From: Balanoglossus misakiensis
Lineage: Eukaryota; Animalia; Hemichordata
Assembly (NCBI GenBank): GCA_040954595.2
Contig: CM082588.2
Location: 3,246,513 to 3,310,512 of the forward strand
DNA: 64,000 bases
Direction: 5' to 3'
Under the pieces are notes generated by a model that saw only the letters and a program-made list of their open reading frames with translations, had not been told where the DNA came from and did no database searches. The translations under genes were made by a program, and so were the position numbers. Within the stretch, counting starts at the first letter, position 1. Every line of letters starts with the position of its first letter. Below are positions 1 to 64,000 of this stretch, piece after piece.

Positions 1-662
1 CTTGGCAATGCCCCTGGATGTACATGTACAAGTGTATTGGTCCAACTTTGCCGGTAACCCTATACCGCCAGATTCTTATACAATTAGACTCAAAGTACGG
101 AACCTGTACCGCCGTGATCCAAAGTGATTTCACCGACATGCGGAGGAAACACAAGACCGCGGCGGAGAATGTATTTATTTTATTTTCTCGGAGTGGAGTT
201 GCGTATGATTGCATTACACACAGTATTTGTCTGACTTTTTTCCCAATTGTGTACGTCGTTCGTATATCTTTCAAAGCAGCCATTGAAATGGCAGGTTCAA
301 TCAGAGCGTTATATTTTCTACGACGCGAAAACCACATTTTGCAAATGTTTGGTCTAATTGTGCTTATTTTGCTAGCAAATCGGTTTTCATTGATGTGCTG
401 CGCGACGTTGAAAAGCGTTCATGATGAAAGTCGGTCGGAGCACATCTGAGCAGCGTCAGTTGAATATTCAATTTTAGATATTAGGAACATGATATAATCG
501 AAACCGCGGGCTTCTAAAGAACTGTGTCTAACATTGTGAGGCACGGCGCTCTTGTCTCTTTTCAAACAGAAATATTACTTAAATTGACTTGAAGACGCAT
601 GCGTTTAATGAAGAAAAGAGGTGTTCAATAATGCATACCATTATATAATGTCAAAATGCCAC

Positions 663-4234
<3,572 letters not shown>

Positions 4235-4480
4235 AGGGAGAAACAGAGACTGGCAGCCAATCAGGTAGACCGACACACAGAAAGGCATAGAGACAGACAG
4301 ACACCGACAGACACATAGACAGACTGAGAAGTAGGACTTCCAAATACAGAAATTGAAAACCGAAACCATCGTTGTACCATCTAGTCGATCTGCATGGAAA
4401 CAGAGCGCGTGGATGGACAAAGAAACAGACCAAGAACCCAGGGGCATACAGCGCTGCAAAAACCAACGATATTTCTCCTG

Positions 4481-4591
4481 CTCACGTGAGCATCCCTGCA
4501 TTTTCAAAGGCAAATTTTCAGAGATTAATGACGTCAGAATGACCCGTTTATTGCAATTGATGACGTCAGAATTACCCGTCTATTGCAGCTG
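4481..4591. promoter_or_regulatory. E-box palindrome plus tandem 32-bp duplication carrying two perfect CRE sites
   Basis: CTCACGTGAG at 4481-4490; TGACGTCA at 4529-4536 and 4561-4568 within near-identical units 4528-4559 and 4560-4591. Confidence 0.35.
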
Positions 4592-7500
4592 TCACATCTA
4601 AGGGAAAGGGGAGTGCATCTTTTGAGGGCAAGGTATAAATGTCCCGACAAGCCTATAGATGACGTTTTGTTAATGAAAAAGACACAATATATAACACTAT
4701 ACCCTAGTCACTAACAAATGTTCAGTGCAGAGAAATATTGGCAGTCGACGCACTGGTTAATATCAAAGTAATATATTAAAAGCTCATTAAAGGCTTAGTT
4801 CAGTTTATTGAAATTTAACAAATGGCGCAGATTGCACAGAGGGCCGCATGTGGATAGACTGTGTATATTAAACTTGAACTAATAACACGAATAACCTGTA
4901 CATGCACACATTTCATACATGTCATAATATATTCGAAAATCACAATTGTTAGGCTTCAGAATTTGTCAATGTAATGCAGATTACGAATTTCAGCACGAGA
5001 GCGACGGCGAGAGAAATAATCTGGTTTCAAATGGGGAGGTTAAGCAGCGAAGACATTGCGCATGCTTGTATAATATTCTATTTTAGGTTTCAGTATAACT
5101 GCTGGTAAAGGAATATCTCTCATTTTTCGCTGGCAAAATGAATACAGTGCGGTCGATATGACTGTAGTCAGTGGATTAATCCCCGAAAGTATACAAGCAA
5201 ACATAGATGGACAGTGTTATTACATTGAGTCTCTGTTCCCTCGAGCCCTGAATCGTTTGTGTCACTTTGTATAAAATCAGTGCCCACGTAGCGGTTTAAA
5301 ATGCGATTAAGGGAGAATCACCTGTTGAAGTCAAAACGGTTTCCTTGGAAACACAAAAACTGCAGAAAATTTAACCTTAATGATGAAACGGTTGTCACAA
5401 AAACGTGAATGCACACACATGCACTGTGCCCACAAAAGAACTCATTTCCTGGAGCAAGTGACATTTAGGGTGTACCATACATCAATGTCCATAACTCCCC
5501 GCTCATCATTTCAATTCATTATTCATAATTCCGATGTTAAAAAATATACACATTCGCAATAGAAGTAGCTCGTTGCATTGTTCGGCTTTCTAAGCGCGTC
5601 GTCTATAGTTTCATGGATTTTCTCCCGACACAGGAGAGTTAAATGTAAATGCAAGCATGTTGCAGCGTACACGCATATTGCAAACAATATCGGCCGATTG
5701 GTTATTAACAAGCAAGCCATTAAGCAAAGATGCTGGTATTACTTTCAAAGGGAAATGGCGTCGCCTACTGAGAATATTACACAACACAAGTTATCGAAAT
5801 TGTTTCCTTTTGTCATTTGATAATAAAGCATGACATGGGGTTAATGAGTGTTTTAAGTAATTGAATAAGCGAGGAACTCCATTTAATCTAATTTTGCCTT
5901 TCATTTTAAATGCTATTTGCAACAGAGACCGAAGAGTGCTGACGATTCATGACTTAAGGCCAACTGATTTCTTCTATGAGCGGTTCTTTGGCAGATTCAT
6001 GTAATTAATGTTTTGATATATTTGCCTTCGTCGTTTTATACCCGACATCAGCTATATTTCTTATTTGATCACTGTTGAGTCTTATAACATCGGCTTTTTT
6101 GTTTGATCCTGCCGCACTGCTGTTTCATTCATTCATATTGGATATTGCTTGCGTTTGTTACATTACAGGCGCGTTTATATGCAGGTACACAGGTGGTGGA
6201 ATGTGCGTTGGGATGGGCCGTTTTGCATAACAATGTGTATAGCTGGTGATATGTATGTAAGAAACGAACTCGTGTCCTCTTGTCGACACAGACACAAAGC
6301 ATTGTTACGCAACAATTAAATCTAGAAACTCCCCACACAACACATGCATATCACCAGCCATACATTTTCTGAGTATATCTCGTCACGTTTGGCGGCATCG
6401 AGATATCTTCTCAAAACTGTTCGGCCGACAGCACGTACACACTTGCAAATGGGAAGATTAGAACATAATTCTTGTGACTCGTCTCACTCGGTCTCTTGCA
6501 GAGTGAAAATGAACGATTCCGACAACAACATTGATTTCGAGTCCTGCCACGGCACGTATTGAAGATACCGCAGAATCGTCGACTGTGTTAAGGTGGCTGA
6601 ATACCCTACCTAACTGCGACTGATAAAGTTCATAATAAAATAATAAATTCTCTAATAAATCAACATTATGTGTCGAAATAAAGAAAACAAGATATTTCGG
6701 GTAAAAGTCGTGCACCACAGATCCGTTCGCACGTGATCAGGAAACCGTCAACAACTGTGTGACTCCTTGAGCGATCTCGCTTCCATGACGTCACAGCACC
6801 GCCGAGATTTACAGGCACAATTTTTAACGGTCGCCTGCCCACTTGGTGCAATTACACTCATTAAGTCACGTTCCGACCCAGACCTGCCAATCAAATGTCC
6901 TCTTAGAAGGCAGGCAATCACAGAGCGCCACCAAGCCATTTGTCAGAGTGATTGCTTTGCCCGTCTTAATAATTCCTCGGTAATTTAAAAGTACACGAGC
7001 CATCTGTACTTCCATTACAACAGAATCTCGATGGAGTAGGCGCGGGAAGAAAGCCCGCAACACTTACGATCGCACAGCGCTATACTAATTATGTCGACTC
7101 ACAATACAGCATTCCCATAACCAGGCAACCGAATCGCCTCTTTCAACTTCTACCCACAGTTACGCTTGAAATTGCAATGTTGAATTTATCCTGATTCTGC
7201 CCAAAATATCTATCCACTATGTTCGTGAATGTGCGAATATTACATGAATGGCATTGTGTTGGAAAAGGTTTTAAAAAACATACATCTCGACATACTTCGG
7301 TCGACCAGTGAATAGCACGCCACTCAACTACTAAAAACTGCTATATTGAAGTTTTCTTTAGAAAATACCCTACAGGTACTGTGTCTACTTGTTTGGTAGA
7401 CTGTTAACGTGAATCAGGGAGTGATGAAGCAACAAAACACAATGGGAACCCATATATATAACCTTTAACCTTTGCTGTATGGAGCGGAGAGTGGCGTTTG

Positions 7501-10500
7501 AGTCTGACTACAAGAATTCGATTTTCTACTTAACAAAAAATAATTGGTGCAAGAAATTTGACATAGATATTCTAGGGCCGTTTTCGCATTGGACGGGGCA
7601 TATCTTAGCTAAATACCTTAAACTAAAAATTAGTTTACTGGCAATGACTTACCGAGCGATAACTTGCTGCCGTTGAACAGTGGGCGTGGCCATCTTGGTA
7701 AAAAACGCCCTCATAAGGCAATTTCTTACCTTTTCCGTTTTAAGTAGTCAGGTGCATGGACTCGCAGAGTCCTCTGTGGAGACCAAGTTTTCCACTGCGG
7801 ATTTTTCTGGTTAACTGTTCGGTAGTCAATTGCAACACACTGTTTTCTATTCCTAACTTCGCTTTCATTCCTACCCCTGAAAGTAGAAATTACAGACTTT
7901 TCGCTGCTCGTCGCGATCGACGACTCGGAAATAACCATCACCTTGCCCATCATCTTGCCCAGTCGCCCGCGAAAACAATTTAAAGCAAGTCGCTGTCTTG
8001 ATTACAAGCGAAGTCGGATGAGTTGTTGTGAGTGACACCGTCTGGTAAAATGTCTATGAATTTAGTTCATAAATGCACGTCGACAACCATTACCGTAGTT
8101 TGCCGGGTAAGAGCCCCTGCTCGGACAAACGCCCCCCCTGGTTTTAGGGCCCATTTGTAGATCGAGGCCATATCCGGTCTAAAGCCCCCCCCCCCCCCCG
8201 GTAGATTTTGAGTGAGGTCAGAGTATGAAATTTGCGAGGAATACATAATTGTGATTTTTCTTTTGCTATGATTATGTCACATAATAGTCGATATGTGGGA
8301 ACACGTTTGACGTATATTACATATTGTGTATTCACAAAAAGCTTGACAGTAACATCTTTTTCCTAGAAAATGTCCAGTAATGAAAGCACAAATTGCGTGT
8401 TATGCAACCCTCGTGCACTTAGGCGTAATTTGAAAACTTTTTTTCCGATCTGCTACACGCGACGTCTTGATCACGTGACAGTGAACCCTATCCCCCAGGC
8501 ATACTGCCCCCGGGTATTGCATACACACCGAACCCCGCTGTTCAAATCGAATGACGCAAGGCAAACAAAATTGAGTTTAATTTTATTGATAATGTGCATG
8601 TGTGTATCAGGCAGTTTCTGAGAAAAGACTGGAGTGGCGTGTAATTGATACAGCAAATACACCGAACTGACGTCCCAGAGTAAATTTCAGCATGGGTTTT
8701 GCAGTGAGTACTCTCTTGAATTGTTTTATGAGAGCCGTGGGTTGTAAAGTCTGTGTGGCCAACGTAATTTGTTCGTTTAATTTAAGACTCCCCGCCCTGA
8801 AAACAAAGTCCCGTCATTACACGAAGTTGTAAAAAATCAACGACGTCACCAAATCCACCCCACAAGATTCTCTACACAGCGCTCGTCCATTAAAGAAATA
8901 TCCTAAGAGAGCATAGCTACTCCATAAATTCGCTATCCGTTTCAGGAATTATTTTTCAAGTCCAGTTGAGTAACACCAGGCTGTTGTTATAAATTATTTC
9001 TGGTAAAACGCCATATATCATTATAGTGCGTAAATAAAGGAGGTCGCTCAGGCAGCTGTTTTTTTCTGGCACTGAAAACTCGCTACTTTTAGAAAAAGAA
9101 GAAACTCTGGTTATCGCAAGATTAATATTCCCCACACGAAAATGTCTGGAGAGAGTAAACGTCTGCATTCTTAAACGAATTCGTGGACTGAGAAGTTTTG
9201 AAAGGTATGTCCTTGACTGCTCAAAGTAGGCCAGGTATTGCTGCGATGATCGTGAGCGGTGAAATTGTATTTTGTATGATTGTTTTATTTTACAAGAGGT
9301 TGCCTGCACTACGAAAAATTGCATTCGGCGACCTGACGATATGAACCGGTCAAGCACCAGCAGATAGTGAGGACGAGTTGTCGCCAGTCAGTCGCCTTGC
9401 AGATAAATATAGGACGCCGGTAATATGAACTCACCGATGAAATATTATTCGCATATTGTACTTTGATACATGAAAAGCTTTTCTGAAGTATACATAATGT
9501 CGATTCACGTTGAGGTATTTTTGATTGAATTAGATCTACACCGCTATTCTTTCACCACACAACTGGTAGACTGATGTGTTATTCTTCGTGTTCATTTGAA
9601 AAGCCAGTAAATGACTGTGAATTCAATGTATACGTTGCTAAAGTACAGTTACCCTATATTTGTAATACATATGACTGTAACGAAATAACGTATAACCCAT
9701 GTTTAATTGTGTTGTCACAGACGCCGCGACAATATAGTATAATCCCTTATAGAAGTCGGATGATAAGGGACCGTCTCACATTGATGCAGAAGTTCAAGCA
9801 GCTAAATTAAAATTCACCTCTAACGTGATCCCCTAAGTTGCTGTAAACTTTTTCCTGTAAATGATTGCATTGTAATTCCAACATGGCCCTGCAATGCAAT
9901 TCCTTTCTTGCAAAAAAACGGAACAAAACGTGACCACCATGGACATGTTAACGCCATTGACATTGGATAAACGTTCCCTGGGCTGGTTTGAGGAAGAGAC
10001 ATTTCACCGCCAGATTAAACAGGCGGGAAATTGTTTCCAGTTGATAAAATATATAACAGTGCCGTGTGAACGCAAGTTTACATGTCAATACGCTGCGGGG
10101 CATGCCCGAAATAAATCAAAATCAAGTTTAATGCTTTTCGTCGAGGCGTTCTTTCCTCAACATTTCGAAGACTATTTGAAGACATAAAGCTAAAGTATAA
10201 ATGCTAAAATAATACATGAAATATAAGGCGTGAAAGCCCGTAGTCTATGTAACGGATAAAATTAAATACTAAAATCATTAACTAGAGATACCAAGAAAAA
10301 TCAAAACGAACCTCACAAGCTAATTGGATTTTGGTATAGAGGCTTTACGCCGTCATTCATCACAAACGGTAAAACCAAAGATTTGCATTACATTCAGCTT
10401 GTTACTGAGAAAGTACCCAGCATGCACCTTTCTGAGGTAAATGCTGAAATTGAATCCAATGAAAATTTCGGCTCGCCTTTGTATTTCCGAAAGGACATTC

Positions 10501-13500
10501 CCCGCATGCATTTTATATGAAGGGCCATATTACACGGCACGGATCGATTCTGTCGGTAATGCATTTTTTCGTGCAATGAGAAGCGGTCTGCCCGGGTGGC
10601 GAGAAGAGGAATCTGCATTCCTTTTTTTTCAGACTGCAACTGTTTGTCTGACCGGCCTGGAGTACCTGTAGATTCGCTTTCGGTGTCTTTGATTTCTCTA
10701 ACATTAAATATAACCCGAGTCTGATTGCTTGTGAGTCTCCTACCTTGTAAAGGTTGAAGGCAGCATTCGACATATTTCATGTGAATTACAGGAGCTAGAT
10801 ATATAGTAATTCTCTAGATCTTACTTATTTGACTATTTTGAAACTCCTCGCCATTCAAAATTTTACAGAATTCATATTTCACTATTCTGTAATACACAAA
10901 CACATATATTGTGTGTCCGCGCGTATTACTATGATGTTTTCATTATCAAATATCGTATAAGTACTTTCTCAGTTACAAAACTGGCATTATCTGTCAGTGA
11001 TAACAGTACAATAAATAACGTAAGCATGCTTAGTGCAAGAAATGATTAAAATAACAGCAGGCACATTGCAAACACATATCATTTCCTATCATCTATCATC
11101 TTTAATTCCATCTTCGCGAAACGGAGAGCGGGGAAAAAATCACAGATTTCTATGGTTACGCATGCCCGCTTACTTTGGCATTTAATCGGCGTGGTATTAG
11201 TGTCGTCTGCCGTAGGGCTAAGTAAGGTGTCTGAATTCAATATGCAAACGTCTTTACTCGTTTCGATTTCTTTAATGTTTGCTTGTTATTCTGTAACATG
11301 TTTGGCTTGTTTTTATTCGCGTGTCTTCTGCTGCGCCGTCAGCAAACGCCCTGGAGGGTCGTCGTGCACAGGCGGCTGAATGCTCGCCTTTGGAAGGGTG
11401 GCCCTGTTTGTAAACGCTTGCAAAATCTCCTCCATCCAAACATCCATCCATCCATGAACCCCCCCCCCCCATCCATCCACCCATGTAAGCATGTGTGTGC
11501 TTGCACGCAGAGAGATAGGAGAGGTACAGAGGCAAAGAGACATAGATTGATGAACTTGCCTGACCTGTCATTAACTAAATCAAAGCTCTCTTTACAGACA
11601 CGTTCAAGTTCAACAATGCTATTAAGACGTCACGGTGGCCCATGCTGAGGTCATTAAGGTCATTTCCAAGTGAATTGCACTCAAAGGTAATCGGCTGCCT
11701 AAGGCCATGAAATTTGCCGTTGAAGAAAATATCGTCACTGCCCTGGCGCCTGGATTAATTGATCAGAGAATAAGACTCTGTCGACCCGAGACTCTCAGCT
11801 TTCAGCTAAATTCGTAATAGTCGAGAGCCAATCGATGGCTATCCACGTGGCGTACCTGGCGTCAATCAATACTTAAAGCCATTTATACTAAACGCAAATG
11901 ACATATTGATTTTGTTTTTCTGTATTCGCCCGCAAACTGGGTCTAATTATAGACAGAGTCGTTACCTGAACCGATTCCACGAAAACCAAAGGTAAACTGC
12001 ATAAACATGATTAAAGGCATATTTGTCCATGCCTAGTTTAACTTCGGTATGAACTACAGCCGCCATTGTGCCTATGAGAAACGCTTATTGAAATGTGGAT
12101 ATAGTCTGTCATGAAACAATCGAAATATACGTTTTTGCAATTTCATAAAAAACTTAAACCATAGCCTCGTTCTGTTTTTGTTTTTATTACAATTTCGACG
12201 CTCGATTTTTTCCGCGATCTTCTTAAACACCGCCGTTCGCATATCTGGATCGTTTCGTGTCGCCCTAATGGATTTCTATCGAACTCTCAATGTCACAAGG
12301 ATGTTTTTTCAAACTCGCAAATAGCATTACCGGTGCTTAAGTTCGAGCGCCGAACGACAAATCGTTTTACTCTGCATTAGCAAGCTGGAGACGAGTGTGA
12401 CTTCGAACGTCGTGATTTCGTTACGAGTCTCCGTACATTGTATCTAGAGTTCAAGGTGACCAAGTTTGTCTTTCATGTGGATGGCGTGGACAAGACAATG
12501 CCTCGCACGCCCTCCCACTGAAACGTGCAATGGTCATCCCTTAAGAAACATTCCCTATCGAATGAAACATTTCTTGCATCCAGAGATGAAGAAATGTCCT
12601 CCTGAAGGCTGGCCACGAAACCCTTTCGGATACATTAGAAGTAAGCCTTAGGCCGGCCTGCGATGATGAAATCGCTTCATTTGGGGGCTTTAAACTATCA
12701 TGCCCCTAGCTGCAGTCATTAGTCTGTGGACGACCGTATGCGAAAGGGAATACATCCATCCTTGGATCGTTTTAAAACAGTGAGTAATGATCGTGATTAG
12801 TGTGCTCAATTACACAATGGTGATAGGCGGACCAGCCATCTGTGAACGCATCATTAGTTGCGTCATCTGCGTCGCAGTACACCCAGAATCGCGCACTGAT
12901 CACCGATCATGTTTTAGCCATTCATCTCCGCGCTAAGTGTTTTTGTCACCTTCGGACACCAGATTTATCCTGTTAACGATGACAAATTATTTGACTAGCT
13001 GTGATAATTTTGAATCGTCGCTTCTGTGCGGCAGGAATGTGCAAATTTTCGTTAATACCGCCGCGCGGTTAAAAAAAAACGGCCCTCGGCTTTCAGAATT
13101 CCATTTTGAATGGAGGTGGTTATACACAGAAAATCCATTTGTTGCAGACAGACGAGTGCAATCGTTTTTTTTTTCGTACTCTCGCCGTGAATGGAGTAGC
13201 AATTCCCCCGATCAACAACGAAGCATAGAATTCATTTCCTTTTAATCAGCACATCCCCCATAGGACGTTAGTTAAACATGCCATTACGTGCATGACGCTC
13301 TCGCGACGAATGGGACTCGAAAACGTGGCGGACAATACACGCGGAATGGTGCCAATCGGTCAGGTGCCGTTAATCGTCAGCCGAATTTCGCCGGGCTGAA
13401 TTCCCCGTCCCCTAGCCAGATTTTGAGGTGTAGTTTAAGCCCAGAAGGCTTTTCGGCTGACACACCATCAGGTATAATTTAGTATCAGAAGCGGCAGATA

Positions 13501-14156
13501 GAGAAGAATATAAATCGCCCCCACAGTGCACCGCGCGTGGTAATTACTTTCATAAAATTTCTGCAATACGCTCATTGAACGTAAGCATATATTCTAGAAT
13601 CATGTTCCCTAACGCCCTGGTTTCTGGATTTCTCTAAAGGCGTAGGCGGAGATGATAAGGAGATGATAAACGAAAGGAATTGAAATTTGGAAGTGCGAAA
13701 ATGCGATGAAGTATTAACACTTTTACATGAGACTGTAAAGGCAAAGTCGAGTACTTCTTGTGGCGAATACTACGGCTAACCGACAGAATATTCTGGCTTG
13801 AGACGAGCGAAAACTAGTTGCAACAAACTGGTGTGAAACTACGCATATAATCGAAATACATTTCCCCCTTCTATCTCCGAGAGCCGCTGGACGCCCTCAC
13901 AGTCCATGCAGACACGATTGTTCCTTAAAAATCAAAACTACGAGCGGCGATGGCGTATTTCCTCATGTCTTGAAGACGCTGTATAGTTGACTTAACGCGA
14001 CGTGGTGGGAACCCATAAAACAGAATATTCCTGTTGTTCTCTCGATATAGCCATTTGTCTCATCTGCCTGCCTGTATAACCAGTGACCACATTCTGAAAC
14101 TTTGCATTATTGGGTTCAGACAGTAGCCAATTCCAAGAGTTCAATTTATACTTAAA

Positions 14157-14162
14157 TTTATT
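14157..14162 (-). terminator. Candidate distal poly(A) signal of the M1 peptidase gene
   Basis: AATAAA on the minus strand at the end of an AT-rich UTR-like stretch ~2.3 kb downstream of the stop; other candidate signals exist. Confidence 0.3.
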
Positions 14163-16504
14163 ATAATAGATACAAGCACACAGTCATATAGATACACCCA
14201 AGTATTGTATACCAGCAATTTGACAGTAGTAGTGAGCCGTGTTTCATTCATATTTAAACATGCCAGCATTCTGGCTGGTAACATTTTATATAAACCATCG
14301 ACAAACTGTTTCCAGATTGCAAAGAGCGACTTCAGCCATGTTTAACAATAAATAGTCATAAAGTGCTAGCACTATCTTTATATAGAATGACGTGAAAACA
14401 CCCATTAGAATGTAAATTTTAAAGATAAAAAACTGTAAGTAGTTATAGACGAGAAATTTGACGGCCATCTTCTGATGTATTCATAATATCTCACAAACAG
14501 AATTCACCATAGTAACATCAGCACAGTTTACACGCTTACAGGAAACCGAAGACTCAAATACTAACATTTCACAACACGAGTTTACACTTTATGGTGGATA
14601 TTTGTATTCTAAACTAAAAGTAGAAATATCATTATATTTCTATGATACTTACAATATTTATTATACAGATGAGTTTAATACATGAATGTACAACAATCTA
14701 ATTCAATTGTCTATTTTCAATTATTAATTTAATCGTCATTCAATATACTGTACACAAAAGATCTATAATTTAACATTGATGACCTGCCATCGATTTAGAA
14801 AGAAACGCCATCTTGGGTAATAGTTAAGTGATCGAAGCCGAACTTTACGAACAATAGACGTCTCGGTTGAAATACATTGTCGCGTGACATGAAGTTATCG
14901 GGATTCGGTTAAAATTGTAGGACCTTATACATTCATACTTCAAAAATTAAAAATGGTCAACTGTTATCGCACATCTAAACGTAATATTGATATCATGAAA
15001 TGTAACCTAATACGCAATTTGCAAGTTTAGTAGCCGGTTTGGACAATGCACTGGCGATGCGCAAGGGACCAAGGGAACCAGTGAACGGAAGTGACGTAAT
15101 CAAGTAGCAACTGTCCTGTCCAAAGATTGATCGCACATTCTGCGAAACAGCTACTAGTATTATGAGCACTACAGACACAGACACGCGAACACACCAACAA
15201 TACATTAGCCGCCACACTGGACAAGATCAAAATGAATGTAGTGTATGTATCCATATGTTGACAAATATGAAAATCATAAACCAAACAAGATCACATCACA
15301 TCAAGTGAATACCCATTTTTCTCTTGAGAATGGAGGTCATTTTCCTGACACCTGACCCGTCCAACACATCATCACAATTTGAATATTACCCAAGAATCGT
15401 GGGCAGACAATTTTGTTATCACGGGGAATATTGTCAACACGGCGAATTAACACAATATGCAAATGTTATATTATACCATTAACCCTCCATACGTTTAGCG
15501 ATGTCTCCTCATTAACATTTATTTAAGATAGACAGAGAATATCAACATTTAAACAGCATTGGATCTGATTCTGGCTATTCCTTTTGAAAATCGATACAGA
15601 GGGACAGTTAATATGGGTATAATTTCTATTTGAAAAGTATAAAAATAAACCAACACCAGTCCAGCATAACATCAGTACATCCTATCGCTATCAATATTTA
15701 TCATATAATTAATGTTCTGTATAAAGCTAAATTCTAGTACCTATAGAAGTACCACCTGCATAATGACGAACGGTATTAAATTTTTCTAATACTTTGCTCA
15801 ATGGAACTTTAAATCATTTACATTTGTAGAATAAACCGAACACGACTATTGTTTGATATTCATGGTGTTTTTGCTATGCGCCGATTTGTATGGTTTAAAG
15901 AAGATGGTTTACTAGATTTCTATCTCAGCGTTAGATTACTGTGCCTGTGGGACAACAGTGGTAACCGTTCAACAAATAAATAGAGAGTATTGTTAAGAGC
16001 AGTTGGAGTTCAGACCACCTTATAATATCGCAATATCCATTAAACTACCCGTGGAGTGTAATTGATAAATATAAACTATTTTGCTCTTTGTTAATTGGTG
16101 TGCATGAAAAGAACAACTAACGAGGCCTGTACAGGGTTTCCAGAATATGCTCTGATCGTATTGTTAGGAACAGGTTAGATGGAAACGACACTGCGTTCGG
16201 ATTTTTAAAATCCTTACTTTCATCATTCTGCAAAATCGACAACCACATTTGCTGATACGACCGCGGATGCTTATATCATAATGGATGATACACGCTTCAT
16301 CCACAAAGCTATAGATGTGTTTCACGTTACCTATTGAATATAATTTCTATGGAAAAATTTAGATCCTAATAAAATTTAATTTCTATGGACACATTTATAT
16401 CGCAATAAAACCACCAATAGATATAACATGTGCCTTTAAAAGCAATATGATGTTTGAGTGGGAAACATTTAAATTAAAAGCGGTAATCCACGATTATGCT
16501 GTTG

Positions 16505-19500
16505 CTAAGAGATTTGGTCTTCAAGCCATTGTTGCACAGAACCAACGTTTTCTTTTAACCATTTGACATTGGCCTTCGTCTTGTCGAGTGCCGAGAGGAA
16601 ACTCTTGCTTCCCGCCACGCCGTTACCGTTGTTCATGTCCGATCCGATGACATGATGATCGATAAAATAACGCAGCTGTCGGGGGAAAGACGATCGAACC
16701 GTCAAATTCAAAATTTCCTGTAGGATATTCATGCCACTATGCTATATTCGATTTCTGAAATATGTATTTGGTTCGCGAAATACCACTTGCTGTGTTGCGG
16801 GGACACGGTGTTTTGTGGATATGTCGCAACTTTTATGCTAAGTCTTGACAATGTTTCACGTTCATAGAAAACGCATTCATTGATAAGGGCGAGATTGGGT
16901 ACAGATATTATGTGATAAAAAATAACGTGGACACCAACCTCTTGAAGTTTGAACTCAGTGACAAAGGTAGAAGTCACCGCCTCAACCAATGGCGTCATCT
17001 GATAAAGACCAACGCCATATCTAGAAATGAAGGTGGAGACGATTTAATGCTTAGATGGATATAACCTTTACAGAATACATCATTGTGATACAACCACAAA
17101 GGCAAGTTACAAGACGCTGTTTGCCACTGTAACATTGACAAAGTTCATATTCCATGCAGGCATTTTTGGTCAGTCACCTGTGATGGCGCTTTACGATTAA
17201 TGCAAAGGCAATTTGTTGGTTTATTTTATCGTGCTGCCATTGTGATGTTGGGAAAAGGACCCTGAATATAAATATAGTGTTCGTACCTGGCGGATATGAC
17301 GTCCCAGTTTTCCCGGAAAAAGTCCCACATGAGATAGCTTCCCAGTGACGTTTGAGACATGACTTGGTAAATTTGGAGTGACTTCAGTGTGTCTATTTCG
17401 CCGCTTTCCAGTGTCTTGTCTAAATATCTAGCATCGGGTGAAATGCAATAATAAAACAATCAATCAACAAACAAACAAACAAACAAACAATTAAACAAAA
17501 ACACAAATAATCGACCAATCAAACAATCAGTACAAGTCCATGCTCTTGTACATAAAATTCCTACAATTGAAGCTATGCCAATTTTGTGTGAAACAAGACG
17601 AACAGTAATTTTACGACCAGTCAGATCATCAATATAACACACAGGGTTTTTTCCTATCAACCTATCATTTCTCGAGACAACAAAATCATCACGTGACATA
17701 TTTTTTTGGATGTTTGATTAGCTACCTGCTGAGAATCCACAGCTGACGGGAGCAAGTCAACGCTTCCAGGAACACGTCCTTCTCCGTCGCCACATTCGAT
17801 CGCTGGTATTGATCCCAGGCGAAGTTCCATTCCTCGATGCCACCAGCGGCTATGCCACCACACACCACAACTTTCTTCAAGTTCGGGGGGATCCTATTAG
17901 ATGGAAAACAGCAAATGATATAAAAAGGTACGAGTTTTCTATATGTACCGCGCTTATAAATTTGTTTGGTCATTTTTTTTCGTGTCACGCATTTCATTTT
18001 GTAAATTGGCCAAGTATGACGCCACAAATGCTTTCAATAAAGATACGTTTCTTTTTTGGTTTACTTACGCCTTTCCGTAGTGCATCCAACTGTCAAAGTG
18101 TATCTTGGCTTCTTTGACGCAATCTGGGTTACCATAGCGACAAGCAATATCCAATATCAATTCGCGATGATACCTGTTGCGAGACGAACGAAATGGGAGA
18201 TATCACCCCAAAACTCACAATTGCTTATTTTTATAGTAAGCACACAAAATGCACACTTGGTATTGGCAAACTGTGATCATTTCATATGAACCAAATTATT
18301 ACTTCAAGGGAAAAAAAATTACCGTTCAAGCTGAAGACCAGTGTCATTCCATCCCACGTAGGGATATAAATCTTCTACTTGTTGTAGCATGTATTTCTGA
18401 AGGAATAAAAGCAAGAGAACATGTATGTGATTGTACAACATGGATTCATCGTTTACTTTTGATTGTCATGTTTACCTATTCATGACTCGGGGCCAGGTAA
18501 CACTAAGTCGCCACACCTCTGTCTCTTTCTGCGCATGTGGCACACAGTGCAAATCGAAGGAAATGTTATTACCTGAAATGAGCCGTAAGCGGCGGTATGA
18601 CTCAGCAGACGATCCAGATGTCCCAGGTTTCGCATCGCAGCCATCCAAGGCAGGTATTCTCGTTCGTCCTTCAGATATTTGGTTAGCTTCAAGCCGATCA
18701 AAGGATCGAGCTGTCCGGCTCGGGCTAAATTAAATGCATCATCGATCATGGCTGCTTTCTGACTGACAGAAATCACCTTGGGTGGGTGAATCAGAGATAT
18801 AAAACAAAGACAGAAAAAGAGAAAGTGTCAATAAAATAATAGATACAGATACATACAACAATCGACAAAAAGTGGAGGTCACTAAAATTGTTGTCATTAT
18901 TTATGAATGGTTATTAGACTTTAGTGCTTACATGGTGCTGAGAATTCAGCTGGTCAATGATCAACTGCCAGTTTTTCATGTCGTAATTCACTCGATAGTA
19001 GAAGGCTTGGTTCGTGTTTCCAACAATCCACTCATCACTGGTTACGTCCGTAATATTCAGTTCAGCTGAAAAACAGACAAAAGTGTAAGCTTGTTAATAA
19101 CGTTATATACATACATACAGTTATACGTGTTCTGAAACAATTGTTACCCAAATTGTAAATGTGCATATTCAAGGTGAACTTTGGAAGTTGGTGGCGCAGT
19201 TTATAGTGTCGACACAAATAGATTCCTAGGTTTAATAAGATGCCCCAGTCCACCATGGATAATCTACTGACATCTCGTGAATCCGATATTTTTCAGAAAA
19301 TAAGAGGGCTAAGGTGGCCTCCACGATAGCACAGCGAAAGAAAAACAGGAAATTGCTTGTGTCTACATCGGTTTTAAAGGCAGGAACTCGCGTGCATTAT
19401 TAGGAAGGTCGCTGAAGCCACTTCAGCCTGTAATATTCTGCGTACATGTATAATAATCACTCATGAATAACAGGGGCTCTCTTGCCTCAGGAGAGTTTTG

Positions 19501-20282
19501 CCTTGTCTTACCTTCTTCGGTTTTCAGCCACGTATTCCTGGGTTTCTGAAAATCAGGTTTCCCCGCAGAGGTATAGGTGACCGGCACTTGCCAGATGTAT
19601 CTATAAGTGATTGAAAGAATCAACCAATGAAATAAGGGGCATGGCGGCGAAGGGGCGTGAAAACATCAGAGAAAATAATCTCCAAACAATTATGCGTTCA
19701 CTGTTTTTTTCTGGTTTACTAACTACACATAAGATACCGTCAACGACAGACGTATACTTACCCATACGGTGATTCCATGATTGTACTGTTCGACTCGCTG
19801 TCCACAAGGAAATGTCTTTGCGACACGGTAGCGGTGCCTCTCGCATAATCTCGCGTGATCGTCACCAGCGGGTAGCCCATCTGTAGTAACCAGGTGTCCA
19901 TCACGCGGGCAACGTCAATGGCTAAACCGTCCTCAGTGGCTGCCTATTGGCGCAATGTACGTACACTCATCAACACACAAGCAACAAGTTTTGGAAGTGC
20001 TTTATACCCACATGGTGTTTCAAGGCCACGTTTAAAACCACATACAAAGAGGAAAATTTCACAGACCACACATTTACATAATTTGCTTTGATGAGATTAG
20101 TTTACTCGAAATAAATCGGGAGATTGCTATTCCTAAATTAGTTCTTACCCAGTCCATGGCTGCCCAGAGGTCTTGGGATGTCGCGCTCGCGTACGCATTA
20201 TCAATTAGATATTTCTGATACGGATGAGAAAATACAAATAAGAAAACTACTATCAATACATTGAGAATGATTTGGGCGTGTT

Positions 20283-20313
<31 letters not shown>

Positions 20314-23300
20314 CTGCAACAGCTGTTTGTTAATTCAAATTCAACAGTAAAAGAAAGGATCACATATTTTACAAGATGACAGAACAGACTGGCGGTACTC
20401 ACGAAAAGTCCCTTTTTGAATGTGTCTTCTCCCAAGAAGTAAAACATCATCTTGACCAGTGCAGGGCCCTGCAGTAAAAATAGAACGTTATTTGTTTTCT
20501 CGTTATTGAGCCATCATAATGCGCGGATTTGTTCCATTGTAAAAAGGGCAGACATATGCAACATTGGTAGATTATATATTAATTCTGTACTAGCATATGC
20601 ATGATAGACATGTCTTGATATACATGTACATGTACATAGAAACGCGTTACACTGCACGCCCTTTTTCTACGAGAGTCAGTAAGCGCACAATTTACAAATC
20701 TGTCAGAGAGAAGTGACTCCACTTCGAGCTAATGATGTGTATGTGATTGACAAGATCTTTCTTCGCTCGCATCTCAACGTGACGATCTGCTAAGACCTAC
20801 ACCGTACCAGAAAAGTCTAACGACCACATTCAAATTTTACAAGGCAGTAAAACAAATGCGTGTTCACAACACTTCGGAAGGTTATTTGGTGCCGAGTTTG
20901 TCCCGCTAGAATATGGCCAACCGATGAGGTGACCGCTGAAGGTACGGCTATTACTTTAAATAACATACGTCCCGGCTTACTGGATTGACAGCGATTGAAT
21001 TCAAATGTCATCCTCCTGACTCATATCGAAGTCAGTTGGAGCGCCAGCGCGGATGATGACTGAATATTATATCACGCTTGCTTAACTCGCGGTAAAATGG
21101 ACTGTAAGCTAAACCCATAAGTAATTGGGTGGCTTCCAAGTCGGTTCATAAATATAAATTGACTGTTGAATTTTACCCCGCTTGCTCTGATGCCTGTACC
21201 CTTGATTTTTCGGTGGCGAAGTGTGCAGGGCACTTACTCACTCGTGTTTCACAGATTTTCAGAAAATAATGACATTCTTCCAAATCCGACAAATATTTGC
21301 CATATTAAAGTGTGTGACGAGTCTCTTTGAAAACAAAGAAGACAGAGTGCTCACCATCTTGTTTTCATAAAACAATCACTACATTAACGATTCCCCATAA
21401 AGCTAACACAGAGATTGGCGGCCATTTTGAAATTCAAACTTTCATATGAATTGTAAGTATTAATGTATCATAAAACAATACGCATACAATTAATAATGGC
21501 TTATAAGCAAATTACATTTAGTTACTTTAACATGAAGTATAGAAAAAGTACAGCAGTAATAAACGTTTTCGAGTCGTTAAATTTCGATTTTCCCCCAGGC
21601 TCAAATTATTCAAATTTATCTATCCAAACTGAAACCGATAACAAGTAAGCAATCATGAGTGGCCCGGGGCAAGATGAAAAATATCAGTTGTTCTATATTT
21701 AGCCATGAAATCCCATCACAGGAAACAGCAGAAGCTAGAGTTTGTTAAAGAGAGATCTCTTGAACGATCTTGATTCAATTTGACTGTTGATATTTAGCCG
21801 TTGATAATTTCGTAATGTCCATCAACAACAGGTTAACCCTTCTAACATCTGCTCAAATGGGTAAACGACCTCGCGAAAAAAAAATTCTAGCAACTATTGC
21901 AAGCAATATTACCGCAAATTGAATAAACGAATAAAAGGTTAACATCTTGCTATATCCCTTACCTTTTGGTACGCGATCATATCAAAGTTGTCGATAATCT
22001 CTATCGGTGTGCTGACTTCCTGGTAAACCGGATGTGACGTCGACAACGAATCCATGATGAACACTTTGTGTAAGTCGTTGGTCAAAAACTGCTGATCTGT
22101 CTGAGACATGATGTGAAGAAACAAAAAAGAGGGAAATATTTAGAGTGAGTTTCTGTTCAGGACATTCAAAATCTCGTCTTTTCACACTACTTCTACGAAA
22201 TGCAACCGCAAAGAGTTTAAATACTGCAGTCATGAAGTCTCCAATATTTTGAATCAAAAATCTTACCATGTAAAAATCCGGGTGCACGTGATCCACAGCT
22301 TTTAATCCCATAAATGTAGCGAAGCTTTCCTTCAGCCAAAGTTCGTCCCACCAAGCCTGGGTCACTAAATTACTGTGCCACTAAAACAGAACAATAACGT
22401 TGTCATCACCAAAAATCACGAATAAGAGTGATATTAAAATACTCCAGTTAACAAACGTTTCCACAGTTTTATTATTAAACTGAACTAGGCTCGAACCGTC
22501 TGGCCACTGGATAGCGCACAAATCACACGGTCGTGCTTCCAATATCTACAGGCTTTTTGATCACATTACCTGGTGACTCAATTCATGGCCTATGACCAGA
22601 GCGATCCACTGTTTATCCCTGCTCGATGAGGTGCCCTCTTTATAGAGAAGGACTTGCTCGCGAAACGTGTTCAGTCCCCAGTTCTCCATACCAGAAGCAA
22701 GAAGGGTTGGCAAGGCGATCATGTCTGAAAACCGCATAAAGAATCAATCGCTTAATTTAACGGTTGTTAGCTCATGTATGGCCTCTTAAAATGACAATCT
22801 AATTTGTAAAACGTACTGTTTTCGTCCCTGAGGGAGGTATCTTGACTTAAATCAGCACTCATATTATCGAAGAACAATTGGTGATAATGTGCACGGTGTG
22901 TTTCACACAAAAATGCATTTTACGAAATTAAGTAATAATTATTTGAAGTTAGTACAGACCTCAATCGGAAAGGTGTGTCGTACGTTAGTCAACTGAACAC
23001 TGTAGTTAATTCTAAAAAGGTGATTTATTGAGAAATTATATTTCAAAATAACGTACCCATTTTCGGAAGAGAATAGGGAATCGAAGCATAGGATTCAAGA
23101 TAAGTGAAGATCCTTGGTCCAATATCCATGGCGTACTGCACTTGGTCTAATGCTCCCTTTCTTGCCCATACCCTAAACTAAGACAATTGAAAAATACATA
23201 TCATTATCATCATCATCATCATCATCATGGACCCCAATATGATATGCGACTCACAAAGATTAAGTAAAAGATTCGAATGTACTCACATCAACTCTTTCAT

Positions 23301-24796
23301 CAAGGATCCTATACGTTTCTGTATACGTAAAGTCACAGACTATAAAAGCCAGCAGGTATGTGGACATTTTGGGTGTGGTTTGAAAGTGCGTGGCTATCCA
23401 TCCGTCCGGACGTTCCTCTCGGCCTTGGGGTTCGGGTAACTCCGGCATATTTGATAGAGCTATGTATTCTGGACGATGCACGATGGTGACGCTGAAATTT
23501 GTCTTGTAGCTGGGTTCGTCGAAACACGGAAAGACTTGTCTTGCAGCAACAGGTGACAAGAACGATGCGGCTATCAATCTACAAAACAAAATAAACAACT
23601 CTGTGAGACTTAGAGTTATTCAGAAATTCCACCTCAAGTTTGTGAAACCCAACGTCAAGTAGCTCTCTCTCTCTCTCTCTCTCGTATACATGACATTAAG
23701 TTTAAGGGAGCACACTCATTTAATGTTAGATGTTTGACTAAATCAGCATCAGCATTGCTTACTTTGTATTGGGTTAAATCAAGCAGAAGACCATCCGCGA
23801 TCGAAGGTCAATAATCCTCCTCCTATTTTGTACAAACACATCTCTAACCCCTGACACTAAGCCTTCTGGAAATGACTAATAGTCCTGCCAGATAGACTAT
23901 CATAAACGCACGTTGCTTATTGATTCGTATGTGTGTGTGTGACGGTGTGGGGTTGGGCGTTGTTGTAGGACGATTTATTGTTGCGTTCAATGTCTTAGAT
24001 CGCGACTTTCAGCGCAAATTCATGCCGCAGCGAGTTCTTTTTTGTCAGTTTCGCTTGATGTCAAAGGCAGCTGTGAATTTGTAAAAAGTTTGTATTTTCT
24101 GCCCCAGTAGTTTAGGATACCGCAATCTTACCTCAGTTTTCCATTTTCATCTATGTAACCGCTTTGATAAATGCCGTTACTGTCGCCGATCGTTCCGCTG
24201 AAATGTAATCCGAGCGTGTACTCCTCGCCTTTGACAAGTTTACCGTCCAGGGTGAGTATGACGTGGTAAAAGCGCTCTGAATAGATGGGTTTGCCAACAA
24301 TTTGCGGTACATTTATCGTTCTCTTGTGCCGGCCGCTAAGAGAATAATCGGAGATTTTTATCGTGTGACTTTGCAAGAGGATGAATGATGTTGGTTCCAG
24401 GCACTGCAGGGTGATCTCCACGTATCCCTTTATGAGGCGTTTCTCGATCAGCGGTTGCACTTCAACTTTGTAAAACGACGGCATCAGCGACGACGGCAAG
24501 CGCCAGTCGTCCCAGGAGGGGCCGTGCTTGAGCGGCGCTGGCGTCGGCGACTCGGTGGCGGCGTTCTCGTCGCACTCCGGCCGCTTGCTGACGAAGATGA
24601 CGAGCAAGACCAGCGCCAGGCAGAGGAGGAGAACGGCGATGGCCAGGAACGCGGCTTTGTACTTGGAGAGGTACAGCCCCGTGGTGTGCGCGGTGGAGTA
24701 GCCGGCTATGTGCACCTCGATCTCCTTCGGCGATTTGTCCGAGTAGTTCACGTTGTTAGCCAGGTGCGTCTGCGTTTGCGTTGGCGAGTTCGCCAT
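16505..24796 (-). CDS. Type II membrane M1-family zinc metallopeptidase (aminopeptidase N / TRH-degrading ectoenzyme-like), proximal-first-exon isoform, ~988 aa, 18 exons
   Basis: Phase-consistent GT-AG exons: 24796-24132, 23578-23287, 23177-23057, 22724-22570, 22380-22267, 22100-21963, 20468-20403, 20214-20149, 19943-19762, 19600-19512, 19065-18932, 18776-18573, 18396-18323, 18173-18069, 17893-17726, 17427-17287, 17020-16939, 16675-16505. Motifs: TM anchor AAFLAIAVLLLCLALVLLVIFV, WDDWRLP, ARQVFPCFDEP, SGMENWGL, HELSH-X18-E, catalytic Tyr in FDMIAYQKG, MDTWLLQMGYP, YYRVNYD, IDDAFNLARAG. Confidence 0.93.
20283..20312 (+). repeat. (TTG)n microsatellite, intronic
   Basis: About 10 units, directly visible. 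Confidence 0.85.
23205..23228 (+). repeat. (ATC)n microsatellite, intronic
   Basis: atcatcatc run directly visible in peptidase intron 2. Confidence 0.75.
23663..23683 (+). repeat. (CT)n microsatellite
   Basis: About 10 CT units in peptidase intron 1. Confidence 0.8.
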
Positions 24797-25434
24797 GGCG
24801 CCCAGAGAGTCGATTGACGTCGACGATCGCGGCGGCCAACAATACACACAGCGCGCAGGACCAGCAGGCTTCCGACACTGTTTGCCGGCCCGCCAACATG
24901 CATGGAATAACCGCCGACCAATCCAAGCTAATTTGAGGCAATTCCATTCCGCCGATCAGTTATATACTGGAAGCGGAAAAACAATGAATACGCTTTGCGC
25001 CGGTCATGACTAAGTAATGGAAAGTTTATCCCGTCCTGATTGCCTGCTCGATATCGGTGTATTCTTGTGCATTTAACGACCAGTCAAGCGGCCACATCAT
25101 CGCTGCCTTGTAGTCACCAAGCGGTGAATAATGAGTCAGATCGGAGCCGATTAACGGCAAGAATACCTTGGAACGTTTCAAGGCAACGGAAATATTGTTG
25201 TTTTTTCCAATGCATATGATATTAAGGTTACCCGCACTGACTTGCGAGAAAAGCACAAAGTGAGTCACTGTCGGAATAAATCATGGAAAAGTGCGTTTAT
25301 TACATTCGCAACTTTCTTATATACAACTTCCACAATGCACATTCGTCGACAGATGCATACCAACAACTTATGAACGCAAAAATATTCCAACCCCTTGGAC
25401 ACATTCAATAGATGATTTTCCGCTCATTACGAGA

Positions 25435-25444
25435 TCTCGCGAGA
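25435..25444. promoter_or_regulatory. TCTCGCGAGA palindrome (BANP/ZBTB33-type promoter motif) upstream of the proximal peptidase first exon
   Basis: Perfect palindrome ~640 bp upstream of ATG 24796 in a CpG-containing region. Confidence 0.3.
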
Positions 25445-27891
25445 CGTGGTTAAAATTGTACCGTTCAACACGAAGTGAAAACATCGTTTAATCTAATTAT
25501 GATCCAAAGGCATCATCCGTGTGCTTCGCGGTCTTCTAATGAATTAGCGCAATGAAACCATGCAACGTATCAGTTAATTGAAAGGGTTCATCAAATACTC
25601 GGTAAATCTGGATTTGTATGGCTTATTTCACATGGTCATTAAATCTGCCAATTAGCTTTCTTTGGGAAGAAACTTTCACTGACACGTAGTGCGCAGAGAT
25701 CAGATGACTTTGATAGTTTTGCTTTCATTAACCGTTTTGTCACTAAAAATTGAAGAAGTCAAAGTGCGTCATAAAAACAAACTCCGTGGCTGCCATGATC
25801 TCTGAACTTGTGGCGTTTGAACACGTCGTAAAACAACCACACACATTTAAATGTCTAGCGTCTTCATCTCGGCGCCGTGACACTGCTGTCATAAAATTGA
25901 ACTATTCAATAAATTGGATAAAATATCCACACAAATCCTCGAATCATTTGGGGTCGTGTTCCTTTGATGTCAGTTGTTACTGTCGAAGACCTTTGAAGCG
26001 ACTTTGATTCAATATTTTAAAGGGCGGGTGTCGTCGCGTCTGCGGCTGCGCATATGGGTCCTTTTTTATATAAATAACGCACATCCACAATGTTTAAGAG
26101 CGGCGAAGTAAAAACAATGTAAATGTTACGATGTCCATAAGGGGAACGATTAGTCGTTACTTATTGTACATCTCATCCTCGCGTACATTTGATATCACAT
26201 TTGCTGCTTGCACGGGTCCCCTACGACCTTTGCGAGCGATGTGTCGACGAATGTATCACTTCAATCGTGTTTAACGAGGGGGCACAACCGAGAAATTCGA
26301 CGCTTGGGGGAGCTGTTGAACTCGGGGTGTTTGGGCGTGTGGACTTGGAACTGTCGTGTCCTTCACGAGAAATCAACACCCAGTCCCATCTTGATTGATC
26401 GCCGGAGAATCTCCGCGGCACCAGCGGAACTAGGTCGTCACCCATGGAGACCGAGGGTCACGGCTTTTTCTAATGCGAGATTTGATGAGCAGAAACCTTA
26501 CACCGCCCCGCGGACCACATATGAAGTCGTGTTCATATCAGGCATGTTTTAACTTTGTAAATTGCCGCTGCTTTGGCAGCCCCGAGAGTTAAGGCTGCTA
26601 CCAAATGATAACATATTATCACATTCTGATGTAGGCATTGATGTTACAGACAAAAATATCCATACTTCCATACCATCTGGGTTTATAATCATCATGTTTA
26701 AAAATTATGTTCAGCTATCAAAATTAACGTCGACAGCATGTAAAGCATGTTTTCTATCATTATAGAACAAAGCGACATGGGTGCAATGGAATCTTGTGAA
26801 GACTCGTCAAGTTGGAATCATATCATAAGAAAAACCGTCCGACAGACACATACGTTGACCAAGGCTCATATCTGTAGCTGTCTGTCACTCAGCCATACCA
26901 AGAATATTTTGATTGCATGTCGTATCATAACATATAGAACATATTTCACAAGTCAGTTATTGTACCTATGTGTCTGTGCTGTAGTTTGAATTACTGATTC
27001 AGGTAATTTAGCATGTAGAGACCATGATGAGTGACAGAGCATGTGGTGAGTGGCTGTGCACATTACAAGTATCCGATTGCACTGACTGTGTGATGGTCAT
27101 AGACCGACGCAGTTGGCTTTAATCATGATATTTTATAGGGGCATGACAATGGACCTATAACAAGTATTCTCCCTCTCAATTACATTATATTTCGAATAAC
27201 GTCATGATAATAGGATCATCGACATCGAGTATCAAGGTCAGATCGATGTCACCTCACAGTGACCCGGTGCGGCAACTTCAACCAGTGAATCATCGACACG
27301 GTCAGACATATATACATGTACGCAGTAATGCTAAGTTGGTGTTAAAGCAATGGATATTCATATCCTATCTCTACAACAATATTTCACTCAATGAGCAACT
27401 GGAATTGAGACGCAACTGTAGATATCTAAGTAGTGCGTAGCAATTTCAAGCTGGCATTATTAGATTGTTACAATCAGTTTTAATGATTAATAGACCAAAG
27501 TAATTAACCACACTTCATCACAGAATACGGCCGCGCCAAAGAGTCCCACTATCCTTAAAATGCAAAACTAAAAGCTTCGTGTGTTAATATATCAGCATTC
27601 TATTACTCACATGGCCTGTCTGTTAGTTTTTCATGACAGATATAGTGACACATGCATTACATGTAAGCTATGGCATCACTGTCACCTGTTGCCCATCTAT
27701 AACCATTTGAGACAATGATTGGCCATAACTGTGGACCTACACGAGCGAACTGTACTTTTTGGTGCACAATGCCGTCACTCTCTACTTGGATATTTTAGTC
27801 TACTTGGAATATTAATTCATAAAGAAATAGTGACATGTAGTTTATACATCATCATTCACGGGAGGTGAACATGGCGATATAAAGGACTCAC

Positions 27892-28691
27892 CCCGTGGTG
27901 TTATACGAATCGTTCCCCGTCTGATAACGTGAGAGGTAGAGACCAAACCAGCCAGGCGCACCATTTTCGCTCTCGTCGTCCACGTCCATCTGGACACTGA
28001 AGTTGCCGATCTTCAGCAAGTACTGCCGATTGGCTTCTAGCTTTCGATCGAGGACCACGGTGTAGTAGTGGAACTCGTCGTACCAGAGGGTCTCCACGAC
28101 GGTGAGGTTATCTCCTGTGTCCCGGTCTCTCACCGAGACAGAGTCGTTCTCCACATTCAGGTAGAAGGAAGTAGCGTGCAACAGAATGACCCTGGTCGGT
28201 TGTTCGCACGTTATCAATGTTTCCACGGCGCCTTCGAATCTCGCTTCTTGCAGGTCGATTTTCAGTTCGATGTCGTAAAAGCTCGGCTTCACCGTACCTG
28301 GTAGTCGTGGGTCTGACCATAGAGTTTCCAGGTCACTTTCAAGAGCATAGTCTATCTCCGTCGAAGAATTCTCGGCTGGTCCTCCCGTCAAGCCATCGGT
28401 AGAAGTCCCAATCAAGTCTGTCGGTGTCGTATCTTTCACCAGGATCAGCATCAGAGCGATGCCCACTAACGTCAAAATAAGGAACAGAAGAATGATTGCA
28501 CCAGTGAATCGCTTGCGAACGTAAAACGGTCTCTCTTTCCGACAACTTTCCTCCTTGGTGAAGTCCCGTGGTTGGGCGGGGGTGCTCAGGTCGTCGAGCG
28601 AGGTGTTGCAGGCCACGTTGCGGAAACCCTGCGGTTCACTATCGGACGTTACCATGCGCGTCAACGCCACGTTCGATTCCGAAGTCTCCAT
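27892..28691 (-). CDS. Distal alternative first coding exon of the M1 peptidase (cytoplasmic tail, TM, stalk, N-terminal domain start); ~1033-aa isoform
   Basis: 800-nt ORF METSESN... with TM FTGAIILLFLILTLVGIALMLILV, WSDPRLPGTVKPSFY, ILLHA and GLYLSRY, paralogous to the proximal first exon. Ends in phase-2 donor GG|GTGAGT, compatible with the shared acceptor at 23578; no other downstream M1 exons seen between 24.8 and 27.9 kb. Confidence 0.8.
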
Positions 28692-30939
28692 CTTGAAGTG
28701 GGCGACTGAAACTTGGCAATCAAGTCAAGGAGGGAAACATAAACTTCGCTTCGCCGCACGATCCTGATCAGCGCTTAGCTTATACTTCGGACGGGAGTCA
28801 TCCCTGGCCAATAAAGATAGTCGAGAAACACAAACGCTAACTTCAATCAGCGTTGTCTGTGGAGCATAGACTCAACCTCCCCCAGCACGTACACGAGTCA
28901 CTGGAAGCGAATACTTGAACCCACTCTGGGAGAACCGCTCGAAGACGCCCGCTACCACCAATCATCAAACCACGCTAAATTTAGTGCGTAATTCCAGCTG
29001 ACGTATAGATTTCATCCCCCGCTGTGTTATGACGACCATTTGGGTCTGTGTCACCTTAATATTTAACACTGAGTCAGCAGTGCAATGTAAACGCAGCACC
29101 TGAGAAGACCTGCTCCAGCAAGACATAAGCGACGACGCTTTCAAGGCGAAAAAATCGCCACTTTCACTCGGATTTCAACATTTGTGCATAACTTTTGATA
29201 CTGGCCATTCTCTCGATATAAAGGGGACCATGACAGTTACTAAGGTAACTCTAAGTTACTCTAACTTAAAACTGAGAAGACGTGCTCAAATAGCTGAACC
29301 GATGCGTCAGGTGTCAAAAATAGCTGTCAGTGAAATTCCTAAAGCGTAGGTTTATATTTTTCGGGTTCTACTATCGCTTGTTTTATTTTTCCAATTTGAC
29401 ATCATTATACACATGCAGCATTAAAATGGCCGTCGTATTTAAAACACATGCTGGCACTACCAAGAATAAACCAAACGTTTGCACACTTTAAAAGACCACT
29501 ACAAGCTTTAGCTATGGATCCATACGGGTAGCCTGGACAGTCTCAAAAACTCCAACACAACATCTCAGCACAGCGGACATTTGGAAAAGTCTTTGAGCAA
29601 TTTGCCCTATGCAACGGCGATGGGGAGTTTAATAAAGACACAGTAGCTGAACGACCTACTTCTCGTGGCTTTTCCATACATTGTAGCTATAATCAGATAC
29701 GGAATATAAATATGATACTCCAAACGCGTAGACATATTTGGCTGGGAATGCTTGACGCATATAGCAATTATTTCGCGGCTGCGACATTAATAGTCACAGC
29801 TTACCACAGCCAACTTTCTTGTGAATTTACGCCATCACACTACGCATCTTCCTACAGAATAAGAACCGGGGGCGCTGCTACAAGTCAATGAAGGACGAAA
29901 GGGCGAAAAATTTATATTTCATGCCTATATATTTAAGAACGGAAAGTTTGCAGATACCAATATGTGACGACTGGTACAAAATAGTTGAGAATACATTTTG
30001 TGTATACGAATGCCCATATTTGGATGCCGTTTATTAGTGCATGATACTACAAATGGTAGCCAGAAATATAAGTGCACTTTTCCCATTAGCATAACACAAG
30101 GATGGGGCTCTACTATAAATAGGTGTGGCACGAGGTATATTAAACATATCTGCATCATTTTTAGCTTTTGGCCAATTTGATCTGCTATCTAAAATTCTAA
30201 CTTAACTTCTCGTCCTTTCTTTTAATTTTTTTCAAGTTACAAAAAAGATTTTAATCCTAAAATTTGAACAATATCAAATTTTACTCAAAACGGTCTTTGA
30301 TGGAAGGTAAATGAAAAAAAATGGTCACGTGTCAGAAGTGCGTAAAGTTAATAATACATTTATAGTTCACTTGGTTTCCATAAATAAAGCCGATATCCGA
30401 AAGGGCTATCTGAGACTTTATTGTGTATCACTCCGAGTAAATGAGTCTGGAATAATTTGGTTTGATCATGGAAATACACTAGATTACACAATCCTATTAA
30501 AGATTGCGTATATCCATAACGCACTGTCAGACTCGTGAATTTTCCCAATAGTCAAACTAAAGCCAATTTGGCACGTTGTAGTCCGGGACTTGGTCGCGTC
30601 ATGTTTGCTGTTAACGCTTTACTCAGAAATTTGCCTAGACATGTTTACTCACGAGAATTACTCGATTATCTGCAGGGCATAGCGAGACAAGACGACACCG
30701 TGTTTAGAGGTTAGCGCCAACGGACACCACCAGGTGATATTGAATTCACTTGTTTAACATCTTTGAACTCAATTCTATGTTCTTGCGAATATTTAAGTGA
30801 CTTTATTTTGACACTACCACCAGTACTTTTACTTTTAACTCTAAATTCAAAGTTGGATGTGTAAATAACGCGTGGTAACCAGTCATCTATACCATAGATA
30901 GGTAAAAACGTATAAGTACATGTATTTTTCAGATTCGAC

Positions 30940-33900
30940 ATGTTGCATTTCGATCACGTTCTGAAACACCTGCTCGGGGAGTTTGGGCCTTTCCAGAAAC
31001 GATGCTTATCCCTGGTCTTCTTGGCTGTCATGCCAACGGGGGCCTCGGTTTTCTCGCTCGTGTTCATGATGGCTGCAACCGCATCTTGGTGTAGGCTGCC
31101 CGTGCCAAATCCGGCGTGGTGCGCTGGGATACCCCTGGACCAATGTGCCGCTATCATTAAGAACCTGACCATACCGAAAGAAATGGTCTTCGACGGGTGT
31201 CAGACGACCGAGGGGTACAGTCGATGTTACCGGTACGATGTTGACTATTCGAACATGTCTCTGAATGATTTTGGTAACATGTCACAGATCAAATGTGACA
31301 CTGGTTATGAGTATGACACGTCACAGTACAAGTCAACCATACCACAAAAAGTGAGTAATGTTATTAACTTTTCAATAAAAGAGTAAAAATTGCTGCCTTC
31401 CCTATGAAACTCTGCGGCTGACGTCACCATCATGGTTTAAAAACTTAACAAGGTCTCACCGATCAACCAATCGGACAATCAATTAACCGAGCTCTTTATA
31501 CAAGAAGTAAATATAGATTGATAATGCAGTAAAAGTTGCGTCTATAAACAGAACAGTCGCACATGTACAGTTCAGACGATATATCGATAAATGCTTTTAG
31601 TCCTCAAAGGTTAAGAATATTCTTCCGTTTTGCTTCAGTTTGACTTGGTATGTGAAAAGGCCAACCTGGCATCAATAGTGTTTACAATCTTCACGGCCGG
31701 TGTCATTACAGGCGGCATCTTATTCGGACTATCTGTAGACAGGTAAGGGGACACGATGCAACCTACAAACACGGCCGGTAGATGTAATTATTCCCTGGCG
31801 AGTTTTGGTTTGGAGTCCAGAATTCCAGGAAGACATGATGTGAAATTGCTCAATACCCTTTTATCATCATTGCAGATTCGGTCGAAGAAGTTCCATGATT
31901 ATGGGCGGCCTTCTCCTAGCGACATTCGGACTTATTGGGGCATTCTCAGTCAATTTCACAATGTTTTGTGTGGTGAGATTCCTGGTCGGTCTCTCCGGAT
32001 TTGGGTTGTGGATGTCGTCCTTTGTTTACAGTAAGTACTGGTTTAAAGGTACTTGAAGTTATTCGTTGAAATAAATTGATTACAGTTAGATATGAAACGT
32101 TAACTCGTTTCAAAATACTACTCAACGTCTTCATAAGTGTTTCATAGATTGTTGTGTGCGTGTTTTGAGGTCGGGTGCCTCCCTCAAAATCACGAGAAGT
32201 TTCAAATTCAATTTTGCTGGTGGCAGGGGAAAGTAGTTATATTGTACTGTACTGTACTGTACTGTACTGTACTGTACTGTACTGTACTGTACTGTACTGT
32301 ACTGTACTGTACTGTACTGTACTGTACTGTACTGTACTGTACTGTACTGTACTGTACTGTACTGTACTGTACTGTACTGTACTGTACTGTACTGTACTGT
32401 ACTGTACATTGCACTGCCCTGTATTGTACAATACTCTGTACCGCATATTGTATTACAATCAGTCACAGAACTATGTGGCCCGTCGAAGCGTGTAGCTGCT
32501 GGAATGATTACCTGTTCAGCATTTGGAGTCGGCTACCTCTTGATGGGGATGTCTGCCTACTTCATCCGTGATTGGTGGGTCTTGCACCTGGTCGTAGCAC
32601 TGCCTGGAGTTCTGCTGATCGTTTACTGGTGGTAAGAACAAAGACATTCTTTGATCAAAATTGACAGGAAAGGTGATACTGTAAGGATATCGTATTTGGC
32701 TAAACCTCTGTGTTCGTTCGATGGAGAAAAAATATTAAAGTTGTGATTTGTGTGAAAACAGATGGTGAATATCCTGTTTTCTTCTCTGCTTCCAACAAGA
32801 CTTTCTACACACGTGAATCGAAAGGAACTGTCGTTTTTCTGACAATCAGTTCCCGAGGCGCATACACCTTAATACACGGATTTCCTCAAAGTATTTAAAT
32901 ATTTTTTTTCAGGATTTTGCCGGAGTCTCCGCGATGGCTTATTTCTGTGGGGAAACTGGAAGAAGCAGAGAGAGTCATTCGCAAAATTGGCCGCATCAAT
33001 AGAGTCGAACTCCCCAAAAATCTGTACGATCAATCTTGGAATCCTAGCAAGCTAGAAGTTGACACGGTAACCTGAGTATTGTTGAACCATAAAATGACTA
33101 TTATTGTTTTGAAAAATATTTTATATCTCTTCTTGAAATGTTGGGGATCGGCTCCTAATTTGAAACATGTTTGAAACACATTTTATGATCATATCGTGAC
33201 ATTTAAAAATTATCATAAACTATTATAATCAACAGGATAATTTTGAAAGTCATGGAAAGAATGGCGTGATAGATTTATTCCGATTTCCAAATACGAGGAA
33301 AAGGACCTTGATTCTCAGCTACATATGGTAAGAGAACATCACTTCGTAATAACATTATATTATTGTGGCATGACATTTTAAGGCAATAAATTCATCGCAA
33401 AGGGAAATTTCAGCTGACAGTTTGACTATTTTCTCGACAGGTTTGTCGTTTCTCTCGTTTACTTTGCGGTCTCCCTGCACACTTCGGATGTTGGCGGTGA
33501 TGCCTACATCAGCACGGTTATATCCGCGTCTGTGGAGATACCAGCGCCGCTGATGGCGATCTACATCACTAACAGCAAGAGGATTGGCCGACGCTTTGCC
33601 GTGCTGGCTTCTCTCTTGATGTCTGCCGCTGCTTGCTTTGTGTTTCCGTTTATACCCAAGTGTAAGATTTAAAAGCTTCATGTACGACACTTCATACAAA
33701 ATACCAAAATCTTTGAAAGCAAAAGCATTTTCGCTAAACCTCTTGCCCTTTGTACATTTTTATCCTTGGCTGTTATAGGAACATACTGGACATGAATTAT
33801 GTTTCAGAAGTTATTACAACTTGAAGGACGTGCCATCCATATTATTTAAACATGATTTATGGTAATAAGTAACTGGTAAACTTGAAATAATCCTTCTCCA

Positions 33901-34704
33901 GGTGGTGACATTGTCTGGATTGGTATTGCTACCCTCATGCTGGGTAAAGTTGGTGTTTTGCTGGCATTTGATATCATTTACGTGTACACTGGCGAGGTGT
34001 ATCCGACTGTACTCAGGTAAGAATGCAATATTTCTTTTTTTTTGCACCAACTATATTTATAGGCATATAACTACAACTGAAATGTGGATTAGTTATGAAT
34101 AATTATCATGTGTTGACTGTATATATTGATTTCCCCAGATCCACTGGTGTTGGAGTGTGTGCAATAATTGGCCAGACCGGGGGTCTTCTTGCATCACAGG
34201 CTTTGCTGCTGCAACAAGTGTGGCCACCCCTCACCTTTGTGCTGTTCGGCATTCTGACAACCGTTGCAGCACTTGTAGTGCTTCCCCTGCCCGAAACACG
34301 TGGGAAAAAAATGCCAGAGACCATGAAGGAAGGGGAAAATGTCGGCATGTGAGTCCCAATCCACAAATACATTAAATTGCTTGAAATGTATTCGCATCAC
34401 TGAAATCTAACAAAACATGTTTCTGCTTGCCTTGTTTGATGTCCGTGGCTGCTTTGCAGTAGTAGACTCAAACCTTGCAAATTTTTGTATGTCAGCACAG
34501 ACTGAAATGATCACCTAGAAATGACAACTTACCCCTCTCTGTCTAATTTCTTCCCCATTTAGCACACCATGTAAACTGGAGAAAAATGACAACACCGAGA
34601 AAGGAATACACAAAAGCCCACAGGATGCCATTCAACTGAATGCTGATGAAACTTCAGTGAGGCAAGACGAAGATACTAGTTCGAAATTGACAAACTCAGT
34701 TTGA
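30940..34704 (+). CDS. SLC22-family organic cation/zwitterion transporter (MFS), ~590 aa, 10 exons
   Basis: Exons 30940-31350, 31639-31742, 31876-32030, 32463-32631, 32913-33066, 33236-33327, 33441-33661, 33902-34016, 34139-34348, 34563-34704, all GT-AG and in phase. Motifs FDHVLKHLLGEFGPFQ, Cys-rich first loop, FDLVCE, DRFGRR, PESPRWL, EVYPTVLR, LPETRG. Confidence 0.93.
32243..32407 (+). repeat. (TGTAC)n pentanucleotide microsatellite in SLC22 intron 3
   Basis: About 33 perfect units, then degenerate units up to the acceptor at 32462. Confidence 0.95.
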
Positions 34705-35033
34705 GTGGAAAAATGACAGTGCATATCGATTTCTAAGCACTGAATGTCATTTCATCACACCATTCACTGATTGATATTATATTGTTATTTAATTTTTTTG
34801 CTCCAATGTGTATACACTAGAGTCTAAAGACAATATATGAGTTATATGGTCCAGGTTGGGTGTTAATTTAATGGGTGGGTGATGGGGAAACGTGCAACAA
34901 AAAGACTATCACTAATTGACTAGTTTGTTCGTTGATGAATTTGATTCATCTTGTATTATCTGTATGTCAAGTACAAGTATGTGAAGACATATTGCCAATT
35001 TCCCACCAATGACTAGAGTTGGTTTCGAACCAC

Positions 35034-37612
35034 TCAGAATCTTGGTTTCGGAGTTGTGGGAACGTGGTCTGCCAGCAGGGAGAGCATCACAGCCTGTAAC
35101 AGTGAAACAGAGAAATGTTTTTTTGAATGTTATTATATTCACCAGGAAATACACAGTCTGAAAAATTGGCCAAGAGTGACAGAGGTGAACATGACCAGAC
35201 AAAACAACAGACACTCACCATAACGGTCCACTTTCTGTTCTCAGCCTCTTGCCAGACAAGGGATCTTTCACTGTAAAACACTTCATCATCCACTTCTTCT
35301 GGTTTTCTTGGTAGACAGTGCAAGAAGCACCAGTCCGCACTGGCAACTTCACCCATCTGCAATGAAAGTGAAAATATATTTCACCATGAGCAGATGAATA
35401 TACCACCATAGACAATAGAAGATACCATATACATGCATATGGAGATATGAATCTGTTTTTTTTTTAACAAGTGAATCTTAACATTTATTGTGGATCTATA
35501 GAACTTGCATACCTTTTTATTGACCTGGTACCCTGCGAATGATTTGAGCCTAGCAGCTTTCTCTTCTTCTTGTCCCATGCTTATCCATGTGTCTGTTACT
35601 ATGGCGTCGACCTTTTGACAAGCTTCCATGGGGTCATGGGTCAAGTAAAGCTGGGTTCCATGCTGGTGTACAAGCAAAAGAGAAGTACAGTATGTAAAAC
35701 CATAACCATGGTTGTGAATCATCATAATTTGTATATGCAAGCCCCTACTGTGATTATACATTGTGGTAGGCCAGTCTCAATAAATTGCAGCAGTATGTTT
35801 GAAACTGATTAATATCCAGTTTGGATAAAACAAACTGATGATACCAACCTCATGACAAATCTTCTTTGCATCTTCAATCACCTTCGAATCTGGTTCATAA
35901 CCCTTACAAGGAAAGACAGTCAAAGTAAATATCAATTTGGTACATATGCACTATGCAATGCTGTAAGCATAGGAAATGTATCTCTGCCCTCAGGGCAGAC
36001 TGGTCATTGAAACTCCACACATTTCAAGCTCGATGCCTTTCATCAAGTTACAGACCATCTGAACATGTACATTTAGAGAGCTGATATTACCTTGGGTGTT
36101 GCCGCCTTGACATTCATCCCTAGTTTTGGTGCACCCATCATAATAGAGTGCAATATATTGTTACCATCTCCCACCCAGCCAATTGTACGTCCAGAAAGGC
36201 CGTGGAAGTGTTCCTGATGAGGAAAGAAAATCATGGGGTATAGTTTAGTATGCCATGATGTACACTGTAATACAAAGTAACAACCACTCTGCCAACCATA
36301 TGAATGCATGTGTGATGAATGTTTGAGTTTGACAGAGTGAGAAACTCTTACCTGAAGTGTTTGAAAGTCTGCAAGTATTTGAAGAGGATGGTACAGATCT
36401 GACAGTCCACTGACAACAGGTACTGAAGAATATTCTGCCAATGTATCCAAGTCTGACTGACCATACACCCTGGCTAAAATCAAATCTGTGAACCTACACA
36501 GAACTCTAGAGCAAAATTTAATAAAAAGATATTTGTCAATTTTTGATGTAGATCAATGCACCTCAAACAAAAACTGGTTCCCGGCAATCTGAACTGGTAC
36601 ATGTATGCTAGTATAATATGACCTTCACTATGTTCCACAGTACGAATGAAATCGACATCTAGTTTTGAAGTGTGTTTATTATGCAAATATACCTTGCAGA
36701 ATCAGCAATAGTTTCATTGACACCAAGGTGAATGTCATCAGTGGAGAGAAAACAGCCATGTCCTCCCAAAGAGTGTATGCCTGAAAAAGACAGTCAAATC
36801 ATGAGTAGAAACATATAAACTTTCACATAAGAATCTCAGGGTGGTCAGATAAAAGATAGATCGTCTTGGAATGGCCAGCAATCATTGAGAAAAGCCACAC
36901 CTGTTTCTGTTGACAGTCTTGTTCTTGTGCTCCTCTTCTGAAAAATCATTGCGATGGATTTCCCCAACAGGGGCTGATAGATTTCCTTCTCAACTTTGAT
37001 CCTCTGCTTCAGATCAGCAGCAACCCACAACAAATGCTGGATCTCACTGGCTGTGAAATCCTTCAAGGTCAAGAAGTCCCTGCCCTTCAGAGATGGCAAG
37101 TCACGGGAACCTCTGTGAAGAAAAATACACTTTCATTTAATTACACTTCGGGATAATGGTCACAGATATTGACATGTTCAACCAAGACATATGTATTCAT
37201 GTCAAATTTTGGTTTGTGCGAGAGAGATCCATATACTTTGAAGTTGGAAGACATAAGTGAACCTTGAAGATGAAAGAACTATTCATTGCTATTGCTGTAA
37301 ATTGTAATCATGGACTTACAAGCTACATCCATGTTGTCAATTGCAATGTAACAACAGGCTGAAACGTGATTATAGAACCATGCATATTCGTCCCTCGTCA
37401 AAGTAGCCTTGAACACTAAACAAATTACTAAACTGATCACAGCAAGGATGGCTTTCTACATATCTGTATGCGCTAAAAACAATATTCACTTACTGTCCAG
37501 CCAGATCTCCGTGATAGTACATACACCCAACATGTTTCTGCACACAGATTCTTTTCGGCACGAAGATGCTTCGAGCGCCCACACTTAAAACTCTTGTCGC
37601 AACCTTAGACAT
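35034..37612 (-). CDS. OTC: Ornithine carbamoyltransferase, mitochondrial, ~365 aa, 9 exons
   Basis: Exons 37612-37494, 37112-36901, 36780-36693, 36505-36352, 36213-36091, 35902-35849, 35662-35513, 35356-35219, 35093-35034. Basic N-terminal transit-like peptide, [51 protein letters not shown]. The last seven exon sizes (88,154,123,54,150,138,60) match human OTC as I recall them. Confidence 0.97.
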
Positions 37613-38074
37613 AGCGTCGCACGGTGCAGGTAGAAAAACAGCTTGATTATTAAACGATCGGCAAATGCTGGAAGGCAACGGGACTTCTCTCGTTCTGATC
37701 TGAAGATTATACTGCAGCCAATCTGTGATGTGACCTTGCGTGAACCTTCTAATCTGTCCGACGCGTGCTTGTTTCAGCAGCTGACCTCAAATGTTTATCT
37801 TTGAGGTCAAAGGTTACAGCCCACTTTCAGTTATTCTATAACGCAGACTTATTCGTGTGATTAAATATGTGATAAAATATGGCGATTTTAAATGGAGATA
37901 AAATGACTTCAAATGTGGATGAAATAGCAAGAAATTAACGAGCAACATACGATAGGGGCCGTACCATCTGAAATATCGCAATTTCACGCCTTTCAAAGTC
38001 AAAATCGCGTGAGATCTAAAAATGGGGAATTACATCCGGGTACTTCGCGTGCTTCAAGTTGTGTACATCTGAAC
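37613..38074. promoter_or_regulatory. Bidirectional promoter region shared by OTC and RPGR
   Basis: 462 bp between divergent ATGs; CpG-containing; DR1 AGGTCA-A-AGGTTA at 37804-37816; TGACCTTG half-site at 37731-37738. Confidence 0.75.
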
Positions 38075-41000
38075 ATGGCGACCGACGACGACGATATACC
38101 AGGTAAGAAAATAAGGAAATGCGAAGAGTTTTGTTAATTTCACTATAATCTAATTGTTCTACATGAGTATGCGATACAGGTATGGGTGTCCGATCGCTTA
38201 TGCGCGCGACGGATCAGCTGGTAGCGGAGAGTAAATCATGAAGTTATAAACATGGTCGCTACTCGGTTAGCGTCCCTTGCAACAGGAGTGTCATGATGAG
38301 CCGCAGTTCCGTTACCCCTGTCTAGTCCCAGCAAGCTAACGATCGCGTTGGCGCAGTTAAATGATTTTTTTCTCACGATGTGGAAAGGCATCGGGGGTTC
38401 TATACGGTATGCCACGATCGTCTGTTCATCGACATTTCGCCCGAATAACTGACTACATAGTGTCCAAAAGGTCAATACCATAAACGTACCCAAGGACCAC
38501 GTTCATTGCACTCGTAATGTACATGTTTGTATAGCGGTATGTACAGGGTCGTTCCAGTAGAGTAGATTTGCATGACAGTGTCCTGATTTCACTGTGCTTT
38601 TACCAACTGAGTGACAGGAAGAATTTGCCACAGCATTGTCATGCATGATACATTCACAAACCTGACAAGGTGAACAAATAAAATTATGGAATGCCTAGTA
38701 ATAATATCCTGAGGACTGAAAAGATAAAATAAATTTAGGAGCTTGCTTTAATCATATACCCTAGAGAAAGGGTCTATGCTTTAATAACTATTCGCCCCCT
38801 CCCTGTGTAACACAATTTATAATCATCCCATTGGTTATAAAATTCCAGTCAGCCTGTTGTAAAGAAGAACCTCGTCACTGATAATCAGTTTGCTGAAGTG
38901 TGTGTACAGTTGCTAGGTTTTGGGGTTATGCTAGCATCTTGACAACAAGAACTATTCGTTGTTGTTGGTACATGTATTAGTACAAATGTATTCTTAAGAT
39001 GGGTTTTTAATTAGTATTGAAGTCCAGTATCTGCCTTTGATTTGAAGACACTGTGCCATTATATACCGTCTCAGTCAGTGCTCCACACAGAGAATTAAAT
39101 TAAAGACTTAGACTGTCGACCTTTACACTTTATTTATGAGAAAGCAATATATATCAATCATAAAAGTTAATCAGATAGCATTGTTATGCAAATTATCAAA
39201 TACTGTATCTTAAATTCCTGGTGACAACGTCTCCAATAAATTATGTGGCTAATTGGCTGTCTTTTGTGTTGAAGTGACACACCTAGATGTATGTATCTGT
39301 GATCTTCTGCATATAATGTATATGTGCTTGCATGGAAGAGGAAGTACTGATGTAAAATATTGTTTGTGCATTGAGTGGGTGCAATTTATTGTACTTTGCT
39401 AAATGCAAAGTGTGCATTGTTGTTCTGTCTGCTAATTGATCCCTGTGGGTGAAGTCTGGAAGGCGGGGATTAGGGAAGTCATATAGATAATACACGTCCC
39501 ATATGTGTACCTGGACATATAAACATTTCATTTTCAGGTTTTAATTTTCTTTTGTCCTGTCAAAAATTATATCACAAGGGAAAAAAATGAGGCTTATTGT
39601 TGATGAGTTCTGTGCATGCAGTCTATTATTCGCCTATTACATGTGTAATCTCTATGATGATCAGAAGATTTCATTATGTAAAACAATCATCGATAATCAG
39701 TACGGTCTCACTCTGCCTTTCACAGAAACTGGAGCCATATTCACATATGGTAAGAGTAGGTTTGCGGACAATTTACCCAGCAAGTTCTGGATCCGAAATG
39801 ACAGAGCAATCACCATATCTTGCGGAGATGAACACTCCGCCATCATCACAGGTATGTGTGAACAGAAAGGACCATGCTAACTCTGTATCTGAATAGGGCT
39901 AATGATAATTACAGTACATGTGATTGGCACTATTGTTTGGTAGCCTGTGCTATTCTTTCTGCAGAAACCATCCAACTGTCTAAAAAAGATTTTATTGTCC
40001 TATTTTTTCAGAATCAGGTCGTCTTTATACATTTGGCGCCAACGACTGGGGACAACTCGGACTCGGTCACATGAAACCAACCAACAAACCAGGATGTGTC
40101 AAAAGTGAGTATTGGTAATCAATCACAACTTGGTTACCAAGTGCTTGTCTTTGGTCATTGCTGCTTTTGAAATGATCCCTAGCAATGACAACTGACAAGC
40201 ACACTCAGACAATAAAATAACTTGCATACACTGTGTATGCTTGGCAGTTCAGTTTGCATTAAAAATACTTGACTGCTCTCATTGCACATACAAACATTCG
40301 TGTGTGAGCCTCAACTGTACATGAAACTCATCATCAAATTACTTATTAATGTAATTTTAATCTGAAATACACAACGCATATCTCTGCAATCAGATGGCTT
40401 GCAGCTATATGTATGTTCTGTACATGTGAATGAGATACAGTATACTGAATTACAGGAATTGATAGGTAATGACTGTTCTCCTTTCTGTTGCCAGCTCTGA
40501 AGCAAGAAGGAGTGAAACTAGTAGCATGTGGGCGATCACACACTGTTGTCAGTACTAAAGCTGGCCGATTGTATGCCTTTGGTGCCGGTTCAGATGGCCA
40601 ACTGGGCATAGGGGGCCAGCGTGACTGCAATTCACCTCAACTCATAGAATCGCTACCGGAACAAGAATACAAAGTTTTGTCGGCAGGGACTGACCACTCA
40701 GCAGCTCTTACAAGTGAGTGTGTCTCTGTTACTATTTTCACACCAATGCCCAGGTTTGCACTGGAGTATAATGTATTAACCCTTTCACCACCATGGTTTA
40801 GTCTGACTCCATTGTTCTCAATGGTAATGTCGGACCGCTATACAGGAAAATGGGGTGAAAGGGTTAAGGATGTGTGTACACTGCAAAAACATTGAATGTG
40901 TCTATTCACATGGAATGACCTTCTGGTTTCATTGCAGCTGATGGAAAATTATACATTTGGGGTAACGGTGGTGAGGGTCAGCTCGGCTTGGGAGACACAG

Positions 41001-44000
41001 AGAGTGTAGAAACCCCTACAGAACTCAAAATGGATTCACCTGTTAGGTGGGTGTCCTGCGGGTACTACCATACAGCAATAGTTACAGGTAAGTAAGACTG
41101 GCTGGATATATGTTTCATCCACAAAAAACACTGCACATTTGCAGTTAAGACAACCATCCTGCTTTCGAATGTTTATGTGAATTGTATCGTGTAATCTCTT
41201 TACTATTTTTGGATCTGTTTGAACAGAGGACGGTAAACTTTACACTTTTGGCGAGAGAGAATTCGGCAAACTGGGTCTGAAGAGTGACCAAATGGAGGAA
41301 ATCTCCAAACCAACACACGTCGACTCAATAAAGGAGCCTGTCAAAATGGTGGCATGTGGGGGTGGCCATACAGCTGTTATTACAGGTTGGTAACTTCCTC
41401 TGGAGAAAACTGGTTTTTCACTGATCAGCAGACAGCGATGCAACTTCTTAACAAATCTTTATGTGGATATAAATGGTTGCATGTCAATCATGTTTCTCTA
41501 GACTTCTATAAAATCCAATACATGTATATATGTACGGCTATCTTTTCAGAGAAAGGTAATCTGTACACGTTTGGGGATGGAAACCATGGTCAGCTCGGCC
41601 ACGGCCCCTCACAGATGCAACTGAACACCCCAGAAAAAGTAGTTCGACTCAGTGAACATAAATGTAAATATGTATCGTGCGGTGACAACCACACAGCAGT
41701 CATTACAGGTAAGAATATTCAGAAGTTTCGTGTTGGAGTCAATCGAGCAGGGTTTTGGGGTGGGGAATCCAGAACTGAAAATAGCCAAGTAAATTCATAA
41801 GATTCTGAGAGTGTAGTCTTGAAATTTAACGCCTAAATGACTAACTCTTTTCTTCTGCAGAAAAAGGTGCTATGTATTCTTTTGGTGATGGCAGGCATGG
41901 CAAACTAGCGCTCAGTGAAGAAGATTTTTGTAATATATTTAAACCTTGTAAAGTTTCCAGATTTAGTCGTTTTGAAGTCCAAAAGGTAAGGCTATAGTGA
42001 AGTGTATATGTATGACTTCTTGAGATTGAAAAATGCCCTGATACTGTTTAAATTTAAGTCATAGCTTGTGGCCAAATGCTCCCAGCAAAAATGCAAATTT
42101 AACTCGTGCCCTGTGATGCTCGACCAATAGGTATCATGCGGGGGCTGTCACATGCTGGTGATGTCACTCAAGAGAGACCAAGCCAACGGGCAGTGGTCCA
42201 GTGAAGCAGACAGCGAGGAGGAAGATCCCCTGAAGAAAGCAAACAGGATGTCGGTCATGGCCAACGACACCAGAATAGAAGCAGCAGCGGCCACCATCGT
42301 GATGGCGTCGCTCGATGAACCGGGCGCACAGGTCAACGAGAAAGAAAGGTTATCACAGACTTTTGATGCCACAGCCAGGGGAAGGCGGCGACAAAAAGAT
42401 GTAAGAATGTGAACACAATTTTCATTTCACTTTTTTATCTGTCAAATTAAAAAATGACAGGATTGTGTTTTGGTTATGTGACAGGACGTGATATGTAGAA
42501 CTAGAAGCATTGTAGCAATGAGGTCTGTACATGTTTTGGCAGTGATTATACCCTTCTTTGTACTTTTGTGACCATCAGATCCAAGAATTACCTCCCCCAC
42601 TGGCAAGGACATTACCCCCTCTCAGTACTCAGGGTTCAAGCAGCCCAAAGCCGGCTCCCAGGCCTCTACCCAGGCACCACGTTGCCATCACAGGTGCCAA
42701 CAAGCTTGACCAAGGAAAGCTACCAGAAATCAAGAATGAAACGACAATGAAACAACAAGGTTAGTAAAACAGACAAGCTGTGGTGTGGAGTCTTGATTGG
42801 TCAATCTACATAGCTATTACGACTTGAAGTTAGGTTGTACATCTCATTCAAAGAAGATCACAAATGTTTGCAGTTTCACTGACTTTTGAAATGCTTCCTG
42901 CCAACTGTTGCCTAGCAATTCGAAGCCTTTGGTATCACTTTAACTGTAACAAATTTCTTTTTTGCAGTGCTAGTGAAAGAAACTAAAGATGCTAGTGAAA
43001 GTTCGTCAGAAGATGAAAGCGATGATGAGCCCAAACAGACAGTACGTCCGTTTGATGAGGTAAGGCGAGGTGTTTATTTGAATGATACACATGTCCAAAA
43101 CCGCGGGAGTGAAATTCACTCATTCCAACCCTCCCATGCATCAAGAACATTACATTCCCTGCTCTTCCCTATTCGCTAAAATCGTTCTCTAATCCAGAAA
43201 TTTTGTACGGTGACCCACAGTTGTTTATTCATAATTTTAAGAGAGAATAATCTAAAGTTGCCTTGAGCAAAATACAAGAAGACGTGTCAGACTGATTTTC
43301 CAGTGTGTGCTACTTAAACCCTTCACCCCCAGTTCTATCTATAGAGGTCCAACTTTGCTGTAGAAAGCAATGCATTTGGACCAAACCATGGTGGTGAAAA
43401 GGTAATTTAGGAAGATGGGAGTCAGAGTGCCATTTTGATTTTTCTCTTTCGTTTAGAGACACTATTCTAAAAGTGGCAACATGGAGGATCTCGCGCCCAT
43501 GGTGTCTGCTTTGAAAAGACACCAGAGAAGGGAACGAAAGGTAGACATTGAGTGTGGTGATTTGTTTTGGCTGCTACTGCATGTCATAATAATCCAGCAA
43601 AATGCAACTCTCCCTTTGTTCACGTTCAAATGAACCGCACCATGGTTGTCATCCTCTCACCCCCATTTCCTAGTGTAAAAGTCCAACTACACATTTATCA
43701 TAGCTAGAAACAATCACACGGACCAAAGTCTGGTGATGGAGGGATAATAATAAACAGTGCTGAGAATTTAAAAAGATAATCATATGCAGATAATTGTAAT
43801 GTTTTGCCCAACGAACAAAATGTGTGCCTGTCTGTAAATAGCCCCATATACATGTAGTACCGGTAATACATTCTAAGACACTGCCCTGTTGTTTCAGAAG
43901 TGACTGAGTCATTGACAATGACTGTTGAGGAGTGAGATGGGTGTTGAGGTGTCTCTGAGTTCTCGCACATAGCTAAACATGCGAGATGTAGCCTACTTTG

Positions 44001-47000
44001 TGCGTGCATTTTGGTGGGTTAGGTGGTGGATGGTTGCATGAGTTGTGGGTTTCTTCATCTCAGCCAAGACAAACTAACAGAAATAATCCATCGTACAATA
44101 TGTCAGTGATTGTCCCCATTGACATCTGTAACAATACATGTTTTGCTTCTTTACTCCACAGCACAAAACGTATAGCTAATGACAAATGAATATTGAAATG
44201 CTGTATTTTTTTTGTCTGTTGCAGAAAGAACAAGAAATAAAGGCACAGAAAATATCAAGTCAAAAGGTAAATACAATGTAACACATAGGTGTGCGAGACC
44301 ATTGCATATCTTGGTATGTTTATCATTGATCATGTGAAGATGTAATTACTAATTGCCTTGAAGATGTTCAGTATTTCCAGCTTTTTTTACAGCTAGTTTA
44401 CAAAAGCGAGGAATACAGCTATGTGATGGCTGTATACACTGTACTTTTGTCACCAAAGGAAATTTTGTATCATTTTGACTGTCCATACATGTAAAGAAGA
44501 AGAACAAGTCAATAACACCTATTTATTTCTATGTGCCTGCCTATGTTGATCTTGCATGTGACAAACACACAGGATAGCGATTCCCGCACAGACAAAGAGT
44601 TGACTGATAATGTCCAACACGACAACAAAATTAATCACGGACGTGATCCACAACCACAGTCTCCCCAAACTGAAAATAAGGTACACACATGGGTTCTGTG
44701 ATTGCAATTGATGCACATTGGTTACAGTACTAACGTTTCCTTTCTCTAATACTGATCACCACCAAATCATGGTTACAGAAACCAGATTGGGCAATTGTTT
44801 TCATGAATGACAAAGTTTGTCTTGTCACGATGATCTCGATGGTTTGTATCAGTGTATGTGTGTACTGAGCACGTGTTAGAGATGGCACTGAATATCCCCG
44901 CAATGGGTGTTTTGTAAACACTGAATAACTCAGCAATATCTTACCTTTCACTGCACTGCCAGACTGAGGGCGATAAGCAGGAGTTGTTAGCAAGCTGGGA
45001 TTCTGATGGAAGTAGTGATGGTGGTGGTGAGGACGGTCTGGAAAATCTTGAGGAATCTGATGAGGTAGAATAGAGAAATACAAAATAAAATGTGGCTTTT
45101 TTTTGTCTGTCTTTGTTTTTGCTCTTATAGTATTTGTGATGTTTCTTGTGATTCTTCTTTGCATGGTGTCTCAATGTCCGATTTTTTGCTGTCCTGTCTA
45201 TCTTCTCTGTCTTGATTTTCAGTTCTTAGTGTTGAACTTTTTATCTGTCGTTTGCAGTGGTTTTGGAATGGCTGTCAACATCGGCTTTTTGGCGAGGTCG
45301 TGGCAGAATTTATTCCTGTAGTGTGTCAAAATTAGCATTCCTCCACCGAGTGTACTAGATCATTTGAATTGAAATCAAACTCTGCCATGTGTTAGTTCAC
45401 TGTGATTTTCCCATAAACCCATTCATGCTATGAACAATTGACACCATGGAAAAATATATGATGAGGTGTGTAACAGTAACTGCACCAAGAAGTTCGTCAA
45501 TTTTCACTCCAACTTTCTATCATTTCTTTCTGCTTGTTGTTAATGCTGCTTTGTGAAGGTAAAACAATTGAAGGCGGAGTTGAGAATGAAACACGAGTGG
45601 ACTAAAGTTGAGCTTAGTGAATCCCTTAGTAAGGTAGTAATTCAGTGCATGTTGCTATGGTGTAGTCTCTGCAGTTCCTAACTTGTCCTTGTCATTCTCG
45701 ATTGCTAACATTGGCTTTGTGCAGTGTTAAACTAACATTTTTTCTTCTTCCTTTGAACAACAGATCATCAGTGTAATTTTTCATTGCATGTGAACAGGTT
45801 GTGTGTTTTTGAGAGTGGTAGCATAATATCCTACATGTACTGTGGCTGTTACACTATACAAGCAGAAGTGTGGGTAGCGTATACATGTATCATGAAATTA
45901 CATTTGACACACAGACAAAAATACTGGAAAATAGCCTAGAGTTACCCCTTGTGTGACTTTAAACTATACAAGGTCAATAGACTGATTGGTTGACACTCCG
46001 CAACCCTAGAATACATTTTATTGGCCAAGGGTTTATAGATTCAGATGGTATTGCTTCAGTATTGCATCCAACCCCAGCCATTACTAACCCCACCCCACCC
46101 TAACCCATACTTTTTCCCTGCTTTTCTCACTTGCACACGCCCTCCCCCCTCAAAAAAGCTGGAAGATTCAAAGGACAACGAGTCTTCCTCCTCAGAGGAT
46201 GAGGCGGAGAAAACTGATTCCGTGAAAAAGGTGACTGCCGCCAGGGTTTTGGCAGGTAGCAAGAAATCAAAGTCGTCGGACGAGAACAAAGATGATTTGG
46301 GCTCTGAGCACAGCATAGAGGAGACAAAGTTAGATGACAAACTGGAGGTAGTTTACTTTCAATGTGTGTCATCCTGGCCCCAGCTGTGTGTTAATTGTCT
46401 TTCATTGGTCTTTTGGGGCACTTCTGATTGTATGTATTAAAGCAAAACTCGAAAACCACAGCTGGGCGGCCAGTCTAGATGTGCCTTCACTACTAGCATG
46501 TGAAAAGATTTGCTGTGCTTCTAACAACACAACACAACACAACACAACACAACACAACACAACACAACACAACACATGATATGCTTGTGCTGTTCATCAA
46601 TTAACATTGACATATTTCAGAAAATAAAAGTCTTCGTGATATCGAGCCCTAGAAGTTTCATTCCATTTCAGGAGCACATGGTCACTTTATCAGCTGTAAC
46701 AGCAGACGTACCACCTCCGACTCCTAACTCCTTGAGTCTTTCTCTCTTGCCTGTTATTTTTTCTTTGCATGCTAGGAGATTGAGGAGACCAAGATAATAC
46801 CAATCTCTGAAGCCCCGACTGTGGCATCTGAAGCCCCAACCGTGGCCTCGGAAGCCCCTATCACCAAGACTGTCCTTGCATATGACGCCCGTAGCTCCAC
46901 TAGCACTGCTAGTGTTAAATCAACCGAGGTATTAATTAATTGACACCACAGCTAATGCTCCAGACAAGATGATTCACATTATCATACACTAAGTAAAGTC

Positions 47001-50000
47001 TTTGTCATTCTACACATCAGAGACTTCATATTCTGCACCCTGATAATCTCAGATTTCCCAAAAAAGGCAATGGGAATACATAAACACATTGTTTTCATCT
47101 GTAATGTCATGGTATCCAATTGTAAATGTTAACGGTCAATTTCTGTTGAGTTCTGCACCTGACTTGCAAGCGTAATGTAATTTTGCATTTCAATGAAAAA
47201 TCGCTGATCAATGTGGCTGTAAGCGAAATTCTGATGCAAACTATGGAAGTAGGGGCATAGAAGCAGCAATTTTGAAATGTATTCGCTCTTTCTGTGTTTT
47301 GCAATGTCCTCTGTCGCCTGCATTTTTTTGCAAGTCCTTTGCCACCTGCATCAATGATTTTCCTGAAATGAATAATGCTTGCATGTTACGGTTGCTGGAA
47401 ATTGTCGTCACGGAATAAGGGGTAACATAGCGTCTCACTTCATCTGTTCATGCAGTGTTGGTGCTTAAGTGGTTCATAGAAGTTTTGTGTGATCTGTTCT
47501 GACCATTATCTTTGTTACTTTCAGATTTCATCAGCTGCTCAGTGTTGCTGTCCTCAGTGTGTGTTTGTCTCAATTAAAATAAAATCACTTTCATACTGTA
47601 TAAATTAAGCTGCAAGGCTACATGTGTCATTAATTGTGCATTTTCAACTTTCAGTTTCTCCAGAATGTGTGTGTGGCTTTATACATTCTCAGCATCAAAA
47701 GTGTTAATTCAAGGATTCTGCATGACCCATATTTCAATAAAATCTGTCAACAGGAGAAGGAAAAAGAAGAAAAGAAGAAGAAGAAGAAAAAGGAGGACAA
47801 AGGAGAGAGTGATGAAGATGATGATGAAGATGAAGATAGCGAGGATGAGGAGGAAGAGGATTTGGAAAAGTTGGATCCAAAAGAGAGGAGAAGAAGGGAG
47901 AAAGAAAAAGCCAAGAAAGAGAAAGAAAAACGTAAATATGTCTAAAGGGTCGATTGTTTTCAAAATACTTCGGCGCACCGATGAATGTGAGAACACTGTC
48001 TCAGACAATTACTGGAAATTTGGGAATGGTGTGGAGTGTTGTGACTTGTACCTTTAACATAACCATAGGCTATGATCCACAGAAAAACTTGATAGAGGAG
48101 GACTTTTTTCATCTTTGAACAGAGAAACAGTTGGAGAAGGAAAGAAAAGAAAAGGAAAAAGCAGAGAAGGAGAGACTGAAACAAGAGAAGGAAGAAGAGA
48201 AAAAGAGGAAAAAAGAGGAGGAGCTGAAGAAGAAAGAGGAGGAGAAAAAGAAGAAGGAAGAAGAGAAGAAAAGGAAAGAGGCGGAAAAGAAGGGGGTGAA
48301 AGTCAAGAAGATAGATGAATCGGAGGATGAAGATGAAGACGAGGATGAAGATGAGGATGAGGACGAGGATGAGGAGTCTGAGGAGGAAGAGCTGTTGACT
48401 AAGAAAGAGAAGGAGAAGAGAGCCAAGGAGGAGGCCAAGAAAGCCAAGGCCAGGGAGGAAGCTAAGAAGAAAGAGGCGGCAAAGAAGAAAAAGAAAGTGG
48501 AATCAGAGGAGGAAGAGAGCGAGGAGGAGAGTGAGGAAGAAGGTAAGTGATGATGACAGTGATGGGGGGTCTTGACCACTGTGTGACCTTACAGTCTGGT
48601 GTGCCTGTTCGTGTGAATCCATGTTTGACACTACATGTACGAACTCCATGCAAGTTCTTAAGTATATACCTTTACCACGATTCCTAACAACAGAACCCAA
48701 GGCCAAAAGCAAAGACAAAGCTACACTGGACATATTTGGCAAGAAGCAGCCAAAGAAGTCTTCCAAAGTTGACGTCGACGAAGACGACGATGATGAAGAG
48801 TCCGAGGATGAAGAGGAAATCAAAAATAAAGAGAAAGACAAAGAAAAGGCCAAAGAAGCTGAGGTGTCAAAGGTAAATTGTCATGTGATTGCTTGTACTA
48901 CAAAATTTTCATTTTACAAGACTAACGTATACATATGTGAATTATTTTTAAATTTCTGAAACCCAGATTATTTTTGGAAGAGAAAAACTAAGCAAACCAA
49001 ACATACATACATGAACAGTGGAATTAAAAACACGTTGAAAAATCCTCTAATATTTTGAAATCTAGTAAAAGTATGTGCTCTCGCTGGCAAACAAACACTT
49101 CATGTACACATACCGCACATAAGGTACAAACATTGATACATGTGTACTATGTTTATCACACATGAAGTCAACATCGCATTTCCCATCATTGACATGTAAC
49201 AAAGTGCATAACAACCATACATGATATGCATACATCTGTTGTGTATTAACAAAAATCAATAATCACATCGTTTTTTGTATTTTTCTTATCCATTGATCAT
49301 TTTTGTCATCAAAATGTCCCAATATTGCTGCCGTTGTCCATGAGTAAGTGCTTCAACTTGTCTACCTTGTTTTGTTGTTTGTTTTTGTGTGTATGTGTGT
49401 TTATTGCACAAAGTGAACTCACCAGATGTAAACTTTTCAGCACCTCTTTCATGACACTGACTATATCCTAGGGTGGGATGTTTTCCAACACCTAGAAGAG
49501 ATAACATGAAAGCATTTTCCATAAAATATTTGATTTTACTCACCACACATAGAAACTGTCACTCTTCAATTTTTCCTTTGAGGTTATTAACACTCGATCA
49601 CATCACATTCTTGCTCTGAACTCTTCCTCTCTATCCTTCCCTACTCTGATTTACATTAACCCTTTCACCACCATGGTTTGGTCCAAAACTATTGTTTTCT
49701 ATGGCAAAGTTGGACCTCTTTAATAGGGAAATGGAGGTGAAAGGGTTAAAGCCCTGTACTTTTCCAGGAATGTTCTTCCTAGCCTGCACAAGTAACAGTG
49801 CTTTGTATGTAGTGTAGTGTGGCATTATATTGTGGTGTGTTGATTGCAACTTGATATCTGTTATTACTGAGATAAAACTTTCTCGCCTTTATTTCGTCAT
49901 GTGCACAAATCATGAAACATCTTTTCCAGGGAGTGCACTGAGTAAATATAAGAGGCTAGAGTGTGAGTTATGAAATGTTTTGAAGGTCTGATTTGAGAAA

Positions 50001-50147
50001 TAATTGACTGTCGTTTCTCTCCCCTTTCAGTGGAAATTCTGGCAAAAGAACAAAGCTGCAGAAGAGAAGAAGAAGCAGGAAGAACAAGCAAAACAACAAC
50101 AACAGCCGCCGCCCGAACAGAAGAGCAAGACCTGTGTCATCCTCTAG
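38075..50147 (+). CDS. RPGR: Retinitis pigmentosa GTPase regulator orthologue (RCC1-like domain, acidic/charged tail, CaaX), up to ~1082 aa, up to 22 exons
   Basis: RCC1-domain exons 38075-38102, 39726-39851, 40012-40104, 40495-40713, 40938-41087, 41227-41385, 41550-41708, 41861-41985 ([53 protein letters not shown]). Then 42131-42400, 42579-42759 (ARGRRR, RTLPP), 42968-43059; less certain cassettes 43457-43540, 44225-44266, 44573-44680, 44963-45064, 45559-45633, 46159-46347, 46776-46928; then 47754-47931, 48123-48542, 48694-48872 and terminal 50031-50147 ending KSKTCVIL* (human KSCTIL). The 28-nt first coding exon and OTC adjacency support orthology. Confidence 0.92.
40776..40867 (+). mobile_element. 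~92-bp piggyBac-like MITE, copy 1 (RPGR intron 4)
   Basis: TTAACCCTTTCACC...GGTGAAAGGGTTAA terminal inverted repeat including TTAA; internal similarity to three other copies. Confidence 0.75.
43314..43405 (-). mobile_element. piggyBac-like MITE, copy 2 (inverted, degenerate ends; RPGR intron 11)
   Basis: TTAAACCCTTCACCCCCAG...GGACCAAACCATGGTGGTGAAAAGGTAA, the reverse complement of copies 1 and 3. Confidence 0.7.
46526..46575 (+). repeat. (AACAC)n pentanucleotide microsatellite
   Basis: About 10 units in an RPGR intron. Confidence 0.9.
49656..49749 (+). mobile_element. piggyBac-like MITE, copy 3 (RPGR last intron)
   Basis: TTAACCCTTTCACCACCATGGTTTGG...GGTGAAAGGGTTAA. Confidence 0.75.
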
Positions 50148-51292
50148 CTGTCACTCATCAGTGGCGAGCCAATCATATTGATTGGGGGTGTGGATATGCA
50201 AATTGGTGACAGGGAAGATGTCAAAATTTTGCAGTGTGGGCTGTGTTTCATTCATCACTGATCTCGAAGAACTGTGTGAACATTTGCATATTCAAATAGT
50301 TTTCCTGTCACACACCAATCAGGAGATGTGTTCCTTCCAGGAGAAATGTCAATCATCATATTTATGACCAATCAACGATGGAATGAAGGAAAAATTAATG
50401 GTCCATTATGATGACATCCATTGACTAATCCAAATGTTGCTCATAGAGACTTAAAAATGTAAATTCCAAAGTGTAAATGTACCGCTAACTCACCAGAAAA
50501 TGTTTAAATGCAGTATTCCTTCAAATTTCAAATAAGTGTCTTTGGAATTTGAAGTGAATTGTTCAATCACATTGTTAAATGTGCTAGTTTGTAGGCTTCA
50601 TCTTTTAACCTCTTTATGGCAATACATACTTTAAGTACAGAATACAGAACATGTCACCCTAAGTCTAGTGTTCTCATTGGCAACCAGGGAAACCCCTGAA
50701 ATTGAGGAAATGTCTACCCCTTACATGGTGTTCTGTAATGGAGTCAGGTATCTTGAGCATCCTTACCAGACATTGTCTGGGACAGAAGTTTTATTTTAGC
50801 TACCCAGCAATAAATAAAGCACAGTCATAAATTAACAGTGACAAGATTTGCATCTAAATGTTGGGAAGTACTGATTAAAAAGTCAACTCAGAAGAATTTT
50901 TAGAGTATTCCAACACTGTGTAGATTACCAGCTGTTAGTCTAATTTGTCGCACCCAACTGGTCTTCTGCGCTTATAAGTTTCCACAGCATACAATGCCAA
51001 ATTTGTTATTTATCTGAATGATTTCCGATTGATTAAGAGCACATCGTTTTATCATATAATATGATATAACCTTTATATATAATAAAGTATGTGACCCATA
51101 TTTAAAAATGTACAAAAGAGGCCACTTTTCACGGTACTCATAACATTTCTGAAATATAAAGTGCTTGTGCTTTTTTACTAAGGCTGCTTCTTATTGGGTC
51201 AAAGTTCATGGAGCGATTTCAAATCAGCTGGAGTAATAAGCTGTAGTTACAGCCCAGTAGCTGTACTTTTTTGACGGGGCACCACCCTCCCT

Positions 51293-51384
51293 TTAACCCT
51301 TTCATCCCCAGTTCCCACTGTAGAGGTCCAGGTTTACCATAGAAAACAATGGATTTGGGCCAAACCATGGTGGTGAAAGGGTTA
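51293..51384 (-). mobile_element. piggyBac-like MITE, copy 4 (inverted; RPGR 3' region)
   Basis: TTAACCCTTTCATCCCCAG...CCAAACCATGGTGGTGAAAGGGTTA. Confidence 0.72.
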
Positions 51385-52675
51385 TGTGTATATTAATGCA
51401 TCTACATCTACATCTGTATTTAATTCCAAAACTACATCCTTTATTAAGAATCATCTTTGGTTTAATATTTAATTAAGGGGACATTGTGAATGAAGTATGC
51501 TTCAATGATAACATGAATAAAAGTATGTTGGAAATCTTTCTATAAATTTTTGATGATTCCGAAATCTCATGACATATTATTTTTCTCGCTGTGATTGCCT
51601 TAGACAAGGCACCACTTGTAAGTTTTGTATTAAAGAAATTAAAATTTTATGTAAATGCATTTTGATATATGTACAGATTTGACATATAATTGGACACTGT
51701 ATATATTTACTTTCAGAACAAGCTTGTAGATAAAATTGTAATATGAAAACGCTTTCCGTGGCCTTTGATGTAGTGTGATAGATGGAAACTTAAGTTTTTG
51801 ACAAGTAAAATTTCTTGTTAACGAAATATACCATTTTGCGTTGTGTTTAATATTATTTTATGTTTATACATGTATTATATTTTGTTTCAAGTGATCAAGT
51901 GGCCTATAATGCACCTTGCATTAGAGAAATACTCAAGAACTAACCTGTACTAAATCTGAGGGATGACAGGTTATGCACACAAAATACTAAGTAAATGATG
52001 TCCACAGTCTCTGAGAGAATGGTGATGAAACCAGTGCTGTCAGTCAAAAAAATATGATGAGTACCTTATGGCTGTTGATATGGACACTTGCTTCTTCATT
52101 TGTCCTTGTATGCCAAGAAGGCTGAAGGCTGGCCAAGTTGACAGGTCCGACTACAGGCAACGTACACTGGATAAACTTGTAAAAGATGGTGACTTGGTGT
52201 ACAGATAGGACATGGCTTCCACAAATGCCAGTAGAGACTCATGAACACTAGTAGAAATGGCAACCATTACAGGAGTCACTGACCTGATATCAGCCTTTCA
52301 TAAGATCACCATCCCCCATGCTGATTGGTGCATTTGTCGACAAACAACAGGTGCAACACTGTTATATGCAAATTCATGTGACCTGGCCAGTCAGTTCAGA
52401 GCTACATGTAAATTAAGTTCCCCATTATTCACATTGTCATCAAGAGATCTAGACAGAACTGTCAAAGGTTTTAATTTTGAGATTACATTGGAAGTATGGC
52501 GTTGTGGCTTTTTTGTGTGTGACAGTCAGTTGCGATTTGCTTGTCTCTGTACATGAATTTACTCCCTCACAGGTGAAGTTCTATGTTTGACTTGAAGTTA
52601 AGGTGTTTGTAGAATTCGAGGATACATACAGTCAAAAGTCAACACCAAAATGACGGCAAAGAGACATGATATATT

Positions 52676-52701
52676 AATAAAGCAATCATGGAGTTTTTAT
52701 T
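52676..52701. terminator. Opposed poly(A) signals between convergent RPGR and ZDHHC14
   Basis: AATAAA on + at 52676-52681 and on - at 52696-52701. Confidence 0.4.
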
Positions 52702-54550
52702 GTTCTGATATCAGCCAAATACATGAAATGAATTTTCCCTTTTTATGATAAATCACAGTGCATTATAATTACACATACAACAGGTCTGACAGTATAAACA
52801 AATTTCAGTGATTACTGTTACATGTATCTACATTGTCTCATTCAAAAATAACAAAACTACATATGGACCCTAGCAATATAAAATAATCAGAACTGAATTC
52901 TAAGATATCTTAACATCTTCATAAAGGACATGGGTATTTGTAAGTACCCTTGTAAATAAAGCAGAACAAGGTTTGCATGCAACAGGGCAGTTTTTTCTGT
53001 CTTTTTTTTACCTGTAAATGTAAGTTTTACTGAACACTACATCCTTTGTGGATTTGGAAACTGCTAAAGTGTTACAGAGACTGCACTAGTCTGTTCTGAA
53101 GAAGTCCCGTGACTAAGTTAGATGTTTACATGGAAAAATTGGCTCATAAATGGCAACAGACGAAGTGATGCATTTAGCGAAGAACTCTATGCAAAGCTGT
53201 AGAACAATACAGAGAAAAAAGAAATGTTTTTGAAAAATAACAAAGAATGCACTGATTACATTATGTACAAGGCTAAGGGGTCATGCACAGACGTGAATTA
53301 TCTTCTGAATTTGATTGGGACCCTTTAGTACAATGGCAATTAATAATATGACTGTTTGTATGGGTAACATGCATTTTTAATTGTATTTAAAAAAAACACC
53401 AGCCATACATACCATGGGAGCCACGCTCGGAAAATATTGTACTTGGACTTGACCCATCAATATGGTTTAGTCATTCAAAACACTGCCCCCCCTGACGCTG
53501 GTCTTACTGTTTTCTATTCTAAGCTGTCATTGTTCAATAGATGACGATAAAATTAAACACTGGTTTTTGAAATTTATTTACATACAAGAAATGATACAAT
53601 AATCAGCTCTCAAATTATCCCTGACAATTTCTAATCCTATCTGGTCAAAAATGCTGCTATAATTTTCCTCTGATCATAAACTTCTTACTTCTACTTCTCA
53701 ATTGTGTGAACAAGGTGGGGGAAAGCAAGCTGATTCGAGAAGTACAGAACAAGGGGATCTCCCCTGCCCGGTTAAAAATTTACAACACCATTGTGGAGCC
53801 CACCAGCTAAAAATATATTTTCCACTGTGATGAATATACACACCTGCATTATGACTAAAATTTGCTGTAAATCAATAAACAAAAGCTAACGAAAAAAAAA
53901 AATAAGAATCAGAAAAATCAGCTTATGCTACATCACCTAATGACCCCTAAACAGAAACACTCTGGTCTAACCGATATACATGCTGTATTGTCAATGGCAT
54001 GGTTGGGCTATACAACTGATGAATAGGGGTTCCAACAATTGGAAGATAGATAGTAATAATCGACGGAAGTAATTATTTTAATTTTGTTTCAAAACCTCTG
54101 TTCTATGTCATTTGTTTTACTGTATATCATATTAATAAAGAAAATAACTAAATTTACATTTGAATGAAACAGGGGTTAATATGGATGACTATGATTGAGA
54201 AGTCATGAAAATTGAACTTGCCAATACTTTCACGTGATAAATCTATCCTTGACTCGTGTGCAGTAAAATAGCATACATCATGCATATCTGTGTCTTTCAA
54301 GGAAATTTCGCCAAAAAATGAACCCTTCTGTTTCAGAATCTGCACAAACTACCCAAACACAACATGTTCATTCCTATTTAAAAGTAGTGTCCCGCGCCAT
54401 GTGTATATTAGGGACGTTCGGTTTTCTCAGTTAAAAAATTCCAGCTCTTCCCTACAGCGACGCACAGTGGCTGTGACCAAAGATGCTGTGTGTGTGTCCA
54501 TCATGGCCTTGGAAGTCTAGTGTGACGTACACCTGTGTATGATCCGACAG

Positions 54551-57500
54551 TCAGACTGTACTGAGTTTGACCAGGCCCATGGCACTGTCCTCGGCCAGCG
54601 AGTCGGACTCCTGCGAGATGCTGGTCTTCATGACCGGTCGGACGGGCGGGTGGGCCCCGGGGGGAGGGGGAGACAGCGGGTGCACCACATTGTTTCTGCT
54701 GTTCTCCTCCCCCTCCACCGACGGCAGGTGGTTGATGCTGGGGAACAGCACCGAGGTCTGGCTGACCGGTGTCCGGTCGTTGGCCACGGGCGTGGTCGGG
54801 TCGCTGGCCGGATTCGACGCATCCACGCCTTCCACATTATTGCTTTCCACAGTGGTCACTAAAGTTACATTGGTTTTGCTATTCACATTGTCAGGTTTGA
54901 TTTCTTCATCGTCCTGCGAGGGAGGAGAAAAAAAATTCATTACTTCACCTTCCCTCAGAATGTGACCGCAATGAATTGATGTTCCTCAGGGCTCTACACA
55001 ATGACTAAGGGCTACTCTACAAACAAATGGTAGGGAGGGCAACCATAACACCTGAAGGAGTTAGGGCTACTTGACAATTGATGGGGAGGGATGGCTAATT
55101 TTATCATTTATTGAACATGGTGATCTAGCCAAAACTTGGTAAGTACTGTATATCCTCACTGGGGAAACTACGGACTATGAAGATAGTTAAAGTCACTGTA
55201 ATGTTGATGATATCAGCTGCCCACTGTACGCTGGCGAAATGTCTGAAAAATGATGAGTGGATAGCTATGGCCAAAAGTATGAACTGAAACCGTTAGCCAT
55301 GAAAAACAGACAGCTTAAAAAAATGACAAAATAAAGCTAAAATACTATAATTCCATACAAGCATTGTGCTGATGCATGATACGAACCACACAGAAATGAA
55401 ATCAACGTAAAACTAATGCAATGGACGTGACTACAGCCTACCAATCCATGGTGAGGCACAGTAAAATGCACATTCAATTTTTCAGCAAATGTTTTGTTAT
55501 TTTGCAGTACTGAGTTGATGAGTTAATTGCAGCATGAAGACTTCGAACTAGCGGAGAGGATCAGAATTGAAATCAGACATTCAGGGAGTATTATAATTTT
55601 CATATTTAACAATAAAGAGACTGGCCAGTGGGATACATTACATGGCTTTCAACATAAATGTTAATTTTCTTATTTGCAACAAACAAATCATTCAGGAGGC
55701 CTGTCTTAAGTCAGATATCTTTTTTGAATGCATCTTTTTTCTGATATGCTGCATGGACTGGGGGGGTTGGAGAAACCAAACTGTAGCCACGTCCTGTCAC
55801 GTAAACTAACCTGTGCTAGGGTGGGGGGTTTTACGTACACACAGTTAAAACATCAAGGATTAGATTCAGCAGAGGTTTCATCATGCTGTGAGTCGACTCT
55901 CTCCTACATCCATGCAAAAACACAGCATTGAAATCAAGTCAACATATAAATCAGGAAAAATAAAATATGCACAAGTTCAAAATTAATACACTAATAGTCA
56001 TTACACTAAACAAGTGAGAAATCAATTCACAATATAACAGGAGAGAAAAGGTTAAGGCCCAAGGTTGAATCAGGTGGGAATTTGTATTTCAAAAGGGACA
56101 GTAGATCTTGATAACATTTTCAATATTTTTTATTCAGCGTATCCACTAGCGTTTCTTGTTCTACTGCCCACAGCATCTTGGCGTGCCCAGTGATCAGCTT
56201 GTCATCACAGCCTTTACACACATAACCAGCAAGGGGTGGATATAGCACACTCACCCTTGGCTCTGTGAAGGTCGTCGAGCCGTAATTTTGTGGCGACTGT
56301 TGACTTGAACTTGACGTACTGTCAGGGATGACTATTTCAGGTTGTACAAAACCTCGTCTGTCCATTAGACTGTCCAAATGTAAGAGAGAAAGAAAACACA
56401 AATACGTGGTCAGTCATTCACTATAAAACAGACTGACATTGGCACTAAATGGTGTGTGTGTCTTCGTGTACATTTTTATGTCTCTATGTATCAGTACAGT
56501 TATGGAGTAAGTCTCCAGAGAGGGTAGGGGGAGGAAGGGAAGGGAGGAAAGCGCTGACTGACTGACTGTCTCACCTGACATGCGTAGGCCCACACAGCAC
56601 TGCACAGCAATTCCTACATATCGACCCGTAACTGTACGGGTTGTAATTGTTTTCTCCCCTTTTGGACGACCATGATCCTTTTATCTGTTAAAAAAACACA
56701 CAAAAATATGCTGATTTCATACGATATGAATATTCATCAGCACTAGACCAATCAAGTGATCCCACTGGAACATGTGACATGCTAATGAGTGAATTTGACC
56801 AATGGTGGAGAAGGAAGACAATATTTGTATTCAGCTCATTTGGCCACCACTATATCTCCCCTCCCGTGCAGATGGAGACTTACTTCCTCGTTTGTAGTGC
56901 TGTTATAACAAAGAAGGTAGGAGTGGTAGCCCACCATCCCTATCACTGCCATAAAGGAGAAGACCGCTATAACACCAATGATCACATTGCAAACGAAGTC
57001 AAGGAAATTCACATGCAAACAGGAAGATGTACACAGAATGATTCTATCTATTTCTGGGTCATGGAACAGTGGTGTGTTATCATCATTAAAATAAAATGTT
57101 ATCATGTAATAGGATCTCATCAACTGTAACTTTTGATTATGAGCTTTTAGTATGTTCACTCTGTGTACATCTACAAAGAATTTCTTATTCTACTCCAAAA
57201 CGTACATGGAAACGCAGTGTTTGGCTCGTCAGCATAGTTTCTACATAGTCCGATGCAGTTACTATTGACAACTCAATTGAGGTCTGTGGTCAAAATTGAA
57301 CTGTCAATGTACCACTGCTGGCTGCACATACATATATGTATATGCTGTGCTGACAGGCCAAATGCATTGCATAATTACAAGATTTCTAAGTGGGTAAGAC
57401 CAGCGGCTAAAAACATTCAATCTATTTAATTTCAGAAGCACTGAAAAATTTATTTTCTTAACCTCTTGATGTAATTTTACAGGCCTGGCTGGACAATATA

Positions 57501-60500
57501 CCGTACATGTACATCCTAATATGCGCAGGATGATTGATGAGATGTCAATAATATATTTACTGGCGAAGTCTATTTAATACCCTGCAGCACCTGCTTGTTT
57601 TTTAAATTTTGTTTCCAAATGCCCTTCAGTTTTACTCTTGATTGCTTTTTATATAAGCCTCGCCAGGGTCAAACTCATCAATTTGGGTAAAAATAGCTTT
57701 TATTTATCATACTCTGTAGCATCATTATTAAAACTGTTATGTAACTGATTTTAAAAAATCGGACAGATGTCGAACGACAATGAGAGACCATGCACAACGA
57801 GATACAAAGCAGTGGAAAGAATCAGTAAAGCATGGTCAAGTGGCTTACAAGATACAGCCCTGTAAATCGCTATTTTGCCGCTGAAACCACTTGGCAAGAT
57901 GGCTGATGATGATCATGGTCTATATGCAATGAACCGAGTCAGCAAAGTTTGGTAGACCTTACAATCAATTCACCAGTAAATTTAAGAATGTATGAGACAG
58001 TAAGAGGTGTCTGTGACTTATTAGCAAAGGTCAAATACGAAAGTTGAAATTACAGCGAGATTATAAGCAAGACTGTGTCTGCAATGTAAGGATGAGAGAG
58101 AGAAAAAAAATGGGTTGAGAGAAAAAAAAGTGGAAAAAACAGCTGGAAATGTAACTTACATCTTCGTTTGTGGTTTGGTTAGAAGTGATAAGGTAGGTGT
58201 GAAATCCAGCAAGGCCGAGTACAGACCAGATGGAAACAAAACACACTACAGCCTCCAAGATAGTAATCACGGCTAGTCAAGGAAAAGCAGTGTTTTTTCG
58301 ACTACACAGTTAACACTATGTTGCTGTAGTTACATTTGATACATGTTATGAAAACTGGAAGAGAAATCAGCCCTTGCCCAACACACTCAGTAGACAAGAA
58401 GATTTAATTTTGAGTGGCACACTTGATTATCAAGTAAATGTGTCAGCTTTGCATCAGTTTTTTAACTTTGATAACCTTTGACCCTTGATCTGGTTGGCTT
58501 TCGACTTTGATAGTCAGAGAAGTTAACCTCAGCCAGGGCTGCATTGTGACAAGAGCTGATTCCTTTAAAACGTACATGTAAGCGTAAGTGAATTTATGTA
58601 TATTTTTTGTAAATATGTGTGAGTGTATAATATATATTTGCTTATTAAGCAAAGCATTTGCAGGAAATTAACAGATTTAAAGCGAGAGAGAGGGAAAAAA
58701 AGGATAAAGCATGACTCGTCTACGAGGAGATCTACATGGTTAGTATAAAAAGAAAGTTACAGACGGCAGTCAAGCTTCTCAATGTCAGAATGGATTCAGC
58801 AAATTGTTGCAAGCAAAATGAACGTACAATAAATGCCATCATCGGTAACATCATAATGCAGATTTTGATACAACATTATAGATTGATGTTGACATGACTA
58901 ATGTTACATTTTCTCACAACTGAAACATTTTCACCCTCTAAATTGGTCCGTCAGCAAAGAAAACAGAGTATGATAATTTGCCATGTGTAATTATATAAAT
59001 AAACCTGAATGGTTTCACAATCATCATGTCAGAGGAGAATTCTTTCTGACCCTTCTTATGCACTCCTCCTCACGACCCAGTTGTCAGCACTATCATAAGC
59101 ACCAACAAAACATCACTGTGTCGTACAAGCACTCCATAAACCCTGCAGCATGTAACAGGCACGTGAGAAAGGATGGATTCCTGTTATCAGAGTTTTGACA
59201 ATGGCAGTACCAGGGTTAGTAACAAACCATTGTGATTTGCGGGAGGCAGGGATGAATACACGACTAAATACTTCCTGTTGAACGTCAACATAAAAGAAAC
59301 TGATCAATGGGACAGTAGCTGAACATCCCCCCCCCCCCCCTACATTTCAGTTTGCGTACCAGCTACCAAGTTTTTCAGTTCGAAGAATTGGGATATAATA
59401 CTAAGATCATGAACACACGGCCCATGTATATTGCATACATGTATAAACAGGTTCAAAATTAAATTGATTATGCATAAAAAAAGTGCATAAAATGGAAAAA
59501 AGTAGCTTTATTTGAACAGAAAAAAACAAGAACTCACATCTTCATTTGTAGTTAAGGCTGTGGCTGTAAGATATGTGTGAAAGCCAGCTAGTGCCAAGAT
59601 GGACCAAATTGAGAAGAAACAGATAAAGATTACTATAATAGTGAGAACTAAACGTTAAGGAAGATGATAAAAAAATACCAATGAATGCTTGCTATAAATA
59701 AGAATTAATTGTGGATAGTTGCAACATGCATGGTGCTACTAATCAGGGTTCAAACAGACTGGAACAGAAGTTAAATAATAATAAGAAAAATTGTGAGGAT
59801 TTTTGTGCAAGAGGGTGAGATGACTTTCTTATCTTGCTTTGCTGGTGTTTTTCTCATCCAAGTCAAACTACAGAAATGTACATGTTTTATTTATTTATTT
59901 ATCTTAGTGACTACACGAGTCCAATGCTCTATTTCAGCATTATTGACTTGGGATTGATTCGCAAAATGCAGGTGCATAAAGGATCCTACGTGTTACCAAT
60001 GCATGCATAAGAAACTTAATAAGTAACAAAAAGTTGAAGTGCATGTATTTTAAATGATTCAACTGTTCACTGGGACACTACATGTTCCAGCGATAAATCT
60101 TTATCTATAGAAAGTATTTGATATTGTCCCTTCCAGGAAACAAAGTTAAAATACGGAAAATGTTACCCAAGTCTGTTCCATTCGGCCTCTCAAATGCATT
60201 ACACAATGTGTGCCAGGCAAAATAGAAAATAAAGTATGCAATGTTGTAATTTTCGTTTATAAAAACATTAGGGACTGTTAATTGTAATGCATACACTGGG
60301 GAAATTTGACTAACACTGCATTGAATCGCAATCCACATTAAATGCCACACACACAAGACACACAAACACATTAATTAAAAACAACCCAAGTGATAATTGG
60401 TTGCTGTAAACAAAAGGATATCTAGCAGGTGTTTCCTTCATGGCATCCAGGAAGCTTCCCAACTCATTCGTTACTGAAATAAAAGGGAAAAAGAGAAAGT

Positions 60501-61731
60501 GATTCATCTTGTGAGTGAAGTGTCATGCCATGTGGTAAAGGCAAAAATCATGTTGTATCTGTACACTATGATTTTTACCACACTTCATATGTGAGTATGT
60601 AAACACAAGAAGTCAGCCTGCCTCAGCATCAAGAAATTCATGAAAGGAGGTAAATTAATGAAGACACAATATACTTACATAAGATAAGGTGAGTTATGAC
60701 ACAGGCGAATACAAAAACACACAGGAATGCTAGGGACAATATAAACATGTAAAAATATCTGTAGTTTCTTTTCCCAACGCAGTTACCAACCCACGGACAG
60801 TGGTGATCGAACCTCTCTGCAAATGGAAAGAAGAATACATGTAGTGTGAAAAATGGCTGTAATGGTAAGACAAATGGAAGATAATCTATATTATCTCATG
60901 TGCGCAGAAATGACAAGGTACCCCCACACTATGTGTCAAAAAAGACAACTTACCAACACAATTATCACAAATACTACAGTGTGATGCTCTTGGAGGGCGA
61001 AAAATCTTGCATGTAAAACAGTATTTGAGTTTGACAGTTTGTCCATTTATTACTACTTCTTTAACTCGGGGCGGTGGTCTGTATGTGGGATTATTTGGGT
61101 TAGGTACCTCTGTGAAATGAAGAAACAAAATGGTTAGTAAGTGTGTAGATTATCGCAGTAAAATATACAATACAGCCAGAGCCTCTCAAAAGGCAATGGT
61201 ATTGACGTAGCTGCAATGCATAAGTAAAGCTCTTATCATTCTTGAGTGTGTACTTTTGCCTTAACCTTTACCACTCGCAGACAAATGTTAGAAATGGGCT
61301 ATTTTCTATATTCATAAGAAATGTAGTGTCTTTCCTGATTCATTGTATATGATAACGCAACAAACGACACAATTTGAATTCAATTTTCTCAGAAATGCAG
61401 GAAATTACCAAGCTTATGTAATCGGTGATTGGTAATTTTGTTCAATAATGGATTCAGATATCAAACAGCTCTGCTCATGAATGCCTAAGACCTCTGTCTA
61501 CAAAAAACTCAGCACATCAGTAAGATAGGTACCTCTGCCATGGCATCTGCACTACACAAGACTCACTCACCTATTTGTTTCTCTATATCTGCAGCTTCAT
61601 CCGGCGTCGCCCTGGGGATGACCCCGGGGTCGCTGAAACTGGTGCGAAGCAGCGCAGCCATCACAAAGAAAAATAACAGGAAAGCTATCACGGGTATGGC
61701 CCAGGTGAGATTTGTTGCAAGGTATGGACAA
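54551..61731 (-). CDS. ZDHHC14: DHHC palmitoyltransferase, ZDHHC9/14/18 (Erf2/approximated) subfamily, most like ZDHHC14; first coding exon lies beyond the window
   Basis: Exons 61731-61571, 61109-60954, 60816-60679, 60473-60422, [one of 59640-59538 / 58262-58160 / 56986-56884], 56684-56575, 56369-56255, 54913-54551. Motifs [84 protein letters not shown]-terminal GLVKLSTV (PDZ-binding; human ZDHHC14 ends LVKLSSV). Confidence 0.92.
56884..56986 (-). CDS. ZDHHC14 mutually exclusive exon C (divergent; AA acceptor)
   Basis: U12 branch TTCCTTGAC 57006-56998, inferred AA acceptor 11 nt later, 103 nt encoding (S)[35 protein letters not shown]2 donor GTAAGT. Confidence 0.78.
58160..58262 (-). CDS. 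ZDHHC14 mutually exclusive exon B (closest to the vertebrate sequence)
   Basis: U12 branch TTCCTTGAC 58284-58276, AC acceptor 13 nt later, 103 nt encoding (S)[35 protein letters not shown]2 donor GTAAGT. Confidence 0.92.
59538..59640 (-). CDS. ZDHHC14 mutually exclusive exon A (TM4 + TTxE)
   Basis: U12 branch TTCCTTAAC 59662-59654, AC acceptor 13 nt later, 103 nt encoding (S)[35 protein letters not shown]2 donor GTGAGT. Confidence 0.85.
60412..60421 (-). other. U12-type (AT-AC class) 5' splice site
   Basis: CCTGCTAG|ATATCCTTTT matches the U12 donor consensus RTATCCTT; no GT donor fits the protein homology here. Confidence 0.92.
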
Positions 61732-64000
61732 CTGAAATTAAAAAGAAAAAACATGATAAAATAGATGTTCGTTTCATAAAAAGATGTGTGTACATTCTGC
61801 ATATATTAGGAGTGTTGATAAACGTTGAAAATTTGAAAATGAAAATAAGCAATTAAATAAATGTAGTTTCTATTCCAAGTGCACTCTCATCATTAGTGAC
61901 TGGTGACTGATTATCTGCACTTCTTGGTTACAATCAAGAGGTTTACCAGTGGACGTATCTTGATGTCTGACATTGTCAAGAGTCTAATGAACCAAAGGGG
62001 TTTTCTGCAATTGAGTATCTGCCTAGATGTGCTCATTACACTATCTGGAATGTGGCAGCGTAACACAAAGGATTATCTGACATGCAGGTTGGCAGATGCA
62101 ATCACCCATGTTCGCAGTGTATCGATCCTGAGGCAGTTTTCTAGGTTGGGCCTAACAATATCAATTTGTGCAACAGCCACAGATCATTGGGCTAACAATT
62201 AAAGGTACATGTATGTGCATGTAATCCTTGCTACATAATCAGCAAGAACTAAAACAGAGATACCCCACTTATCATTATTTAGAATTCTGTCCACCTTTTC
62301 CCTGCCAGGTGTAATTTCAAAATTCCTTACCCTCCCCTTTTCCAGTTATATATTTTAGAGGCCGTTGACAGACTTGCTGATCACAAGTCTTGACAATCTG
62401 ACGACTGAAAAGGTTACACTGTCAGACTGATAACTGACAAGCTGCCTTCCATGTGTTCCTGTAACTGGGTCAGCAAGACTTTAAATTTAATCAATTAAGT
62501 TAGTGTCACGCCAGTTTTCTGAGTGAAGAAATAAACATACATGTACGTGTACATCACGATCGATTTCAGTGGTGGCTTTGTTGTCAAGAAAGTGACAGAA
62601 ATCATTATATAGATGAGAAAACCTTGACACAAATGTGATTAAGACTTCGTCAACCTCTGACAATGTACATGTAATAAAATAAACTCAACCCCTGGCTTCA
62701 AAACATGTAACCTTATTCCGTCTACACTACAAATATACATGTTATTTGTAGGTTGGCATGGAATCACGATCATGTGACGAGCTCATGTCGCAAACACAGC
62801 AGAGATTTATATCAATAATGCCATAATTAGTTTTCCTGGTAAAAGAAGTGTTGTGCTTCTAATATTGGAAATCCTTTGGGCAACAAGCAACAACTCAAGT
62901 CCTTTACACTAATTTCACCCACACACTGGTTTTGTTCATCCGGCCGACCTTTACAATTCCACAGAGATCACACTGCAGTCGGCAATTTTCCTGGGTATAC
63001 ATCTCAAAAAACTAATTCAGCGATTTGAAGTAAACAAGGTGATCTTTCTTAGACGGGCATCTATGATGCAGGAAGCCAACTCCCCATACACACAAATGTT
63101 TGGATGACGAGTGACTGTGAATATGAATATCAGATATCAATATTGAGAATAGATACTGACATCACCCGGTTGGCATCTGCCACTGACATCCCCTGGAGTG
63201 GAGATCACAACAGGCATCTTTCACTGACATCCCCATCATAACGAACCATCTGAACAATGTACGGTGCAAGTTCTAAGTTTGGTCAATCATCTGAATTAAA
63301 GTATATTACTACTGGTGTAAACTGATCTATAGGATTTCCTATTGGACTATGTCATATACATGCACATGAGTGATTGACTGAACCCTGACTTCGCAAGAGG
63401 GGTTTGTTGCCATGAGGCGGGTACACAAACATGTCTGCCTCTTTAGTGTGCTATTGTAATGAGGCCAATACACAGAAGGTGAAAACGCCCTGTTTGCCTG
63501 TAAGCCATTGACCGGGAGAATGTATTCTTTTCCATCAGGCTGGCTGCTATCATATGTTTTCAAGCTGTCAACGGCTGTGATGTCATCAAATATTAACACT
63601 AACAGTTTATCATCATACGCTCTGCTGTGGACTATCTTTCAATTTTACTGGAGGTTGCATTGTCCTACTTGGCTTTCAGTACCCAACGTTGCGGAATTTG
63701 TGTCCATGTAATCATGTAAATTTTATGTCTACTTTTTTCAATAAATCAGCCGTGGCATTTTTTATATAATACACATGTGTACTCGGTCTCTGAAACATCT
63801 GTTGTCAACATATTCCACAAGGGCATTGAAACAAAACATGCCATTCCTCATATCTAGAGTAATGGGTGTTCACAGACTAATTCATTTTAAATTATAATAA
63901 TGCATCTTCCAATTAATGCTGTATTATGATGAGGACATTTGTCCCCTTTTGGCTGCTTTCTCAGAGCTAAACAATTTTATTATAAAAATAGTGTTGGCCC

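What the first reader, a model, noticed from the sequence alone, without database searches (positions are those of the whole stretch)
56884..60421. Three-way mutually exclusive exon switch in ZDHHC14 enforced by minor/major spliceosome incompatibility
Seen: one U12 donor (AG|ATATCCTTTT, 60421) is followed by three paralogous exons of exactly 103 nt (59640-59538, 58262-58160, 56986-56884). Each has a U12 branch point (TTCCTTAAC/TTCCTTGAC) 11-13 nt before a non-AG acceptor and ends in a strong U2 donor (GTGAGT/GTAAGT); the common downstream exon (56684) has an ordinary U2 AG acceptor. Established: U2 donors do not normally splice to U12 acceptors, the logic described for the two-exon vertebrate JNK (MAPK8/9/10) cluster. 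Inference: A-B, A-C, B-C joining and skipping all three are blocked. A frame lock adds to this, since each exon is 3n+1 (phase 2 in, phase 0 out). Exon choice would be a competition among three minor-spliceosome 3' sites. I know of no description of a three-way U12 acceptor array in a DHHC gene, but cannot search to confirm novelty.
Basis: partly seen in the sequence, partly recalled or inferred. Interest (0 to 1): 0.93.

Follow-up and report, generated by a model that had tools for sequence, protein, structure and literature searches.

The report
Three-way exon switch behind minor intron
An acorn-worm gene for a fat-attaching enzyme carries three diverged copies of one exon, each behind a rare minor-spliceosome splice site, and related acorn worms are annotated with three protein versions using one copy each; the mismatch of splicing machineries likely forces this one-of-three choice, a lock so far described only for exon pairs in the mirror-image layout.

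Summary
One U12 donor (60421) precedes three paralogous 103-nt exons. Each has a consensus U12 branch point 11-13 nt before an AC, AC or AA acceptor and ends in a U2 donor. The gene is the single ZDHHC9/14/18 (App/Erf2) gene of an acorn worm close to Ptychodera flava. The exon encodes TM4 and the TTxE motif.

RefSeq models of P. flava and Glandiceps talaboti each list three isoforms that match A, B and C one-to-one. None of 309 fetched proteins carries two copies. The AT-AC intron is old: 49 of 80 metagenome loci have it before a single exon. Swapped versions of this segment are also annotated in mussel (three), chiton, a nemertean and Owenia. This scan noted a two-exon octopus version earlier (unchecked).

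Exclusivity most likely comes from U2/U12 incompatibility, backed by frameshift and decay. That step is inferred: no RNA run was listed. One paper limits this mechanism to exactly two exons. Ten paper searches found no description of this case. New variant of a known kind.

The parts
61571..61731 (-). Constitutive coding exon (TM1 end, TM2, DPG motif). Earlier exons lie beyond the window end.
   Evidence: tblastn of hemichordate proteins; AG/GT borders
60954..61109 (-). Constitutive exon, first part of the cysteine-rich domain
60679..60816 (-). Constitutive exon with the DHHC motif and TM3
   Evidence: 98-100% identical to three hemichordate proteins
60422..60473 (-). 52-nt constitutive exon (TM3-TM4 loop), ends in phase 2
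60413..60421 (-). Single U12-type 5' splice site, ATATCCTTT
   Evidence: only RTATCCTTT match in the window; same position in 38 related loci
59654..59662 (-). U12 branch point of exon A, 13 nt before an AC acceptor
59538..59640 (-). Alternative exon A (TM4 + TTxE), U2 donor GTGAGT
   Evidence: 31/34 aa to P. flava X1, 25/34 to G. talaboti X3, 25/34 to the newer Saccoglossus model
58263..59537 (-). Hybrid intron A-B: U2 donor at its start, U12 branch point and AC at its end
   Evidence: sequence
58276..58284 (-). U12 branch point of exon B, 13 nt before an AC acceptor
58160..58262 (-). Alternative exon B, the ancestral-type copy, U2 donor GTAAGT
   Evidence: 33/34 aa to P. flava X2 and G. talaboti X2; 27-29/34 to amphioxus, starfish and vertebrate single exons
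56987..58159 (-). Hybrid intron B-C: U2 donor at its start, U12 branch point and AA at its end
   Evidence: sequence
56998..57006 (-). U12 branch point of exon C, 11 nt before a non-canonical AA acceptor
   Evidence: AT-AA is a recorded rare U12 subtype (PMC1557818 Table 2)
56884..56986 (-). Alternative exon C, most diverged copy, U2 donor GTAAGT
   Evidence: 29/34 aa to P. flava X3, 27/34 to G. talaboti X1, 12-13/34 to A and B
56575..56684 (-). Common downstream exon D, ordinary U2 acceptor, phase 0
56255..56369 (-). Constitutive exon E
54551..54913 (-). Last coding exon with the stop codon

Best explanation
The TM4-TTxE exon of this acorn-worm ZDHHC9/14/18 gene is present in three copies, each with its own U12 branch point, non-AG acceptor and U2 donor, and the mismatch between U2 donors and U12 acceptors likely allows only one copy per mature mRNA, which would give three enzyme versions that differ in one membrane helix. 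Shown by sequence: the anatomy; every single-exon product is in frame; every zero-, two- or three-exon product hits an early stop. Shown by annotation in relatives: three one-exon isoforms. Inferred: the exon was duplicated together with the 3' end of an ancient AT-AC intron, so each copy was born locked. The introns between copies (GT...AC, GT...AA) cannot be removed by either spliceosome, and AT...AG skipping to exon D is disfavoured. One exon is defined by a U12 complex at its front and U1 at its back. Because U12 splicing tends to be slower, the U2 donor-to-D step may commit first. Leaks are removed by frameshift and nonsense-mediated decay. Inferred for function: swapping TM4 retunes the acyl-chain cavity or helix packing, most strongly in version C.
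For: Anatomy. P. flava X1/X2/X3 match A/B/C and are identical outside the 34 residues. G. talaboti X3/X2/X1 match A/B/C, with identical N-parts and the first 60 residues of the C-part identical. All six join at ...PAS, the product of the AT-AC/AA junction. 0 of 309 stored proteins with the segment carry two copies. All 5 non-single combinations (0, 2 or 3 exons) stop 221-347 nt upstream of the last junction. The intron is ancient: 49 of 80 metagenome loci have a U12 branch point and acceptor directly before the exon (48 AC, 1 AG), and 38 of these 49 show the donor. Steric blocking is excluded: 1253 and 1153 nt from donor to next branch point. PMC3584512 says AT-AG and GT-AC combinations are disfavoured, gives an optimal branch-to-acceptor distance of 11-13 nt, and speaks of general U2/U12 incompatibility. 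In the predicted model, helix 227-255 and the TTxE motif fall in the exon's residues 230-263. TM1-4 form the acyl cavity and TTxE contacts the DHHC domain (PMC8059564).
Against: No read of this species was seen, so none of the three junctions is directly observed here. The frame lock alone would also hide co-inclusion from protein databases, so 0 of 309 does not isolate incompatibility. U2 donors can use the 3' end of a U12 intron in some cases (CENATAC, MAPK12, WDFY1). Cryptic AGs lie near the exons: AG at -10 of exon B follows 14/20 pyrimidines (out of frame), and AG at +10 in B would be in frame after A (11/20 pyrimidines; real U2 acceptors here have 15-19/20). The structure model is weak overall (mean pLDDT 54.7), though 81-92 across residues 231-250. 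No functional difference between isoforms was tested.
Confidence: 0.72

Rival explanations
1. The three exons are real alternatives, but exclusivity comes mainly from frameshift and nonsense-mediated decay (or regulatory proteins); co-inclusion happens through cryptic AG sites and is cleared afterwards, and the U12 sites are just inherited.
For: Each exon is 3n+1 and all 5 non-single combinations stop more than 200 nt before the last junction. Pyrimidine-rich U12 branch regions with a nearby AG exist before A and B. 60% of human clusters have lengths not divisible by three (PMC5740500). Shared 3' sites between spliceosomes are documented.
Against: The true acceptors are AC, AC and AA, which a GT donor disfavours. 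Exon C has no AG between -57 and +20, and the flanking AGs have only 9-10/20 pyrimidines. All three consensus U12 branch points are intact although third codon positions are near saturation.
Confidence: 0.17
2. Competing RNA pairings (a docking site and selectors, as in Dscam) choose the exon and enforce exclusivity.
For: A purine-rich stretch near 59100-59060 is the best partner of the acceptor regions of both A (-28 kcal/mol) and B (-26). 0 of 40 intron shuffles reach these values. For A, 2 of 500 query shuffles do.
Against: Unrelated U2 acceptors pair with the same intron at -16 to -30 kcal/mol, two of seven as strongly as A, so base composition can explain it. B (34/500) and C (179/500) are not unusual. 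A was the best of 12 comparisons. No element pairs with all three exons among the 25 longest of 52 inverted repeats shown. No orthologous intron DNA was available to test covariation.
Confidence: 0.07
3. Only exon B is used; A and C are decaying duplicates that gene predictors turned into isoforms.
For: B is the ancestral type. No RNA read of this species was examined. RefSeq XP models are predictions.
Against: A and C have one-to-one orthologs at 25-31/34 and 27-29/34 residues in other acorn worms, against 83-92% identity over the whole modelled protein. Both are open, of exact length, with intact splice signals. Codon-position bias shows selection. The newer Saccoglossus model uses an A-type exon.
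Confidence: 0.04

Closest known systems
Vertebrate JNK (MAPK8/9/10) exons 6a/6b with a U2-U12 hybrid intron (PMC1874599, PMC3584512, PMC8329584)
   Same: Duplicated exons next to a U12 intron, separated by a hybrid intron that neither spliceosome removes; one exon per mRNA.
   Different: JNK has two exons with U2 acceptors and U12 donors (hybrid: U12 5' end, U2 3' end). Here there are three exons with U12 acceptors and U2 donors (hybrid: U2 5' end, U12 3' end), AT-AC/AT-AA termini, and an added frame lock.
TMEM87A/B exons 11/11a (PMC6717393, PMC8329584)
   Same: Mutually exclusive exons of equal length around a minor intron.
   Different: Same orientation as JNK, two exons, 72 nt (frame-neutral).
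ZDHHC9/14/18 - Drosophila App - yeast Erf2 palmitoyltransferases (Pfam PF01529; PDB 8HF3)
   Same: Same domain, motifs and exon border; the U12 intron before the TM4 exon is shared with many animals.
   Different: Fetched vertebrate, amphioxus, starfish, priapulid and arthropod proteins show one version of the segment per gene; fly App isoforms differ in the C-terminal tail (PMC13104975).
NALCN exon 15a/15b in lophotrochozoans and hemichordates (PMC3557258)
   Same: A duplicated exon for a functional membrane segment, kept in molluscs, annelids and hemichordates and lost in chordates: a similar distribution.
   Different: Two exons; the passages seen do not link them to a U12 intron; present in echinoderms.
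Earlier scan note e1-8671014 (octopus ZDHHC14-like gene; unchecked AI note)
   Same: Same gene family, same exon, same proposed lock.
   Different: Two copies there; three here, in a deuterostome, one with an AT-AA intron.

Membership tests
U12-type intron | 5' splice site RTATCCTTT | tested here: met
   ATATCCTTT at 60421-60413, the only match in the window
U12-type intron | Branch point TTCCTTRAC close to the 3' end (optimum 11-13 nt) | tested here: met
   three matches ending 13, 13 and 11 nt before the exons; optimum from PMC3584512
U12-type intron | Position conserved as U12 in orthologs | tested here: met
   49 of 80 loci with U12 acceptor at this exon; 38 of the 49 with the donor
U12-type intron | Removal depends on U11/U12/U4atac/U6atac | not testable with these tools
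   needs knockdown; no genome held to look for the snRNA genes
Mutually exclusive exon cluster | Tandem homologous exons of like length and phase | tested here: met
   3 x 103 nt, 51-63 of 103 nt identical
Mutually exclusive exon cluster | Each exon used alone in a full-length product | tested here: met
   annotated isoforms of P. flava and G. talaboti; predicted models of relatives, not reads of this species
Mutually exclusive exon cluster | No exon-joining or skipping reads | not testable with these tools
   no RNA holder listed; 0 of 309 proteins with two segments is indirect
JNK/TMEM87-type spliceosome-incompatibility cluster | Hybrid intron between the alternative exons | tested here: met
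   GT...U12 branch point-AC and GT...U12 branch point-AA
JNK/TMEM87-type spliceosome-incompatibility cluster | U2 acceptors and U12 donors on the alternative exons | tested here: not met
   opposite orientation
JNK/TMEM87-type spliceosome-incompatibility cluster | Exactly two exons | tested here: not met
   three exons; limit stated in PMC6071210
ZDHHC9/14/18 (App/Erf2) palmitoyltransferase | DHHC domain with DPG, DHHC and TTxE motifs and four TM helices | tested here: met
   PF01529 at E 4e-38 to 6e-37 for the three P. flava isoforms; helices in the model; window isoforms 90-92% identical to them over 398 aa
ZDHHC9/14/18 (App/Erf2) palmitoyltransferase | Closest to ZDHHC9/14/18 among DHHC paralogs | tested here: met
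   PDB search: ZDHHC9 E 5e-134, ZDHHC5 2e-56, DHHC20 2e-27; top hits named ZDHHC14/18/9
ZDHHC9/14/18 (App/Erf2) palmitoyltransferase | Enzyme activity and dependence on GOLGA7/Erf4 | not tested
   no assay; no complex prediction run
Docking-site/selector (Dscam-type) cluster | One conserved element pairing with a selector at every exon | tested here: inconclusive
   one purine-rich stretch pairs with A and B regions, but controls pair as well; no orthologous introns

The most novel reading that the evidence does not exclude
The minor spliceosome chooses, in a regulated way, among three or more of its own 3' splice sites. An exon that follows an AT-AC intron is an expandable cassette: each duplication is exclusive from birth with no RNA-structure code. 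In ZDHHC9/14/18 this cassette dates from the bilaterian ancestor or has been re-invented in acorn worms, molluscs, nemerteans and annelids, and it swaps the helix that lines the acyl-chain cavity, so that minor-spliceosome activity tunes the lipid or substrate preference of a palmitoyltransferase by tissue.
Probability: 0.35. Interest if true: 0.82.

Novelty: new variant of a known kind. Interest (0 to 1): 0.62.

Why it matters
Reviews describe alternative splicing of U12 introns as almost absent and doubt that alternative U12 3' sites are regulated (PMC3584512). One paper states that spliceosome incompatibility is limited to clusters of exactly two exons (PMC6071210). A conserved three-exon array with competing U12 acceptors contradicts that stated limit and supplies the mirror image of the JNK layout. 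It gives a compact (3.9 kb) natural minigene for asking how the U11/U12 particle picks among branch points 0.8, 2.2 and 3.4 kb away, how AT-AC competes with AT-AA, and how exon definition works between a U12 acceptor and a U2 donor. It also offers natural TM4 swaps for studying acyl-chain and substrate choice in the ZDHHC9/14/18 subfamily. The principle of the lock is known, and the isoforms already sit unremarked in public annotation, which caps the surprise.

Tried and rejected
No genome is held for this window. The RNA-run search gave no RNA holder listed, so no reads could be laid; this is no evidence either way.

A region-limited protein search with the C-type segment found only the two known acorn-worm proteins among 22 candidates.

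No second exon copy was found in any of 80 metagenome loci. These loci are redundant (13 distinct peptides among 48 loci), were found with B-type patterns and are unnamed, so they show the single-exon state, not the absence of arrays elsewhere.

A tree of 35 segments of 34 residues could not date the duplications. Only 2 of 31 inner branches were starred. The three acorn-worm C exons form one of them (95/92). Their grouping with the two Owenia exons (89/89) involves long branches and is not trusted.

Steric hindrance was rejected. A docking-site model was not supported. Alternative GT donors near 60421 are weak (GTTTAC, GTTGTT, GTTTTT).

Literature: ten searches gave no paper on this array. 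The library lacks most subscription journals. The five human U2/U12 clusters of PMC5740500 are in an Appendix too large to read, so a human case in this orientation cannot be excluded. Its 10 readable supplements, including the 1,400-row exon tables, hold no ZDHHC9, ZDHHC14, ZDHHC18 or U12. Scan look-ups by sequence and by relatives returned nothing.
Full report
1. Observation. A 52-nt exon (60473-60422) ends in AG and is followed by ATATCCTTTT. Three 103-nt exons follow: A 59640-59538, B 58262-58160 and C 56986-56884. Each is preceded by TTCCTTRAC ending 13, 13 and 11 nt upstream, and by an AC, AC or AA acceptor. Each is followed by GTGAGT or GTAAGT. Exon D (56684) has an ordinary T-rich AG acceptor. 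The motif counts alone are near chance (3 against 1.16 expected, 11 of 100 shuffles reach 3; 1 against 1.13). The placement is not: every branch-point match in 64 kb sits in front of one of the three paralogs. The three exons share 21, 12 and 13 of 34 residues, and identity by codon position runs 2 > 1 > 3.

2. What the gene is. The DHHC exon is 98-100% identical to proteins of Saccoglossus kowalevskii, Glandiceps talaboti and Ptychodera flava. The modelled 398 residues are 90-92% identical to P. flava and 84-87% to G. talaboti. The window therefore comes from an acorn worm close to Ptychodera (inference). The best solved relative is human ZDHHC9 (E 5e-134), far ahead of ZDHHC5 and DHHC20, and database names run ZDHHC9/14/18/app. 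It is the single invertebrate co-ortholog of that subfamily, not ZDHHC14 in particular. The first residues are encoded outside the window (no hit for residues 1-48). In an AlphaFold2 model of the P. flava C isoform (weak overall, mean pLDDT 54.7; 81-92 over residues 231-250), the exon's residues 230-263 cover helix 227-255 and the TTxE motif.

3. All three exons are conserved and annotated as alternatives. P. flava isoforms X1, X2 and X3 carry A-, B- and C-type segments (31, 33 and 29 of 34 residues identical to the window exons) and are identical elsewhere. G. talaboti X3, X2 and X1 do the same (25, 33, 27 of 34). The older Saccoglossus model has B (32 of 34) and the newer one an A-type exon (25 of 34); no C-type was seen among its 3 cluster members. 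All six Ptychodera and Glandiceps isoforms join at Pro-Ala-Ser, the product of the U12 junction. None of 309 stored proteins with this segment has two copies. These are predicted models. That such isoform sets normally rest on aligned transcripts is my own knowledge, not a call result. No RNA run was listed for the window.

4. The intron is ancient; the array is patchy. Of 80 unnamed metagenome loci, 49 have a U12 branch point and acceptor directly before the exon (48 AC, 1 AG). 38 of the 49 also show the donor (37 ATATCCT, 1 GTATCCT). 13 lack the upstream intron but keep the downstream GT, and 18 are joined on both sides. None has a second copy. The set is redundant and was found with B-type patterns. 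Six gene models (a tick, amphioxus, a bird, a starfish twice, elephant shark) read Pro-Ala-Arg-Tyr-Pro at this spot, which is what translation into ATATCCT gives (inference). Among 301 proteins sorted into 186 groups by identical flanks, 44 groups have more than one protein and 9 have more than one segment. Three of the 9 are single-residue differences. Six are true swaps: Glandiceps (3), Ptychodera (3), Mytilus (3), Liolophura (2), Lineus (2), Owenia (2). Fetched amphioxus, starfish, vertebrate, priapulid and arthropod proteins show one version each, within the limits of cluster look-ups that list at most 15 members. Fly App isoforms differ in their C-terminal tails (PMC13104975, passages). 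I did not see genomic DNA of the lophotrochozoan arrays. An earlier unchecked note of this scan reports two copies behind a minor intron in an octopus (e1-8671014). I read it after reaching the same view; the isoform part agrees with my calls. A 34-column tree cannot tell one origin from several.

5. Mechanism. Shown in silico: each single-exon mRNA is open to the natural stop, while skipping all three, any pair and the triple stop 221-347 nt before the last junction. Established: U2 and U12 sites are generally incompatible, GT-AC and AT-AG pairings are disfavoured, and 11-13 nt is the optimal branch-to-acceptor distance (PMC3584512, sections 4 and 13). Inferred: duplication of the exon with about 25 nt of upstream U12 signals and its U2 donor creates hybrid introns (GT...AC, GT...AA) that cannot be spliced, so any number of copies is exclusive from birth. 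The non-AG ends matter, because a U2 donor has been seen to use the 3' end of a U12 intron (WDFY1, whose intron ends in AG, PMC1874599 part 3; CENATAC and MAPK12, PMC8329584 section 7). The lock forbids wrong joins but does not choose. Two choices must agree: which acceptor the U12 donor takes and which donor exon D takes. If B's donor joins D and the U12 donor takes A, a hybrid intron is stranded. Exon definition across a single exon is therefore needed (inference; such cross-spliceosome definition is proposed for JNK and TMEM87). U12 introns are spliced less efficiently (PMC2952598, start of abstract in the listing), so the U2 step may commit first. Possible leaks exist: cryptic AGs at -7 of A and -10 of B are out of frame, and one at +10 of B would be in frame after A but has a poor pyrimidine tract. 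Steric blocking is excluded by distances above 1.1 kb. RNA pairing is not supported: a purine-rich stretch near 59100-59060 pairs with the A and B acceptor regions, but control acceptors reach similar energies in the same intron.

6. Likely function. TM1-4 enclose the acyl chain and cavity residues set chain-length choice; TTxE contacts the DHHC domain; the PaCCT motif and an amphipathic helix pack on TM3 and TM4 (PMC8059564, passages; PMC8227752, passages). All three copies keep Gly19, His21, Tyr23, Leu24 and TTNE (segment numbering). The three C orthologs all change residues that are nearly fixed in 89 ordinary segments: Cys7 to Ala (Cys in 85 of 89), Phe8 to Val (88), Trp12 to Met (89), Phe20 to Tyr (89) and Asp34 to Glu (89). 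The four A orthologs replace Gly16 (86 of 89) by Ala or Thr and Gln29 by Leu. These shared changes suggest distinct, selected properties. Whether they alter acyl-chain preference, partner binding, substrate or localisation is untested.

7. Comparison with what is known. JNK 6a/6b and TMEM87 11/11a are locked by a hybrid intron with a U12 5' end and a U2 3' end (PMC1874599 parts 2-3 of 5; PMC8329584; PMC6717393, passages). This cluster works like them but fails two of their defining features: orientation and number. PMC6071210 (passages) says the mechanism is limited to clusters of exactly two exons. PMC5740500 (passages) counts five human U2/U12 clusters among 629; their names are in an Appendix I could not read, and its 10 readable supplements do not mention ZDHHC9/14/18. 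AT-AA is a recorded rare subtype (8 cases, PMC1557818 table). PMC2831892 (passages) mentions only ZDHHC8 among DHHC genes. PMC10853781, PMC11347168 and PMC6259924 (passages) added nothing on this case. PMC3557258 (passages) shows a similar phylogenetic pattern for NALCN exon 15. Ten searches found no description of a U12-acceptor array or of alternative TM4 exons in this gene; the library omits most subscription journals.

8. Verdict. The feature is real, conserved and very probably a three-way mutually exclusive cluster (about 0.93). U2/U12 incompatibility as the main lock is the best explanation (0.72), with frameshift decay as backup or main rival (0.17). It is a new variant of a known kind: mirror orientation, three members, one AT-AA acceptor, and parallels in several invertebrate phyla. 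Interest 0.62.

Noticed in passing
window 59102-59058 (minus strand, intron A-B): Purine-rich stretch (GAGGAGGAG...AAGAAGGG) that is the best pairing partner of the A and B acceptor regions. It could be a splicing enhancer or a masking element, but controls pair as well.
   Followed up: partly
window 59338-59325 (minus strand): A run of 14 G in intron A-B; possible hnRNP H/F site or G-quadruplex (recalled, not tested).
   Followed up: no
window 56977-57000 with 58071-58087 and 60234-60251: The acceptor region of exon C is one arm of two imperfect inverted repeats; not beyond shuffles (4 of 40 and 34 of 40).
   Followed up: partly
L001:934-1082: The same intron is GT-AG U12 subtype here, while 48 other loci end in AC: a subtype switch.
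   Followed up: no
L016, L018, L025, L051-L054, L056, L058, L063, L066, L075: Loci without the U12 intron before the exon but with the downstream GT intron, which points to loss of the minor intron in some lineages.
   Followed up: partly
proteins P0306, P0307 (Patiria miniata X1, X3): A 12-residue insertion starting Arg-Tyr-Pro at the U12 donor and ending in Pro-Ile-Ala-Ser suggests a second donor 36 nt downstream, or a mis-prediction.
   Followed up: no
window about 44900-50140, plus strand: A convergent neighbouring gene with Lys/Glu/Asp-rich low-complexity exons (for example 48130-48560, 48690-48870, 50030-50140) ends close to the 3' end of the DHHC gene.
   Followed up: no
window 32690 (minus strand): An ATATCCTTA U12-donor-like motif elsewhere in the window; context not examined.
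   Followed up: no
proteins P0144 (Lineus), P0048 (Tubulanus), P0091 and P0317 (Owenia): Strongly diverged versions of the segment; both Owenia versions end in TTNEE like exon C, and no B-type Owenia version was among the 2 cluster members, so a third exon may exist there.
   Followed up: partly
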